Part shown: positions 1 to 64,000 of the stretch, piece after piece
How the letters are laid out: the number at the start of each line of letters is the position of its first letter
Numbering within the stretch: the first letter of the stretch is position 1
DNA from: a virus
Reading direction: 5' to 3' (one strand)
Length of the DNA: 64,000 bases
Virus record (IMG/VR): IMGVR_UViG_3300032050_000037
Coordinates: 32,001 to 96,000 of that record
Program-made: the position numbers and the translations under genes
Notes under the pieces: model-generated
Seen by the model: the letters and a program-made list of their open reading frames with translations, nothing else
What the model was told of the DNA's origin: nothing
The model's database searches: none

Positions 1-243
1 ATGCTTGAAATAAAGAAAACTGAAAACTCAAAAACAGAAGATGAAACATTAACAATTCTAACTACAGCATGTGGTATTGCAATTAAATCACAAGTACCAG
101 AATTGGTAGCAGATAGAGATAAATTAGAAGATGCACTAGATATGCCAACCATTAATCGCATTCTAGAAGTATGTGGTGGAATTAAACTTGACGACCCAAA
201 CCTTCTAGCGGCAGCGGTTCTGGCTGGGCAGAACTCGATTTAG
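1..243 (+). CDS. Tail assembly chaperone (gpG-like), 5'-truncated by window edge
   Basis: Directly upstream of tape measure; contains in-phase slippery heptamer C CCA AAC at 195-201. Confidence 0.8.
   Translation: MLEIKKTENSKTEDETLTILTTACGIAIKSQVPELVADRDKLEDALDMPTINRILEVCGGIKLDDPNLLAAAVLAGQNSI
195..201 (+). promoter_or_regulatory. -1 programmed ribosomal frameshift slippery site CCCAAAC
   Basis: X XXY YYZ pattern in the correct phase, at the canonical position before the tape measure gene. Confidence 0.75.
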
Positions 244-563
244 CCGCATTATTAGGAGAGGTTTTTCTTTTAGGTAATTGGAAAAACTACGAAGAACTAG
301 AAGAAAATCTTTCAATGCCAGAGTTAATACAAACATTTAAGGCAATGCAAAAAACTGAAGATGAAAAAAGAAGATTCTTAGCATCACTTCAAGGTGTTAA
401 CTTAAATGAAGAAGAACAAACAGAAGGTCCTACATTTGATGATATACGAAGAAAGGCCCTAGGAATAAATGCAAAAGGAGATGATATAGTGTCACTTCAA
501 GGTCAGTTTGCTTTAGAGGCTGGGTTCGGAATAGGAGCAGGTTTAGGATACTCTAAGGGGTAA
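195..563 (+). CDS. Tail assembly chaperone frameshift extension (gpT-like part of gpGT)
   Basis: The -1 frame is open from 195 (PKPSSGSGSGWAELDLAALLGEVFLLGNWKNYEELEENLSMPEL...) and runs into the 315..563 ORF. Confidence 0.75.
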   Translation, partial: PKPSSGSGSGWAELDLAALLGEVFLLGNWKNYEELEENLSMPELIQTFKAMQKTEDEKRRFLASLQGVNLNEEEQTEGPTFDDIRRKALGINAKGDDIVSLQGQFALEAGFGIGAGLGYSKG

Positions 564-573
564 ACTATAATAA

Positions 574-3500
574 ATGGCTGAAGAACAAATAGTAACACGA
601 ATAGTCGCCACGTCCGACTTTTCAAATCTTATTGTAGATCTCAATAAGGTATCTTCAGCCTTAACAAATCTTCAAACAAAATTAAACGCAACAAATAAAA
701 ACTTATCAGCACAAGTTGCTGTAATGAATCGTTCTTTTGCCGAGACACTTCGAAGCACTGGACAATTTTCTACACATTTTGTTAATTTAACATCTGATGT
801 AGATAAGTTTGGCTCTCAATTAGATAAGGGCCAAATTAAATTAAGACAGTTTTTTCAAGTATATCAAAGTCATTTAAAAACTAACGGCGGACTAATCAGG
901 CAATTAGCACAACAACAGGTGCAGCTACAGAACGCAGTACTCCAGCCATTAGGTAAAAATGCTGAAGGATTAATGCAATATAATGTGCATATTCCAACAG
1001 GACTTGATAAAGTAAAGAGTAAAACAGCATTAGCAAGACAAGAATTACAGATCATGAATCGTGTAGTTCAAGAAGGTGCTAATTCATTAATTAACTGGGG
1101 TAAAAATACACAGTGGGCAGGTCGTCAGTTAACAGTAGGCTTAACAATACCGTTAGCAGCATTTGGTAAAGCATCAGCAGATGCATTTAGAGCAGCAGAT
1201 CAAGAATTAACAAGATTAACTAAGGTATACGGCGGACTTGCTGCAACTTCAGCAGCAGAATTAGCAAAAGTAAGACAAGACGTAACAGCAACTGCAACTG
1301 AATTATCTAAAGCATATGGATCATCATTTAAAGAAACATTAGCTCTAGGTGCTGATATTGCTGCAACTGGTAAACAAGGAAATGAATTACTTGGATCTAT
1401 AAAAGAAACAACACGTCTTGCTGTACTTGGTGAAGTAGATCGTCAAGATGCAATGAAAGCAACTCTTGCAATTCAATCTGCATTTAAATCAAATACAGAT
1501 CAATTAGCAGAATCAATTAACTTTTTAAACGCAGTTGAAAACCAAACATCAACAACTCTTAATGACTTGGTAGAAGCAATTCCTAAAGCTGGTCCAATTA
1601 TTAAAGGACTTGGTGGAGACGTACAAGATCTTGCACTTTATCTTACAGCTATGCGTGAAGGTGGAATTAGCGCATCAGAAGGAGCTAACGCATTAAAGTC
1701 AGGCCTTGCTTCTTTAATTAATCCAACAAAAGTTGCAACAGAAATGTTTGCAGGATTTGGAATAGATTTAAAGGGTATAGTTCAAAAAAATGCAGGAGAC
1801 ACAACTAAAACTATATTGGCTTTACAGGCAGCATTAGATACATTAAATCCTTTACAAAAACAACAGGCTATTGAACAATTGTTTGGTAAATTCCAATTTT
1901 CAAGAATGAATGCTTTGTTTGAAAATCTTGGAAAACAAGGAAGTCAGACACTACAAGTAATGGATTTAATGAATGCAAGCGCTGCAGACCTGGCTAATAT
2001 TGCAGGTCGAGAATTAAGTATGGTTACAGAATCTGCTTCTGGTAAATACCGTAGAGCATTAGAAGGATTAAAAGCAGATCTAGCTGGCGTTGGCGAACAA
2101 TTTTTAACTATTAATACTCATTTAATTAATATGGTTGATGGAATTTTACAATTTGTTAATAAACTACCAGGACCAATTAAATCTATATTAAGTTTATTTG
2201 GCGGACTAACGGCTGTAGCTGGTCCACTTATTATGTTAACTGGTGTACTTGGAAACTTCTTTGGCTATATCATAAAAGGTGTATCACATTTTAGAGCACT
2301 ATTTAAAGGTGGAGAAGGATGGAGATTACTCACACCAGAAATATTAGCTGCTAATAAAGCAGGTGCACTTGCAGAAACAACATTCTATAGCGATGCAAAA
2401 GCTGCAGATATATTAAATCAAGCAATAACTAGACTATCTGCTTCATATACAAAACTTGCAGCGGATGCAAATAATGCAATTATAGCAACAAATCCAGGAG
2501 TATCAACAGTAGGCGGAACACCATTAGTATTAAGTAAACAAGAAAGAATTGCAAATCCAGCGCATCCTCTTATTGGTAAAATAGATGAAAGAGCTGCTGC
2601 TCATTCTAGGCCAAGAGGAAGAATGACAAAGTCTCAAAGAGACGCACAAACAATTCACTCTGTTACTCCTAATCCAATACTTGTTAATCAAAAAATAGGA
2701 CAGGCACCACAAATCTTTACATATCAAAATATGCCAGATATTCCTGGATTGACAACACAAGGTGGAGTATCAACAGGTATTGTTGCTGGAGAAGCAGCTA
2801 AGTGGCACTCATTAATGGCAGCTCTTTCTATGCAAACTAAGCAAGAAGTTGCAACATTAAAGAAAGAAATTTCAACAACAGGAACAGTAAGTCAAGAGTT
2901 TTTGACAAGCTATTCTACAATATTACCAGCAATGACTAGAGTAATAGATAATGCAGTACTTGAATCTCAAGCAATTGTAAGACAAACAATGGCTGGTAAA
3001 ATGCGTGTAGATCAAGCACAAGCAGAAATTATTCGTATCAATGCACAATTAGAACAAGCAATGATACAGACTACAACACAAACAGCACAGCAAATGGGTA
3101 GAACTGCAAACTTAACAGCAGTTCCATTACTAAATCAACCTATAGTTGATAAATCTGGTAAATCTAATTTAAGAGAATTGTTTAGATCAGGAAGACCAGT
3201 AAAACGAATGCTTGATGCAATTGCTAGAGCAACTGGTGTAAAGACTTGGGGTGGCGGATATTCTATAGAAACTACTAACCCAAAGAGAATGAATCGTGGA
3301 AGCATAGTTCCAGGAACAGGAAATACAGACAGCGTCCCAGCAGTTCTTACTCCTGGAGAGTTTGTTGTAAATAAAGAAGCTACTGCTGCTAACTTACCTT
3401 TATTGACTGCGATCAATGAGGGTTATGGAAAAGGCGGACCAAACTTTAATGATGGCGGACTATCTGATTTACAATCAGCACACTTAATGAGATCTTATCA

Positions 3501-6500
3501 ATTGTTAGAAGACCCAGCAATTCAAAAGGCATTAGTTGCAGCAGGACAAGATCCAAAGAGATTGACCAGCTTAACATTCCAAGGATTTGGTCAGGGAACA
3601 ACTGCAGCGATACCTAGAAATATAAATAATTTAATGGCTATGGCTTGGGATGGAAGTAGTGCAGAAAGATCAATCAGAATAGCAGAAAATATGAAGCTTC
3701 CAAGGCATTTACGTGGAGACATAATTCCACTTACAAATTCTGATGCACAAAGGGTGTCAAAATTCTATAAAGCAATAGGTATCCCTGCTGTTGCTTCTTT
3801 CTTTGACCGTAAAGATTATCAATCTGATTTAATAAAAAGAATTGCTGTTGCAAGCGCAAAAGCTAGAGGTGTTTCTTCAACAAAAGATTTTAATTTATTC
3901 TATCAAGAAGAATTAGCTAAAACCACAAAAGCATTTAATCAAGGAGCAACTCATCAAGCAATTACAAGAGGCTTAATTAATGAATTTATTGTTGATCCAA
4001 AAACTTCTGAATTCAGACCTGACGCATTAAAGAAAGCTTATGTAACAAATGTATCAAGACAAAGAGTAAGGGTTAGAACAGGACAATCTGTACCATACTC
4101 AATAAATAGAGGATCAGAAGAGTATTCAGCAAGACAAGCTGCAAGATATGGTGGAGGTAGATGGTCAAATCTATTACCTCTAACAACTAAATTATTTGGC
4201 GGAAGACTCAGAATGAATTCTGGAGGACTTGTTCCAGGATATCAAGACGGTGGACCAGTTAAACCTTCAATGCTTGGTGGTATTGGACAAAACTTAGGAT
4301 ATATGGGCGCCATGATGGGCGGAGCAACATTAGGTGGACAATTTGGTGGCACAATGGGATCAATTGCTGGTTCTATTCTTGCTCCTGCAGTATTCACATC
4401 ACTTACTCAAAAAATATCTGCAGTAAACAAACAAGGAATGGCCTCTGCAGGAATCTTTTCAAGATTAGGTCCAATAATATCAAATCCATATGTTATGGCT
4501 GGTGCGGCAGTAATTGGCGTAACCGCTGGATTAATGAAATTAAAATCAAGAGTAGAAGAATTTTCAAGAATAAATAGATTGGCATTTTCTGGCGGAGTAA
4601 AGCCAATTAAAGATTTTGATTCTGAATTAAAGCAGGTTATTAAAAATATTGAAGATACAAGAGCAACTGCAGAATTATTACATGCTCAAATGAATTCAGC
4701 TGGAATTTCTGGATTAACATTAACAATTAAACAATTTGCAGATTTAAGAGAAAAAGTTAAATCTACACATCCAGAACTTGTTAAGCTATTTAATCAAACA
4801 CCATCAGATAAATTAAGTCAAGTTGCTGAAGGATTAAAAGCTCAATTTGTTGCAGCAGGAGACTCAGCTGCAAAAGCAAATGCTAAAATTGCAGCATTGC
4901 TTGCAGAATCAGGTAAGGCTGGATTTATACAAGTAGTATTAGGCGGACAAGGTTTAGCTGGAATAACAGATGCAAAAACTGCTATAGATTCTATGCTCAA
5001 GTCTATGTCAAGGTTTAAAGACGCAAAAGATAGAGCAGCAGGAATGCTACAAATATTTACATCTATGGGAGACTATATTGGTAATGCTAAAGATAAATCA
5101 GCTGCATTAAAAGAACAATTCGATGCAATAGGAAAATCTAATCAGGCTAATGTTAAGTTAACAGAACAGCAAATAAATGAAATAGCTAAAACAAACCCTA
5201 TGCTTGCTGCAATATTAAGCACATCTGATGACATAGGAACAGCTTTGGCAAAATGGAGACTATCCCTTGCTGGAGTTCAAAGAGATTTAAATGGATTAAC
5301 AAATCAACAACTAAAAGATTTTGCAGCAGCATCAGAAGCAATAGGTGCTTATTATAATAAATTGCTTGATGTATCAAGTAAAGAAGCTCAAAGCAATATT
5401 ATGACTGGCAAACTTGCAAAAGATATTGATGCATTTAATAAAAAGCAACAATCTGCAGGTAAAATAACTGTACAAAATTTACAAGATCAAATTGATTTAA
5501 AAAATAAACAAATTGATCAAATTAAAAAAGAAGGCGAAGCAAGAAAGAAAGCCTTAAGAGACCAGCAACAAATTGAAGATGTTAAATTACAAATTCAACA
5601 AGAGCAATTAAATTATCAAATAGCTCTTGCTTCTGGAGACATGGCATCTGCTGCACAGGCTCAAATAAATATTCAAAGACTTGTAGGACAGCAACAATTA
5701 AAGGCAGCCGAAGATGCTATAGATGCAGCAGTACAGGCAAAGATAGATGCATTACAAGCTCAAATAGATGTATTAAATAAAAAATCAACAGCAGCATCAA
5801 ATGCTGCTGCAAATAATAAACCAAAAGAATCTCCATATGCTTCTACATATCAACAAATTCAGGGAGTATACAAAGAATTCTCATTAGGTAATATAGATGA
5901 AAAAGAAGCCATGAAGAGGCTTAATGATTTAATTAGACAGTTAGAGCAAACTCCAGGCGGAAAGAAGTACTTAGCAGATCTAGGTGTAACAGGATCAGCA
6001 GGAAACTTAGTTCGTGAAGATAGAGAAACTAGAAGAACAGATATTGATCCTAATACAACACAAGGCGCTGCTTTATTAAAAGCACTACAAAAAGGATCAG
6101 ATAACCTTGTTGTAAATGCAATTGGAAAATCAAATCAATATCTAAAAGATATTTTAGCTGCAATTAAAAATGAAGGAGTTAATCTAGATGCAGGAAAAAC
6201 AGCATCAGATAAATCATATGATTCTGTATCTGGAAAGACTGCAGCTGGTGGATTAAATACTACTGGTACAGCTAAGGTTTATGATGCTAAAACATTAAAT
6301 GCAGCAGCAGGAAAAGCATTTAATGATAGAAATTCAGCATCAGCAGCAGGCGTTGGTAAGTCATATAGGCTATTTAGTTTTGGCGGTAAAACCTATGCAG
6401 TAAGCACTGTTGACGGATTAATATATGAATTTGATACAAATAAAAATACAACTTCTAAGAGCAATGTTGGCGTAGCCACACTTGCATTAGGCGGAATGGT

Positions 6501-6873
6501 TAAGAGATATTCTTCTGCAGGATATGTATCTGGTCCAGGTACAGGAACATCCGATTCTATTCCAGCAATGCTTTCTAATGGTGAATATGTAATTAGAGCA
6601 GCAGCAGTTAAATCTATAGGAACCCCAACACTAGATAGAATTAATAAAATGGCAATGGGTGGCTTAGCAACAAAATACAATATTCCAAGAATGTCCATGG
6701 GTGGAAGAGTTAATATGAATCAAGCTGGATTAGCCTCTACATCTAATTCATTATATAATATTAATGTTACACTTAATGGAAGCAACCTATCGCCAGACGA
6801 TGTTGCAAAAGCAATTGAAGCTAGAATGAGAATGATTGAAACTAAAGAAGGAAGAAATAGGTTATTTGTATGA
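574..6873 (+). CDS. Tape measure protein (TP901-family core)
   Basis: 2099 aa, Ala/Gln/Leu-rich helical; two copies of the G.GT..DS.PA.L..GE.V motif typical of TMPs; follows tail chaperones. Confidence 0.93.
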   Translation: MAEEQIVTRIVATSDFSNLIVDLNKVSSALTNLQTKLNATNKNLSAQVAVMNRSFAETLRSTGQFSTHFVNLTSDVDKFGSQLDKGQIKLRQFFQVYQSHLKTNGGLIRQLAQQQVQLQNAVLQPLGKNAEGLMQYNVHIPTGLDKVKSKTALARQELQIMNRVVQEGANSLINWGKNTQWAGRQLTVGLTIPLAAFGKASADAFRAADQELTRLTKVYGGLAATSAAELAKVRQDVTATATELSKAYGSSFKETLALGADIAATGKQGNELLGSIKETTRLAVLGEVDRQDAMKATLAIQSAFKSNTDQLAESINFLNAVENQTSTTLNDLVEAIPKAGPIIKGLGGDVQDLALYLTAMREGGISASEGANALKSGLASLINPTKVATEMFAGFGIDLKGIVQKNAGDTTKTILALQAALDTLNPLQKQQAIEQLFGKFQFSRMNALFENLGKQGSQTLQVMDLMNASAADLANIAGRELSMVTESASGKYRRALEGLKADLAGVGEQFLTINTHLINMVDGILQFVNKLPGPIKSILSLFGGLTAVAGPLIMLTGVLGNFFGYIIKGVSHFRALFKGGEGWRLLTPEILAANKAGALAETTFYSDAKAADILNQAITRLSASYTKLAADANNAIIATNPGVSTVGGTPLVLSKQERIANPAHPLIGKIDERAAAHSRPRGRMTKSQRDAQTIHSVTPNPILVNQKIGQAPQIFTYQNMPDIPGLTTQGGVSTGIVAGEAAKWHSLMAALSMQTKQEVATLKKEISTTGTVSQEFLTSYSTILPAMTRVIDNAVLESQAIVRQTMAGKMRVDQAQAEIIRINAQLEQAMIQTTTQTAQQMGRTANLTAVPLLNQPIVDKSGKSNLRELFRSGRPVKRMLDAIARATGVKTWGGGYSIETTNPKRMNRGSIVPGTGNTDSVPAVLTPGEFVVNKEATAANLPLLTAINEGYGKGGPNFNDGGLSDLQSAHLMRSYQLLEDPAIQKALVAAGQDPKRLTSLTFQGFGQGTTAAIPRNINNLMAMAWDGSSAERSIRIAENMKLPRHLRGDIIPLTNSDAQRVSKFYKAIGIPAVASFFDRKDYQSDLIKRIAVASAKARGVSSTKDFNLFYQEELAKTTKAFNQGATHQAITRGLINEFIVDPKTSEFRPDALKKAYVTNVSRQRVRVRTGQSVPYSINRGSEEYSARQAARYGGGRWSNLLPLTTKLFGGRLRMNSGGLVPGYQDGGPVKPSMLGGIGQNLGYMGAMMGGATLGGQFGGTMGSIAGSILAPAVFTSLTQKISAVNKQGMASAGIFSRLGPIISNPYVMAGAAVIGVTAGLMKLKSRVEEFSRINRLAFSGGVKPIKDFDSELKQVIKNIEDTRATAELLHAQMNSAGISGLTLTIKQFADLREKVKSTHPELVKLFNQTPSDKLSQVAEGLKAQFVAAGDSAAKANAKIAALLAESGKAGFIQVVLGGQGLAGITDAKTAIDSMLKSMSRFKDAKDRAAGMLQIFTSMGDYIGNAKDKSAALKEQFDAIGKSNQANVKLTEQQINEIAKTNPMLAAILSTSDDIGTALAKWRLSLAGVQRDLNGLTNQQLKDFAAASEAIGAYYNKLLDVSSKEAQSNIMTGKLAKDIDAFNKKQQSAGKITVQNLQDQIDLKNKQIDQIKKEGEARKKALRDQQQIEDVKLQIQQEQLNYQIALASGDMASAAQAQINIQRLVGQQQLKAAEDAIDAAVQAKIDALQAQIDVLNKKSTAASNAAANNKPKESPYASTYQQIQGVYKEFSLGNIDEKEAMKRLNDLIRQLEQTPGGKKYLADLGVTGSAGNLVREDRETRRTDIDPNTTQGAALLKALQKGSDNLVVNAIGKSNQYLKDILAAIKNEGVNLDAGKTASDKSYDSVSGKTAAGGLNTTGTAKVYDAKTLNAAAGKAFNDRNSASAAGVGKSYRLFSFGGKTYAVSTVDGLIYEFDTNKNTTSKSNVGVATLALGGMVKRYSSAGYVSGPGTGTSDSIPAMLSNGEYVIRAAAVKSIGTPTLDRINKMAMGGLATKYNIPRMSMGGRVNMNQAGLASTSNSLYNINVTLNGSNLSPDDVAKAIEARMRMIETKEGRNRLFV

Positions 6874-7343
6874 GCGCATTAATTGTTCCAAGAGGATCTA
6901 TTCTTCAAATACAAGGTTACGATTCAACCACTAATGGCGGCGATGGCACATTAAAATATAATAAAGTAACAGAACATAATAGATCCCAGTTTGATATCAC
7001 TCCAGAAAGAATAGAAAAACAAACAAGAATGGGAAATGGTACATTAAGAAAATACTTCGTTGCAGATAAAAAAACTTTTAATTTATCATGGGATATGTTG
7101 CCATCATACAGAACATTAACTGTAGATGGAGCCTGGGGAGCAGAAGACTTAAGGACATTCTATAATAGCACAGAAGGAAAATCTTCTTTTAATATTAGGA
7201 TAAATTTTGCAAAAGATGGAACAAATCAGGAATCAGTTAATTACGAACAATACAGTGTAATGTTTGGAGAATGTAATTTTATCGTACTAAAAAGAGGCCT
7301 ACAGCCATTTTGGAACGTTTCCTTAACAATGGTAGAGGTTTAA
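6870..7343 (+). CDS. Distal tail / minor tail protein
   Basis: 157 aa overlapping TMP stop (ATGA); ends in the Dit-like motif WNVSLTMVEV. Confidence 0.65.
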   Translation: MSALIVPRGSILQIQGYDSTTNGGDGTLKYNKVTEHNRSQFDITPERIEKQTRMGNGTLRKYFVADKKTFNLSWDMLPSYRTLTVDGAWGAEDLRTFYNSTEGKSSFNIRINFAKDGTNQESVNYEQYSVMFGECNFIVLKRGLQPFWNVSLTMVEV

Positions 7344-7344
7344 C

Positions 7345-9339
7345 ATGATAACTTCTTCTACTGCATTAAAAAATATATTTTATAATAAAGCCAGCGTTAT
7401 TATTAAATCTGGGTGTTATATTGAATATAATATGAATACTATGTTAGATGGAATATCTGTTACAAATAATATATCAGACTCTTTATATACTTCACAAATT
7501 GTTAACGCAGCAGATCAACAGGTATGGCCAGCAAGTAGACCAAATCCATATAAAAAATTATTTCCTGTAGACTCTATAGTAAAACCATTTAGACCAGAAA
7601 ATTCAGGAATTAAATATTTTATATTAGAAAAAGTTAGCAACGGATCTGGAACAGATGTTCCTAAAAATAGTTTTTCTTCATATAGATCAGTCAGCTATCC
7701 AGAAAGCCAGCCAAGAATATATTATCCAGGAGCAAGCACCTATTATAAATATTGGGTTACTCCACAAAATACTGGAGTAGATGTAACAGTTAATTATTTA
7801 ACATCTGGTACAAAATTTGCCCTAACAAATAAAATAGTTATTAAATTTGAAAAGACACATAGCTTGCCATCTTCATATACAATTAAAATAACTAAATCAG
7901 ATAATACTCAAGAAACAATTGCAAGTTCTTTATCTACCCCAGCAAATGGAATAGTAAATTTATACTATAATGGAACTACATGGTCAGCAAATCAATTATC
8001 AGAACCATATTCATTTGCTAACCCAGTATCTATAAAATCAATTAATATCACAACGCCAAGCGCAGGAACAGATAGAATTATTGGTCTTATTGAAATTTCT
8101 GCAAGATGGGTAAAAGATATATCTGACGATGTTGAGTCATTTGATATAAGCAAAGAGGCATCATCAAGCTCAGAAGATTTATTGCCAGTTGGCAAGGTAA
8201 CATCAAATAATATATCTTTAAATTTAATTAAATACAATCAAACATCTTTGCAATATGCTTCCTACAATAGATCTGTTGCCTTAAATTCTTCTTTAACTTA
8301 TATGGTAAAGAATGCAAAATTAACTCCTTATTTTAAAATATATCATGCTGACGGAGCAATAACTGAAGGTTTAGAAAAATATGACAAAATATATCAAGGT
8401 CAATTTTATGTAGATGAATGGAATATCGGTGCATATGGAGAGGTTTCTGTTAATGCATTAGATTCGGCAAAGTATTTAATGGAAGTGATATGCCCAGATG
8501 TTCTATGTGAATTTTACCCAGCTACAGCAGTAATACGTAGACTTTTAGATTCTGTAGGATATACAAATTATAAATTTAATCTTACATCAGAAACAGACTC
8601 TTCTGTTCCCTTAATTAATTATTTTTGGACAGATGGATCAAAAACAGTCTGGGAGTATATCCAGGAAATATGTAGAGATATACAAATGAATGCTATTGTT
8701 GATGAAAATGATATTTTACAATTTTATAGCAGAAATTACATGTATGGTCGTACAACAAAAGATTGGAATTTTTATTACGAAGCAGAATCTAGTATTTTGC
8801 CAAACATAGTTGATTTTTCACAAAAAGAAATAGCCTCTGCAAATCAAGTTAAAGTAATTTGGTCTACTCCAACATCTACTTCATATTTAGGAACATCTGG
8901 ACCTCTTTGGCAATCACCTACTAAATTTTTAGTAGCAGGAGGACTTCTGGAACCTCTAAGCGCTTCTGGTAATCAATATCTAGCAATTAAATTTGAAACA
9001 TTAGATAAGTATAGTAAATTTCAATCAGGATTTAATTTTAATGGATACTTTTTAGTAGATTCTGAAATAATTGAGTATGATGCAATGGGATATCAATATG
9101 TTCCAAAAGATTCAAACGACTTAACATTTATTAACATATGGATTGAAAATGCTGCTGATTTAAATAAATATACAAATTTTGCAAAACCTGGATCAGAAAA
9201 TATAGCGTCGGATATTTATATTAAACCAAATGGTAGATATAGAATTAAAACTAGAGGAGCTTTAGGTACTACAGCCGCAGCACATAATTCTAGTGGTGTT
9301 CCATCAACTCAGTATGCATGGACAGGAGTTTTATTATAA
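7345..9339 (+). CDS. Minor tail / tail-tip hub protein, N-terminal part
   Basis: 664 aa beta-rich; second gene after TMP. Confidence 0.6.
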   Translation: MITSSTALKNIFYNKASVIIKSGCYIEYNMNTMLDGISVTNNISDSLYTSQIVNAADQQVWPASRPNPYKKLFPVDSIVKPFRPENSGIKYFILEKVSNGSGTDVPKNSFSSYRSVSYPESQPRIYYPGASTYYKYWVTPQNTGVDVTVNYLTSGTKFALTNKIVIKFEKTHSLPSSYTIKITKSDNTQETIASSLSTPANGIVNLYYNGTTWSANQLSEPYSFANPVSIKSINITTPSAGTDRIIGLIEISARWVKDISDDVESFDISKEASSSSEDLLPVGKVTSNNISLNLIKYNQTSLQYASYNRSVALNSSLTYMVKNAKLTPYFKIYHADGAITEGLEKYDKIYQGQFYVDEWNIGAYGEVSVNALDSAKYLMEVICPDVLCEFYPATAVIRRLLDSVGYTNYKFNLTSETDSSVPLINYFWTDGSKTVWEYIQEICRDIQMNAIVDENDILQFYSRNYMYGRTTKDWNFYYEAESSILPNIVDFSQKEIASANQVKVIWSTPTSTSYLGTSGPLWQSPTKFLVAGGLLEPLSASGNQYLAIKFETLDKYSKFQSGFNFNGYFLVDSEIIEYDAMGYQYVPKDSNDLTFINIWIENAADLNKYTNFAKPGSENIASDIYIKPNGRYRIKTRGALGTTAAAHNSSGVPSTQYAWTGVLL

Positions 9340-10994
9340 TGAGTACGTATACAGCAATACTTGATTTAGTTATAAATCCATCTGAAAATGGAGCAGTTAT
9401 TACTGCAGAAACATATCCAGGTTTAAGCGATCCTACTAATTATAATGTTCTTATTATTAGAGAATTTGATCAATATGAAACGACAATACAAAATTTTGAT
9501 ACACAATCTCAACCAATTACAATAAGTAATTTATTAAGTGGAACTTCTTATAAAGCAGTTGTTATACCATCTTTAAATGGAGTGTTTGATCCAAGAGGTC
9601 GTTGGGAAAAAAGATTTAGCACTTTAACAAATTATGGAGGACAAACGGTTTCTCCAACAAGGCAAGATTTTAAAGTCAGCAAATCTTATTTACAACTAGC
9701 AGTAACCGAAACTCAATATGCAAAAAAACAATCTGCTTTATTTTATAGAGATTTTGATTCAATAGAGGTACCTACAGTTAAAACAGTATCTTCTGTTAAT
9801 GGAAACTCATATAATACTGGATACTTTTCTTTTGGAACTAGTATATTAATGGATAATATTTTAGATAATACCAAACAGTCTGGTGGGATAGGATTCTTTT
9901 TAAATAGCTCTGGAACTAGTGGCTATTACTTAATTTTAGAATCAACTACTTCAGCTTCAGCTGTATTAGATAAAAAATCAGTAAGAATAGAAAAATGGGT
10001 TGGAAGCAATAAAATTCCATTAAAAGAAATAGGTACAAGAACTGAATCTACTATAGAGGGTATTTATGGAGGAAGAACATATAATATTGATATTAAAGTT
10101 AAGATTGATAATCAAACAGTATTTATTGATGCTTTTATAAATGGCTACAGAATATCAGCCACAGATACAACATATAAAATTAATAATGCTGTTCAAGTTA
10201 AATCTGTTATTTTAGCACCAAGTAAAAAAATTGGATTAGTCTGTTCAAGAGGTCAAGTTGCATTTGATTATGCATATGCAAATACTTTAAAAGATTATCA
10301 ATATGATGACAGATTTTTAGAATTAAATATATATCAAGGACAATTTAGTAATGATTTAATAAATACTTCATACGGAGATTTATCTTACATGGCAAATTAC
10401 GGAGAAGATGAGATTGCTTCAGGTAATAAAAGGGCTACTGCTGTTGATGAGTTTGGAACCGTAATAAGAGAAATTGTAAAAACAGATGTTTCTTTTTCTA
10501 AGAGACCATCATATCCAGTAAAATGGAGTACAGGAATAAATCCTTTTGCTAAAATACTTGGGCAAAAAGTTTCTAACTTTGGATCTCAAGCATTTGTTAT
10601 GAATAATACATCTACCACTATTCCTTTATCAAACGGGGCTGAAGCGGCATTTGTTTTATGGGGTAATGATCTAGGAGACTCTGGAGAACTAATATATAGT
10701 ACAGATGAACTAAATGATTATGTTACAAAAGAACCAGTTACATTTAAATCATTTTGGTTACAAAATGAGGCAGATGTAAAGTCTTTAGCAAATTGGATTA
10801 AAAACAATGTTATTAACAGAGGTAAAATAGTTAATATGAAAATATTTGGAAACCCTTTAATTTCTGTAGGAGACATTGTTTCAATTAAATATACTTATCA
10901 AGGACTAGCAGGAACAGAAAGCTTCATTGTTACAGAGGTAAAGCATAGATATTCTGAAGGATTGGAGACGGAGTTATCCTGTAGAACTTTATAG
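9339..10994 (+). CDS. Minor tail / tail-tip hub protein, C-terminal part, with N-terminal FN3-like domain
   Basis: TAATG coupling favours start at 9339 (track 9318); ITISNLLSGTSY is FN3-like; C-terminal FGNPLISVGDIV is hub-type. Confidence 0.6.
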   Translation: MSTYTAILDLVINPSENGAVITAETYPGLSDPTNYNVLIIREFDQYETTIQNFDTQSQPITISNLLSGTSYKAVVIPSLNGVFDPRGRWEKRFSTLTNYGGQTVSPTRQDFKVSKSYLQLAVTETQYAKKQSALFYRDFDSIEVPTVKTVSSVNGNSYNTGYFSFGTSILMDNILDNTKQSGGIGFFLNSSGTSGYYLILESTTSASAVLDKKSVRIEKWVGSNKIPLKEIGTRTESTIEGIYGGRTYNIDIKVKIDNQTVFIDAFINGYRISATDTTYKINNAVQVKSVILAPSKKIGLVCSRGQVAFDYAYANTLKDYQYDDRFLELNIYQGQFSNDLINTSYGDLSYMANYGEDEIASGNKRATAVDEFGTVIREIVKTDVSFSKRPSYPVKWSTGINPFAKILGQKVSNFGSQAFVMNNTSTTIPLSNGAEAAFVLWGNDLGDSGELIYSTDELNDYVTKEPVTFKSFWLQNEADVKSLANWIKNNVINRGKIVNMKIFGNPLISVGDIVSIKYTYQGLAGTESFIVTEVKHRYSEGLETELSCRTL

Positions 10995-11002
10995 TTTTAA
11001 AA

Positions 11003-11011
11003 TGGTATAAT
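11003..11011 (+). promoter_or_regulatory. Extended -10 promoter TGGTATAAT, likely leaderless transcript
   Basis: 7 nt before ATG 11019, no Shine-Dalgarno. Confidence 0.55.
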
Positions 11012-11018
11012 AAAAAAT

Positions 11019-11828
11019 ATGGTAAATTCAAATAAAAGAAAAGACTTAAAGGACTTAAATAGAGGCCAAGTAATAGTCCTTTCAGAAGATAGTGTAGATA
11101 GGATTATTGCCTATCCAACTGAATATTTAACCATAAAAGGCGGGTCAATTGATTATTCTAAATATCTAGCATCTAGTTTATATTCAGGAGAATCAGACGG
11201 AGAAAATTATGTAAATGAAGATGGAGAAAGACCTGTTGATGGAGGAGATCTAGAGGAGATATACCTAGATATACCAGAGCTAACAGATATTGAAAGTATT
11301 ACATATGAGCCATATTTTGACGCAGCAACTAAATCACAAAAAATTAGAGCTATATTAAAAATAAGAAACTCTAGCAAGAATCCATCAAATATTGACGGTG
11401 TAGATGCTAGAATATTTAATCCAAGTGTTATAGTTACAGCAATAACACCACAATCAACAAATAAATCAGTTGCGTTTACAGCGCCTACACCAGGAACACC
11501 TTCAGTTTATTTCAAACGAAATGGAACATCAATAGCTTGGGGTTGGAACAATGTTTCTGGACTTGGATCATTTTCAGAAGTAAGATATGATTGGATTATA
11601 AGTTCTTCAAGCTCTCCCACTGCTCCTGCACTCGAAAGCGGATCAGAAACATATTCAACTACTAGTTCTTATAATATAGGAAATAGTGGAGTTATGAAAA
11701 CATATAGAGTAAGTTCAAGGGATGGAGATGTTGATGCAACTTCATCATTTAGATGGCTTAGAGTACAAGCAGTAGTTACAGGAACAAATGGAATAGAATA
11801 TTCTTCATCATATTCTACACCAATTTAA
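11019..11828 (+). CDS. Minor tail protein with C-terminal FN3/Ig-like region
   Basis: Tail module context; Ser/Thr-rich beta composition. Confidence 0.5.
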   Translation: MVNSNKRKDLKDLNRGQVIVLSEDSVDRIIAYPTEYLTIKGGSIDYSKYLASSLYSGESDGENYVNEDGERPVDGGDLEEIYLDIPELTDIESITYEPYFDAATKSQKIRAILKIRNSSKNPSNIDGVDARIFNPSVIVTAITPQSTNKSVAFTAPTPGTPSVYFKRNGTSIAWGWNNVSGLGSFSEVRYDWIISSSSSPTAPALESGSETYSTTSSYNIGNSGVMKTYRVSSRDGDVDATSSFRWLRVQAVVTGTNGIEYSSSYSTPI

Positions 11829-11836
11829 GGAGAATA

Positions 11837-12904
11837 ATGATTACAAAATTTGGAAAAAGATTTTTAACTAATCTAATTGCAGGAAATACAAAAAGTTTAA
11901 ATAAAGATATTGCAATAGGTATAGATCTTACAGAAGCAACAGAAAACGATACTAGACTTGGATTTGAATTTTATAGAGTACCTGCTTTATTTGGATCAAC
12001 AGAAATTCAAACAGTTGATAATGTATCGACATATTCTGTAATATTTAAAGCATCTATTCCTCAAGATGTTGAAGGGGAAATAAATGAAATAGGATTGTAT
12101 CCATCTGATAGATCTTCAATTAATAATTTTGATAGTAAATTTTTAACAGATTTTTCTAACTATTTAGACTGGACAGATGAAGACTTATTCAAAGCAGATT
12201 TTTCTACCAATAATCCTAAAATAGGAAATAATATAATAGTTATGCAGTCAGATGGACCAGCCTCAAATGAATATTTCTATAATATAGAAAATTTAGATTT
12301 ATCTGGATATAGCGTAAACGATACTTTAAGATTAGCATATAGAAAAATAGACGATAATCTAGAATCTATAATAATTAAATTTTATAGCTCAAGCACTGAA
12401 TATTTTGAATATGAAATTACACCACCTGCTGGAACTGGAGATCAAATTACAGAGGATATCTCCATGTCATTAATATATGCAGGAGCAACTAATCCAGCAC
12501 CAGATAAATCATTAATAAATAAAATTGGTATTACAATTACTCCATCTGGAACTGACACTACCTATGTTGGTTTTGACGGATTAAGAATTAATGATGAAGA
12601 TACCTTTGATCCATTTTTTGGATTAATCAGTAGATCTGTAGTTATAAATACTACAACAATATCTGGATCTTCTGGAGAAAATACAATAGAGGTTGACTCT
12701 ATAAATAACCTATTTATAGGACAAAAGGTATCAGGAACTGGAATTGCAACTGGTGCAACCATTACAAATATTGAAGATAATACCATAACCTTATCAAGCA
12801 ACAATACAGCAGCAGTTTCTGGTAATGGGTCTTTTTATGGAATTAAAAAAGTTGCTGGCAGATCTTTAGATATAGAATATAAATTGGATTTAGACTGGAA
12901 CTAA
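11837..12904 (+). CDS. Minor tail / baseplate protein
   Basis: MITKFGKRFL...ENDTRLGFEFYRVP...EIGLY resembles fibre-collar/baseplate N-termini; SD AAGGAG. Confidence 0.55.
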   Translation: MITKFGKRFLTNLIAGNTKSLNKDIAIGIDLTEATENDTRLGFEFYRVPALFGSTEIQTVDNVSTYSVIFKASIPQDVEGEINEIGLYPSDRSSINNFDSKFLTDFSNYLDWTDEDLFKADFSTNNPKIGNNIIVMQSDGPASNEYFYNIENLDLSGYSVNDTLRLAYRKIDDNLESIIIKFYSSSTEYFEYEITPPAGTGDQITEDISMSLIYAGATNPAPDKSLINKIGITITPSGTDTTYVGFDGLRINDEDTFDPFFGLISRSVVINTTTISGSSGENTIEVDSINNLFIGQKVSGTGIATGATITNIEDNTITLSSNNTAAVSGNGSFYGIKKVAGRSLDIEYKLDLDWN

Positions 12905-12905
12905 T

Positions 12906-14906
12906 ATGACAACATATCAGGATCTATTAAAAGATACATCAGTAGCTATCGAAAATGGTAACTATTTTGTTGTAACTATTACAGATCTTGAATTAAATAA
13001 AAATTATCCAATTCAATTTAGATGGAAATATAAAGATGGAACATTTGGTCTTTGGTCTGCATCAAAAACATTAACTACCCCAGGAGAAACATTACCAGGA
13101 ACACCAGATCTTCCAGTAGGAAGCGTTTCTGCAGAACCAGGTTTAATAAAAATAACATGGAATGGTAATGACGCAGCAGGAAGAGCAATAACAAATATAG
13201 ATAGAGTTGATATTTATATTGATGGTTCTCCATTTGATGGCGAAAAAGCGGCAGGAAGTTTTAAAACAGCTGGAACTCAAACAATAGCCGCACCTGCAGG
13301 ACAATATGCCGTTGCGTTATATGCTATATCAAGTTACGGTGCTAAGTCTGCTGTAAGTTTACCAAGATCAGTAATTGTTCCAGCTATAACAGAAACAATT
13401 CTTTCCCCAGAAGATCCAGATATTCCAATAGTAACCGCTGGATTAGCTTCTGTAATTGTTGAATGGAATGGAAAAAGATTAGATGAAAACGGAGATCCAG
13501 TAGATTTTACTAAAGGAAGTTTTGCTGGTGCAAAAGTATTTATAGGTACTACAGCAGGATTTACTCCAAGCAATGATAACTGGGTGCATACATTAAATTT
13601 TGCAAATGGATCAAATAAAGTTTCAATAGGTGTTGGAACTATTATTGATAAATCTTTAGGTACAACATTAGATTATAATACTCCATATTATGTAAAAATA
13701 GACACAGTAAATGCTAGTGGTACTGCAAACGGACAACCAGTAGCAGCAGATGGAAACCCTATTACGGTTTCTAAATTACCAGCAAGCGAAATTAGTACTG
13801 GAATAATAACTGCAGATGCATCAATTACTGCAGGTGTTTCAGGCGGACAAAGAGTAGTTATATCAGGCAGTTCATCTCCATTTATTATTTATGGAACAGA
13901 TGGAACAACAAAACTATTAGAATATTTGGCAAGCGGAACAGCTGGAACACTTGCTATAAAAGGATCAGGAACATTTACTGGAAGTTTAGAAATAGGTTCT
14001 AGCAATGACATATTTAAAGCGGTACCAGCAACAGGAATTTGGCTAGGACATGCTGATTTTGCAAGTGCTCCATTTAGTGTTTCAAAAAGTGGATACTTAA
14101 CATCAACCTATGGAGAAATTGGTGGTTGGAATTTAGGAAGTTCATATTTACAAAACTCAACAGGAACATTAAAAATTAATAGCGGAAGCGATCCAAATAT
14201 ATTTTTAGGAAGTAGTTCTGGATATCATTTTAGATTAACCCCTTCATCAATATCACATTATAATGGTGGATCTCCTACTGGAAAATTTACATTAACAGCA
14301 AGCCCTGGAAATGATAGCTCACACCTTAGCATGTCTGGAAATATTACTGCGTCTACGATAACAGGATCATCTTTTGTTGTAGAAGAATCATATAATAAAT
14401 GGAATTCTGAAAAGTTTACTGTAGGAGATGCTAATACAAGAATAGAATCATTATCTAGTAGTAATGTAATTACTTTATACTCTGGTGTAGTTCCACTAGA
14501 ATTTTCATCAACTGAAATAGATACAGAATCTGGAGATACTGGAAGTTCTGGATCTACGTACACTCCATTGTCCAGAATAGAGTTAACTCCAGACGGAGTT
14601 GAAATTCAAAATATACCTGGGGTTGGAAATGGATTAACAGCTTTAGGAAGCCTTGAATATAATAATAGCGGAGCACCTAATACTGCTATAACACAATATA
14701 TTAGTGGTGGATATCCAAGTACTGGTACAAATGGCCCAACATATAATTATGGAAAGGCTGCAAGATATAGAGTAATTATTGCAGATCCATATGATGATAA
14801 TAAATTAAAACGTGGACTTGGAGTTTATTATGGAGTTCGTAGCGGAACCAATAACCCACCATCAGCAAGCACAGGCTTTGTCGGAGACCTTTGGATAAGT
14901 TGGTAA
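12906..14906 (+). CDS. Tail fibre / minor tail protein with FN3-like repeats
   Basis: Gly/Ser/Thr-rich; APFSVS..G and GEIGGW fibre-type motifs; ends GFVGDLWISW. Confidence 0.65.
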   Translation: MTTYQDLLKDTSVAIENGNYFVVTITDLELNKNYPIQFRWKYKDGTFGLWSASKTLTTPGETLPGTPDLPVGSVSAEPGLIKITWNGNDAAGRAITNIDRVDIYIDGSPFDGEKAAGSFKTAGTQTIAAPAGQYAVALYAISSYGAKSAVSLPRSVIVPAITETILSPEDPDIPIVTAGLASVIVEWNGKRLDENGDPVDFTKGSFAGAKVFIGTTAGFTPSNDNWVHTLNFANGSNKVSIGVGTIIDKSLGTTLDYNTPYYVKIDTVNASGTANGQPVAADGNPITVSKLPASEISTGIITADASITAGVSGGQRVVISGSSSPFIIYGTDGTTKLLEYLASGTAGTLAIKGSGTFTGSLEIGSSNDIFKAVPATGIWLGHADFASAPFSVSKSGYLTSTYGEIGGWNLGSSYLQNSTGTLKINSGSDPNIFLGSSSGYHFRLTPSSISHYNGGSPTGKFTLTASPGNDSSHLSMSGNITASTITGSSFVVEESYNKWNSEKFTVGDANTRIESLSSSNVITLYSGVVPLEFSSTEIDTESGDTGSSGSTYTPLSRIELTPDGVEIQNIPGVGNGLTALGSLEYNNSGAPNTAITQYISGGYPSTGTNGPTYNYGKAARYRVIIADPYDDNKLKRGLGVYYGVRSGTNNPPSASTGFVGDLWISW

Positions 14907-14909
14907 TTA

Positions 14910-17360
14910 ATGACAGCAAAAACATATTTAAAGGTTACTCCAAGTACATGGAAAGCTGTAAAATATATATATGTTAAAGTAACACAAAGTACCTGGAAAA
15001 AAGTAAAAAATATATATGTAAAAATATCTCCAACTGAGTGGACAAAAACATTTGGAACAGTTGACTCACCAACACAATTAACTAGACCTACATTATCAGG
15101 AACGGGTAGAGTTGGAACAAGCATTACCAAATCACCAGGAACATATAGCAATTATGATTCAATTGTAAATAAAATATTTTATACCACAGATGAAACTTTG
15201 CCAGGAGATGGATATAGCGAAGAGGTAATTTATGGAAATACTAAATCAACATCTTCATATACAATAGACCAAACAGATGCTACTCCACCACCAAACATTT
15301 TTTATTCAAGAGATGAAGTTACTGGAACAGATGGTATAACTAAATATTATTATTACAGTGATCCACTGACTGCTACCATGCAAGGTATAGAAGATAACTT
15401 TAACAATAGAACAACTACAAGCGGATTAGGTATTGCAAGCGGAGGATTTATTTATAGCTCCTATGCTAGAAATACAAGTTCATGGAGTGTAAGTGGTGGA
15501 AAAGCAATAAACAATAGTAATGGAAGTGGTTATCCCCTACAAAGTGTTGATTTAAATTCTTCTAATCAAAATACATCAATAGATACATCAGGTGGTGGAC
15601 TAGGACTTGCTGTATGGGTTGCATCTGCAAATTCTTGGTGGGCAGTAGTACCAGAGTACTCTTATGAAATTGAACCAGGACTTGCATACAATTGTACTAG
15701 TAATAAAACTGGAACAGAAGAAGAATGTAATGCCGTTTCATATGTTTCAGCTAATATTGAAGGATCTGCATATACAATTTCTGATGTAGGCAAAAGATGT
15801 ACAGCATGTACAACAACATCTAGCTTATATAATTATTCATGTACTAATGATGTAAGAGTATTAAATGCAGGAGATCCGTGTCCAGAATATGAAAATTGGA
15901 GCTCTGCAATGCCTGGCGGAGAAAATACAGTTTGTTCAGGATCCTGTACAGAATCTTATGAATATGTATGTACATCTGATTGGGCATTGAATCAGCCAGA
16001 TTGTAGCGGATTATTAATAAGGCCAGATCCAACAGGACCAAATCAACTTTGTGCATGTGAAAGTTATAGTGAAGTAGTAGCAATATGTCCATCATATTAT
16101 AATAATAGTGGTCCTTGCAATGATTCTAATTATGGCGGATCAGCAATAGGTGATCAATGTAGTTATTGCAATGTTTCAACTTCATATGCCTATAGCTATA
16201 GAGATTCTTATTTAACTACAACTTATCCATGTAATTCACCAGCATCATGTAACGGACAAGGTTGTTGTGAAGGAATTTCATATAGACCAGATCCAACTGG
16301 TAGCGGTCAAAGATGTAGCACTTGTAATGAAACTTCTACAAGTTCTTCTACATATTCTTATTTTGTAAGATCAAGCACTGGAAGCACTACATATCCATGT
16401 AATGGATCTACTATTACTGGATCAGCTACTTGCCCAACGTATAGACCAGATCCAACTGGTGCTGGACAAAACTGTAGTGGTTGTACATCATCTACAACTA
16501 CAACATATGGTTCATGTAAAACTCCAGGCGCTAATGACCCATCTGGATGCGTTAGAGCACCTGCTGGATATACAGCATGTGCCGTAGGATTTGTTAGATG
16601 TCCATCTACAACTACAACATATTCGTATACAGTTAGCACTTCATCAACAACTTATTCATGTAACGTACAAGTCTCTGGTTCTGGTTCTTGTCCATCGCCA
16701 TTACCAGCAACAGGATCTGGACCAGGACAAAGATGTACATCATGTTCAACTTCTACTACCACTACATATACTTCTACATATACTTTATCTAGTTCAAGTT
16801 CAAGTTATTTATGTTCAAATTATATAACTGGACAATCAAATTGTCCAGGAGAAGGATCTGGACCAGGACAAAGATGCGGAGCATGTACAGCAACAACTAC
16901 AAGTTTATATAAAACAAGAATTGCTGAAACTCAAACAAGATGGAAAACTAAAACAAGTACAACATTAACATATAATAATTATAAAACTAGACAATATTTA
17001 GGAGCAGTAATTTATAAATCTTGGAAAGAGGTAGAAGAAGTACAATCTGATGCATATACATATAATTCAAATTTAAGTATATATTCATATTCTTCTGGAA
17101 CATTAACATTACAAAATTCAATCGTTGTTAGTTCTTATGCTGCACAAGCAGGATCTGAATACAGCGAACTATTGTATCCAACAATTACAAAGGTAGCTGC
17201 AGTTACTACTGGAAATACAATAAATGCTTTAGGATATGTAGGCACATATTTTGATACTACATCTGCCACAAATACTGGCACTAAAGGAACATCTGTAGGA
17301 CTAGTTAGCCTTCCAGCAGTTGAAAAAATAGGTAATCAATTAGACAATTTCTCAGCATAA
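14910..17360 (+). CDS. Cys-rich tail fibre / receptor-binding protein candidate
   Basis: N-terminal triple Y.KV...TWK repeat; central region with 38 Cys in nine modules; end of the tail module. Confidence 0.6.
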   Translation: MTAKTYLKVTPSTWKAVKYIYVKVTQSTWKKVKNIYVKISPTEWTKTFGTVDSPTQLTRPTLSGTGRVGTSITKSPGTYSNYDSIVNKIFYTTDETLPGDGYSEEVIYGNTKSTSSYTIDQTDATPPPNIFYSRDEVTGTDGITKYYYYSDPLTATMQGIEDNFNNRTTTSGLGIASGGFIYSSYARNTSSWSVSGGKAINNSNGSGYPLQSVDLNSSNQNTSIDTSGGGLGLAVWVASANSWWAVVPEYSYEIEPGLAYNCTSNKTGTEEECNAVSYVSANIEGSAYTISDVGKRCTACTTTSSLYNYSCTNDVRVLNAGDPCPEYENWSSAMPGGENTVCSGSCTESYEYVCTSDWALNQPDCSGLLIRPDPTGPNQLCACESYSEVVAICPSYYNNSGPCNDSNYGGSAIGDQCSYCNVSTSYAYSYRDSYLTTTYPCNSPASCNGQGCCEGISYRPDPTGSGQRCSTCNETSTSSSTYSYFVRSSTGSTTYPCNGSTITGSATCPTYRPDPTGAGQNCSGCTSSTTTTYGSCKTPGANDPSGCVRAPAGYTACAVGFVRCPSTTTTYSYTVSTSSTTYSCNVQVSGSGSCPSPLPATGSGPGQRCTSCSTSTTTTYTSTYTLSSSSSSYLCSNYITGQSNCPGEGSGPGQRCGACTATTTSLYKTRIAETQTRWKTKTSTTLTYNNYKTRQYLGAVIYKSWKEVEEVQSDAYTYNSNLSIYSYSSGTLTLQNSIVVSSYAAQAGSEYSELLYPTITKVAAVTTGNTINALGYVGTYFDTTSATNTGTKGTSVGLVSLPAVEKIGNQLDNFSA

Positions 17361-17412
17361 TTGCTGTAGACAAAAATAAATATATTATGTATAATATATA
17401 AAAAGGAGAAAA

Positions 17413-17661
17413 ATGGCAGAAGAAATACTAGAGCCTGGTCAAAGACCAGAACTACCACCAGTAAAAATAGCATTTGTTATTGATGGAGAAGTTGTAGATA
17501 TTTTACACACAGATGAAAGATTAGGTGCAATATTTACAAGTAATCCAATTATAAAAAATGTAACTGGAAATTTATATACAGATGAAGGCGGTATAGTTTC
17601 AGTAGGAGCACTGTACGATGCAGAAACTGATACCTTTAGCCCTAAACCAATAGAGGAATAA
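17413..17661 (+). CDS. Small tail-fibre-associated protein
   Basis: Strong SD AAGGAG; follows the fibre gene. Confidence 0.45.
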   Translation: MAEEILEPGQRPELPPVKIAFVIDGEVVDILHTDERLGAIFTSNPIIKNVTGNLYTDEGGIVSVGALYDAETDTFSPKPIEE

Positions 17662-17662
17662 T

Positions 17663-17938
17663 ATGTCAGAAAAAACACCTTTTCAAATTTGGAAAGAAAA
17701 AAATGCTGGTGACAAAGTTCGCCCTTGGGACTTATTAAATCCAAAAATTGGAAGAGTAGATGAAGAAACATTTAAATATAGATATGAAAATCATTGTTTA
17801 AATTGTCCATCATTAATTAAAGCATCAAAAACTTGTAAAAAATGTGGATGTTTTATGACAGAAAAAGCTAAATTGCCACACGCTAGTTGTCCTTTGGGTA
17901 AATGGGGAGCAATAACTGAAACAAAGGATGTTATTTAA
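17663..17938 (+). CDS. Small Cys-rich protein (DUF6171-like)
   Basis: CLNC...CKKCGCFM..KAKL..ASCPLGKW pattern. Confidence 0.55.
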   Translation: MSEKTPFQIWKEKNAGDKVRPWDLLNPKIGRVDEETFKYRYENHCLNCPSLIKASKTCKKCGCFMTEKAKLPHASCPLGKWGAITETKDVI

Positions 17939-18162
17939 TGGAGCTATCAGTACCAGAAAAAAATGCTATTATAAATGAACATTTAAAAAGTGTAGTAAAT
18001 AATATTTATAATATAAATATGTTAATAATTCAAGAGTCTGCTATCACACCAATTAATCAAGAAGTAGTAGATGCATTAAATATACAATTAGAAAATGCTT
18101 TTTTAAAGAAAGAAGCGCTACAAGCAGAACTAGAGAAAGTAAATAATGAGTCAGGAGAATAA
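17938..18162 (+). CDS. Hypothetical coiled-coil protein
   Basis: TAATG-coupled ORF, 74 aa. Confidence 0.5.
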   Translation: MELSVPEKNAIINEHLKSVVNNIYNINMLIIQESAITPINQEVVDALNIQLENAFLKKEALQAELEKVNNESGE

Positions 18163-18334
18163 GGCAAATTTAGTAATAACAGCCCTACAACAGCGTATTG
18201 GAGAAATGGTATCTAATTATGAAACTCAAATTGCAATTTTACGGGCAGAGATTACTCAACTTATGGAAGAAAAAAATGCTAAATTACAGGCTAAAGAAGA
18301 ATACTCAGAGCATCTTAGTAACCTCACCAACTAA
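18146..18334 (+). CDS. Hypothetical coiled-coil protein
   Basis: 62 aa with heptad pattern; overlapping operon arrangement. Confidence 0.5.
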   Translation: MSQENKANLVITALQQRIGEMVSNYETQIAILRAEITQLMEEKNAKLQAKEEYSEHLSNLTN

Positions 18335-18680
18335 TTTTCCATCTGGAATTGCTGTTAAAACATCTAAAGATGTTTATTGGATAAAAGATAATAAACGATA
18401 TAGGCTTATATCTAAAAGAGCAGCGGAGTCATGGGCATTTAATACCGTAAATGCAACAGAAGAAGCATTAAGTTTAACTAAATTGGCTGGCAAGCTTGGA
18501 TTTAGAGATGGAACTTTGATAAAAAACATAGCAGATGGTAAAATGTATTTAATATCTCAAAATAAAAAGAGGCATATAGTAGACCCAGATTCATTTATTA
18601 AATATGGAATAGATAGATCAAAGGTTATAGAGGTAAGCGAATCAGAAGCAAATTCGCATGAATTAGGAGAAAATTTATAA
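18198..18680 (+). CDS. Hypothetical protein with two internal repeats
   Basis: YWIKDNKRYRLI / YLISQNKKRHIV repeats; true start uncertain. Confidence 0.5.
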   Translation: MEKWYLIMKLKLQFYGQRLLNLWKKKMLNYRLKKNTQSILVTSPTNFPSGIAVKTSKDVYWIKDNKRYRLISKRAAESWAFNTVNATEEALSLTKLAGKLGFRDGTLIKNIADGKMYLISQNKKRHIVDPDSFIKYGIDRSKVIEVSESEANSHELGENL

Positions 18681-19108
18681 TGACCGAAAAATGGAAAGCA
18701 GTAACATTTAATGAGGGTGCTCCATTTGACCCAAATGATTTAAATCAATTACAATCTAATCTAACAGATGTATTTACAACATCTAAGTCTTTATTAAATG
18801 CTACAAGAGATTCTAGTGGTCAAAATAGAGTTGCAATTGTTGATCAAGGTTTTGTAACAATAACATTGAAAGGCACCACCCCAGTAAATCAAACAGTAAC
18901 ATTTACATCATCATTTGTTGCTGGAACAGATACTGGATTTGTAGCGTCTGTAGGACAAGCATTAACAGCAGCATTAGGAATAGTCTCAGTGTCAGCAGTT
19001 AAAAATTCTACAGGTACAGGCGGAACTATTTATGTTGCTACTAGCAATGCTAAAGCAACTGGAGATATAAAAATTAATTGGATGGCAGCCCAACTTAAAA
19101 CAATATAA
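18680..19108 (+). CDS. Virion protein with beta-sandwich (gp53/H-type-lectin-like) C-terminus
   Basis: Ends INWMAA, typical of fibre-tip domains; last gene of the structural block. Confidence 0.4.
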   Translation: MTEKWKAVTFNEGAPFDPNDLNQLQSNLTDVFTTSKSLLNATRDSSGQNRVAIVDQGFVTITLKGTTPVNQTVTFTSSFVAGTDTGFVASVGQALTAALGIVSVSAVKNSTGTGGTIYVATSNAKATGDIKINWMAAQLKTI

Positions 19109-19111
19109 TGC

Positions 19112-19139
19112 TTGACAGGATATAACAATATGTTAAAAT
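19112..19139 (+). promoter_or_regulatory. SigA-type promoter TTGACA-16-TAAAAT
   Basis: Near-consensus hexamers in the gap before the replication module. Confidence 0.6.
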
Positions 19140-19153
19140 ATAGCATATTGCAC

Positions 19154-19178
19154 AAAGTCACGAAACCGTGACTTTTTT
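19154..19178 (+). terminator. Intrinsic terminator
   Basis: AAAGTCACG-AAAC-CGTGAC followed by TTTTTT. Confidence 0.7.
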
Positions 19179-19194
19179 AATTTAAGGATAATAG

Positions 19195-20001
19195 ATGTCT
19201 AATGATCTAAAATGGATGTTGTCATCAGATCAACAGTTCCCGTATCAAGATGATAAAGCCATTAAGCTTTGGTTTGAGGTAATGAAATGGTTCAAGCCAG
19301 ATGTTGTAGATATTTTAGGAGATACAGACGACCAAGCCTGTTATAGTAAATATACAGAAGGCAGATCAGCAGAGTTTCTTAAGATGTATAAAGATGAAAA
19401 TGGCGCAGCCATTATTCCATTAATGCAACATGAAGCAAAAGGTGCTCGTGATTTTTTTGCTCAAAATAGAAAAGTAGCTGGCAAGGATGCAGAATTATTT
19501 ACTGCTTTAGGAAATCATGATGTTAGAATTTTTAATTATATAGACGCAAAACTTCCTGATTATATTAAAACAGTAACACCAGAATCTTTATGGAATTTAG
19601 ATTCATTAGGTTATGATTATATTTATTATAATGAATTACCTAAAAAGCGTTATGGAGATATCCATGTTCATCACGGATTATCTGTAGCAGACACTGGTGC
19701 AGTGCGTAAAGATATGAATGATCTTCAGGTTTCATTAATTCGTGGACATTCACATAGAATTGCTTCACACTTTCAAACATATGAATTAAGGAATAAAGGC
19801 AAAGGTGAAACTATTCGTGGGTACGAAATTGGACATATGTGTGATGAAAAGAGTTCTGGCATGAAGTATTCTCAGCACCATGATTGGCAAAAGGGATTTG
19901 CTATTGCACATATTGAAAATGGTAAATGGCCACATGTTCAAATTATTGAAATATCACCAGACTATTCTTGCGTGGTAGATGGAAAGGTGTTCAAAGTATA
20001 A
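19195..20001 (+). CDS. Calcineurin-like metallophosphoesterase
   Basis: SD.Q, GD, GNHD, HHG and GHSH motifs. Confidence 0.8.
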   Translation: MSNDLKWMLSSDQQFPYQDDKAIKLWFEVMKWFKPDVVDILGDTDDQACYSKYTEGRSAEFLKMYKDENGAAIIPLMQHEAKGARDFFAQNRKVAGKDAELFTALGNHDVRIFNYIDAKLPDYIKTVTPESLWNLDSLGYDYIYYNELPKKRYGDIHVHHGLSVADTGAVRKDMNDLQVSLIRGHSHRIASHFQTYELRNKGKGETIRGYEIGHMCDEKSSGMKYSQHHDWQKGFAIAHIENGKWPHVQIIEISPDYSCVVDGKVFKV

Positions 20002-20002
20002 A

Positions 20003-20188
20003 ATGTGGTGTGCTAAATGTTCTGGCAGAGTATTTGTAGATAGAGTATTTTCTCAAAAACTTCATGTAGAGCTATTCTGTATTTTATGTGGCAAAAGGTG
20101 GATGATCAACAAAGAAACGAATAGATTTGGAAGATGGTTAGAAAAACAAGATCGGGAATACGCAAAAAATTTCTCTATTTCTTCTTGA
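20003..20188 (+). CDS. Zn-ribbon protein
   Basis: CAKC...CILCG; start 20003 preferred over track 19979. Confidence 0.6.
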   Translation: MWCAKCSGRVFVDRVFSQKLHVELFCILCGKRWMINKETNRFGRWLEKQDREYAKNFSISS

Positions 20189-20616
20189 ATAATAAATTAC
20201 ATAAAGTAATTAGATTATCAAAAGCAAGAGACGAGTTAATTGCTTGGTGCTATACAGATAAAAAAAGAGTGCTGTATTCATATGTAGATGTTAAAAAAAA
20301 TATGGAAAACGCATATACTATAAAACAGGTGGGATTAATAATAGGAAGACATAAAGTTACTATTGAAGAATATATACTTCAAGGTAAAATTAAAGAGCCA
20401 CAGAAGGTGTATCCAATAAGTAATCCAGATAGTAAATGGTATAAATTTATGTTTAGTGAATCAGATATACTTAAATTACATGAATATATATTAGAAGCTG
20501 GATATACTAAAGACCTTCCATCAAAAACACAATTGCAGGCTCTTCTCAAACAGAACATGATATTGTATACTAAGACCGTTGACGGTTCATTTGTACCTGT
20601 ATGGAAGGCGGAGTAA
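20134..20616 (+). CDS. MerR-like HTH DNA-binding protein
   Basis: AYTIKQVGLIIGRHKVTIEEYILQGKI...FSESDI. Confidence 0.65.
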   Translation: MVRKTRSGIRKKFLYFFLNNKLHKVIRLSKARDELIAWCYTDKKRVLYSYVDVKKNMENAYTIKQVGLIIGRHKVTIEEYILQGKIKEPQKVYPISNPDSKWYKFMFSESDILKLHEYILEAGYTKDLPSKTQLQALLKQNMILYTKTVDGSFVPVWKAE

Positions 20617-20726
20617 TGTCAAATAGAATAGTTAAATGTGATATGTGTAATAAAGAAATTGAATTGCGCTGGGGAATATTTGGACATGACACATTAAATA
20701 GACATATAAAGGCAGAGCATAAATGA
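20616..20726 (+). CDS. 36-aa C2H2-like zinc-finger microprotein (not in ORF track)
   Basis: MSNRIVKCDMCNKEIELRWGIFGHDTLNRHIKAEHK; overlaps both neighbours (TAATG, ATGA). Confidence 0.6.
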   Translation: MSNRIVKCDMCNKEIELRWGIFGHDTLNRHIKAEHK

Positions 20727-20923
20727 CCACAGTAAAAGTTGATCTATCATTTACTCGAAATCTTGGAAACTATGAAAGTATAAAAATAGGTATTGGCGTA
20801 GAGGATGAAGTACGTTCTGGAGAAAATGTCGATACAGCAACAGAACGTGTTTATAAATTTGTAGAAGATAAACTAATTCAAAAAACACAAGAAGTAGAAG
20901 AAGAGTTAAAACGTGGCAAATAA
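20723..20923 (+). CDS. Phage hypothetical protein
   Basis: TRNLGNYESIKI motif, commonly seen near phage replication genes. Confidence 0.6.
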   Translation: MTTVKVDLSFTRNLGNYESIKIGIGVEDEVRSGENVDTATERVYKFVEDKLIQKTQEVEEELKRGK

Positions 20924-21230
20924 TAAAGAGGCATATATTCTTTTAACAATGTATCAAAATATGTATAAAGAAAAATATGGTAAACTTCCTTCTTTAAATA
21001 AGTATAGAGAAAAATGGGCCATGCAAGATGTTGTTGATAGTATAGGGTATGAACGTGCTAAAGAATTATTGCAATATTATTTTACAACTGGTAAACATGG
21101 ACATCCGCTTCAGTTTTTCTTTTTTAATTTTGATAAAATTGATATAATGCAAAAAGAAATTGAAAAAGATAAAAGAAATCGTAAAATATTACAAGAAGCA
21201 ACTAAGAAATTAGTAGAGGGAGAAGAGTGA
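20913..21230 (+). CDS. Possible helicase loader / replication accessory protein
   Basis: Overlaps the DnaB start. Confidence 0.4.
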   Translation: MANNKEAYILLTMYQNMYKEKYGKLPSLNKYREKWAMQDVVDSIGYERAKELLQYYFTTGKHGHPLQFFFFNFDKIDIMQKEIEKDKRNRKILQEATKKLVEGEE

Positions 21231-22465
21231 ATACAGAAGCTACATTAATATCTGCTGTATGTAAAAATAAAGATATAAGCACCCTATTAGCAGATAATGT
21301 TGATGACTTATTTACATCTCATAGGGATATTTGGGAAGGTCTTAAATCATATTATTATAAATTTAAAGCAGTTCCTGAAACTGGTGTGCTTCAAGAAAAA
21401 TTTAAAGATTTCGAACCAGACTTAAACGTAAAGGCAGAAACTGGATATTACCTAGACAAATTAAAAAATGAATATTTATCTGCACGATTAAAAAGTATTA
21501 TTCTTCAAGGTGGATCTGCATTAAAAGAAGATGCAGCCTCTAGAGTATTAGCAGATATGCAAAGTAAACTTGCTGGACTTGCTAGGTTTACTAATAATGT
21601 AAGAGACTTAGATGTTACAGACCTAGAAGCAGCAGAAAGACATTTTATGTCTGTAAAAGATAGATCTTCCGCAATGGGCGGAAGTCCAGGAATAAAAACT
21701 GGATTTGAAGCAATTGATAAAGCATATCCTACAGGAATGGCTCCAGGACATTTAATTGTTGCAATTGGTTGGCCAGGAAAAGGTAAAACATGGTTTACTT
21801 CATATCTTGCATGTAAAGCTTGGGAGCAAGGATTTAAACCAATGATTATTTCTCTAGAAATGTCGCCAGAAAATATGCGTGATCGTATTTATACAATGCT
21901 TGGCTCAGGTTTGTTTAAGGCATCAGATTTATCAAAAGGTGACATTAATATAGATGATTTTAGATCATGGGGTAATAAAAAGTTTGAAAATAAAAATGGA
22001 TTTATTCTTGTTTCAAATGAAGGCGCAGGAGATGTAACTCCAGCAACAGTACAAGGTAAAATAGATCAGCACAAACCAGACCTTGTTATTTTAGATTATC
22101 ACCAATTATTTAATGATAATAAAAGAAGTAATTCTGAAGTAGAAAGAAATAGAAATATATCTCGTGAGTTTAAATTACTTGCTGTAACAAACAACATACC
22201 AGTTATTGATATTACTGCTGCTACAGCAGACGATATCTCAGATCAAGAAAATCCACCAATGATGTCTCAGGTTGCATGGTCTAAAGCTATTGAATATGAT
22301 GCTGATATGGCTATGGCTATTCATAGATATCCTCAAACAAATCTTATTGAAGTTGTTTCTAGGAAAAATAGACATGGTCATGATTTTGACTTCCATTTAG
22401 ATTGGGATATCAATAGAGGTATTATTAAAGAGTTATACGATTATGTACCACCACAGCCAAATTAA
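21227..22465 (+). CDS. dnaB: Replicative DNA helicase, DnaB-like
   Basis: Walker A GWPGKGKT, SLEM, ILDYHQL, IEYDAD, KNRHG. Confidence 0.9.
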   Translation: MNTEATLISAVCKNKDISTLLADNVDDLFTSHRDIWEGLKSYYYKFKAVPETGVLQEKFKDFEPDLNVKAETGYYLDKLKNEYLSARLKSIILQGGSALKEDAASRVLADMQSKLAGLARFTNNVRDLDVTDLEAAERHFMSVKDRSSAMGGSPGIKTGFEAIDKAYPTGMAPGHLIVAIGWPGKGKTWFTSYLACKAWEQGFKPMIISLEMSPENMRDRIYTMLGSGLFKASDLSKGDINIDDFRSWGNKKFENKNGFILVSNEGAGDVTPATVQGKIDQHKPDLVILDYHQLFNDNKRSNSEVERNRNISREFKLLAVTNNIPVIDITAATADDISDQENPPMMSQVAWSKAIEYDADMAMAIHRYPQTNLIEVVSRKNRHGHDFDFHLDWDINRGIIKELYDYVPPQPN

Positions 22466-22736
22466 AAGATTTCAAATTGATGTAGAGTTTAGAGACGATT
22501 CAGATATTATTAGACTCAAAAATCAATATGAAAATATGTTAGTTCATCAAATGAGAGACAAAGGATATTCTAGAGTACTTGACATAGACACCGCATTTTC
22601 AGTAGAATTTACTGGTGAGACATGGAAGTTCTTAATGACTATTTATGGAATACATACAGGAAGGCGGAAGGCATGGGAATCAGAGGGAATAACACAAGGC
22701 AAGTTAATTCCACGCAATATGCGCCAAACCATATAA
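22443..22736 (+). CDS. Hypothetical protein
   Basis: 97 aa between helicase and primase. Confidence 0.55.
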   Translation: MYHHSQIKRFQIDVEFRDDSDIIRLKNQYENMLVHQMRDKGYSRVLDIDTAFSVEFTGETWKFLMTIYGIHTGRRKAWESEGITQGKLIPRNMRQTI

Positions 22737-23671
22737 AATCAGTAGTTAAAGAAATAGGATTAAGAATTATTAGTGAATCTAATAATAATTTAGTTATATA
22801 TTGTCCATTTCATAATAATACTCATAGTCCAAGTTTTTATATTAGCGAAGATAATGGAGCATGGCTCTGTTTTAACCCTTCATGCGGTGAAACTGGTAAC
22901 ATAATTCAGCTAGTTAAAAAAATTACTGGTAAAAATGATTTTGAATCTATAAGGCTGGTTGCAGCAAAGGAAGCACAGGCTTTAGATAATTTTGATGAAA
23001 CCTTAAATTCAGTATTAGAAGATAAGCCTGAGTTTATTGAATTTGATCAAAAAAAATTAGATGAATTATATATGGAATTAACATTTAATAAATTAGCTAG
23101 AGATTACTTTGAGTCTCGTGGAATAAATCAAGAATCTATAACATATTTTAAATTAGGATATTCTGAATCTCAAGGCATGGCTATTGTCCCAGTGCATAGC
23201 CCAGACGGAATTCCAGTAGGACTAGTTGGCAGATCAATATCAGAAAAGAAATTTAAGAATAGCACAAACTTGCCAAAGAACAAAACATTATTTAACATAC
23301 ATCGTGCTAAAAAAATAGGTGACCATGTAATAATTGTAGAATCAAGTTTTGATGCTATTAGAATACATCAATCTGGATTTCCAAATGTGGTAGCCACACT
23401 AGGTGGACACATATCTACAGATAATATTAATTTATTAAATAGATATTTTAACAAAATTATTATCATGACAGACGCAGATCAAGCTGGCAGAGAATTAGGA
23501 ATATCAATATCTAATAAATTAAAGAATAAAGACATCTTGTGGGCTTCTTATTCTTATGGTAAGATATATCCACATGATGCAAAAGATGCAGGAGATATGT
23601 CAGAAGAAGAAATAAAAATATGTATTAAAAATGCAGTTTCTGATATTGAATACAAATCTTGGAATTTATGA
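22622..23671 (+). CDS. dnaG: DNA primase (CHC2 Zn finger + TOPRIM)
   Basis: CPFH...CFNPSC, VESSFD, DADQAG, KDAGD; true start may be 22673. Confidence 0.9.
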   Translation: MEVLNDYLWNTYRKAEGMGIRGNNTRQVNSTQYAPNHIKSVVKEIGLRIISESNNNLVIYCPFHNNTHSPSFYISEDNGAWLCFNPSCGETGNIIQLVKKITGKNDFESIRLVAAKEAQALDNFDETLNSVLEDKPEFIEFDQKKLDELYMELTFNKLARDYFESRGINQESITYFKLGYSESQGMAIVPVHSPDGIPVGLVGRSISEKKFKNSTNLPKNKTLFNIHRAKKIGDHVIIVESSFDAIRIHQSGFPNVVATLGGHISTDNINLLNRYFNKIIIMTDADQAGRELGISISNKLKNKDILWASYSYGKIYPHDAKDAGDMSEEEIKICIKNAVSDIEYKSWNL

Positions 23672-23725
23672 TATAATAAAAAGACAGATAGATCTATACT
23701 ATCAACTACAGAAAGAGGAAGCAAA

Positions 23726-24391
23726 ATGGGTCTTGTAAAAGGACTAAAAGATTTAAATAAAGTAATGGATAAACCGCAATCATCTAGCGGAGACGGCAGT
23801 AAAGCTCGTTGGGTTAAATTAGATGACTCAGAAAGTGTTAAAATTAGATTTTTACAGGAATTAGATCCTGACTCTCCACATTATAATGAAAAAAATAGTT
23901 TAGGTTTTATTGCTGTTGAGCATACAAATCCTAAAGACTATAAGCGTAAAGCTTTATGTACAATTGATGACCAAGGAAAATGTTGGGGATGTGAGCAGCA
24001 TCGTAAGGATTACAAGGCAGGATGGAAAGGCCGTTCCCGTCTTTATATCAATGTCCTTGTAGATGATGGCAAAGAAGAGCCATATGTTGCCATCTTGTCT
24101 CAGGGTAGTAGTGGAAAGACTATTACTCCTACATTAATTGAATATGCTGGCGAAATGGGTAGCATTTCAAATTTAATGTGGCGCATTAAGCGTACAGGCA
24201 CAAAAACAGATACCAGTTATACAGCAATCCCTCTTGCTAAAGATGAAACACCATTTGATTCATCTGGATTGGAACTGTACGAATTGGAAAAGGTTGCAGT
24301 TCGTGACCTACCCTATACAGAGCAAGAAGCCTTCTTTAATGGTGAAGGCGGAGAAGAGCCATCAAACGCAACAGGTAGCGTAGAGTGGTAA
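23726..24391 (+). CDS. Single-stranded DNA-binding protein (gp32-like)
   Basis: KIRFL, H...C...CWGC metal site, RTGTKTDTSY, acidic tail; between primase and polymerase. Confidence 0.7.
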   Translation: MGLVKGLKDLNKVMDKPQSSSGDGSKARWVKLDDSESVKIRFLQELDPDSPHYNEKNSLGFIAVEHTNPKDYKRKALCTIDDQGKCWGCEQHRKDYKAGWKGRSRLYINVLVDDGKEEPYVAILSQGSSGKTITPTLIEYAGEMGSISNLMWRIKRTGTKTDTSYTAIPLAKDETPFDSSGLELYELEKVAVRDLPYTEQEAFFNGEGGEEPSNATGSVEW

Positions 24392-24400
24392 ATTAAATAA

Positions 24401-24443
24401 ATAGGGGCTGGCTATTGTCAGCCCCTATATTATTTAGTAGAAT
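24401..24443 (+). promoter_or_regulatory. Hairpin overlapping -35 of the leaderless dnaE promoter (TTGTCA-17-TAGAAT)
   Basis: ATAGGGGCTGGC-TATT-GTCAGCCCCTAT; -10 ends 6 nt before ATG 24450. Confidence 0.65.
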
Positions 24444-24449
24444 GCTTTT

Positions 24450-27400
24450 ATGACAAATTTTGCTCACCTACATGTCCATAGCTATTACAGCTTAATGGAT
24501 GGATTAAATTCACCCAAAGCTCTAGCAGAAGCTGCAAAAAATAATGGACATACAGCAATTGCTATTACAGATCATGGAACATTATCTTCTCATAGAGAAA
24601 TGCAATTAGCATGTAAAGAAATTGGAATTAAGCCAATATTAGGTGTAGAGGCATACATATCACCAACAGATAGGTTTGATAGATCATCTAAAACAGATAA
24701 AAGTATTCAGGCATATAACCATATTATCCTTTTAGCCAAAAATATGAAAGGTTTAGAAAATATAAATATTTTACAAGAAATTGCTTGGAACGAAGGATTT
24801 TATCATAAACCACGTATTGATAGAGAGGTATTAAAAGAATATGCGGAAGGTATTATTGTACTTAGTGGATGTCTTAATGGTCTTATTAGTAAATGCATTG
24901 AACGGCAGGAGTTCTCAGAAGCAAAACTTATACTCAAAGATTTTAAACAAACTTTTGGCGAAGATTTTTACATTGAGGTTCAATCTCACAACCCACAAGA
25001 AATAAATAATAAATTATTAGAGTTTGCAAAAGAACTAGACATCAAACCAGTTGCAACATCAGATTCTCATTTTGCTAAAAAAGAAGACAAGGTTTTAGTT
25101 GAAGCTATGTTAATTCTATCTACATCTCCAAAATCAGATAAAGAATCAGATTTTGAGATGTCTAGAAATATAAGTAATATGATGGATAGGTTTAATTATT
25201 TATACCCAAATAGGAAAATATCATTTCAAGAACAAAATCTCTGGATTCAGTCTAGAAAAGAAATAGAAGAAGATTTTAATAAAGTTGGGATAAATCGATC
25301 AGATATTTTTGATAATACAATAGAAATTGCTAATAAAATTGAAGAATACGATTTTAATAGTGGTCTAGACCTCCTCCCAGTACCCAAGACGGATGCAGAT
25401 CAGAAACTGGCTGAGATGGCCTTTAAAGGCTTAGAAAGCCTACATCTGACCTCATCATGGCTAGGAAATGACATATATGAGCAAAGATTGATAGAAGAAT
25501 TAGAAATTATTAAAGATAAAAGTTTTGCCTCATATTTCCTAGTAGTAGCAGACATGATTAATTGGGCTAAAGAAAATAATATTATGGTTGGTCCTGGTCG
25601 TGGCTCTGCTGCTGGTTCATTAGTATGTTATGCCCTAGGAATTACAGATGTAGACCCAATTGAATATGACTTATTGTTTTTCCGATTTATTAATCCTGAG
25701 CGTAATGACTTCCCAGATATAGATACAGACTTTGAGGATCGTCGTCGCAAAGAGGTTAAAGATTATCTTAAAAAGAAATTTAAGCATGTAGCATCTATTT
25801 CAACATACACATATTTTAAAGATAAAGGCGTTATTAGAGATGCTGCTCGTGTATTTATGGTTCCACTACAAGACGTAAATCGTGCAATGAAGTCAATTGA
25901 TACATTTGAAGATTTTATGGAATCTCCTAACACAAAAGAATTTAGATCTAAATATCCAGAAGTGGTATGGCTTGCTGAAAGATTACGTGGAAAAATTAGA
26001 TCAGTTGGAGTACATGCTGCAGGAGTTGTTGTTGCTAAAGATGATTTAAGAAAATATGCACCAATTGAATCTAGAGAAGACGCACAAGATAAAGTTTCTG
26101 GCAGAATACCAGTAGTAGCTTATGATATGGACACCGTAGCAGATATTGGTTTAATTAAATTAGATGCATTAGGCTTAAAAACATTATCAGTTATCTCAGA
26201 TACATTAAAATCAATTAAAGAAAGATACAATAAAGATATTATTCTTTCTGATTTATCTTTAGATGATGCAGAGGTATATAGAGTATTAAGTGATGGATAT
26301 ACAAAAGGTGTATTCCAAGCTGAAGCTACTCCGTATACAAATTTATTAATTAAAATGGGTGTAGATAAATTTGAAGATCTTGCTGCTTCAAATGCTTTAG
26401 TGCGTCCAGGTGCCATGAACACGGTAGGTGCTTCATATATTAATAGAAAACATGGATTTGAAGATGTAGAATACGTTCATGAAATTATGAAACCTTTTAC
26501 TGAAAATACATATGGTGTTATCATATATCAAGAGCAAGTTATGCAAGCTTGCGTTTATTTAGGAGGGATGACTTGGTCTGAGGCTGATAAAGTTCGTAAG
26601 ATCATAGGAAAGAAAAAGGATGCAAAAGAATTCGACCAGTTCAAGGATAAATTTATTGATGGGGCTTCAAAACACATTTCTAAGAAAAAAGCCGAATCCC
26701 TATGGCATGATTTCGAAGCTCACGCAGGTTATTCTTTTAACCGTAGTCATGCCGTTGCTTATTCTATGCTTTCTTATTATACTGCTTGGCTTAAAAAGTA
26801 TTACCCTCTTGAGTTCATGTTTTCAGTACTTAAAAATGAAAATGATAAAGATGCTAGGACAGAATATTTAATTGAAGCAAAAAGATTAAACTTAAAAATA
26901 TTATTGCCACACATCAATGAATCAGAAGTTTATTTTTCTTTAAAAAATGATGCAATTCAATTTGGATTAGCTGAAATTAAATTTATATCTGATAGTATTG
27001 CAAATAAAATTATAGAAAAGAGACCGTATGAATCGTATGCAGATTTCATTAAAAAAGCCTCTGCCAAAGGCAGCGGTATTAACAGCAGGGCTATTACTGC
27101 TCTTAATAACATTGGTGGGGCTGCTTTTACGGATAATCAGCGTAATAACAAAGAAAAAGAAAATTATTACGAATATTTAGGAATACCGACTTTTAATACA
27201 GATTTGCCTCCACGAATTAAAGCACAGGCAAGGCCAATAGAAGATTTTGATGATCTTGGATCCTTTCCAATGTTTGGGATGGTAAAAAGTATTAAACGTG
27301 GTACTGGTTGGGCCAGAGTAGAATTAGTAGATGAAACAGGATCAATTGGTTTATTCCATCATGAACAAACTCAAATTGAAACTGGACAGATGTACTTTAT

Positions 27401-27731
27401 TCTTGTAGGAGATAATCGTATTGCTAGGTATATTAAAATAAACGATATCGATCCAAACGGCTCAGACTTATTTGTAGATTATTTGTATAGAAAAGAATAC
27501 GATATGGAAGATAATGAAATGATGGTAATTAATTTTAATCCATATAAAACAAAAGCTGGAAAAACGATGGCACATATTGTTATGACAAATAAAAATAAAG
27601 AATTAACAAGAGCTATTGCATTCCCATCTATGTATCCACAAGTATTAGCAAAAATGCGTGAGGGAATGAAATGTAAACCTGTTCTGTCTAAATTAGATGA
27701 TGGAACCTTAATGATAAAGGAAGTAAAATGA
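24450..27731 (+). CDS. dnaE: DNA polymerase III alpha subunit
   Basis: PHP HLHVHS.YS..DG, TDHG, GPGRGSAAGS, PDIDTDF, KLDALGL, YSFNRSH. Confidence 0.96.
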   Translation: MTNFAHLHVHSYYSLMDGLNSPKALAEAAKNNGHTAIAITDHGTLSSHREMQLACKEIGIKPILGVEAYISPTDRFDRSSKTDKSIQAYNHIILLAKNMKGLENINILQEIAWNEGFYHKPRIDREVLKEYAEGIIVLSGCLNGLISKCIERQEFSEAKLILKDFKQTFGEDFYIEVQSHNPQEINNKLLEFAKELDIKPVATSDSHFAKKEDKVLVEAMLILSTSPKSDKESDFEMSRNISNMMDRFNYLYPNRKISFQEQNLWIQSRKEIEEDFNKVGINRSDIFDNTIEIANKIEEYDFNSGLDLLPVPKTDADQKLAEMAFKGLESLHLTSSWLGNDIYEQRLIEELEIIKDKSFASYFLVVADMINWAKENNIMVGPGRGSAAGSLVCYALGITDVDPIEYDLLFFRFINPERNDFPDIDTDFEDRRRKEVKDYLKKKFKHVASISTYTYFKDKGVIRDAARVFMVPLQDVNRAMKSIDTFEDFMESPNTKEFRSKYPEVVWLAERLRGKIRSVGVHAAGVVVAKDDLRKYAPIESREDAQDKVSGRIPVVAYDMDTVADIGLIKLDALGLKTLSVISDTLKSIKERYNKDIILSDLSLDDAEVYRVLSDGYTKGVFQAEATPYTNLLIKMGVDKFEDLAASNALVRPGAMNTVGASYINRKHGFEDVEYVHEIMKPFTENTYGVIIYQEQVMQACVYLGGMTWSEADKVRKIIGKKKDAKEFDQFKDKFIDGASKHISKKKAESLWHDFEAHAGYSFNRSHAVAYSMLSYYTAWLKKYYPLEFMFSVLKNENDKDARTEYLIEAKRLNLKILLPHINESEVYFSLKNDAIQFGLAEIKFISDSIANKIIEKRPYESYADFIKKASAKGSGINSRAITALNNIGGAAFTDNQRNNKEKENYYEYLGIPTFNTDLPPRIKAQARPIEDFDDLGSFPMFGMVKSIKRGTGWARVELVDETGSIGLFHHEQTQIETGQMYFILVGDNRIARYIKINDIDPNGSDLFVDYLYRKEYDMEDNEMMVINFNPYKTKAGKTMAHIVMTNKNKELTRAIAFPSMYPQVLAKMREGMKCKPVLSKLDDGTLMIKEVK

Positions 27732-27967
27732 GCAAAACTCCTGCAGAGATATATCAAGCAATGAATGCTACTAATATTTTAGTAGCAATTTTAGATTCAC
27801 AAAAAAAGATATCTGTTCCGCTAGATGTATTTTTAAATGCCTCTAATGAAGATAAAAATTTAAGTGTTGAATATAACGAGGATATAGCCTCGTTTGTTTT
27901 TGAACTAAAGGATAAAATTGAACAACAAAATATTGATAAGAATGTTGAATCAAATACAAATGAATAA
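27728..27967 (+). CDS. Hypothetical protein (paralog of 28314..28643)
   Basis: Shared AT...VAIL..Q.K.SVP...F and FEL pattern. Confidence 0.55.
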   Translation: MSKTPAEIYQAMNATNILVAILDSQKKISVPLDVFLNASNEDKNLSVEYNEDIASFVFELKDKIEQQNIDKNVESNTNE

Positions 27968-28301
27968 TTTAATAACTGATTATGGTTTAGATGCCTTATC
28001 TGCAATTCTTCATGAAACAGCTATAGAAAAAGGATTTTGGGACGGTGAATATAACTATGACAAAATTGGAAACAAGTTGGCATTGGTACATTCTGAAGTA
28101 ACTGAAGTCTTAGAAGCAATAAGAAAATCAAAAGGTAGTGAGCATATTGTTGAAGAAATGGCCGATATAATTATTCGTTTATTAGATATATATGCTGCTA
28201 TGAGAAATGAAAATGATATTGTTCATAGCTTAGATGAAGTTATGGATAAAAAAATTAATATAAATAAAAGTAGACCAAGACTTCACGGAAATTTATTTTA
28301 A
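27918..28301 (+). CDS. MazG-like NTP pyrophosphohydrolase
   Basis: LALVHSEVTEVLEA...EEMADIIIRLLD; likely start 27960. Confidence 0.8.
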   Translation: MNNKILIRMLNQIQMNNLITDYGLDALSAILHETAIEKGFWDGEYNYDKIGNKLALVHSEVTEVLEAIRKSKGSEHIVEEMADIIIRLLDIYAAMRNENDIVHSLDEVMDKKININKSRPRLHGNLF

Positions 28302-28313
28302 TGGTATAATCGT

Positions 28314-28643
28314 ATGATGAATCAAAAAGACCTTGAAACAATATTTAATAATTTACGAGCAACAACAGCTTTTGTAGCAATATTAAAACATCAAGGCAAA
28401 GTATCGGTACCAGCAGATATTTTTAAAGAATTACTAAATGAACAATCTTGGCCAAATGATTTTATTACTAAAAATGGAAGTGCTATGTGCGTTACTTACG
28501 ATAAAGATTTAAATGAATTTGGTTTTGAATTAATGTACGAAGACGACGGATACAGACCAACAAATTCTATAGGATTTCAATGTACAAGAGGAAATTTAGA
28601 AGTAGGATATATAGATTACAATAGCCCATATTATAGAAAGTAG
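28314..28643 (+). CDS. Hypothetical protein (paralog of 27728..27967)
   Basis: Preceded by TGGTATAAT; visible similarity to the upstream paralog. Confidence 0.55.
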   Translation: MMNQKDLETIFNNLRATTAFVAILKHQGKVSVPADIFKELLNEQSWPNDFITKNGSAMCVTYDKDLNEFGFELMYEDDGYRPTNSIGFQCTRGNLEVGYIDYNSPYYRK

Positions 28644-28648
28644 TTTAA

Positions 28649-29653
28649 ATGACAATTGAAATAAATGAAATATTATCTAAACTAGATCCAAAAACTAGAG
28701 ATAGAGTTCAGTCAGCTCAAAGTGTTCAGGTAAAAAAACAAGTTACTCCAAGTATTGGATTAAATATGGCGTTGCGTGGAGGACTTCCATATGGTCGTCA
28801 AGTTTTAGTATGGGGCAATAAGTCTGCTGGAAAATCTTCTTTTTGTTTACAAATGATAGGCATGGCACAAAAAGAAGGAAAAGTATGTGCATGGATAGAT
28901 GCTGAAGCATCTTACGATCCAGCATGGGCAGAACAACTTGGTGTAGATTCAGAAAAATTAATTTATTCGCCAGCAAAAACAGTTAATGATATGGTAGATG
29001 TCGCAACTAAATTAATGGAAGCAGATGTTGATTTAATTGTTGTAGACTCTATCTCTGCATTATTGCCAGCTATTTATTTTGAAAAAGATGGAAATGAATT
29101 AAAAGATTTACAAGATACAAAACAAATAGGCGCTGAAGCAAAGGATATGACCCACGCAGTCAAAATGTTAAACTATGCAAACAAAAATACATTACTTGTT
29201 CTTATCTCCCAACAAAGAAACCAATTTGGATCTATGCATGCCAGCCATATACCTACGGGAGGAATGGCAGTCAAATTCTTTTCCACCACTGTTATTAAGT
29301 TATGGTCTTCCGAGGCTGAGGCTAATGCTATCAAGGCTGGCGTTAAAGTTGGCGATAAAATTATTGAGCAAAGAGTCGGCAGACCAGTTAATTGGATTGT
29401 TGATTACAGCAAAGTATCCCCACCAAATTTATCTGGGCAATACGACTTCTATTATCAAGGAGAAACTTTAGGAGTTGATAAAGTAGGAGAAACTTTAGAT
29501 GTTGCAGAAATGTGTGGGCTTGTAGAAAAAGGCGGAGCTTGGTATACAGTAGATGGAGAAAGATTACAGGGACGAGCTAAAGCAGTACAGTATTTAAAAG
29601 ATAATCCAGATGTTGCTAACAAATTAATTGAGGAAATAAATGCCAAGTCTTAA
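28649..29653 (+). CDS. recA: RecA-family recombinase
   Basis: GGLPYGR, Walker A GNKSAGKS, IDAE, VVDSISAL, PTGG.AVKF, KGGAWY, QGRA. Confidence 0.93.
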   Translation: MTIEINEILSKLDPKTRDRVQSAQSVQVKKQVTPSIGLNMALRGGLPYGRQVLVWGNKSAGKSSFCLQMIGMAQKEGKVCAWIDAEASYDPAWAEQLGVDSEKLIYSPAKTVNDMVDVATKLMEADVDLIVVDSISALLPAIYFEKDGNELKDLQDTKQIGAEAKDMTHAVKMLNYANKNTLLVLISQQRNQFGSMHASHIPTGGMAVKFFSTTVIKLWSSEAEANAIKAGVKVGDKIIEQRVGRPVNWIVDYSKVSPPNLSGQYDFYYQGETLGVDKVGETLDVAEMCGLVEKGGAWYTVDGERLQGRAKAVQYLKDNPDVANKLIEEINAKS

Positions 29654-29831
29654 TGAGTTTTTTACAAAACCAGAAATTTTACATAAAAAAGATTTAGAAA
29701 AAATATCTGGAATAAAACCATGTTCTAAATGTGATAAAAATGCTGAAGAAGCTTTTTGGGACCCAGATACATTTATTATGTCTTGGAACTGTCCAGATGG
29801 CCATGCAAATCAAATAAAGGTTAATGGATAA
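29640..29831 (+). CDS. Small Zn-binding protein
   Basis: CSKC...CPDGH. Confidence 0.5.
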   Translation: MPSLNEFFTKPEILHKKDLEKISGIKPCSKCDKNAEEAFWDPDTFIMSWNCPDGHANQIKVNG

Positions 29832-30139
29832 TGTCTGAAAGATCAGAAGCAAAACGAGATGGTGCTAAACAACAAAAAAATAGTGGACGTGGAAACTATC
29901 AAAAAGGAGATGCCCAATGGCGTAATTTTGTGGTAGACTATAAAGAATATGAAAAAAGCATTTCAATATCTCAAAGCATTTGGTCCAAGATATGCACAGA
30001 CACATTCAAAGTAAGTAGAGATAAGCACCCAGTACTAAAAATAATATTGGGTAAGGATAATTCAAAAACTAGGCTTGCTGTGATAGAATGGTCTTTATTA
30101 GAACAAATTTTAGATTGTTGGGAGAAAAATAATGAATAA
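29831..30139 (+). CDS. Holliday junction resolvase-like PD-(D/E)xK nuclease
   Basis: E.......NSG....KGD......VDYK pattern. Confidence 0.65.
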   Translation: MSERSEAKRDGAKQQKNSGRGNYQKGDAQWRNFVVDYKEYEKSISISQSIWSKICTDTFKVSRDKHPVLKIILGKDNSKTRLAVIEWSLLEQILDCWEKNNE

Positions 30140-31088
30140 AATAAATATAATGCCTCAAGTGACTGTTTATAGAGATATATTATCTGAGAATGATATTAAT
30201 CTATTATTAAATCAAATATATGAATCTCAAAAAGATATTGTGGATCTTGAAAAAACAAAACCAGAAGAGTCTGTATATAGAGACTATCACGGCCCACAGC
30301 CAGAATTAAGAAACGATAATAGTTTAATTTATACATGGACTCCTTGGTATACATTCGGATTAAGAAGTATATGGTCAGACCCATATGATATGAAAAAAAA
30401 TAAAAAAGAGCACATTAAGGGTTTTAGTTTAATAAGAAATGCTATAAAAACTGTTCATTTTGATTATTTAAATGATTGGAAAGATAATGGAAAATGGACT
30501 TATGAAATAACTGATTGGGACATCATGGCCCCAGATAGAGAAGATGCTAGTAATATGAGCTTATCTACATTTGAAATATTACAACATAAATTAAATTTAG
30601 AAGAAGATTATACAATTGCAGTACATACAGATTGGCATAATCATAGAGAAGAAGAGCCTGGACCAAAGCAAATAATTACATATACAATTTATTTAAATGA
30701 CGATTATGAAGGCGGAGAAATTGATTTTGTTGATGAAGAAAATAAAAAAGTTTTTGTATATAAACCTAAAAAGGGAGACATTACTGTATTCCCATCAGGA
30801 AGACCATTTTGGCATGGAGCAAGGTCTGTAAAATCTCAACCTAATAAAATATTTATTAGGTCATTTTCTATATTTAGAAGCCCAGGAAGTAAAGATTGGA
30901 TTTATGGAGTTAGAACAAATGGTCTTGCTAAATGGATAGAAATGCAAAATGAAAAAATTAAAAATGTTGTTGAAGATGGAGAAGTAGGAAGACAATTAGT
31001 TTATAAAGGACAAGAACCAAATAAATTAAAAAGAGTTATTCCGATCTTCGTGGAATCAGAAGAATATATTGATGGAAGGAAAATATAA
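30132..31088 (+). CDS. 2OG-Fe(II) oxygenase (prolyl-4-hydroxylase-like)
   Basis: HTD, YLNDDYEGGEI, PKKGD, WHG. Confidence 0.85.
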   Translation: MNKINIMPQVTVYRDILSENDINLLLNQIYESQKDIVDLEKTKPEESVYRDYHGPQPELRNDNSLIYTWTPWYTFGLRSIWSDPYDMKKNKKEHIKGFSLIRNAIKTVHFDYLNDWKDNGKWTYEITDWDIMAPDREDASNMSLSTFEILQHKLNLEEDYTIAVHTDWHNHREEEPGPKQIITYTIYLNDDYEGGEIDFVDEENKKVFVYKPKKGDITVFPSGRPFWHGARSVKSQPNKIFIRSFSIFRSPGSKDWIYGVRTNGLAKWIEMQNEKIKNVVEDGEVGRQLVYKGQEPNKLKRVIPIFVESEEYIDGRKI

Positions 31089-31089
31089 A

Positions 31090-31230
31090 ATGTCTAGCGG
31101 AAAATATAAAAGACATGATGGATTTAACAAAATGCAAATAAAAAATGGCAGAATTGTTAGATTAAGAAAAGACGGTACTGTTAAAGCTGACATGGGAGCA
31201 TTTCCTAAAGACAAAAGGATAGTAAAATGA
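31090..31230 (+). CDS. 46-aa basic protein (not in track)
   Basis: MSSGKYKRHDGFNKMQIKNGRIVRLRKDGTVK...; ATGA-coupled to next ORF. Confidence 0.5.
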   Translation: MSSGKYKRHDGFNKMQIKNGRIVRLRKDGTVKADMGAFPKDKRIVK

Positions 31231-31382
31231 AAGAAGTTTTTCTAACCACATTAACTGGTGCTGGAGTAGGAGCAGTATTTGCTTTATTTAAACTTCCAGT
31301 ACCTGCACCGCCAGTATTTGCTGGGGTAATGGGTATAGTAGGATTATGGATAGGATATGGACTGATAGGTAAAATTTTATAA
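31227..31382 (+). CDS. XapX/DUF1427-like small membrane protein (not in track)
   Basis: G..VGAVFALFKLPVPAPPVFAGVMGIVGLWIG signature. Confidence 0.7.
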   Translation: MKEVFLTTLTGAGVGAVFALFKLPVPAPPVFAGVMGIVGLWIGYGLIGKIL

Positions 31383-31720
31383 TGACTGAATCTAAAAATA
31401 CTCTTGAACTAATTAGTGACATCACAGAATTTAATGATCTTCATGAGTTTATGAAAGATGAACATTTAGATAAAGCTTTAGCAATTGTGGTAAAATTACT
31501 AATGAATCCAGACGTACCGTCTGCAAAAGCTCCACATTTAATAATGGAATTGCAGGCAATGTCAACAAAATTTGCAGTAATGGCTTCGGTATATTCTACA
31601 ATTATGAAAGACAAGGCTGGAACAGAAAATAATAATAAAAAGAATGTTTACTATTCAGTAAAGGAGTCCATAGACAAACTTGTAGATGCCCTCAAGTATG
31701 TTGTTAGATATAATGGCTAG
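31382..31720 (+). CDS. Phage hypothetical protein
   Basis: 112 aa, coupled to the Cas4-like gene. Confidence 0.55.
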   Translation: MTESKNTLELISDITEFNDLHEFMKDEHLDKALAIVVKLLMNPDVPSAKAPHLIMELQAMSTKFAVMASVYSTIMKDKAGTENNNKKNVYYSVKESIDKLVDALKYVVRYNG

Positions 31721-32516
31721 AGAAATAGTAAATAATTTAAAATTTAAAAAATACAATGGTAAATTTAACATTGAAGAATTTTCTAAATTATTAGATGATG
31801 CATACCTAGCAACAAAAAGGCCAGATGGTTTAATGACTAAAAAATCATTTAGCCCAAGTAGTTTTGGATACGGCAATGGAAATTGTCCAAGATATTGGTA
31901 TATGGCATTTTCTGGTGCAACATTTATAGATAATAACGATGCTAAAGCAATTGCAAATATGTCTCATGGAACTCAAGCTCATGAAAGATTACAAAAACTA
32001 ATACAAAATCAATCATCAGATTTGTTTAAAACAAATTCTATGAAAGAAGTTAAAACTGAAGTAGAGATAACAAATGAATATCCGCCAATTCGTGGATTTA
32101 TTGATCTTGTAATTAATTGGGATGATGAAGAAGTTATTGGAGAAATAAAGACAGCTAAGCAAGAAGTTTGGGATACTAGACAAGCTGAAATGTCTCCTTC
32201 ATCAAATCATATGCTTCAGCTTTTAACATATATGAAATTACGTAATGCAAAAGAAGCATTTTTTCTATATGAAAATAAAAATACACAAGAGATATTACTT
32301 ATCCCAATACAATTAACAGAAAAAAATAAAAAAATTATTGACGATCTTTTTATTTGGTTATGCGAAGTATATGATAATTTTAAGGATGGGGGATTGCCAA
32401 TGAGACCATTCACCAAAACTTCATATTCCTGTAAAGGATGTCCTATTAAAAAAGAATGCTGGTCAGCAGAAACTGGAACAGTACAGATAGCAGCATATGA
32501 GGCACCAGACTTATGA
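31686..32516 (+). CDS. Cas4-like PD-(D/E)xK exonuclease
   Basis: CPR.W, GT..H, RGFID, EIKT, QL..Y, C..C.....C Fe-S ligands; likely start 31713. Confidence 0.8.
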   Translation: MPSSMLLDIMAREIVNNLKFKKYNGKFNIEEFSKLLDDAYLATKRPDGLMTKKSFSPSSFGYGNGNCPRYWYMAFSGATFIDNNDAKAIANMSHGTQAHERLQKLIQNQSSDLFKTNSMKEVKTEVEITNEYPPIRGFIDLVINWDDEEVIGEIKTAKQEVWDTRQAEMSPSSNHMLQLLTYMKLRNAKEAFFLYENKNTQEILLIPIQLTEKNKKIIDDLFIWLCEVYDNFKDGGLPMRPFTKTSYSCKGCPIKKECWSAETGTVQIAAYEAPDL

Positions 32517-32791
32517 TATGTTTTAATTCAGAATGCGCTAAAAACTTTAATCCTAAAACTCATAATCAAAAGTACTGCTCAGACGAATGCTGTCGAATTG
32601 CTACAAATCGTAGAATAATGGAAAAATATTATGAAAAAAAGGCTATTAAAAGTGGAGCACACAGAATTTGTAAAAATTGTAAAACTAAATTAAGTAGATA
32701 TAATCAATCCAACATTTGTTCTACTTGTGAAAAAAATATTGATTATCAAAGTAAAAAAATTATATGGAGCATATTAGGTGACATTAGCTAA
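32513..32791 (+). CDS. Cys-rich Zn-binding protein
   Basis: Four Cys pairs, QKYCS..C. Confidence 0.6.
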   Translation: MICFNSECAKNFNPKTHNQKYCSDECCRIATNRRIMEKYYEKKAIKSGAHRICKNCKTKLSRYNQSNICSTCEKNIDYQSKKIIWSILGDIS

Positions 32792-33344
32792 CTTAGTTAA
32801 AATAAAAGCTAATAAAGTTTTAGGAATAGATGCCTCCACTAACTCCGTTGCATTTTGCCTTATGGAAAATAATAAACCATTAAAGTGGGGTAAAATTGAA
32901 TTTAAGGGCGCAACTATATATGAAAAAATATATGATGCTAAAATAAAAACTAATTTAATGTTAGAAGAACTAAAGTCAGATTATATTGCAGTAGAAGGTG
33001 CAGTCCTTGTCAGATCAGCAGATGCTGTGATAAAATTATCATATGTCTATGGAGTTGTTATTGCTGAGCTTATGTCTACTGGCGCTGAGGTTATTACTAT
33101 TAGTCCATCCTCGTGGCAGGCATTCATTGGCAACAAAAATCCAACGAAAGATGAAAAGTCTGCAATAAGATTAAAGAATCCTGGATATGCAGATTCTTGG
33201 TATAAAAACCAGTTACGCAACATGCGTAAACAAAGAACGGTAGATTATTTTAATAATAAATATAGTCTATCCTTAAATGATTTCGACGTAGCAGATGCTT
33301 TTGGAATTGCTTATTATTCAAATGAGGTATTAACTAAACGATGA
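32778..33344 (+). CDS. RuvC-like Holliday junction resolvase
   Basis: LGIDAS, AVEG, D.ADAFGIA. Confidence 0.8.
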   Translation: MTLANLVKIKANKVLGIDASTNSVAFCLMENNKPLKWGKIEFKGATIYEKIYDAKIKTNLMLEELKSDYIAVEGAVLVRSADAVIKLSYVYGVVIAELMSTGAEVITISPSSWQAFIGNKNPTKDEKSAIRLKNPGYADSWYKNQLRNMRKQRTVDYFNNKYSLSLNDFDVADAFGIAYYSNEVLTKR

Positions 33345-33502
33345 AATGTGAACATGTTTATAAGCATATGGGCTCAGAAATATGTCCAAAGTGCAATATG
33401 CCAACTCATGAAATTGATTGGGAAAAACAAAGAGAATTAAATAAAGAATGGCTAAAGAAAAATCCAGACGCTTGGAAAAATACTGGGTGGTGGTCTATAT
33501 AA
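33341..33502 (+). CDS. 53-aa hypothetical protein (not in track)
   Basis: MKCEHVY...CPKC..PTHEIDW; ATGA overlap with the RuvC-like stop. Confidence 0.5.
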   Translation: MKCEHVYKHMGSEICPKCNMPTHEIDWEKQRELNKEWLKKNPDAWKNTGWWSI

Positions 33503-33645
33503 AGTTATATCAAAGTAAAGATTGGCTATATCGTAGATATATAGTTCAAAAGAAAACAGTTACTGAAATTTCTAAAGAATGTAAAGTTTCTGCTATGACT
33601 ATACAAAGATACTTAGAGCAATTTGGATTAATTAAAAAGAGATGA
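33448..33645 (+). CDS. Small HTH protein
   Basis: WLYRRY..QKKTVTEISKECKVSAMTIQRYL; start uncertain. Confidence 0.6.
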   Translation: MAKEKSRRLEKYWVVVYIKLYQSKDWLYRRYIVQKKTVTEISKECKVSAMTIQRYLEQFGLIKKR

Positions 33646-34337
33646 ATATAGCCTATAAGCTTTTCCATTTACCAAGAGATCATGATAGAAATAAATTAGT
33701 TGAAAATGTTCATTCTAATTTGCTTAAAAATATAAAAATTCTAGATACAGATACTATCAAAATTTCATCATACGATGAATATGTTAATTTTAAAAATCAA
33801 AATTTAGATTTTAATATAGATATTAATGGATACAATTTAGACAACAAGCAGGGCTGGAGATATGGCGAAGTTGGAATATGGGCAAGCAACTGGCTGGCAT
33901 GGAAAAACTTTATTGATTCTGATTATGACTATTTAATATTAATGGAAGACGATATTATTTTATATGACAATTTTTTAATTGAATTAGAAAAATATATGAA
34001 ACAATTGCCAAAAAGATTTGACGCATTTCATGCATTCTGTCCAGCAGATCAAGATCATAAATATAATACTTCGCTAGATATATCAGATGAATTATGCTCA
34101 TCTTATCAAGACTGGTCTGCTGCCTGCTATATAGTAAGCAGAACAGGTGCTCAAAAAATGATACATTTTGCAAGTAATGGTATAAACTTACCATTAGATT
34201 GGTTTATGTTTAGACAAAAACATTTATTAGAAGTGTTTACTTTAAAGCCAGATGCTAAAAGAATTTGCGACATATTGTCAATAGAGTCAACATTTCAAAC
34301 AAAAGAAGATAGGAAAATTTTAAATGGGATACTCTGA
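33642..34337 (+). CDS. Glycosyltransferase family 25-like
   Basis: GEVG..AS...AW, LILMEDD, CYIVS..GA, LPLDW. Confidence 0.75.
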   Translation: MNIAYKLFHLPRDHDRNKLVENVHSNLLKNIKILDTDTIKISSYDEYVNFKNQNLDFNIDINGYNLDNKQGWRYGEVGIWASNWLAWKNFIDSDYDYLILMEDDIILYDNFLIELEKYMKQLPKRFDAFHAFCPADQDHKYNTSLDISDELCSSYQDWSAACYIVSRTGAQKMIHFASNGINLPLDWFMFRQKHLLEVFTLKPDAKRICDILSIESTFQTKEDRKILNGIL

Positions 34338-34842
34338 TCCAACAAATAAACCTTGGACTAAAGAAAAAATAATTGAAATAAATCCAAAAACAGTTCTTGA
34401 TGTTGGGGCTGGTCAAGGCGTATACCTTGATTTAATTAGAGATGGCCTTGGTTCTGGAGTAATAATAAACGCAGTAGAGGTGTGGCAGCCATATATAGAT
34501 CAATTTAATCTAGAAAATAGATATGATAAATTATTTGCTATGGATGTTAAAGATATGAATAATTTTAAATATGACCTTGTAATACTTGGAGATGTTTTAG
34601 AACATATGTCAGAAGAGTCAGCGGTTGAACTTTGGAATAGAATATCTCAACAGGCAAGAAATGCCATCATATCTATTCCTATTATTCATTACCATCAAGA
34701 TGCAATTAATGGAAATCCATATGAGGTTCATGTGGAAGAAGATTGGAACACCGAAAGGGTTTTAAAAACTTTTAAAGGAATTGTGGAGCATAAAGAATTT
34801 CCAGTGACAGGAGTATTCATAGCGAAATTTGATAATCAATGA
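34324..34842 (+). CDS. Class I SAM-dependent methyltransferase
   Basis: VLDVGAGQG, YDLVILGDVLEH. Confidence 0.85.
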   Translation: MGYSDPTNKPWTKEKIIEINPKTVLDVGAGQGVYLDLIRDGLGSGVIINAVEVWQPYIDQFNLENRYDKLFAMDVKDMNNFKYDLVILGDVLEHMSEESAVELWNRISQQARNAIISIPIIHYHQDAINGNPYEVHVEEDWNTERVLKTFKGIVEHKEFPVTGVFIAKFDNQ

Positions 34843-35552
34843 TTCCAAAGATTATCTGGCAAACTTACAAAGACCCATTTGATCAATTGCAGCCATATAT
34901 GCTGGATGCAGTAAATACGTGGAAGACATTAAATCCTGAATATGAATATAGATATATGGATGATAGTCAAGCTGCACAATTTATTTTAGAAGAATATGGG
35001 CAAGAGTGGCATGATTTATTTGTCGGACTTCCAGTAGGAGTAATGCGTGGTGATTTGTGGAGATATATGATCATTTATAAATACGGTGGAGTATATACAG
35101 ATTTAGATACAGAATGTTTGAATCCAATTAATACATGGTTAAATGAAGAATATGAAATGATTGTTTGTCCTGAAACTGATATTCATTTTTGCCAATGGAC
35201 ATTTGCTGCATCCGCTGGAAATCCTATTTTAAAATCAGTCCTAGATACAATTAAAGAAAAATTAATTAATCCGACTTATGGATCTCCACATTTTGTTCAT
35301 ACCCACACAGGACCAGATATATGGACTAAAGGTATTCTTAAAGCATTAAATATTCAGGTTAACAATTTAATTGATGATTACCTATTGTTAAATTCATCAG
35401 ATAATGCTAAACTATATAAATTCCACTGTTATGGTGGAGAAAATTGGCGGATATTCCATTTTATTGACGTTAAACATATTTATGGTAGTCAAAAATGGGA
35501 AGACGGATACGTTCAATGGATTGAAGATCCACTAGTGAAAGGTACAAGATGA
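34839..35552 (+). CDS. Glycosyltransferase GT32 (OCH1-like, DXD)
   Basis: MIPKIIWQT, DLWRY, YGGVYTDLD, TGP. Confidence 0.85.
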   Translation: MIPKIIWQTYKDPFDQLQPYMLDAVNTWKTLNPEYEYRYMDDSQAAQFILEEYGQEWHDLFVGLPVGVMRGDLWRYMIIYKYGGVYTDLDTECLNPINTWLNEEYEMIVCPETDIHFCQWTFAASAGNPILKSVLDTIKEKLINPTYGSPHFVHTHTGPDIWTKGILKALNIQVNNLIDDYLLLNSSDNAKLYKFHCYGGENWRIFHFIDVKHIYGSQKWEDGYVQWIEDPLVKGTR

Positions 35553-35878
35553 GCTTAAAGCCAGTATTCGAAGATATAAAAGAATTTAGATGTGAAGACT
35601 TATATCTATTAACAGTAGGTACAGCAGCAGGTCAAGAAATTTGGAATACCTGTCATGAAATTGCTCATATGCTTATTGAAAAAAATATATCATATGGAAA
35701 TTCAGCCTTAGATCCTGTTCGTATATTTTCAAAAGCAGGTCCTAGAGAGCAACTGCATGTCCGTATTGATGATAAATTAAATAGACTTATGAAGGGCACA
35801 GATTATCCTGGAGATAATGATATTGATGATTTAATTGGATATTTAGTATTGCTTAAAATAGCAAAATCTCAATCTTAG
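35549..35878 (+). CDS. Nucleotide-modification-associated domain 1 (DUF1599-like)
   Basis: KN.SYG.S, RIDDKL.R, DLIGY. Confidence 0.6.
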   Translation: MSLKPVFEDIKEFRCEDLYLLTVGTAAGQEIWNTCHEIAHMLIEKNISYGNSALDPVRIFSKAGPREQLHVRIDDKLNRLMKGTDYPGDNDIDDLIGYLVLLKIAKSQS

Positions 35879-35907
35879 TCAACTAAAATATGGTATAATA
35901 AATTAAT

Positions 35908-36441
35908 ATGGAAATTGAATTATCTGATCATTTTGATCGTATGAATAAAGTTGTTGCCGAACTTTTAAAGGGCAATAATCCGACCCAGATTGCCTCTCTG
36001 ACGGGCTTTAAACGTTCTGATGTAGTAGAACTTATAGATGAGTGGAAAACCGTCGTATACAACGATACAAGCTCTAAGGAACGGGCTAAAGAGGCTATTT
36101 CAGGAGCAGACCAACATTACTCAATGTTAATTAAAGAAGCCTGGAAAACTGTAGAGGACGCAGATCAGGCAGGTCAATTAAATGTAAAAGCAAACGCTCT
36201 TAAATTAATTTCAGATATTGAAACAAAAAGAATTACTATGCTTAAAGAAGTAGGTCTTTTAGATAATGCTGAATTAGCATCACAAATTGCTGAAACAGAA
36301 CATAAGCAAGAAATATTAGTTAAAATATTAAAAGAAGTTACATCTTCTTGTCCTAAATGTAAAATGGATGTTGCAAAAAGATTATCACAAATAACTGGAA
36401 TAGTAGAGCCAGTAATAATAGATTCAGGAGAAGCATTATAA
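35908..36441 (+). CDS. HTH protein, probable terminase small subunit
   Basis: N-terminal HTH plus helical body; upstream of large terminase; TGGTATAAT promoter. Confidence 0.55.
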   Translation: MEIELSDHFDRMNKVVAELLKGNNPTQIASLTGFKRSDVVELIDEWKTVVYNDTSSKERAKEAISGADQHYSMLIKEAWKTVEDADQAGQLNVKANALKLISDIETKRITMLKEVGLLDNAELASQIAETEHKQEILVKILKEVTSSCPKCKMDVAKRLSQITGIVEPVIIDSGEAL

Positions 36442-36998
36442 TGTTTGAAAATTTTAAAAGAATTGGTGAAGAAATATATGTTTATGAAAATTTTTTATCC
36501 AAAGAAGAGTCAAACAATATAGTTGATATATTAGAAAAAATTAATGAAGAAGAATGGATTAAAGAAAATAATTTTTCTAGAACAGAACCATTGTCTGAAA
36601 TTATTAAATTAAGAAATAGAATTAATACCATGATACCAGAAGGCTTATATCTTGGAAAAGCAAGCACTGCAACTAGGTTGGTCAAAGGAAATTTTTGGGG
36701 AGAACATTCTGATATACATGATTTTACTGAAGCAGAAAATCTATCTAAGCTATACGTTGAAGGAACTCCATATAAAGAGTTAGAATTATCAATTTATGGT
36801 TTAGTAGTATATTTAAATAAATTTGAAGGCGGAGAAATATATTATCCGACACAAAATATAATTTATGCTCCAAATCAAGGAGACATGGTAATACATAGTG
36901 CATTACCAATTGCTTTGCATGGTGTAAAGCCAGTAATATCTGAAAAAAGATACTCATATAGTAATCACATATATAAGAAAGTAAAAGTCCCAGCATAA
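36441..36998 (+). CDS. 2OG-Fe(II) oxygenase
   Basis: HSD, YLNKFEGGEI, HGV, RY. Confidence 0.8.
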   Translation: MFENFKRIGEEIYVYENFLSKEESNNIVDILEKINEEEWIKENNFSRTEPLSEIIKLRNRINTMIPEGLYLGKASTATRLVKGNFWGEHSDIHDFTEAENLSKLYVEGTPYKELELSIYGLVVYLNKFEGGEIYYPTQNIIYAPNQGDMVIHSALPIALHGVKPVISEKRYSYSNHIYKKVKVPA

Positions 36999-38788
36999 TG
37001 TCTTTTGATTTTTCTGATTTAATTGATATTTTAGATGGCGAAGAATTTGAAGAGCGCCCAGTAGACCTAAAAACATTTGTTACTAGTCCAGAATATCTAG
37101 GATTGCCACCACTTTCAGAATATCAATATACATTAATTGAAAAAGGTTCTCAAATATATAAAGAGTCTACCTTAATTAAATTATTTGGAGAAGAGGAAGG
37201 CAAACGGAGATTTAAACAGACTTGTACAGAAATCATTGCTCAATTGGGTAAGGGTTCAGGAAAAGACTATACATCTACAATATCAGTTTCCTATATGGTT
37301 TACTTATTATTATGTTTAAAAGATCCAGCAACATATTACGGAAAACCACCTGGAGATACAATTGATATTATTAATATTGCTGTTAACGCACAGCAAGCAA
37401 ACAACGTATTTTTTAAAGGATTTAAAACACGTATAGATAGAAGTCCATGGTTTGTAGGAAAATATGATCCAAAAGCTTCTGAGATTAGATTTGATAAAAA
37501 TGTAAATGTATACTCAGGACATTCAGAAAGAGAAGCTTTTGAAGGGTATAACGTAATTGCTGTCATTCTAGACGAAATTTCTGGCTTCGCCACAGAAAAT
37601 ACAACTGGACATGATCAAGCTAAAACCGCAGATGCAATATACGATATGTATCGTGGATCTGTAATATCACGCTTTCCAGATTACGGTAAAGTAATTTTAC
37701 TTTCATTTCCTCGTTTTAAAAATGATCCAATCCAAAAATTTTACGACTCAGTAGTAGCGGAAAAAGAAACTATTATTAAATCTAAAATTTTAAAAATGAA
37801 TGAAGACCTACCAGACGGAACGCAGGGTAATGAAATAACGGTTGAATGGGAAGAAGATCATATAATTTCATATAATATTCCTAAAGTATATGCACTTAAA
37901 AGACCAACCTGGGACGTAAATCCTACTAAAAAAATTGAAGATTTTAAAATAGAATTTTATAAAAACATGCCAGATGCACTAAGTCGTTTTGCTTGCATGC
38001 CACCAGAAGCAATAGATGCATTTTTTAAATCAAGAGAAAAAATTGAATTAGCTTTTAATAATACTGCATTAGCCATAGATCAATTTGGAAGATTCGAAAA
38101 TTGGTTCGCCCCAGATCCAGACAAAGATTATTTTATACACGTAGATTTAGCACAAAAACATGACCACTGCGCTGTGTCTTTAGCTCATGTTCAAAAATGG
38201 GTAAACGTAAAAGTAACAGATACTTACTCACAACCAGCACCAATAGTTGAAGTTGATGCAATAAGATATTGGACACCTACTGCAGATAAATCAGTAGATT
38301 TTACCGAAGTTAAAGATTATATATTGGCTTTAAGAACTAAGGGATTCAAAATAAAAATATGCACATTTGACCGATGGAACTCTCATGATATGATGCAACA
38401 ACTTAAACAATATGGAATAAATACTGAAATTTTATCTGTTGCTAAAAAACATTATGACGACATGGCAATGGTTGTATTAGAAGAAAGACTACATGGGCCA
38501 CATATTCCATTATTAATAGATGAGTTACTTCAATTAAAAATTATGAGAGATAAAGTTGATCACCCAAGAAAAGGATCTAAAGACTTAGCAGATGCCGTAT
38601 GTGGATCAATTTATAATGCTATAAGTAGAACTAGGTTTGATTCAAATCAAGAAATCAAAATTCATACATATGAATCAATGAGTTTTGAAGATCATAATAC
38701 AGAAGAAGTCTTTGTACAAAATATGATAAGAGCTCCAAGAATGCCAGAAGATTTAAAAGAGTCAATAGACAGGATGATGACAATATGA
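36998..38788 (+). CDS. terL: Terminase large subunit
   Basis: Walker A GKGSGKD, Walker B VILDE, nuclease HVDLA, FDRW, KVDHP..GSKD.ADA. Confidence 0.9.
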   Translation: MSFDFSDLIDILDGEEFEERPVDLKTFVTSPEYLGLPPLSEYQYTLIEKGSQIYKESTLIKLFGEEEGKRRFKQTCTEIIAQLGKGSGKDYTSTISVSYMVYLLLCLKDPATYYGKPPGDTIDIINIAVNAQQANNVFFKGFKTRIDRSPWFVGKYDPKASEIRFDKNVNVYSGHSEREAFEGYNVIAVILDEISGFATENTTGHDQAKTADAIYDMYRGSVISRFPDYGKVILLSFPRFKNDPIQKFYDSVVAEKETIIKSKILKMNEDLPDGTQGNEITVEWEEDHIISYNIPKVYALKRPTWDVNPTKKIEDFKIEFYKNMPDALSRFACMPPEAIDAFFKSREKIELAFNNTALAIDQFGRFENWFAPDPDKDYFIHVDLAQKHDHCAVSLAHVQKWVNVKVTDTYSQPAPIVEVDAIRYWTPTADKSVDFTEVKDYILALRTKGFKIKICTFDRWNSHDMMQQLKQYGINTEILSVAKKHYDDMAMVVLEERLHGPHIPLLIDELLQLKIMRDKVDHPRKGSKDLADAVCGSIYNAISRTRFDSNQEIKIHTYESMSFEDHNTEEVFVQNMIRAPRMPEDLKESIDRMMTI

Positions 38789-39024
38789 ATATATACCAGG
38801 AAAAAGCAAAAGAATGTAAATGCTGTGGGAAGCATGTTCCACTTCCAACAACATTAAAAGAATATAATGGAATAACAGTATGCCCTACTACATTTTCTAA
38901 TATAGTAGAATATGCTAGAATATGGAATGCTGCAGGAAGTAGACCTTCGGGAAGTATAAGAAAACATTTTTCTGAATACGTTCAGCAAATAGTTGAAAAT
39001 GAATTAAATAAAAAGGATATCTAA
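38785..39024 (+). CDS. Small Zn-binding hypothetical protein
   Basis: CKCC...CPT. Confidence 0.5.
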   Translation: MNIYQEKAKECKCCGKHVPLPTTLKEYNGITVCPTTFSNIVEYARIWNAAGSRPSGSIRKHFSEYVQQIVENELNKKDI

Positions 39025-39026
39025 TT

Positions 39027-40007
39027 ATGAGTGTTAGCATTTCCAGCAATGAAATAAAAGTAGGAAATCTAAGATATTTTTCAGATGAAAATCTCATAAG
39101 TATAGTAGATGAAAAATTTACTTTAGAAAGTCAAGATAAAAAACATTTTTTTGCTGAAGATAATAGGTCTTTTAAAATTCTATCTAGCCAACCTAAAATT
39201 TTAATTAAAGTTCATCAAAATCCTCTTCACAATGTAATAAATACTTATGGAACAATTTTAAATTGTTTAAATATTTTTGAAAATCCATTATTTATTTTTA
39301 ATACTTATAATTTAAGGCCAGGGTACTTAAATCATAATCTAATTGAATTTTTTTATTGTTTTTTAAAAGATAATAATATAAATAGAATGTTCTTAGATCC
39401 TGCATTACATTCTCAAATATTAATCGATAATTTTTATTTTGCAATGCAATCAGACGACCAGCCAGTACCAAATCCAATTAATAAAATTAATGAAAAATTT
39501 TTAGACTATGTCGATAGAGATTATGAGCCATTTAGAAAAGTGTATGTAAGCAGAAAAAATATTGTGCCTAAAACTTATGAATTTGAAAAAAAGCAAGATT
39601 TACTTAAAGATTTTAAAGAAAGATTATCTGATGAATATATATTAGAAAAGTATTTTCAAGATAAAAATTTTGAGATAGTCTATCCAGAAAATTTTAATTC
39701 ATTTATAGAGCAAATAAACTATTTTAGTGAAGTTAAAACACTTATTTCTTTAAGTGGAGCAAGTGCAATGAATGGAATTTTTATGAAACCAAAAACTAAT
39801 ATTCTAGAAATATCAACAGAATTAGTTACTCCACATAATTCAAGAGAGCATGGAGGATTCATTAGAGCACAACATCATTTTTTTCATAACATTTCATATG
39901 AAAGAGATATATATTTTTATTCTATAAAAAATGATACCAAAAAGTCTGAGGACATAATTAATAAAATAGAATCAAATAAATTTTTAAAGGAGTTAGTTAA
40001 TGAATAA
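39027..40007 (+). CDS. Glycosyltransferase family 61-like
   Basis: KVYVSR, FEIVYPE..SF.EQI..F, GAS..N.IFM, ILEI. Confidence 0.75.
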   Translation: MSVSISSNEIKVGNLRYFSDENLISIVDEKFTLESQDKKHFFAEDNRSFKILSSQPKILIKVHQNPLHNVINTYGTILNCLNIFENPLFIFNTYNLRPGYLNHNLIEFFYCFLKDNNINRMFLDPALHSQILIDNFYFAMQSDDQPVPNPINKINEKFLDYVDRDYEPFRKVYVSRKNIVPKTYEFEKKQDLLKDFKERLSDEYILEKYFQDKNFEIVYPENFNSFIEQINYFSEVKTLISLSGASAMNGIFMKPKTNILEISTELVTPHNSREHGGFIRAQHHFFHNISYERDIYFYSIKNDTKKSEDIINKIESNKFLKELVNE

Positions 40008-41109
40008 TTTAAATATTGTTATTCCTATGGCTGGGCTAGGTACTAGATTTATAAATGCTGGTATTTTAGAACCAAAACCACTAATAAAAGTAAATAAAAA
40101 ATATTTAATAGAACATTCTGTATCAACTTTAGGAATAAAAGCTAGATATATTTTTATAACTAGAAATTATGAAAACGAAAATCATAACAGAAAACTTTCA
40201 GATTTATTAAAAACAATATCTCCAGAAAGCATAGAAATTAAAATAGACACTTTAACTAGTGGTGCTACCGAAACTGTTCTGTATGCTAAAGAATATATTA
40301 ATAATGATAATCCATTAATTATTACAAATTGTGATCAAATAATCAATTGGAATAGTCAAGATTTTTTAGAATTTGTTAGCGACGATAATTGTGACGGAGC
40401 AGTTGTATTATTTAAATCAAATGATTTAAAAAATAGTTTTGCTGAAATTAATAATAATTTAGTTACAAAAATTGCTGAGAAAGAAAGTATTAGTGATAAT
40501 GCTCTAGTAGGAATACATTATTGGAAAAATGGAAAAGATTTTGTATTTTCAGCACAAAATTTATTAAATACTTTTAGAAAATTAGGAACTCCAGAGTGTT
40601 ATATTTCTGAAACATATAATTATTTAATAGAAAATAATAAAAAAATATATCCATATTTTTTACAAAAACACGCCTACATTGCTCTAGGGACACCAGAAGA
40701 TCTAGAAAAATATAATGGAAAAGTTAGAGAGTACTATACAGAAAAACCAAAAACAATATTTTGCGATATTGATGGAACTATATTAAAACATTCACATAGA
40801 TTTAGTGATATAGGAAAAGCAGACCCAGAAATTTTAAATGGAGTATTAAATAAATTTAATGATTGGGATTCTAAAGGATATAAAATTATTTTAACTACCG
40901 CAAGAAAAGAATCAGCTAGAAGTATAACAGAAAAACATTTACAAAGTCTTGGTTTATGCTGGGATATGTTATTGATGAACATGACAAGCGGAAATAGATT
41001 TTTAATCAACGATAAACTTTTACCAGAAGACAATAACCGTGCTACTGCAATTAACTTAATTACAGATTCTGGATTTGATACTATAAATTGGACAGAGTAT
41101 GGATTATGA
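40000..41109 (+). CDS. Sugar nucleotidyltransferase fused to HAD phosphatase
   Basis: IPMAGLGTRF...PKPLI, LGTPEDL; C-terminal FCDIDGT, TAR, IND. Confidence 0.8.
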   Translation: MNNLNIVIPMAGLGTRFINAGILEPKPLIKVNKKYLIEHSVSTLGIKARYIFITRNYENENHNRKLSDLLKTISPESIEIKIDTLTSGATETVLYAKEYINNDNPLIITNCDQIINWNSQDFLEFVSDDNCDGAVVLFKSNDLKNSFAEINNNLVTKIAEKESISDNALVGIHYWKNGKDFVFSAQNLLNTFRKLGTPECYISETYNYLIENNKKIYPYFLQKHAYIALGTPEDLEKYNGKVREYYTEKPKTIFCDIDGTILKHSHRFSDIGKADPEILNGVLNKFNDWDSKGYKIILTTARKESARSITEKHLQSLGLCWDMLLMNMTSGNRFLINDKLLPEDNNRATAINLITDSGFDTINWTEYGL

Positions 41110-41426
41110 TAATAGATAATATTAAAAATATGAAAATGGGTTGGTTTATAGGAGATTTCGACCCATCAGTTTATAAAACAAAAGAGTTTGAGGTTGGATA
41201 TAAAGAGCATATTGCAGGAGAGCAATATGGTCATCATTACCATTCTAAAATTAAAGAAATTAATTTTTTAATAGAAGGAACTATGTTTATTCATAATAAA
41301 GAATTAAATGCTGGAGACATATTTATTTTAGAACCATTCGAAATAGCAGACCCAGAATTTATAACTAATTGCAAAATTATATGTATAAAAATACCTGGGA
41401 TAGTTGGAGATAAAATAAATATATGA
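41088..41426 (+). CDS. RmlC-like cupin
   Basis: GWFIGDF.P, HHYH....E; likely start 41106. Confidence 0.7.
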   Translation: MDRVWIMIIDNIKNMKMGWFIGDFDPSVYKTKEFEVGYKEHIAGEQYGHHYHSKIKEINFLIEGTMFIHNKELNAGDIFILEPFEIADPEFITNCKIICIKIPGIVGDKINI

Positions 41427-41512
41427 TTAAAAAAATTATTAATAAAATTAAATTTATTCTATGGATTAAAAAAAATAAAAAAGCTTTTAAAAAAAGGAAT
41501 TTTTTATACTAA
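41423..41512 (+). CDS. 29-aa Lys-rich microprotein (not in track)
   Basis: MIKKIINKIKFILWIKKNKKAFKKRNFLY; coupled at both ends. Confidence 0.55.
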   Translation: MIKKIINKIKFILWIKKNKKAFKKRNFLY

Positions 41513-42243
41513 TGATGCATTTAGATTATAGATTAGCTGATAAATTTAATGATATAGATTATAGATGTGATGATTTTAAAAAAAATCATGATGGTAAACA
41601 TATATTGTTTATAGGAGACTCATTTGCTGCAGGAGACGGTTTAGAAAAAGAAGAAACATGGTGTTATAGAGTATATAAAAAAATATCGGAAATAGAAAAA
41701 ACTAGTGGTTATTTTAATTTAGGAACATCTGGCTCAGCAATTAGTGATTCTATAGATCAATTTTTTAAGTATTGCTATCTATATTCTAATCCAGATGTAG
41801 TTTTTTTTGTAACAACTGAATTTAATAGAGAAGAAAGATATGGATTGTTTAAGGAAGACCATAGAAATTCTTTTATTTATAGAATTTATTTGTATTTAGA
41901 ACAATATTGTAGATCTAATAATATAAAATTATATACATTTTCTTGGATTAAATCAATAAATTTAAAACAACCAAAAAGAATTACTAAGGGTCCTTCCTGG
42001 TTAGAATTAGCAAACTCTAAGTATGAATTAATTAATAATCATGATATATTAAATAGATTTGAAACATTTTATGATTATGATAAAGATTATATGATGAAAA
42101 AAGTTTTTGAGTATGATAGATTGTCAAATAATGATTTAAATTCATTATGGGCAAGAGATAATTTACATCCAGGTACATCTTTTCATAAATTTTATTGTGA
42201 TTTTATATTTGATAAATATTTGATTGGAAAAAATAATGGATAA
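41512..42243 (+). CDS. SGNH/GDSL hydrolase-like protein
   Basis: FIGDSF, NLG.SG, RDNLHPG (DxxH). Confidence 0.7.
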   Translation: MMHLDYRLADKFNDIDYRCDDFKKNHDGKHILFIGDSFAAGDGLEKEETWCYRVYKKISEIEKTSGYFNLGTSGSAISDSIDQFFKYCYLYSNPDVVFFVTTEFNREERYGLFKEDHRNSFIYRIYLYLEQYCRSNNIKLYTFSWIKSINLKQPKRITKGPSWLELANSKYELINNHDILNRFETFYDYDKDYMMKKVFEYDRLSNNDLNSLWARDNLHPGTSFHKFYCDFIFDKYLIGKNNG

Positions 42244-43303
42244 CACTTATACAGAAATGTTTTATGATTGTATAATTAACAAATTAGACAATAAATATTT
42301 TAAATATTATCCAAGCATTGTAGATAAAATATATTATAATGAATTTTATAATTATACTGATAAAGATTATGGAGTTATTGAAAATAGATTTTCTTTATTT
42401 AAAAAAATAGATCCTGAAATAGATTTTATTTTAAATAAAGATGGATTTAGATCACCAGAATTTAAAGAAAATATTGATTTTTTAATAGCTGGATGTTCAA
42501 ATACTATGGGGGATGGATTAAGAACAGATAAAATTTGGTATGAATTATTATTAAAGGATAGTAAGTACACATATAATTCAATAGCACAGGCTGGTGAGAG
42601 CATTAATAGTCAGGTTGAAAAAATTTTTACTTACATAAAAAAATACAATAATCCAAAAAATATTTTATTTTTAATGCCAAATTTTGAAAGAATTAAAATT
42701 TTTAATTCTCCCATGTTTTTTACCTCCCATAAATTTGAAAATTATATATCAACACACTATGAATCAAATACAGATATTTACTATACTAACATGGATGATA
42801 AAACTAATATAAATTATTCAAATAAATCAATTGATGACTTAAATTCTTCTATAATATTTGATAATCAAAATGAAATAAAATATTTTAAAAGACCACTTTT
42901 GGCAGAAGAAGTTATACCTATACAAATGGCTCATATGTATTCTGCACAGAGTATAAATATTTTAGAAACATATTGTAAAAAAACTAATATAAATTTATTA
43001 TATGGCACTTGGGACTTACATTCAAATGAACTTTTAAAAAAACTTTCTAATGATAATAATTTTACAAATTTTATTGATCTAGAAAATAATAATTGGGTAA
43101 GAAAAAATTTAACTGATTATCCTATATACATAATAGACAGTTGTCATAGAGAATTTATTAAAGATATTTATTTCAATGTAGCGTTAGATTACTATATAAA
43201 TGAAAAAGAAAGTGCACATTTAGGTTTTCATAGACATATACATATAAGAGATATTTTTGCAAAACAATTAAACGATAGGTATGGATATGATTTTAAAGTT
43301 TAA
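42224..43303 (+). CDS. SGNH-like protein
   Basis: GFRS, AGCSNTMG, terminal AHLG...H. Confidence 0.55.
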   Translation: MEKIMDNTYTEMFYDCIINKLDNKYFKYYPSIVDKIYYNEFYNYTDKDYGVIENRFSLFKKIDPEIDFILNKDGFRSPEFKENIDFLIAGCSNTMGDGLRTDKIWYELLLKDSKYTYNSIAQAGESINSQVEKIFTYIKKYNNPKNILFLMPNFERIKIFNSPMFFTSHKFENYISTHYESNTDIYYTNMDDKTNINYSNKSIDDLNSSIIFDNQNEIKYFKRPLLAEEVIPIQMAHMYSAQSINILETYCKKTNINLLYGTWDLHSNELLKKLSNDNNFTNFIDLENNNWVRKNLTDYPIYIIDSCHREFIKDIYFNVALDYYINEKESAHLGFHRHIHIRDIFAKQLNDRYGYDFKV

Positions 43304-43370
43304 ATATTATTTACATAGATTTAAATTAAAATTTAAAAAAAATAAAAAAAGAGACAGGTATATATATTGA
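43287..43370 (+). CDS. 27-aa Lys-rich microprotein (not in track)
   Basis: MILKFKYYLHRFKLKFKKNKKRDRYIY; TGA overlaps the TTG start of the carbamoyltransferase. Confidence 0.55.
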   Translation: MILKFKYYLHRFKLKFKKNKKRDRYIY

Positions 43371-44848
43371 TAATACTTGGAATTAATGAAACTTCGCATG
43401 ATGCATCTTTATCATTAATTGAAGATGGGAATATCTTATTTGCTGGTCATGCTGAAAGATATAGCAAGAAAAAAAATGATTGGTATATCAATAATGATTT
43501 AATTAGTGATGCCCTGCAATACGGTTTTCCAGATCAGATAGCATATTATGAAAATCCATTATTAAAAGCTTCTAGATTATTATTAAAGGGTGGAAATGGT
43601 AATTGGGTTCCAAAATATCAAATTAAAAATATATTTAATAAAACCGTACCAGTTAAATATTTCAAACATCATTATTCGCATGCATGTGCTGGATATTATA
43701 CAAGTAAATTCGATGATGCAGTTATAGTTGTTTTGGATTCTATAGGAGAATGGAATACTTCTACAATATGGACGGGAGAAGGAGACAAAGTTAAATTAAA
43801 ACATAAACAAAATTATCCATTTAGCTTTGGATTATTCTATTCTGCTTTTACACAACTAGTAGGATTAAAACCAAATGAAGAGGAATATATTTTTATGGGT
43901 ATGGCTGGCTATGGAAACCCAGATAGATATTTTGATCAAGTAAATTCTTATTTTCCATCAATTACAAAACAAAAATATAATTTTCATAAAGGAATATATG
44001 ATTTTAATTGGGGAAGTATTCCATGTATGGCTGGATGGGAGAATAACTCTAAGTCTTGGTTTGATCAAAGAAATTTTGATTTAGCAGCAGCAGTCCAAAA
44101 GGTTTATACATTAAGACTTTTAGAATTTATGAAGTATGCAAAAGGTATAACTGGTAAAAATAAACTAGTTTTTATGGGCGGATGTGCTTTAAACTGTTCT
44201 GCTAATACTTTTTTATGGGATATATTTAAAGATATTTGGATAATGCCTAACCCAGGAGATGCTGGATCATCTTTAGGCGCAGCTGCTGCATTATATGGAA
44301 AACATTTAAATTGGAACAATCCTTATCTTGGATATAATATTAAAGGAGAATATCCAGTAGATAAAATAATTTCTGAGTTAAAAGAAAATAAAATTGTTGC
44401 AGTTGCAAACGGACGTGCAGAGTATGGACCTAGAGCATTAGGAAACAGAAGTATATTAGCCGATCCAAGAGACCCAGATATAAAAAATAAAGTTAATTTA
44501 ATTAAACAAAGAGAAATGTTTAGACCATTTGCGCCAGTTATAATGGAAGAATGTGCATCAGAATGGTTTGAAATGGAATTTACATCACCTTACATGCAAT
44601 ATGCAGTAAAATGTAAAAAACCAGAGATAGTTCCGTCTGTGGTTCATGTAGATGGAACTTCTAGAGTACAAACAGTAAATAGAAATCAGCATAGAGGTCT
44701 TTGGAGAGTATTAAATAAATTTTATCAAGAAACAGGAGTGCCATTATTATTAAATACTAGTTTAAATATTAAAGGGCAGCCTTTATTAAATGATATTGCT
44801 GATATTAATTTATGGAAATCTATTTATAAAAGTGATATACTAACTTAA
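43367..44848 (+). CDS. O-carbamoyltransferase, NodU/CmcH family
   Basis: HDAS, ERYS, HHYSH, MGMAGYG, GGCALN, EYGPRALGNRSILADP, HVDGTSRVQ, LNTSLN. Confidence 0.92.
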   Translation: MIILGINETSHDASLSLIEDGNILFAGHAERYSKKKNDWYINNDLISDALQYGFPDQIAYYENPLLKASRLLLKGGNGNWVPKYQIKNIFNKTVPVKYFKHHYSHACAGYYTSKFDDAVIVVLDSIGEWNTSTIWTGEGDKVKLKHKQNYPFSFGLFYSAFTQLVGLKPNEEEYIFMGMAGYGNPDRYFDQVNSYFPSITKQKYNFHKGIYDFNWGSIPCMAGWENNSKSWFDQRNFDLAAAVQKVYTLRLLEFMKYAKGITGKNKLVFMGGCALNCSANTFLWDIFKDIWIMPNPGDAGSSLGAAAALYGKHLNWNNPYLGYNIKGEYPVDKIISELKENKIVAVANGRAEYGPRALGNRSILADPRDPDIKNKVNLIKQREMFRPFAPVIMEECASEWFEMEFTSPYMQYAVKCKKPEIVPSVVHVDGTSRVQTVNRNQHRGLWRVLNKFYQETGVPLLLNTSLNIKGQPLLNDIADINLWKSIYKSDILT

Positions 44849-45438
44849 TGAATAAAGTTTTAATCATAGGTGGCACAGCCAGATCTTCTAAATTAATAAT
44901 AAAATCATTAGAAAAAGAAAATTTTATAATAGATTTAATAACTTACAGGCAAAAAAATAAAATTTATGGAGAATATAACTGGAAGTATTTAGATTTTGAA
45001 GATTATGAATCTGTTTTAAATTTTATTAGAGACCTACCAGTAAATTACTATAGTAAAATAATTTTTTTATCTGGAAATTCCATATCAGATAATATAACAA
45101 AAATTAATATAAAAGAATTAAAACTGTTTTATGACTCATATTTATTTAATTATAACTTATTAATTATAAATTGCATAAAATCATTAAATGAAAATGGACA
45201 TATTATCTTCATATCCTCAGTTGCTGCAAATAAAGCAATTTTAGACGCACATTATTCATCAGTAAAAGCTGGCAATCAAGCTTTAGTTAAATCTTTATCT
45301 TTGCATGTAAAAGAAAATCAAGCAATGATTTCAATATCTCCGTCAACCATAACAGAAGAAATAAGAAATGATATGGTAAATATAATATTAAGTGTAAATA
45401 AAAATGATAATGGTAAAATTTTTGAATTAGGCTATTGA
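44848..45438 (+). CDS. Short-chain dehydrogenase/reductase-like protein (short, possibly degenerate)
   Basis: VLIIGG, IFISS, YSSVK (YxxxK). Confidence 0.6.
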   Translation: MNKVLIIGGTARSSKLIIKSLEKENFIIDLITYRQKNKIYGEYNWKYLDFEDYESVLNFIRDLPVNYYSKIIFLSGNSISDNITKINIKELKLFYDSYLFNYNLLIINCIKSLNENGHIIFISSVAANKAILDAHYSSVKAGNQALVKSLSLHVKENQAMISISPSTITEEIRNDMVNIILSVNKNDNGKIFELGY

Positions 45439-45463
45439 CTAATTAATATACTATATATATAAT
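45435..45463 (+). promoter_or_regulatory. SigA-type promoter for the tRNA, TTGACT-17-TATAAT
   Basis: Near-consensus; 13 nt upstream of the tRNA. Confidence 0.7.
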
Positions 45464-45476
45464 TATATTGTTATGA

Positions 45477-45550
45477 GCAACAGTAGCTTAGTTGGTTAAA
45501 GCCCCGAACTCATAATTCGGCAATCGTAGGTTCAAGTCCTACCTGTTGCA
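45477..45550 (+). tRNA. tRNA with CAT anticodon (elongator Met or Ile2)
   Basis: Acceptor GCAACAG/CTGTTGC, anticodon arm CCGAA-CTCATAA-TTCGG, T arm GTAGG-TTCAAGT-CCTAC; CCA not encoded. Confidence 0.9.
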
Positions 45551-45562
45551 CAAAGGAGCAAA

Positions 45563-45859
45563 ATGGAAGAGCCAGGGGAAGACGATTTATTTCAATATTA
45601 TTTAGAAATAGGAGCAATTGAAATAGCTGGAATAGATCCTGATGGGGAGTTAATTTTTAAAGTAACAGAATATGCAGAGGAAGTTGCTCCAGAATTGTGG
45701 GATTCGCATACAAATTATGTTGATAAAACTTTAATAGATTTATTTAATAAGGACTTAATTTCAGTTGAATATGATGAAAATTTACAGGCAACTATAAGTT
45801 TAACACCAGAAGCATATAAAATAATAGAAGAAAAAGGTATTAGGCCAATTGATGAATAA
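45563..45859 (+). CDS. Acidic hypothetical protein
   Basis: SD AAGGAG; 98 aa. Confidence 0.6.
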   Translation: MEEPGEDDLFQYYLEIGAIEIAGIDPDGELIFKVTEYAEEVAPELWDSHTNYVDKTLIDLFNKDLISVEYDENLQATISLTPEAYKIIEEKGIRPIDE

Positions 45860-45885
45860 TGCTATAATACATATAGGAGGTCAAT

Positions 45886-46068
45886 ATGCCATATAATATT
45901 AGACAAGGTGCTGCAGGCTGTAAGGGTTTTGCAGTAGTAAATGATAAAGGTGAACTAAAAGGATGTCATCCAAGCAAATCTAGAGCATTAGCACATCAAA
46001 GAGCTTTGTACGCAGCAACTGCAAATGAGCAAAAAATGTCTGAAGATAAGAAAAAGAAAATATTTTAA
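45886..46068 (+). CDS. Small protein, possibly head-associated
   Basis: MPY...GC.GFAVV...GE..GCH.SK..A..H..ALYA, a pattern recalled from N-termini of phage head-maturation proteins. Confidence 0.5.
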   Translation: MPYNIRQGAAGCKGFAVVNDKGELKGCHPSKSRALAHQRALYAATANEQKMSEDKKKKIF

Positions 46069-46475
46069 TGTACGAATATAGAGTTAAAAAAATAACTGGT
46101 GTTGTAGACGGCGATACTTTAGATGTAGATATAGATCTTGGGTTTAATGTTTCTTTTTCTCAAAGAGTTAGGATGGCTGGCATAGATACACCAGAATCAA
46201 GGACTTCAGATAAATTTGAAAAAGCTCTTGGTTTAGAGTCAAAAGAATATTTAAAATATAAAATTAAAGATGCAAAAGAAATTGTAATTAAAACAGAAAA
46301 ACCAGATTCTTCAGAAAAATATGGAAGAATTCTTGGATGGCTATATTTAGATGGATCAAAACAATCAGTTAATGAACAAATGATTGAAGATGGATATGCC
46401 TGGGGATATATGGGAGAAACTAAGGTTAAAGATTTTGCAGTCTTGGCTGAGAAGAGAAAAAAGAGTGGAAAGTAA
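46068..46475 (+). CDS. Thermonuclease (SNase-like)
   Basis: VVDGDT, RVRMAGIDTPE, KYGRILG. Confidence 0.88.
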   Translation: MYEYRVKKITGVVDGDTLDVDIDLGFNVSFSQRVRMAGIDTPESRTSDKFEKALGLESKEYLKYKIKDAKEIVIKTEKPDSSEKYGRILGWLYLDGSKQSVNEQMIEDGYAWGYMGETKVKDFAVLAEKRKKSGK

Positions 46476-46657
46476 TGCCAATATATGAATACTCATGCAT
46501 AACATGCGACACTTCTATTGAAATAAATAGAAAATTTGATGATCAAGAAATAATTCCTCCATGCAACTCATGTGGATACGGTATGACTAGATCTTATAGC
46601 TCAGTAGGAGTTCAATTTAAAGGTTCTGGATTTTATAAAACAGACAATCCAAAATAA
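46475..46657 (+). CDS. FmdB-family zinc-ribbon protein
   Basis: MPIYEYSC..C...C..CG...FKGSGFYKTD. Confidence 0.85.
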   Translation: MPIYEYSCITCDTSIEINRKFDDQEIIPPCNSCGYGMTRSYSSVGVQFKGSGFYKTDNPK

Positions 46658-46702
46658 TGATATAATATATTAGTACCTGCCATTTGGGGGTACTAATATA
46701 AC

Positions 46703-47131
46703 TTGCTTAAAAGGAGAAAAAATATGATGAAAGATCCATGGGCCATTTTTAATGACCCTTTTTTTATTGGTTTTAATCACACATTAAATAGATTAAACCA
46801 TGTATATTCAGAAAACCAATCGTATCCACCATACAATGTAATTAAACTAGATGAGGATTCTTATCAAGTTGAAATTGCTGTTGCTGGATTTGATAAAAAA
46901 GATATTGAAGTAACAGTAGACAACTCAACCCTTATTGTAAAAGGAAACAAAGAAGAAACAGAAACTCAATTTGTACATAAGGGTATTGCAACACGTAAAT
47001 TCACAAGATCATTTGCGCTTGGCGAATATATGGAAGTTGTAGGTGCTGATTTTGAAAACGGTATGCTGCGAATCAGCGTAGACAGAGTTATCCCAGAAGA
47101 AAAGAAGCCAAAGACTATTAAAATAAAATAA
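46703..47131 (+). CDS. Small heat-shock protein Hsp20 (IbpA-like)
   Basis: YPPYNV, EIAVAGF, HKGIA.R.F.RSF.L, A.FENGML; likely start 46724 after SD AAGGAG. Confidence 0.92.
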   Translation: MLKRRKNMMKDPWAIFNDPFFIGFNHTLNRLNHVYSENQSYPPYNVIKLDEDSYQVEIAVAGFDKKDIEVTVDNSTLIVKGNKEETETQFVHKGIATRKFTRSFALGEYMEVVGADFENGMLRISVDRVIPEEKKPKTIKIK

Positions 47132-47143
47132 TAGTATAATAGA

Positions 47144-47236
47144 AATCTGCATCTCGTCACTGAGAAGTCGCAGATTCGTCGGGGGAGACAGCGACATTAA
47201 ATATCTGGATAGACCTGAGCACGTCTCAAAACTGCT
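47144..47236 (+). ncRNA. Candidate structured small RNA (two hairpins + H-type pseudoknot)
   Basis: GC-richer intergenic island behind its own TAGTATAAT -10; pairings are listed in findings. Confidence 0.4.
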
Positions 47237-47255
47237 CTTTAACATTAAGGATTTT

Positions 47256-47828
47256 ATGAATATAAATGAGATAAAAGAACAATTGTCTGATGCTAAAAAA
47301 AATACAACACATTTTTTATTAAAAGGATTTTTTAAAAATACTCCATCTTGGGAAGATATATTTGAACATCTATCATATGAATACTTTAATAAACCAGATT
47401 TAAACTTCCCAGACTCTTGGATAGTAAACGGTGGTGTTGCAACACAAAAAAATCAATTTTATGCACAAATAAGAGACTCTAGTTTTTATAAACAATATAA
47501 TGATGTTTTAGAGTGTTTTAATAATCTTTTGGATAAAAATGGAGCTTCTGGTGCTGCATTTTTAGATTTAATATCCAATAGTAAAAAAGTATCATTCCAC
47601 AACGACCCAGCAGATCAATTTCATTGGCAGATAAAAGGAAAATCAATATGGCAATTTAAAAAACAACATAATGATGATAACGAACAGGTAGATGCAGAAA
47701 TTGAAGTAGAAGAAGGAGACGTAATCTTTCTGCCAGATGGCATATATCATTCAGTTAGTACAAAATCTGCAAGATGTGGAATAACAGTAATGTATTCTTT
47801 AAGAAAAGGAATTGTTGCAAACTCTTAG
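47256..47828 (+). CDS. JmjC/cupin oxygenase
   Basis: FHND, WQIKGKSIW, GDVIFLP.G.YH.V. Confidence 0.75.
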   Translation: MNINEIKEQLSDAKKNTTHFLLKGFFKNTPSWEDIFEHLSYEYFNKPDLNFPDSWIVNGGVATQKNQFYAQIRDSSFYKQYNDVLECFNNLLDKNGASGAAFLDLISNSKKVSFHNDPADQFHWQIKGKSIWQFKKQHNDDNEQVDAEIEVEEGDVIFLPDGIYHSVSTKSARCGITVMYSLRKGIVANS

Positions 47829-47892
47829 ACAACTAAGATAAATTAAATAAAAAATCATGTTATAATTTCCATGTAACAAAAATTTTGTTGCA

Positions 47893-50322
47893 TTGGAGAT
47901 CCAATTGAAGAGAAAGTTAAAGCTATTTATAGCTGGCCTATTTGTAACTGGCTGGCTATTTTTTGTTGGTCCCAGTTATGCATATGCAACAGAAAATATT
48001 AATCAAGAACAGGTAGTAATAAGCCCAGCTCAACAAGCGGTAAATACAGCAATTGCAACCGCAACAACAGAAGTTCAACAAGCTATTGCAGCTACAGATT
48101 CTGCAACAGTACTAGTGGCAACAGCACAAACAGAATTAACACAGGCTCAATCCGCAGTAACTCAGGTCAATCAAAGTATATCTACAGCACAAATAGCAGT
48201 AAATGCAGTTGATACTGCAACTACAACAATAAATAATATAGACTTAACAATAAATCCAACAGATCAAAGTTCTCAAGTAGTTCAAGATGCAAAACAAACT
48301 ATAACTACTGCCCAAACAGCAATAGATAGTATTACTGTAACTACTGCACAGACAGAAATATTACAGGTTTCTACTGCAAAAACAGAAGCTTCTACTGCAC
48401 AAGCAACAGCACAAACTGAACTTACTCAAGCAAATATAGCAATTGATAATGCTCAGACAGCAGTAAATAATTTGCAAGCAACAATTGGAACAACCACAAA
48501 TGTTCTTGCTGGCGTAGATGATGCTGGTATCCGCATGAATCTTCCATTTAATTTACAAATGGGTGGAACTTTATATAATAATGTTTATGTTGGGTCTAAT
48601 GCAACAATTACATTTGGAGTAGATGAAGGGTGGGTATATTATCAAACACCCAACGCCCCTTCGGTTTCTATTGCTGGATGGGACTGGACTACTTGGAGCA
48701 CAGGAACTGGAATTACATATTCAACAACAGGATCTTCATTGGACATTGCGTGGGACCTTCGTCCATATCCACAACAAGATGCATCTACACAAATGGTTCA
48801 AATTAGATTTAATGCTGATGTAAATCCAAATGATGGTGCATGGATGGCAAATGTGACTGCTACTGGACCTATTCCAAATGGCGCTAGATTTAATTATAGA
48901 GAAACTACTAATGGAACAATTATTCCAATTGAAGATACAAATACAGGTTCTGGTTTTGCTGGACAAATAAGTCAAGGTACAACATTTACTCCTTATGTAG
49001 ATCCAAATACATCAACTGTTCAAGCAGCAGTAGATGCAGCAAATGCTGTTATTACACAATTAAATCAAAGTCTAAGCCCAGTCGTTTCTCAAAATAGCAT
49101 TAATACTTCTTCAATAAATTCTATTAATACATCATCATTGACTAATGCTATTAATTCAGCATCAAATTCAAAAACAAATTTACAAACTTCTTTGAATACA
49201 AAAGCATCTCAACTTACAACTGCTATTAATAATAATATTCCAACTCCTGCACCGATATTATCTACACCAGTTGTCGATGGCACAACAGTAACTGTTGCCC
49301 CAGAATTACCAACAGGATATACAGCAAATACTTGGTTTTATCAAGTAATTACAGATGATCCAAATGCAGAAAATCCATATGAAGGACAAACATTAAATAC
49401 CGACGGAGCCCCAGAATCAATTCAATTAGCTGGCTTGACAGAAGGTGCTACATATACAATTAGAGTTGCTAACTGGTCTGGCCCAGTAAGCCAATATACC
49501 GAAACTGTTATTTCAATTCCAGCAATACAAAGTTCTAACTTAATTAGTGGTGGACTAACACCAGTTGAACCACCTGTTGAAGAACCACCTGTTGAAGAAC
49601 CACCTGTTGAAGAACCACCTGTTGAAGAACCACCTGTTGAAGAACCACCTGTTGAAGAACCACCTGTTGAAGAACCAACTGAAGAAGAACCAATAGAAGA
49701 GCCAGCTGAAGAACCAGCTGAAGAAGAAACTCCATTAACTGTAGAAGAGATTGTTTCAGTTGTAGAAGATTTAATAGCAGATGGAAATCTAACAGCATCA
49801 GATGCAGAAGCTGTATTAGATGCATTAATGTCTGACGGAGAAATTACATCATCAGAAGTTAATAATCTTTCAGAAGCGTTATCTGAAGATGGAGTTTTAA
49901 CAATTGCAGAAAAAGAAATAGTTGCAGATGCCCTTATTGCAGCAGCAGACGGAGAACCAGTAGCTGCAGCAAATATTGAAGCAGCAGGACTTGAATATCG
50001 TGATCTTCCACCACAAATTCCAGTAGAGGTTAGAGAAGATGCAAATGGAAATCCTGTAGTTATTACAGCAGAGGTAGCATCAGCTTTATTAACATTAGAA
50101 TCCCCAGCAGCTTTAGTAGGAGCAATTGCTGGATGTTTCAATCCAGATGAAGCAATTGAAGGTTTAACAGAAGAACAACAATGTGAAGTATTTAAGGCGC
50201 TTGCAAATATTGGGGCAGATATGAGTCCACAAGAAAGGCAAAAGGCTAAGGAAGTTCTTGTAGCAGCAGTTTTAGTTGGACAAGTAATTCTAGGTAGTTC
50301 AATTTTGAGAATAAGGGGGTAA
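47893..50322 (+). CDS. Large exported, membrane-anchored surface protein
   Basis: Signal peptide (AYA-T), Ala/Thr/Gln coiled coil, beta domain, FN3 (LTEGATYTIRV), PPVEE repeats, acidic region, C-terminal hydrophobic segment. Confidence 0.7.
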   Translation: MEIQLKRKLKLFIAGLFVTGWLFFVGPSYAYATENINQEQVVISPAQQAVNTAIATATTEVQQAIAATDSATVLVATAQTELTQAQSAVTQVNQSISTAQIAVNAVDTATTTINNIDLTINPTDQSSQVVQDAKQTITTAQTAIDSITVTTAQTEILQVSTAKTEASTAQATAQTELTQANIAIDNAQTAVNNLQATIGTTTNVLAGVDDAGIRMNLPFNLQMGGTLYNNVYVGSNATITFGVDEGWVYYQTPNAPSVSIAGWDWTTWSTGTGITYSTTGSSLDIAWDLRPYPQQDASTQMVQIRFNADVNPNDGAWMANVTATGPIPNGARFNYRETTNGTIIPIEDTNTGSGFAGQISQGTTFTPYVDPNTSTVQAAVDAANAVITQLNQSLSPVVSQNSINTSSINSINTSSLTNAINSASNSKTNLQTSLNTKASQLTTAINNNIPTPAPILSTPVVDGTTVTVAPELPTGYTANTWFYQVITDDPNAENPYEGQTLNTDGAPESIQLAGLTEGATYTIRVANWSGPVSQYTETVISIPAIQSSNLISGGLTPVEPPVEEPPVEEPPVEEPPVEEPPVEEPPVEEPPVEEPTEEEPIEEPAEEPAEEETPLTVEEIVSVVEDLIADGNLTASDAEAVLDALMSDGEITSSEVNNLSEALSEDGVLTIAEKEIVADALIAAADGEPVAAANIEAAGLEYRDLPPQIPVEVREDANGNPVVITAEVASALLTLESPAALVGAIAGCFNPDEAIEGLTEEQQCEVFKALANIGADMSPQERQKAKEVLVAAVLVGQVILGSSILRIRG
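49570..49674 (+). repeat. Perfect 15-bp tandem repeat x7 (CCACCTGTTGAAGAA = PPVEE)
   Basis: Read directly from the sequence. Confidence 0.95.
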
Positions 50323-50324
50323 AT

Positions 50325-50513
50325 ATGAACTGGTTAAAGAAAAGAGCAATTGCTATTCTTAGTGAGAATTTTACATTTCTAGGATTTTTTGTAGCCTGGG
50401 TTGTTCTTGAGGGTAGTGCAAAAACAGTTGTTGGATATGTAACATTAGCCTCTGTAGCTATATGGTTTTTAACTATAGGCATTAGAGAAAGAGCCGAAAA
50501 AGAAGAAGAATAG
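50325..50513 (+). CDS. Small two-TM membrane protein
   Basis: Two hydrophobic segments; immediately follows the surface protein. Confidence 0.6.
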   Translation: MNWLKKRAIAILSENFTFLGFFVAWVVLEGSAKTVVGYVTLASVAIWFLTIGIRERAEKEEE

Positions 50514-50545
50514 CCTACTAAATTCATATTTGCTATAATAGACTT

Positions 50546-50743
50546 ATGAAAAAATTAAAGGTGTTTTTAGCTTCTAGCCTTTTAGTCCTGTCTATAAGCG
50601 GATGCGGATACGATGGACATTATCGTTATCCATGTCAGGACCCAGCAAATTGGGAAAAAGCAGAATGTAAACCACCTATCTGTACAGCTAACGGAGCATG
50701 TCCAGAAGATTTAGCAGATACTAAGGAAAATACAAATGGCTAG
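50546..50743 (+). CDS. Small lipoprotein
   Basis: MKK + hydrophobic stretch + ISGC lipobox; four further Cys. Confidence 0.7.
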   Translation: MKKLKVFLASSLLVLSISGCGYDGHYRYPCQDPANWEKAECKPPICTANGACPEDLADTKENTNG

Positions 50744-51146
50744 AGAAAGACTAACACCAGCAGAATTAGACGCAAGATTAAAATTTATTTTAGGAATTAC
50801 ATTAGGATCAATTCTTTTTATTACAGCAGTAGGCATTATGTATGCTTTAATATTTGTAACACAGCCAATTACTGGTCAATCTGAGAATGATAAAATGTTT
50901 TTCAATGTCCTAGGATCAGTAGCAACATTTATTACAGGAACATTAGCTGGACTTTTAATTGGCCAATCTGGTGCTAAAGATATTATGTCTGCACAATTAG
51001 CTAACAAAGAAATGGATGCAAAAAATACACAAGCAGATAAAAAATTAGAAGCAGAAATTGATGAAGCAAAAGCTCGTAGATTAGCAAAACCAGACGGAGC
51101 AATGCCAGAAGAACAACCTGTAGATACAAATTGGGATAAGGATTAA
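50736..51146 (+). CDS. Two-TM membrane protein, possible holin
   Basis: Two TM helices and a charged C-terminus; directly before the endolysin. Confidence 0.5.
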   Translation: MARERLTPAELDARLKFILGITLGSILFITAVGIMYALIFVTQPITGQSENDKMFFNVLGSVATFITGTLAGLLIGQSGAKDIMSAQLANKEMDAKNTQADKKLEAEIDEAKARRLAKPDGAMPEEQPVDTNWDKD

Positions 51147-51148
51147 TA

Positions 51149-51733
51149 ATGTCAGCACAAGGAACAGCAGAAAAATTTGTTGAAGTTGCTAAAGCTGAAA
51201 TTGGTACTGTAGAAGGACCAAAAGACAATGAAACAAAATATGGTGCATTTACTAAAGCTAATTTTCAACCATGGTGTGGATCATTTGTTATGTGGTGTGC
51301 AAATGAAGCAGGAGTAAAAGTTCCTAACACAGTTTATACTCCAGGCGGAGCAGCAGCATTTAAAAAAGCTGGTCAATGGATTGACGGAGACATTGCAGAT
51401 CCAGAGCCAGGAGATGTTGCATATTTTGATTTCCCATCAGACGGTGTAGATAGAATTTCTCATGTTGGAATAGTTATGACTGACAATGGAGATGGAACCG
51501 TTTGGTGTATTGAAGGAAATACTTCTGGAGACCCTAAAGGAAGTCAAAGAAATGGTGGAGAAGTTTGCAAAAAGCTTCGTGCATATAAGAAAAATAAAAA
51601 GAATATAATGGTTTCAATTGTTGGATTTGGAAGACCTAAATTTGGAGCAAGCCTTGTTAAAAAATCTGAACCTGTTGCAAAAACAACTAAAAAAGCAAAA
51701 ACATGTTCAGAGTGTGGTCAAGCAATTAAATAA
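51149..51733 (+). CDS. Endolysin, CHAP domain
   Basis: PWCGSFV, PGD, HVGIV, IEGNT. Confidence 0.85.
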   Translation: MSAQGTAEKFVEVAKAEIGTVEGPKDNETKYGAFTKANFQPWCGSFVMWCANEAGVKVPNTVYTPGGAAAFKKAGQWIDGDIADPEPGDVAYFDFPSDGVDRISHVGIVMTDNGDGTVWCIEGNTSGDPKGSQRNGGEVCKKLRAYKKNKKNIMVSIVGFGRPKFGASLVKKSEPVAKTTKKAKTCSECGQAIK

Positions 51734-51877
51734 ATGAATACCTATAGAGTAAAATTAGAGGTAGAGGTAGAAGTAGAAGCCTTTGATGAAAATGATGCTC
51801 TAGACTATGCAAATGATATATTTGGTGTAGACGATGAAATAACAAACGTTAAAGTAATTAGCGTTAAGGAGAAATAA
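51734..51877 (+). CDS. 47-aa acidic protein (not in track)
   Basis: MNTYRVKLEVEVEVEAFDENDALDY...; TAATG-coupled to next gene. Confidence 0.5.
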   Translation: MNTYRVKLEVEVEVEAFDENDALDYANDIFGVDDEITNVKVISVKEK

Positions 51878-52731
51878 TGGCAAAAGAAGGATACAAACCA
51901 ACCGCTGGCATGCAATCTGCAGCCCGTCGTGCAATTAAATTAAAAGAACAAGGTAAAGCTAAGGGAGCTGGAACAGCAGTAGGCTGGACTCGTGCAGGAC
52001 AACTTGCTAGAGGAGAAACCCTCAGCCTTTCAACAGTTAAGCGTATGTATTCTTTCTTTTCACGTCATGAAGTAGATAAAAAAGGTAAGGACTGGGATAA
52101 TGCAGAAAATCCATCTAATGGAAAGATTATGTGGTTAGCATGGGGCGGAGACGCAGGATTCTCTTGGTCACGTAAAATTGTAGAACGTGAAAAAAATATG
52201 AAAAAGTCTTTAACACATGATGATTTAGTAGAAGAAATTAAAGACATGCTTGATGACGCAATTAATCCAGCAGATACAGTAATTGAAATTCCAGATGATG
52301 AAGATATTGCAAAAGCCCTTCGTCCAGAAATTACAAAAGAACAATTAGGAATGGTAATTGAGCATTTAATGGAAGCAATTGAAGGAATGATCGAGGTTCC
52401 AGAAGAAGATTCTGAAGAGGAATCAGATTCAGCAGAAATGGAAACAGAAGATGCTGGCGAATCCAACCCAGCCCCAATTGGAGATCCAATGAAAAATGAA
52501 ATTAATTGGCCAGTTGCAAAATCTAAAGATTCTGAGGATTCTGAAGATTATGAATCAGATAATGAAGAAGAAGATAAATGGGACAATTTGCAAAAAGCAT
52601 GTTGGTCTGGATATAAACAAGTAGGAATGAAAGAAAAAAATGGTCGCATGGTCCCAAATTGCGTACCAGTAAATAGTGTTAAAAAATCATTATGGGATGG
52701 AAAATTTAATCCATCTTCGATAAAAAAATAA
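51877..52731 (+). CDS. Modular acidic protein, probable internal head protein
   Basis: N-domain RA.QLA.GE.LS..TVKRM.SFF.RH...WGGD; CWSGYKQVGMK...VPNCVP module; repeated K-S/A sites. Confidence 0.5.
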   Translation: MAKEGYKPTAGMQSAARRAIKLKEQGKAKGAGTAVGWTRAGQLARGETLSLSTVKRMYSFFSRHEVDKKGKDWDNAENPSNGKIMWLAWGGDAGFSWSRKIVEREKNMKKSLTHDDLVEEIKDMLDDAINPADTVIEIPDDEDIAKALRPEITKEQLGMVIEHLMEAIEGMIEVPEEDSEEESDSAEMETEDAGESNPAPIGDPMKNEINWPVAKSKDSEDSEDYESDNEEEDKWDNLQKACWSGYKQVGMKEKNGRMVPNCVPVNSVKKSLWDGKFNPSSIKK

Positions 52732-52743
52732 TATAAAAATCAG

Positions 52744-52786
52744 TTGACAAGGCTTTTAGTATCCCTGTATAATAGTATACAGGGAT
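52744..52786 (+). promoter_or_regulatory. SigA promoter TTGACA-18-TATAAT with an 11-bp inverted repeat over the -10
   Basis: ATCCCTGTATA-ATAG-TATACAGGGAT. Confidence 0.7.
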
Positions 52787-52809
52787 TAGCCCTTTATATT
52801 TAAGGAAAA

Positions 52810-53040
52810 ATGTTACATTTAAACGAACGTGGCGTAGATATATTTATAAATAAATATAAATCATTTACTAGTGAAGCATACTGGAACAATTATGATTTAA
52901 TTATTTGGAAAAAAAATAATAATGGATTTTTTAATATAAAAGGAATATTTAATAAAGCTTGGGGAATAGCAGATAAAGTATCTGTAAACAATAAAGGAAT
53001 GTGGGTTTTACCTAAACAATATGTCAAGTATTTTAAATGA
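52810..53040 (+). CDS. Hypothetical protein
   Basis: SD AAGGA; first gene of the whiB operon. Confidence 0.55.
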   Translation: MLHLNERGVDIFINKYKSFTSEAYWNNYDLIIWKKNNNGFFNIKGIFNKAWGIADKVSVNNKGMWVLPKQYVKYFK

Positions 53041-53332
53041 TCTTGGAGTAGATAAAGAAGATTTAGATTGGTGGCATCTTGCTATTTGTAGAGGCATGGA
53101 TACTAATCTTTTTTATGATAAATACGAAAATGATGAAAAAATTGCAAAAAATATTGACGAAGCCTGCTTAGCATGCCCAGTAATATCAATGTGTTATAAA
53201 TCTGGAATTCAAAATAATGAGTATGGAGTTTGGGGTGGAGTATATTTAAGTTCTGGCTCTATAGATAAAAATAAAAATTTACATAAAACAAATGAAGTTT
53301 GGAAAAGATTAAAAGTTAAAAATGTATATTGA
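53021..53332 (+). CDS. whiB: WhiB-family Fe-S transcription factor
   Basis: AIC...C..CPV...C...GVWGG. Confidence 0.88.
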   Translation: MSSILNDLGVDKEDLDWWHLAICRGMDTNLFYDKYENDEKIAKNIDEACLACPVISMCYKSGIQNNEYGVWGGVYLSSGSIDKNKNLHKTNEVWKRLKVKNVY

Positions 53333-53642
53333 TAAAAATAAAGATCATTTTAAATACGGAATAAATCAATGGACTGGTGAACCAAACAAACCAGTTTTTT
53401 ATACACCAGAAATGGCAAAAGCTTTAAGAGGAATAACTAAACCAGTAAACAACTTACAAATGGATGTTGTTAAATATCCAGAGTTTTTAGCATTAAGATT
53501 ATATGAGGATAACTTTATACAATTTACAGGTACTAAAAAAGAAATGGTCATTGACTATGTAGCAAAAGTAAAAAAATTGCTAGAGTCGTATGGCGTAAGA
53601 TGTGAGCTGGAAGGAGTTCCAAGTGAAAGAATATTACGATAG
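53322..53642 (+). CDS. Hypothetical protein
   Basis: Overlapping operon ORF. Confidence 0.55.
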   Translation: MYIDKNKDHFKYGINQWTGEPNKPVFYTPEMAKALRGITKPVNNLQMDVVKYPEFLALRLYEDNFIQFTGTKKEMVIDYVAKVKKLLESYGVRCELEGVPSERILR

Positions 53643-53826
53643 AGTTTTAATTGTATTTATTCATGAACTGGGACTATATGGATCAACAGAAAGATTGGGA
53701 GCATTTGCATCTCCAATTAAGTATACACAAGATGGAGTGGAGCATGAAGAATTGATAGACAATTCAGAATTTTCAATTATGGATGAAATTGTTTTTAGTC
53801 ATGTAGAGGAAGATAATAATGGATAA
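53602..53826 (+). CDS. Hypothetical protein
   Basis: Overlapping operon ORF; start uncertain. Confidence 0.5.
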   Translation: MSWKEFQVKEYYDRVLIVFIHELGLYGSTERLGAFASPIKYTQDGVEHEELIDNSEFSIMDEIVFSHVEEDNNG

Positions 53827-54055
53827 AGTTCTTTGCTATTCTTGCAATAAATCAAAAAATAAATTAAATGTAAAAAAATCAACATTGCTTCCAATAAATT
53901 TATTAATGTGTGAAGGATGTATCAATGAAAAATTTGAACCAAGATGGCTTATTATAATTGCTGGAAGACAATCTGGTGCAGATTTGGTTAGAGATTTTAT
54001 ATTAAAGAAAAAATATATTGGAAATGAAATATCTGCTTCTGAATTATTAATTTAA
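53819..54055 (+). CDS. Zn-finger hypothetical protein
   Basis: CYSC...CEGC...EPRW. Confidence 0.55.
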   Translation: MDKVLCYSCNKSKNKLNVKKSTLLPINLLMCEGCINEKFEPRWLIIIAGRQSGADLVRDFILKKKYIGNEISASELLI

Positions 54056-54084
54056 TAAAGATATTACGGTATAATTAATGTATA

Positions 54085-54402
54085 ATGAACCTAGACCTGA
54101 ACGCTATAATTATTGCAATCGCTGCTGCGATATTGTCTGGCATGGGGACGGCAATTATTGCTGGACTGAACGAGAATAAAAAAGAAAAAAACAGACAAAG
54201 AGAACGAGAACAAGATCAATTAAAATTAGAGGTCAAAGACCTTAAAATTGAATTATATCAATTAGAAAAAGAATTAACTGACTGGAAAGATAAATATTAC
54301 GATGCCCTTCAAGAATTAATTTTAATTAAATCTGAACTAGAAAATGTGCTTAGGAATATATCTGATGGGGAAAATATACATAATTTCGACACAGAATTTT
54401 AA
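54085..54402 (+). CDS. Membrane-anchored coiled-coil protein
   Basis: N-terminal TM helix followed by heptads. Confidence 0.6.
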   Translation: MNLDLNAIIIAIAAAILSGMGTAIIAGLNENKKEKNRQREREQDQLKLEVKDLKIELYQLEKELTDWKDKYYDALQELILIKSELENVLRNISDGENIHNFDTEF

Positions 54403-54420
54403 ATTTAGTATACTAGTATT

Positions 54421-54990
54421 ATGACAGCAGTGGTAGCCCTTATTCATGAAAACAAAGTCCTCTTAGGAGGAGACTCTGCTGCATCTGATGATAAAAGTGG
54501 ATTAATTTTTTCAAGAATAGATCCAAAAGTTTTTAAAGTAGGACAATTTGGAATTGCATTTGTTGATAGTTTTAGAATGGGACAGATACTTCAGTACAAT
54601 TGGGCTCCACCTAAATATACTCCCAATGCTGGTTTTAAAAATTTAGATAAATTTATGAGAACTAAGTTTGTAGAATCAGTTAAAGAAGCATTTAAAGAAC
54701 AGGGTTACGGAAATCAAACAGCAGGCTCTACAGAAGATGGTGACGAAGGCGGAGTATTTTTAATTGCCGTACAAGGCACTGGACGTATTTTTACTATGGA
54801 TACAGATTTTCATATAGGCGAAGCAGATTTACAGTATATGGCAGAAGGAGCTGGTCAAGAAATAGCCCTAGGGTCTTTGTTCTCTACAGCATCTATTAAA
54901 ACACCTCGTAAACGTGTCAGAATGGCGCTAGAAGCTGCTTCAAAGTTTAACATGTCAGTTAGACCACCCTTTACAATCATAGAGGTTTAG
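54421..54990 (+). CDS. Ntn-hydrolase, HslV/proteasome-beta-like protease
   Basis: N-terminal M-T nucleophile, GGDS, KVF, GAG...ALGSL. Confidence 0.7.
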   Translation: MTAVVALIHENKVLLGGDSAASDDKSGLIFSRIDPKVFKVGQFGIAFVDSFRMGQILQYNWAPPKYTPNAGFKNLDKFMRTKFVESVKEAFKEQGYGNQTAGSTEDGDEGGVFLIAVQGTGRIFTMDTDFHIGEADLQYMAEGAGQEIALGSLFSTASIKTPRKRVRMALEAASKFNMSVRPPFTIIEV

Positions 54991-55003
54991 AGTATAATTA
55001 ACT

Positions 55004-55213
55004 ATGGACATAAATAATCTTAAGCCAGAAAACTATGATAAGGCGATGGATTTAAGAGGAACACCAACTCACGTATGTCCATGCGGATGCTACATATGGA
55101 ATGTTAAAGCTATATTTTATGATTATGAAATTGTTCAATATTTTATAGACATGGAATGTGCAAACTGCGGAAGTTTAGCAACCGCCCCAACACCAGAGGA
55201 TAGACCAGAATGA
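55004..55213 (+). CDS. Zn-ribbon hypothetical protein
   Basis: CPCG...CANCGS.ATAPTP. Confidence 0.6.
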   Translation: MDINNLKPENYDKAMDLRGTPTHVCPCGCYIWNVKAIFYDYEIVQYFIDMECANCGSLATAPTPEDRPE

Positions 55214-55380
55214 GAAAGTCAGAAAGAATTAGACAAATAGAAATTCAATTAATTAAACTTGAATTTGAATTAGATTTATTAAACAATATGCTTGTAACTC
55301 TTTTAGAGGCAAATAACCTACCACAACCACAATTAGACGCTGGAAAATGGTATCAAAGAAGGCTAGACAAAAACTCTTGA
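55210..55380 (+). CDS. 56-aa hypothetical protein (not in track)
   Basis: MRKSERIRQIEIQL...LDAGKWY; ATGA overlap. Confidence 0.5.
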   Translation: MRKSERIRQIEIQLIKLEFELDLLNNMLVTLLEANNLPQPQLDAGKWYQRRLDKNS

Positions 55381-55412
55381 CAATATCGTATATATTTTAG
55401 TAAAATATACGA

Positions 55413-56534
55413 ATGAATAAAAAACTAATAAGCGCAATATCAATACTATCAATACTATCTACTGTCTTTATTACTGTGGGCGCCAAGGCGGATCAACAGG
55501 CTCCCACTTTAGCTATTCTTGACACAGCAATAGACACATCTTTACCTATTTTTAAAGATAAGATTGTTCATGAAGTTTGTGTTTTAGAATGGAACTCTTG
55601 TCCAAATGGGCAAAAATTTATGGAGGGCACAGGATCTGCTACCCTTCCATTTAACATAATTTCTAAAAATGGTTTTGATCATGGAACTCAGATGGCATCT
55701 GTTGCTATTAGAACTAATCCAAATATTAAAATTGTATTTATTAGAATTATTGGAAATACCTCTTCTGGACTAAGACAATCTACTGGTGAAACTGGAGTTT
55801 CATTAGCATTGAAATGGGTATCAGAAAATCAATCAAGATTTAATATACAGGCTGTTGCTATGTCTCAGGCAAACCATAATATACTTACAACATTAACAGA
55901 CTATTGTCCAGCAACACCAATGTTGCGTGGCACAATATCTACTCTTGTTGCTAAAGAAGTTCCTGTATTTTTTGCAGCAGGAAACATGAGAGATCTTTCT
56001 AGACTATCGTGGCCAGCATGTATAAACGAATCTATTTCTATTGGAATGGCAGATCAATATGAACAAATTGATAATTATTCTAATTTTGATAAAGATAGAT
56101 TAGATTACTATGCTAATGGAAATATGCAAGTATTAATTCCAGGTGGAGAAATTAGAAATGCAGCAGGATCTTCTATTTCCACACAAGTTGTTGCTGCAAC
56201 ATGGATTTCTATAAAATCAGCAAAACCAGGAATTCCATATGCTGAAGTTATTAATACACTTAACCTAATGTCAAAACCTATTAAGGGTGCAAGAGGGCAA
56301 TATGGAAAATTAATTCCATCTTCTCAAATTGCAATTACTAAACAAACTCCAACAGCCACTCCGCCTGTTACAAAAACACCAGAGCAATTGGCTGCTGAAG
56401 CTAAGGCTAATTTAATACTAGAAGCAAATAAAGCAATAGCACAAGCAGAAGCACAATATCAGGCTGAAGTTAAAGCAGCATCAGATAAACTTGCTGCAAT
56501 TAAAGCAGAATGGGCTAAAAAAATAAATGGATAA
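55413..56534 (+). CDS. Secreted subtilisin-like (S8) peptidase
   Basis: Signal peptide; AILDT, HGTQMA, AAGN, GSS motifs; promoter TTGACA-18-TAAAAT at 55377-55406. Confidence 0.75.
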   Translation: MNKKLISAISILSILSTVFITVGAKADQQAPTLAILDTAIDTSLPIFKDKIVHEVCVLEWNSCPNGQKFMEGTGSATLPFNIISKNGFDHGTQMASVAIRTNPNIKIVFIRIIGNTSSGLRQSTGETGVSLALKWVSENQSRFNIQAVAMSQANHNILTTLTDYCPATPMLRGTISTLVAKEVPVFFAAGNMRDLSRLSWPACINESISIGMADQYEQIDNYSNFDKDRLDYYANGNMQVLIPGGEIRNAAGSSISTQVVAATWISIKSAKPGIPYAEVINTLNLMSKPIKGARGQYGKLIPSSQIAITKQTPTATPPVTKTPEQLAAEAKANLILEANKAIAQAEAQYQAEVKAASDKLAAIKAEWAKKING

Positions 56535-56733
56535 ATTAACTGTTCTTGAAGAAATAATAAAAGAAGTTTCAACAGAACTATATCAAAAGTGGTATAACTC
56601 AGTACCAGAATCTGATAAAAACGAAGAGGCATCTCAGGCTATGGCAAAAAATGCAGGAGAAACAACATTTTTTGTTATACAAACTTTTATGAATAAATTT
56701 AACTCTGCAGCGGAAGAGTTAAAAGATAAATAA
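56527..56733 (+). CDS. Hypothetical protein
   Basis: 68 aa helical ORF. Confidence 0.5.
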   Translation: MDKLTVLEEIIKEVSTELYQKWYNSVPESDKNEEASQAMAKNAGETTFFVIQTFMNKFNSAAEELKDK

Positions 56734-56738
56734 ACATC

Positions 56739-56779
56739 ATGGGCGGTCTATTGACCGCCCATTTATTATTTAGTAGAAT
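56739..56779 (+). promoter_or_regulatory. Hairpin overlapping -35 of a leaderless promoter (TTGACC-17-TAGAAT)
   Basis: ATGGGCGGTC-TATT-GACCGCCCAT; same design as the element before dnaE. Confidence 0.65.
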
Positions 56780-56786
56780 GGATACC

Positions 56787-57272
56787 ATGCAAACATTTTT
56801 ACCATATGCAGCAAAAAGAGACAGTCTTGATGCTTTAGACAATAAGCGTCTTAACAAACAAATACTAGAATCTTATCAGATACTAAATATATTAACTGGT
56901 ATGTCTAAATCTAATGCTTGGCGTAACCATCCTGCAGTACTTATGTGGAAAGGAGCCGAAGCTGAACTTTATAGGTATGCTATGACAGCAGTTTGTCTTG
57001 CAGATGCTCGTGGAATTAAAGTAGATAAAAATAAACAAAATATTCAAAAACTTTCAAGGTCTCGTAAATCTTTAATCTGGGGGGATGATACTCCTAAATG
57101 GGCTATAAATCCTACAACTATTAAGCTGGTTACAACTACACATCAAGCAAATCTATATAAAAAAGATCCTATATATTATGAAAAATTTGCAGATTCAGTC
57201 AACTCAAAGTATAATAAGCCTTGTTGTGAAGGGTGCCAATATTATTGGCCTACTCATAAGGAGAAGGTGTGA
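56787..57272 (+). CDS. Pyrimidine-dimer DNA glycosylase-like protein (MSMEG_6728-like)
   Basis: MQTFLPY, LD.KRL.KQ..E..QIL, W.NHPAV.MW.G, H..NL..KD, YYWP; start 56787 preferred over track 56739. Confidence 0.75.
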   Translation: MQTFLPYAAKRDSLDALDNKRLNKQILESYQILNILTGMSKSNAWRNHPAVLMWKGAEAELYRYAMTAVCLADARGIKVDKNKQNIQKLSRSRKSLIWGDDTPKWAINPTTIKLVTTTHQANLYKKDPIYYEKFADSVNSKYNKPCCEGCQYYWPTHKEKV

Positions 57273-57571
57273 TAGTAACTGATTCTAATTTTGAAGACAC
57301 AATTAATAGTCATAAAATAATTTTAATTGATTTTTGGGCAGAATGGTGTAGACCATGCAAAATGTTCAGTCCAATATTAGATGAAGTTTCTAATGATACT
57401 GGAATTTGGGTGGGTAAAATAAATGTTGATGAAAATAAAATAAAGTCGTCTGAATATGAAGTTATTAGTATTCCAACAACAATCTTATTTCAATACGGAA
57501 AACCTGTAAAAAAAATTATTGGAGCTAAACCAAAACATATTTTAATGGAAGAGATAAAAGAATGGCTATAG
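57269..57571 (+). CDS. trxA: Thioredoxin
   Basis: DFWAEWCRPC, SIPT, GAKPK. Confidence 0.9.
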   Translation: MIVTDSNFEDTINSHKIILIDFWAEWCRPCKMFSPILDEVSNDTGIWVGKINVDENKIKSSEYEVISIPTTILFQYGKPVKKIIGAKPKHILMEEIKEWL

Positions 57572-57738
57572 ATTTTCTAGATGTTCAATCATGGTATGAA
57601 TATGGTCGTGAAAAAAACTGGGTAACAGAAGTATTTTGTAATACGCATGAGGGGCCACCTTTATCTGATGAAGAAATGGAAGAATGGGAAGATGGCGGAG
57701 ACCCTTGTAGTTTTCATATTAAATTCACAGAAGAATAA
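57562..57738 (+). CDS. 58-aa acidic protein (not in track)
   Basis: W...G....W...FCNTHEG.P....E..EWE.GGDPC. Confidence 0.5.
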   Translation: MAIDFLDVQSWYEYGREKNWVTEVFCNTHEGPPLSDEEMEEWEDGGDPCSFHIKFTEE

Positions 57739-57839
57739 ACACAACAAAAATATTGGTTAAGCGTCTATATATATGAGCGTATGCTCAAAATAGAATTCCA
57801 TTTTGATAAAAAAATGGATATAAAGGAGAAAAATAAATA

Positions 57840-58853
57840 ATGAAGTCATTAAAAAAGATTGCCGTTGCTTCGGCTGCAGCCCTAGCACTATTAGGCATTC
57901 AATCAATTAATGCATCAGCAGCACCTCTTGCGGTAACTGTTGCTGGTTCAGCAAATGCTACAACATCTACAGCGCCTGCGACTGCGAACGTTCCAGCCGA
58001 CAATACAGTAGATTCAGCAGATGCAATTGCTATTGCAGCAACTGCAGATACTGGTACAGTAGTAACATTTACTGCATCAAGTACAGTTAAGTTAGTAACA
58101 GCTTTGAGCGCTACAAATGCAGTAGTAAATGCTTCAGCAGGAACTGCAACATATTCTGCAACTTCAGCAGGATCAGCAATTACTGTTTATGCTTATACAA
58201 CATCAACAACAACAGGATCTGTAACCGTTGTTAATGGTTCATATTCAACAATTGTTTATGTAAAAGGAATTGCAGGAGCAGTTTCTAACGTAGGAGTATC
58301 CGTACCAACTGCAGTAGCAGTAGGAACTATCCCATCAATTACAGTAAACACAACAGACGTATTTGGAAATGCAGTTTCTGATACTGTGACAGCAACACTA
58401 ATTGGTGGAACTTGGGCAGATGGCTCAATTTCTAAGCAAATTGTAACATCTACTGCAGCTCAAGTTGCAGCAGATTCAACCCTAGTGCTAGGATCTAAAA
58501 AAGAAAACCTAGCAGTAGCAGTAGTTGGAACTGTTACAGTTGCAGTAACTGGTGCAACATCAGCAACAGCCGTAACTGGATTAAATGTTCCAGTAAAAGC
58601 AGTTGTGGCATCATTTACAGTAACTGATTTAAATGGAACAATTGCACAATTGCAAGCACAAATTAATTCTTTGTCCAAGCAATTATCAGATGCTAATTCA
58701 GTAATTGCTGCAAATAAAATTGCAGCAGATGCAGCAGCAGCAGCAAAAGTTATTGCTGACGCAGCAGTAATTAAGGAAAAAGCCGATTACAATAAGTTGG
58801 CTACAGCCTGGAACAAGGCATTTCCTAAAAAGAAGGTTGCTTTAAAGAAGTAA
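57840..58853 (+). CDS. Secreted Ala/Thr/Val-rich surface (S-layer-like) protein
   Basis: Signal peptide (ASA-A), beta-rich body, coiled coil, basic tail YNKLATAWNKAFPKKKVALKK; strong SD and terminator. Confidence 0.65.
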   Translation: MKSLKKIAVASAAALALLGIQSINASAAPLAVTVAGSANATTSTAPATANVPADNTVDSADAIAIAATADTGTVVTFTASSTVKLVTALSATNAVVNASAGTATYSATSAGSAITVYAYTTSTTTGSVTVVNGSYSTIVYVKGIAGAVSNVGVSVPTAVAVGTIPSITVNTTDVFGNAVSDTVTATLIGGTWADGSISKQIVTSTAAQVAADSTLVLGSKKENLAVAVVGTVTVAVTGATSATAVTGLNVPVKAVVASFTVTDLNGTIAQLQAQINSLSKQLSDANSVIAANKIAADAAAAAKVIADAAVIKEKADYNKLATAWNKAFPKKKVALKK

Positions 58854-58865
58854 ATTCTTTATATT

Positions 58866-58896
58866 AAAAGGGCAGGGGAAACCTTGCCCTTTTTTT
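58866..58896 (+). terminator. Intrinsic terminator
   Basis: AAAAGGGCAGG...CCTTGCCC followed by a T run. Confidence 0.85.
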
Positions 58897-59030
58897 ATAT
58901 AAATGATAGAATATATGTGTGGATTACATAGAGGATCAAATAAGGCAAAAAATATTGGATGAAATTAGATATTTAGAATTACCTTATGAATGGAAACCAC
59001 GAGAAGTAATAGATTATATAATTAGAAAAA

Positions 59031-59264
59031 TTGGCAGGGAATAAAATGGATAGCAAAAAAAGAAGTTTGTTTAAAGCTCTAACTTGGCCAGCAGTTCATA
59101 TATTGTTTGTTGGAACTATGGTTTATTTTTTTGAAAAATTACTTACTGGAGAAGCCCATTGGGAATATGCTGGTGCTTTTGCTTTAATTTATACATTGTG
59201 CGAAATATTTGGGTTCTTTTTACATGAAAGAGCATGGGCTAAATTTGGAAATAGGATTAAGTGA
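59031..59264 (+). CDS. DUF2061-like small membrane protein
   Basis: MDSKKRSLFKALTW...FFLHERAW; likely start 59046. Confidence 0.65.
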   Translation: MAGNKMDSKKRSLFKALTWPAVHILFVGTMVYFFEKLLTGEAHWEYAGAFALIYTLCEIFGFFLHERAWAKFGNRIK

Positions 59265-59481
59265 TTTCTAAAGAACAAATGGACTCTCCATACGTAGAGA
59301 GTTTATGCGAAAAAAAAGACTGTAATAATAAGGCAACTAGAATAATTAAAGATTTAAACCTATATTCATGGGTTTGTGAGTCATGTTATGGGAAATATAG
59401 ATCCTAATCCTATAAATGCTATAATTGAGTAATGGATGGACTTCTAGACCCATCTAAATACAAACCTATAGGAGAAATAAA

Positions 59482-59640
59482 ATGTCAGACGGAAAAAATT
59501 TAACAGGCTTCAATGAGGCAAAGCCAGCAGGTTCTTCACCATGGGCTACAGAGTCATACACAGAAGCTCCAAAAGCAGCATTCCCTGCAACAGATAAATC
59601 ATCACAAGATGGCGCAGGACTAAACAACGGCGGTAAGTAA
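59482..59640 (+). CDS. 52-aa low-complexity protein (not in track)
   Basis: SD AGGAG; MSDGKNLTGFNEAKPAGSSPW...; promoter TGCTATAAT upstream. Confidence 0.5.
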   Translation: MSDGKNLTGFNEAKPAGSSPWATESYTEAPKAAFPATDKSSQDGAGLNNGGK

Positions 59641-59784
59641 TAATGTGTGTAGAATGCGGATGTGAATCAGTAGGAAGCGAAACAGGAATTGTTTCAGCTC
59701 CTATGTTAGATGTAACAAGAGATGGAGAAGCAGGACTAACATTAAATATGACTGCAACTTCAGAACAAAGAGAAAGATTTATTA

Positions 59785-60003
59785 ATGAGTGAAAATGGTA
59801 CAGGAATGGCAACTCCGCCAAACAATGAACCATCTGGAGCTTTAACTTCTCAAGAAGTTGGTCGTAAAAATCCAACACAGGGTAAGTTTAAATCTGGAAT
59901 TCAAGATAAAAGATCATTAACCAGAATAGATAGAAATAAACACGGTATTCGTAGAGAAACAAATATCGGAGTAAAAAGAACTGGTAGATCTAAGAAAGTA
60001 TAA
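59785..60003 (+). CDS. Small basic protein
   Basis: 72 aa, Arg/Lys-rich C-terminus. Confidence 0.45.
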   Translation: MSENGTGMATPPNNEPSGALTSQEVGRKNPTQGKFKSGIQDKRSLTRIDRNKHGIRRETNIGVKRTGRSKKV

Positions 60004-60016
60004 ATATGTGTAAACA

Positions 60017-60050
60017 ATCAATATGCGACTCTTCGGAGTTGCATATTGAT
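60017..60050 (+). terminator. 15-bp stem with cUUCGg tetraloop (terminator or processing hairpin)
   Basis: ATCAATATGCGACTC-TTCG-GAGTTGCATATTGAT. Confidence 0.55.
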
Positions 60051-60120
60051 ATTTTAAGAACAATAGATGATCAGATAGACGACGCAGAACAAACAGGAAT
60101 TATTTAGTAGAAAGACTTTT

Positions 60121-60765
60121 TTGAGTAGAAAACCTTATTTAAGAGTAGCAGATGTTTTACTAGAAAGAGCTGTAAAAGATTCTGCTGATTATGCTGAACA
60201 AAATATGAAAGACGCCTTAGTCTTTTTTGATGAGAGTAAAGAATCAATGTGGCGTTATTGTTTAAAACAATTAAAATTTTATGGCATAATGGCTGAATTT
60301 GGTGTATTTAATGGTAAATCAATTAATTATATAAGTTCATTATTACCAAACTATAAATTTTACGGATTTGATTCTTTTACAGGACTTAAAGAAGATTGGT
60401 CTGGTTGGGAGTGGTCTCAAGGAGATTTTTCATTAAATGGAGTTATGCCTGAAGTTAATAATAATGTTGAACTAATTCCTGGATATTTTGATGAATCTTT
60501 ACCAGACTGGTTGTCTAAAAATAATGGCCCATTTGCGTTTATTAATATTGATTGTGATACTTATGAGTCAACTAAAACTGTTTTAAATTTATTAGGGAAA
60601 AATAGAATAGTGAAAGGTACAGTTATTATATTTGATGAATATTTTGGATATAATAATTGGAGATCTCATGAGTTTAAGGCTTGGCAAGAGTTTGTTTTAA
60701 ATAATGATATAAAATATAAATATTTAGCCTTAAATCATTTACAGGTAGGAATTATTGTTCAATGA
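60121..60765 (+). CDS. TylF/MycF-like O-methyltransferase
   Basis: EFGVFNG.S, GFDSF.GL, IDCDTYES, IIFDEY. Confidence 0.8.
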   Translation: MSRKPYLRVADVLLERAVKDSADYAEQNMKDALVFFDESKESMWRYCLKQLKFYGIMAEFGVFNGKSINYISSLLPNYKFYGFDSFTGLKEDWSGWEWSQGDFSLNGVMPEVNNNVELIPGYFDESLPDWLSKNNGPFAFINIDCDTYESTKTVLNLLGKNRIVKGTVIIFDEYFGYNNWRSHEFKAWQEFVLNNDIKYKYLALNHLQVGIIVQ

Positions 60766-60792
60766 TTAAATATATGATAGAATATAGACATA

Positions 60793-61518
60793 ATGTTTTA
60801 TAATCGACCAGACTGCATCCAAATTGCTGAAGGAATATATGTCTTTAAAAACTATATTCCAGAAGAAATGTGCAATAGATTTTCTACAATATTAGATAAA
60901 TTCGAAGAAAATAGATTTAAAGAAGATAAAAACTATATTCCTTGGTATGACGATAAAATGAGTCCATCGGTACCAGAAGCCTTAGATTTGTGGGAACATG
61001 TGTCTGATCTTATTTATCCAGAGTATGTTATAAATCCACAATCACAATTCATATGTTCAAGACCAGGACAAGAAGGAATGTTTGTTCACTGTGATAGCCC
61101 TGGTAAAGAAAATGCTCATGAATTAACTCAAGAAGATAGTTATTCAACCTGTAGCATAATTGATTTTGGAGTTGTTGCATATATATCAAATTTTGAAGGT
61201 GGAGAAATATTTTATCCTGCTTTTTCAAAAGATGGAATTTTAAAATCAGAAAATAATTTTGATGAATCAGATGAATTAATATACAAGCCTGGACTTGGAG
61301 ACGTAGTTATACACAAATCAGAAGCTCCATATTTTCATGGAACAAAACCAGTATTGTCTGGTGTTAGATATGCCTTTTCTTGTTTTGCTACAAACATAGC
61401 ACAAGTACCAGGAACTTTTTATTCATATAAAAGCCCAGAGTATTTAGAAAAAATTAAAGACAGGTCACAAGAGTCTTTTGATAATTGGTTGAATCCTATA
61501 CAAAATAGCAAGGTTTAA
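60793..61518 (+). CDS. 2OG-Fe(II) oxygenase
   Basis: HCD, FEGGEIFYP, HG, RY. Confidence 0.8.
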   Translation: MFYNRPDCIQIAEGIYVFKNYIPEEMCNRFSTILDKFEENRFKEDKNYIPWYDDKMSPSVPEALDLWEHVSDLIYPEYVINPQSQFICSRPGQEGMFVHCDSPGKENAHELTQEDSYSTCSIIDFGVVAYISNFEGGEIFYPAFSKDGILKSENNFDESDELIYKPGLGDVVIHKSEAPYFHGTKPVLSGVRYAFSCFATNIAQVPGTFYSYKSPEYLEKIKDRSQESFDNWLNPIQNSKV

Positions 61519-61519
61519 T

Positions 61520-62341
61520 ATGTTTACAAAAAACAATAATATAAAACAAATTGCAGAAGAAATATGGATATATAAAAATTTTATTTCAGAAGAAGAAAAT
61601 AATAAAATAACTTCTTTAATGAAAGAATATGAAAATACATTTAAAGATAAAAAAGAAGCTTTTGTTTACAAAAATCAACATATTGATTGGTATAAAGATA
61701 AAACTGGCCCACTGCTAATTGATTTAAAGCCAATATGGGACAAAATATCCTATCTTCTATACCCAGAACACTATATTCATCCACAACTTTTTGTTAACGT
61801 AATGAGACCTGGAGATGAAGGCATGTTCATACATGCAGATAGTCCAGGAATGAATATGGAGCATAAATTAACACAATTAGATAGATGGAGTACATGCTGT
61901 AGATTAAGTCATGGAATAGTAACATATTTTGGAGATTACGAGGGTGGAAACATTTATTATCCTAATATTGAAAAAGATGGATCTATTAAACAACGACCTC
62001 AAGATGATCAAGATTGTTTAGAAGTTGAAGTAAACCCAAGAGATTTAGTAATTCATGGAGCATGTCATCCATGGGAACATGGGGTAAGAAAAATAACTGG
62101 CGGTACTAGATATGCTTATTCTAATTTTGCAATGGAAAAAGAACATGCGCCTGGAACTTTTGAGCTGTTTGACCCAGAAAAACATCCTTTTATGAAAGAA
62201 GAAGAGGAAATAATTAGTTGGGTAAATACTGTACATCCAGAAACAACTTTTTGTAAAAAGAAATGCATTTGTGGACAATCTAAAGATTTTCCATATTGCG
62301 ATAATACCCATAAAATAATTAATAAAAAATTAATTGACTAA
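61520..62341 (+). CDS. 2OG-Fe(II) oxygenase with C-terminal CDGSH-type Fe-S motif
   Basis: HAD, YEGG, HGV, RY; CICGQSKDFPYCDNTH. Confidence 0.8.
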   Translation: MFTKNNNIKQIAEEIWIYKNFISEEENNKITSLMKEYENTFKDKKEAFVYKNQHIDWYKDKTGPLLIDLKPIWDKISYLLYPEHYIHPQLFVNVMRPGDEGMFIHADSPGMNMEHKLTQLDRWSTCCRLSHGIVTYFGDYEGGNIYYPNIEKDGSIKQRPQDDQDCLEVEVNPRDLVIHGACHPWEHGVRKITGGTRYAYSNFAMEKEHAPGTFELFDPEKHPFMKEEEEIISWVNTVHPETTFCKKKCICGQSKDFPYCDNTHKIINKKLID

Positions 62342-62463
62342 TTTGTTACAATATTGTAAAATAAATTAATGTTAAATAAAATAAAATGCAAGTTGTTTGG
62401 ACATCCTTTGTTTAGATATACGTCCTGTCCATTTACTATGAAAAAATATTTTATTTGTGATTC

Positions 62464-62766
62464 TTGTGGATATATAAAAGACGCCAATGGAGAAAATATA
62501 TGAGAAAGCTTTTAAATGGAGAAACAGTAGAATCATATGAAAATGCTATAGATTTAACTATTCATACAAAAGCACCAGCTAAATGGAAATTAATTGATAT
62601 GGAAACTGGTCAGGAGTATGTGGGCTCTGCAGAACCAAATGAGTATGGTAAATGGATCAGGATTAAAGATAAAGAAATATCTGAAGCTGGGTACTCAACA
62701 GGTAAATGGTCCGATGACGGTGACTGGAATATTCCAATAACTCCATTTAGAGATAAATTAAGATGA
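62464..62766 (+). CDS. Hypothetical protein
   Basis: TKAPAKWKLIDMETGQEY; likely start 62500. Confidence 0.55.
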   Translation: MWIYKRRQWRKYMRKLLNGETVESYENAIDLTIHTKAPAKWKLIDMETGQEYVGSAEPNEYGKWIRIKDKEISEAGYSTGKWSDDGDWNIPITPFRDKLR

Positions 62767-62920
62767 TTAAATTTAGAAGTCCAATATACTGGGAACATAA
62801 GTTAAATGGTTTAGTGAATAAACTTTGTTATACATGCGGAAATAGATACGATACTACTTTTAAAAAAATAGAAAAAAAACAAGATAAATGTCCTTATTGT
62901 AAATATAGGGAATATGAATA

Positions 62921-63184
62921 ATGAAAGAATTTGATGCATATTGTAAATATTGTGAGATGGTTGTAAGGGGTAAAACTACAGCTATAAATCAATTGGAGTC
63001 TGGAAATTATCTATACATAGGGGAATGCCTAGTATGTTTATATGAAATTAGAAGAATTGTGCCTAAAAATAAAATTGAAAATAGTATTCCTGGTTATCAA
63101 AAAACTCCGCCAGAGTGGTGCGATGATTGCGTATCTCCACCAGGATCTCCATGTCCAGTTTGTGGATGTACACATAATTGTTAA
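62921..63184 (+). CDS. Cys-rich Zn-ribbon protein
   Basis: AYCKYC...GECLVC...CDDC...CPVC. Confidence 0.55.
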   Translation: MKEFDAYCKYCEMVVRGKTTAINQLESGNYLYIGECLVCLYEIRRIVPKNKIENSIPGYQKTPPEWCDDCVSPPGSPCPVCGCTHNC

Positions 63185-63190
63185 ATACTA

Positions 63191-64000
<810 letters not shown>

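What the first reader, a model, noticed from the sequence alone, without database searches (positions are those of the whole stretch)
41423..43370. Twin Lys-rich micro-ORFs ending in an aromatic-x-Tyr motif, coupled to SGNH and carbamoyltransferase genes
Seen: MIKKIINKIKFILWIKKNKKAFKKRNFLY (41423-41512) and MILKFKYYLHRFKLKFKKNKKRDRYIY (43287-43370). They share length, charge and a terminal [FY]-[LI]-Y, and each overlaps the start of the next enzyme. Known: bacterial carbamoyltransferase loci of the sxtI-J-K-L type carry a tiny SxtK/DUF5989 protein ending in PFIY plus an SGNH enzyme. Inference: these are TM-less viral counterparts, i.e. an unrecognised peptide partner, membrane tether or substrate of the carbamoyltransferase-SGNH system.
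Basis: partly seen in the sequence, partly recalled or inferred. Interest (0 to 1): 0.7.

Follow-up and report, generated by a model that had tools for sequence, protein, structure and literature searches.

The report
Tyrosine-tailed micro-proteins of phage carbamoyltransferase modules
The two tiny lysine-rich ORFs are real, conserved phage genes that always travel with a carbamoyltransferase and esterase-fold (SGNH-like) enzymes, and they look like free-standing copies of a tyrosine tail that related bacterial enzymes carry fused to their end, so they may carry the carbamoyl group between the two enzymes.

Summary
Observation confirmed. Both ORFs exist as quoted and overlap their neighbours' stop and start codons. 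They belong to a family of at least 60 distinct 22-34 aa basic peptides ending [F/Y/W]-[I/L/M]-Y in related IMG/VR phages. The frame is under purifying selection (pN/pS 0.39, against 0.8-1.0 in the other frames). The motif occurs about 40 times more often than local-composition resampling predicts.

A motif-only scan of IMG/VR, not selected for the carbamoyltransferase (CT), found 26 such ORFs. All 26 lie beside a CT and/or an SGNH-like gene. In five genomes whose CT locus lacked one, the peptide sits next to an SGNH-like gene elsewhere on the genome.

Homology to DUF5989/SxtK could not be shown (Pfam, hhalign and a 1.8-billion-protein profile search all negative; no TM helix). A better counterpart turned up. 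Bacterial DUF6071 SGNH-like proteins are homologous to the phage enzymes (hhalign 95%). Each carries a basic linker and an invariant ...D-P/R-F/Y-I-Y-x tail fused to its C-terminus, and two lie near a CT gene.

Best reading (about 0.45): a soluble, DltX-like tyrosine shuttle that the CT loads and the SGNH-like transferases unload. This chemistry is untested. The scan had already flagged similar 'DPFIY(K)' phage micropeptides on other DNA (e1-5976863).

The parts
41423..41512 (+). mu1: 29-aa basic micro-protein MIKKIINKIKFILWIKKNKKAFKKRNFLY (net charge +11, terminal Tyr)
   Evidence: An orthologue, MKLINKIKLYLWTRKNKKAFQKRKFNY, sits in the same position before a 50%-identical SGNH-like gene in L086. 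Coupled at both ends (ATGA / TAATG).
43287..43370 (+). mu2: 27-aa basic micro-protein MILKFKYYLHRFKLKFKKNKKRDRYIY (alternative in-frame ATG at 43281)
   Evidence: Closest relatives are in L001 and L002 (MILKFKYYIYK...RFIY). Found in the phage genome by the family profile at E 1e-7.
41512..42243 (+). SGNH-like enzyme, GDS type, 243 aa, no signal peptide
   Evidence: Weak Pfam GDSL hit. Paralogue of the next gene. Row of family alignment A3.
42236..43303 (+). SGNH-like enzyme, GCS type, 355 aa, no signal peptide
   Evidence: No Pfam hit. A3 family invariants G-C-S ... H-x-G. hhalign to DUF6071: 94.8%, E 5e-8. The AF2 model matches TesA/GDSL/PatB folds.
43367..44848 (+). NodU/CmcH-type carbamoyltransferase, 493 aa, TTG start
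   Evidence: Pfam Carbam_trans_N and Carbam_trans_C; phrog_1601; 129 IMG/VR relatives.
41088..41426 (+). 112-aa gene of unknown function (phrog_24762) whose stop overlaps the mu1 start
39027..41109 (+). Context: GT61 glycosyltransferase (39027-40007) and nucleotidyltransferase-HAD fusion (40000-41109)
44848..45438 (+). Context: short-chain dehydrogenase-like gene coupled to the CT stop

Best explanation
mu1 and mu2 are translated genes for a family of soluble, strongly basic micro-proteins: an N-terminal basic/aromatic helix, a Lys-rich linker, and a terminal [F/Y/W]-[I/L/M]-Tyr. They are the free-standing equivalent of the basic linker plus D-P/R-F/Y-I-Y tail that bacterial DUF6071 SGNH-like proteins carry fused to their C-terminus. 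Proposed mechanism, by analogy with DltX/PatA acyl-tyrosine shuttles: the cytoplasmic carbamoyltransferase, the only group-activating enzyme in the genome, makes carbamoyl-AMP and puts the carbamoyl group on the phenol of the terminal Tyr. The diversified SGNH-like transferases (Ser of GDS/GCS) take it from the Tyr and pass it to acceptor hydroxyls, probably sugars made or modified by the neighbouring GT61, nucleotidyltransferase and SDR genes. Shown here: the gene is real, under selection and module-specific, and the split/fused relation with DUF6071 holds. Inferred: binding, Tyr carbamoylation, transfer and the acceptor.
For: 1. Coding. There are 42-65 distinct peptides of constant length and architecture although the DNA diverges. 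pN/pS is 0.39 in frame against 0.97 and 0.80 out of frame. The distance from the peptide's stop to the next start varies from -4 to +21 nt while the peptide end is kept. All three Ile codons and both Tyr codons are used in the motif.
2. Specificity. Observed 68 against 1.6 expected. In the scan for KDRFIY-stop, 26 of 26 mu-like hits lie beside a CT and/or an SGNH-like gene. Of 21 non-ORF chance hits, 2 have a CT, and it is of an unrelated fused type.
3. Genome-level triad. In five genomes whose CT locus lacks mu, mu lies directly beside an SGNH-like gene elsewhere on the genome, about 40 kb from the CT in G002. mu+CT loci without a nearby SGNH gene have SGNH-like genes elsewhere when the contig is long enough.
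4. Fusion evidence. All 28 DUF6071 homologues end in a basic stretch plus DPFIYP, DRFIYP, DPYIYP and the like. The Tyr is invariant in the 23 aligned, alongside the catalytic NGCS block. The phage SGNH-like family is homologous to the DUF6071 domain but stops before the tail. mu aligns to the last 9 columns of DUF6071, though not significantly on its own. DUF6071 lies near a CT in L082 and in a Mesorhizobium plasmid.
5. Precedent. In the FxYxxF shuttle motif, the Tyr of DltX or PatA is acylated and an SGNH protein (DltD, PatB) takes the acyl group from it. The NgPatA peptide is FIYANF (PMC12148441).
6. No MBOAT or AT3 gene in this complete 113-kb genome, which leaves the CT as the only candidate loader.
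7. Consistent topology. The phage and DUF6071 SGNH-like proteins have no signal peptide or TM segment, and their Tyr carrier has no TM segment either. The GDSL enzyme of the bacterial DUF5989 module has an N-terminal TM anchor, and its carrier has a TM helix. That GDSL shares the N..G.R..(x)G.S block with the phage family.
Against: There is no biochemical or expression evidence. Only half of the FxYxxF motif is present, and the Tyr is the last residue. A shuttle is needed in Dlt/Pat to cross a membrane, and here everything appears cytoplasmic, so the need for a carrier is unclear. NodU-type enzymes normally carbamoylate their final substrate directly. Carbamoyl-serine intermediates of serine hydrolases tend to be long-lived. 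One SGNH-like gene of this genome (G000 97405-98304) has no adjacent mu. The terminal aromatic-x-Tyr was part of my search criterion, so its 'invariance' within the phage set is partly ascertainment. The unbiased support comes from the profile hits and from DUF6071.
Confidence: 0.45

Rival explanations
1. Non-covalent accessory subunit. mu binds the SGNH-like enzyme and/or the CT through its aromatic-x-Tyr tail and acts as an activator, an assembly adaptor or a tether. Its cationic amphipathic helix would hold the enzymes at the anionic inner face of the membrane or on an anionic polymer. No group is ever attached to the Tyr.
For: The same linkage and fusion data apply. Net charge is +5 to +11, with moderate hydrophobic moment (median 0.57) and a central aromatic cluster. 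In the AF2 model of DUF6071 the basic segment before the tail forms a helix with pLDDT about 76.
Against: It does not explain why the Tyr, and not merely an aromatic residue, is invariant in DUF6071 and DUF5989. It also does not explain the match to the first half of a motif whose Tyr is known to be the chemical carrier.
Confidence: 0.22
2. RiPP-like precursor. The basic N-part is a leader and the terminal [F/Y/W]-I-Y is a three-residue core. An SGNH-like enzyme cuts it off and the CT carbamoylates it, as in crocagin biosynthesis (core IYW, esterase-fold peptidase CgnD, carbamoyltransferase CgnI).
For: The crocagin pathway combines a short C-terminal aromatic core, an SGNH/esterase-like leader peptidase and a carbamoyltransferase (PMC10070186). 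CgnD (8a2n) appears among the structural matches of the phage SGNH-like model at rank 14, E 3e-3. 2OG-oxygenase-like genes occur in several islands.
Against: No CgnB/CgnE-type peptide-binding proteins were seen. One to three highly diverged SGNH-like paralogues per genome fit poorly with a leader peptidase. The tail is fused to the SGNH-like enzyme itself in DUF6071. The island is otherwise made of sugar-handling genes. The CgnD match is weaker than the matches to generic GDSL esterases.
Confidence: 0.13
3. Highly reduced true homologue of DUF5989/SxtK that has lost its TM helix.
For: Shared F-I-Y near the C-end, and the same position directly before a CT gene. A few phage variants read ...PRPFIY. 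The GDSL enzyme of the DUF5989 module shares an N-terminal block with the phage SGNH-like family.
Against: No Pfam hit at E up to 10. hhalign aligned one column. The invariant WWLxP segment and the xxF end are absent. No SxtJ is present in the genome. Peptides this short cannot be tested for descent either way.
Confidence: 0.3
4. Chance ORFs, or a purely nucleotide-level element (spacer, promoter or ribosome-binding region) in A-rich DNA.
For: Local GC is only 23-25%. The AGG of the Arg codon can double as a Shine-Dalgarno sequence for the CT in some loci.
Against. The motif is kept where the ORF ends 13-21 nt before the next start, where it precedes other genes, and where it follows the CT.
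Confidence: 0.03

Closest known systems
C-terminal tail of DUF6071 (Pfam PF19547) GDSL/SGNH-like proteins of Actinobacteria and some Proteobacteria
   Same: A basic stretch followed by D-P/R-F/Y-I/L/V-Tyr at the very end. It is attached to an SGNH-like domain with the same N-G-C-S block I, and that domain is homologous to the phage enzymes (hhalign 94.8%). A CT gene lies nearby.
   Different: It is fused in cis after a disordered linker of about 50 aa, and one more residue (P/S/D/K/R) follows the Tyr. In the phages it is a separate gene with its own start and an N-terminal basic/aromatic helix. The function of DUF6071 is unknown.
DltX and the C-terminal hexapeptide of PatA-type MBOATs (acyl-tyrosine shuttle, FxYxxF)
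   Same: A micro-protein or tail whose F-x-Y tyrosine is the key residue, working with an SGNH-fold transferase. The NgPatA peptide FIYANF has the same F-I-Y.
   Different: The known shuttles are membrane-embedded, are loaded by an MBOAT, carry acetyl or D-alanyl, and have xxF after the Tyr. Here there is no TM helix, no MBOAT or AT3 gene in the genome, and the Tyr is the last residue. The loader would be an ATP-dependent carbamoyltransferase.
DUF5989 / SxtK (PF19451) with small hydrophobic ORFs, SxtI-type CT and SxtL-type GDSL
   Same: A tiny protein directly upstream of a carbamoyltransferase, with an invariant P-F-I-Y near its end and a GDSL enzyme in the module (L136).
   Different: DUF5989 is about 50 aa with an invariant WWLxP segment, a TM helix and a TLF end. 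No sequence or profile similarity to mu was detectable.
Crocagin RiPP pathway (CgnA core IYW, CgnD, CgnI)
   Same: A short peptide with an aromatic C-terminal tripeptide, found together with an esterase-fold protein and a carbamoyltransferase.
   Different: Crocagin needs CgnB/C/E, and its peptide is a substrate that is cut and cyclised. There is no sign of those genes here.

Membership tests
DUF5989 / SxtK (PF19451) | Match to the Pfam model over its cut-off | tested here: not met
   No hit for six mu peptides at E up to 10. None in the phage genome or in four related records. The model does find true members.
DUF5989 / SxtK (PF19451) | Invariant WWLxP followed by a TM helix | tested here: not met
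   A2 invariants W16 W17 L18 P20. In mu the longest run of non-polar residues has a median of 5 and a maximum of 10.
DUF5989 / SxtK (PF19451) | C-terminal A-P-F-I-Y-T/V-L/I-F | tested here: not met
   mu ends at the Tyr. Position -2 is F/Y/W and position -1 is mostly I. Pro is rare (...PRPFIY in L140).
DUF5989 / SxtK (PF19451) | Encoded directly beside a carbamoyltransferase gene | tested here: met
   for mu; for DUF5989.
DltX-type acyl-tyrosine shuttle | FxYxxF motif with invariant Tyr | tested here: inconclusive
   Only the FxY half is present. The Tyr is invariant, but this is partly by ascertainment. The motif definition comes from PMC12148441.
DltX-type acyl-tyrosine shuttle | Membrane micro-protein loaded by an MBOAT | tested here: not met
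   No TM segment. No MBOAT or AT3 gene in the complete genome.
DltX-type acyl-tyrosine shuttle | Works with an SGNH-fold transferase encoded with it | tested here: met
   Adjacency is shown, and the SGNH fold. That the two proteins work together was not tested.
DltX-type acyl-tyrosine shuttle | Covalent acyl-Tyr intermediate | not testable with these tools
   Needs mass spectrometry of mu after incubation with the CT, ATP and carbamoyl phosphate.
DUF6071-type tyrosine tail (split form) | Basic stretch plus D/K-P/R-F/Y-I/L-Y at the C-terminus | tested here: met
   DRFIY occurs in both.
DUF6071-type tyrosine tail (split form) | Partner SGNH-like domain homologous to DUF6071 | tested here: met
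   hhalign A3 vs A5: 94.8%, E 5.4e-8, 204 columns, ending before the tail. The Pfam DUF6071 model itself does not reach the phage genes.
DUF6071-type tyrosine tail (split form) | Significant sequence similarity of mu to the tail | tested here: inconclusive
   hhalign places mu on the last 9 columns, but with E 0.029 and probability 1.7%. The peptide is too short to test.
RiPP precursor (crocagin-like) | Dedicated peptide-binding and modifying proteins (CgnB/E, dioxygenase) beside the precursor | not tested
   Only generic 2OG-oxygenase-like genes were noted. No search for CgnB/E was made.

The most novel reading that the evidence does not exclude
A ribosomally made, soluble 'carbamoyl carrier peptide'. 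A NodU-type carbamoyltransferase loads the terminal tyrosine of a micro-protein of about 28 aa, and a radiating set of SGNH-like transferases deliver the carbamoyl group to different glycans. mu, the DUF6071 tail and DUF5989/SxtK would then be three packagings (free, fused, membrane-anchored) of one tyrosine-shuttle principle. That would extend the DltX/PatA mechanism from MBOATs to carbamoyltransferases and give SxtJ/K/L-type genes a testable role.
Probability: 0.35. Interest if true: 0.85.

Novelty: new variant of a known kind. Interest (0 to 1): 0.75.

Why it matters
Genes this small are missed by gene callers. Most members are below the 30-aa limit, and nothing was found in Pfam, PHROGs, the ESM Atlas or 1.8 billion representative proteins. 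If the shuttle reading holds, tyrosine-mediated group transfer would not be confined to membrane MBOAT systems, and carbamoylation of glycans could proceed through a peptide carrier. It would also give a function to two Pfam DUFs (6071 and 5989) and to the long-unexplained small genes beside SxtI-type carbamoyltransferases. Finally, it points to a fast-evolving surface- or glycan-modification island next to the terminase of abundant freshwater phages. Even without the mechanism, the result adds a robust new micro-protein family with a clear assay (+43 Da on a terminal Tyr).

Tried and rejected
- Pfam and PHROGs on the peptides: nothing, apart from one weak PHROG hit (E 0.017) judged spurious.
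- ESM Atlas: no usable hit.
- The search for homologous proteins refuses queries under 40 aa.
- Profile search of 1.84 billion representatives with A1: 0 hits. A 27-position profile has little power, so this is no evidence of absence.
- hhalign of mu against DUF5989: no alignment.
- The first DUF5989 bait (L085) found only 2 proteins.
- Alignment A3 was too diverse for the search for related loci. Single SGNH-like queries gave only 1-2 loci.
- The genome-contig scan with the CT gave a single bacterial locus, which led to DUF6071.
- DUF6071 was not found in 300 further genomes of that phylum.
- The AF2 model of DUF6071 leaves the last three residues below pLDDT 50, so the model says nothing about where the Tyr sits.
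- Frameshift fusion of mu to the upstream SGNH-like gene was considered and rejected as a general explanation. mu has its own conserved Met start and often follows unrelated genes (the 112-aa gene, g98, g79) or precedes the SGNH-like gene.
- L097 and L110 'KDRFIY' hits lie inside a longer gene in another frame, and their CT is a radical-SAM fusion. These are chance matches.
Full report
THE OBSERVATION. Both ORFs are present exactly as quoted.
- mu1 (41423-41512) starts in an ATGA overlap with the stop of a 112-aa gene. It ends in a TAATG overlap with the start of a 243-aa GDS-type SGNH-like gene.
- mu2 (43287-43370) has a further in-frame ATG at 43281, but AGGT lies 7 nt before 43287. It overlaps the 3' end of a 355-aa GCS-type SGNH-like gene, and its TGA overlaps the TTG start of a 493-aa NodU/CmcH carbamoyltransferase (CT).
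- That TTG is the true start: 77 orthologues begin M/L/V-IILGINETSHD at that codon.
- The region has the lowest GC of the window, 23-25%. In such DNA Lys-rich reading frames are easy to get, but open frames are not.
- The two ORFs are the only + strand ORFs of 18-60 aa in the 64-kb window that end [FYW][ILMFVT]Y.

SURROUNDINGS. The window is bases 32001-96000 of a 113-kb IMG/VR phage record that CheckV rates complete. The genes lie in an island just downstream of the terminase large subunit (36998-38788). The order is GT61 glycosyltransferase, nucleotidyltransferase-HAD, 112-aa protein, mu1, SGNH-like 243, SGNH-like 355, mu2, CT, SDR. In related phages the flanking genes are 80-98% identical, but the island content is shuffled.

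CONSERVATION.
- The CT retrieved 80 IMG/VR loci at 65-80% identity.
- In most of them an ORF of 26-33 aa ends at or near the CT start and reads ...[K/R/D][R/K/D][F/Y/W][I/L/M]Y. In others the same kind of ORF precedes an SGNH-like gene or follows the CT.
- 42 distinct peptides were aligned (A1). With later loci there are 62 distinct DNA versions and 65 peptides, of length 22-34 (median 28) and net charge +5 to +11.
- The DNA differs widely. The position of the stop relative to the next start ranges from -4 to +21, and synonymous codons are used within the motif. What is conserved is therefore the peptide, not a DNA element.
- Nei-Gojobori counts over 43 pairs give pN/pS 0.39 in the mu frame, against 0.97 and 0.80 in the two other frames.
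- K/R-rich small ORFs ending in the motif number 68 on the + strand of all loci. Local Markov resampling predicts 1.6, and the minus strand has none.
- An orthologue of mu1 precedes a 50%-identical SGNH-like gene in L086.

WHICH GENES mu TRAVELS WITH. The first loci were fetched with the CT, so I made two checks that do not depend on it.
- First, I scanned IMG/VR for the DNA pattern of KDRFIY-stop, which gave 47 places. Of these, 26 are mu-like ORFs, and every one has a CT and/or a member of the SGNH-like family in the fetched stretch. The other 21 are not ORFs, and they lack both genes except for two with an unrelated radical-SAM-CT fusion.
- Second, I looked at the CT loci that had no mu. 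In all five genomes examined, a mu gene lies directly beside an SGNH-like gene elsewhere on the genome, about 40 kb from the CT in G002. One example is MINKIKKYIKLKMQIRKIKKQINNPRPFIY.
- Conversely, mu+CT loci without a nearby SGNH-like gene have such genes elsewhere on the contig when it is long enough.
- The unit is therefore a genome-level triad: CT, mu and SGNH-like enzyme(s). There are one to three very diverged SGNH-like paralogues per genome. This genome has three, the third outside the window and without a mu.

COMPARISON WITH DUF5989/SxtK.
PF19451 members found here are about 50 aa and have invariant WWLxP and PFIY followed by three residues.
- They lie directly upstream of a small hydrophobic ORF and a 570-593 aa CT, and once with a TM-anchored GDSL enzyme.
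- SxtJ and SxtK are listed as 'unknown' and are proposed to act with SxtI (PMC2679770).
- mu nevertheless fails every membership test: no Pfam hit, no hhalign signal, no TM helix, and no SxtJ in the genome. Only F-I-Y and the genomic position are shared.

A BETTER COUNTERPART: DUF6071.
- The single bacterial locus retrieved with the phage CT was an Actinobacteria MAG with 45% CT identity. About 2 kb downstream of its CT, it holds a 296-aa protein that starts MYVYANGCSFTYGSEL and ends ...RRRIASAVQRDPFLYP.
- All 28 of its database homologues are DUF6071 (PF19547). All end in a basic stretch followed by DPFIYP, DRFIYP, DPYIYP, DPFIYD and similar.
- In the alignment of 23 of them, the tail Tyr is invariant, together with the N-G-C-S...T-Y-G-S block and the H-P...H block.
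- The phage SGNH-like family is homologous to the DUF6071 domain (hhalign 94.8%, E 5e-8, 204 columns). Its alignment ends before the linker and tail.
- mu aligns to the last nine DUF6071 columns. On its own this is not significant.
- Models of both proteins have the SGNH/GDSL fold, with TesA, GDSL esterases and PatB among the hits.
- A second DUF6071 gene, apparently truncated, lies next to a 495-aa CT on a Mesorhizobium plasmid.
- This is a fused-versus-split relationship: an SGNH-like domain with a tethered Tyr tail in bacteria, and an SGNH-like domain plus a free Tyr-tailed micro-protein in the phages.

MECHANISM.
In MBOAT-SGNH pathways an invariant Tyr in an FxYxxF motif is acylated. The motif sits on the micro-protein DltX or on the C-terminus of PatA. 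The acylated Tyr then serves as donor for the SGNH protein (DltD, PatB). The N. gonorrhoeae PatA peptide is FIYANF (PMC12148441).
- mu, the DUF6071 tail and DUF5989 all carry F-I-Y with an invariant Tyr and all sit with SGNH-fold enzymes.
- The phage genome has no MBOAT or AT3 gene, so the only enzyme able to activate a group is the CT.
- Topology is consistent. The soluble SGNH-like enzymes (phage and DUF6071, neither with a signal peptide) go with TM-less carriers. The TM-anchored GDSL goes with the TM-bearing DUF5989. That GDSL shares its N-terminal block with the phage family.
- I therefore favour a carbamoyl-tyrosine relay: CT to mu-Tyr to SGNH-like Ser to acceptor, probably a sugar.
- The weak points are these. 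Only half the motif is present. There is no membrane to cross. CTs normally act directly on their substrate. Nothing was measured.

RIVALS. The alternatives are a non-covalent adaptor or tether, and a crocagin-like RiPP precursor. The crocagin pathway has the core IYW, the esterase-fold peptidase CgnD and the carbamoyltransferase CgnI (PMC10070186), and CgnD is a weak structural hit. The fused DUF6071 tail, the multiple diverged SGNH-like paralogues and the sugar-handling neighbours fit the RiPP reading less well. Chance ORFs or a DNA-level element are excluded for practical purposes.

NOVELTY. No paper in the held library mentions DUF5989 or DUF6071, or links carbamoyltransferases to acyl shuttles. 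The family is absent from Pfam, PHROGs and the Atlas. Within this scan, similar phage 'DPFIY(K)' micropeptides and the shuttle idea for DUF5989 had already been noted on other DNA. New here are the genome-level triad, the selection test, the scan that did not depend on the CT, and the DUF6071 fusion. I rate it a new variant of a known kind (a tyrosine-tail shuttle micro-protein), with the chemistry unproven.

Noticed in passing
window 38785-45563, compared with L001-L080: The island between the terminase (g596-g79) and g98 is hypervariable among phages whose flanking genes are 80-98% identical. The numbers and order of SGNH-like genes, mu and CT differ from phage to phage, and some islands carry 2OG-oxygenase-like genes.
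   Followed up: partly
G000:C1:97405-98304 (L146 1903-2811), just beyond the window end: A third SGNH-like (GCS-type) gene of this phage, downstream of katG, has no mu beside it. A 32-aa hydrophobic ORF (L146 1795-1893) precedes it.
   Followed up: partly
L097 4480-7407 (also L110): A 975-aa ORF fuses a radical-SAM-like N-terminal half to a carbamoyltransferase. It is a different CT architecture in another phage group.
   Followed up: no
L089, L092, L106, L122, L131: In this phage group mu (…KKNNDKDRFIY) begins inside the 3' end of the CT gene and follows it rather than preceding it.
   Followed up: no
L147 6959-7890 (Mesorhizobium huakuii plasmid NZ_CP050298.1): The DUF6071 gene next to a 495-aa CT appears truncated or frameshifted (218 aa, no Tyr tail in frame). 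An aminotransferase precedes it, as one also precedes the CT in L082.
   Followed up: partly
L135 7268-7489 and L136 6337-6567: The 73-76-aa hydrophobic ORFs between DUF5989 and the CT, where SxtJ would be expected, gave no Pfam hit at E 0.001.
   Followed up: no
window 36441-36998: The 185-aa gene before the terminase hits both a PHROG 'DNA endonuclease' family and the C-terminal part of a 2OG-Fe(II) oxygenase family. Relatives recur inside several of the variable islands.
   Followed up: no
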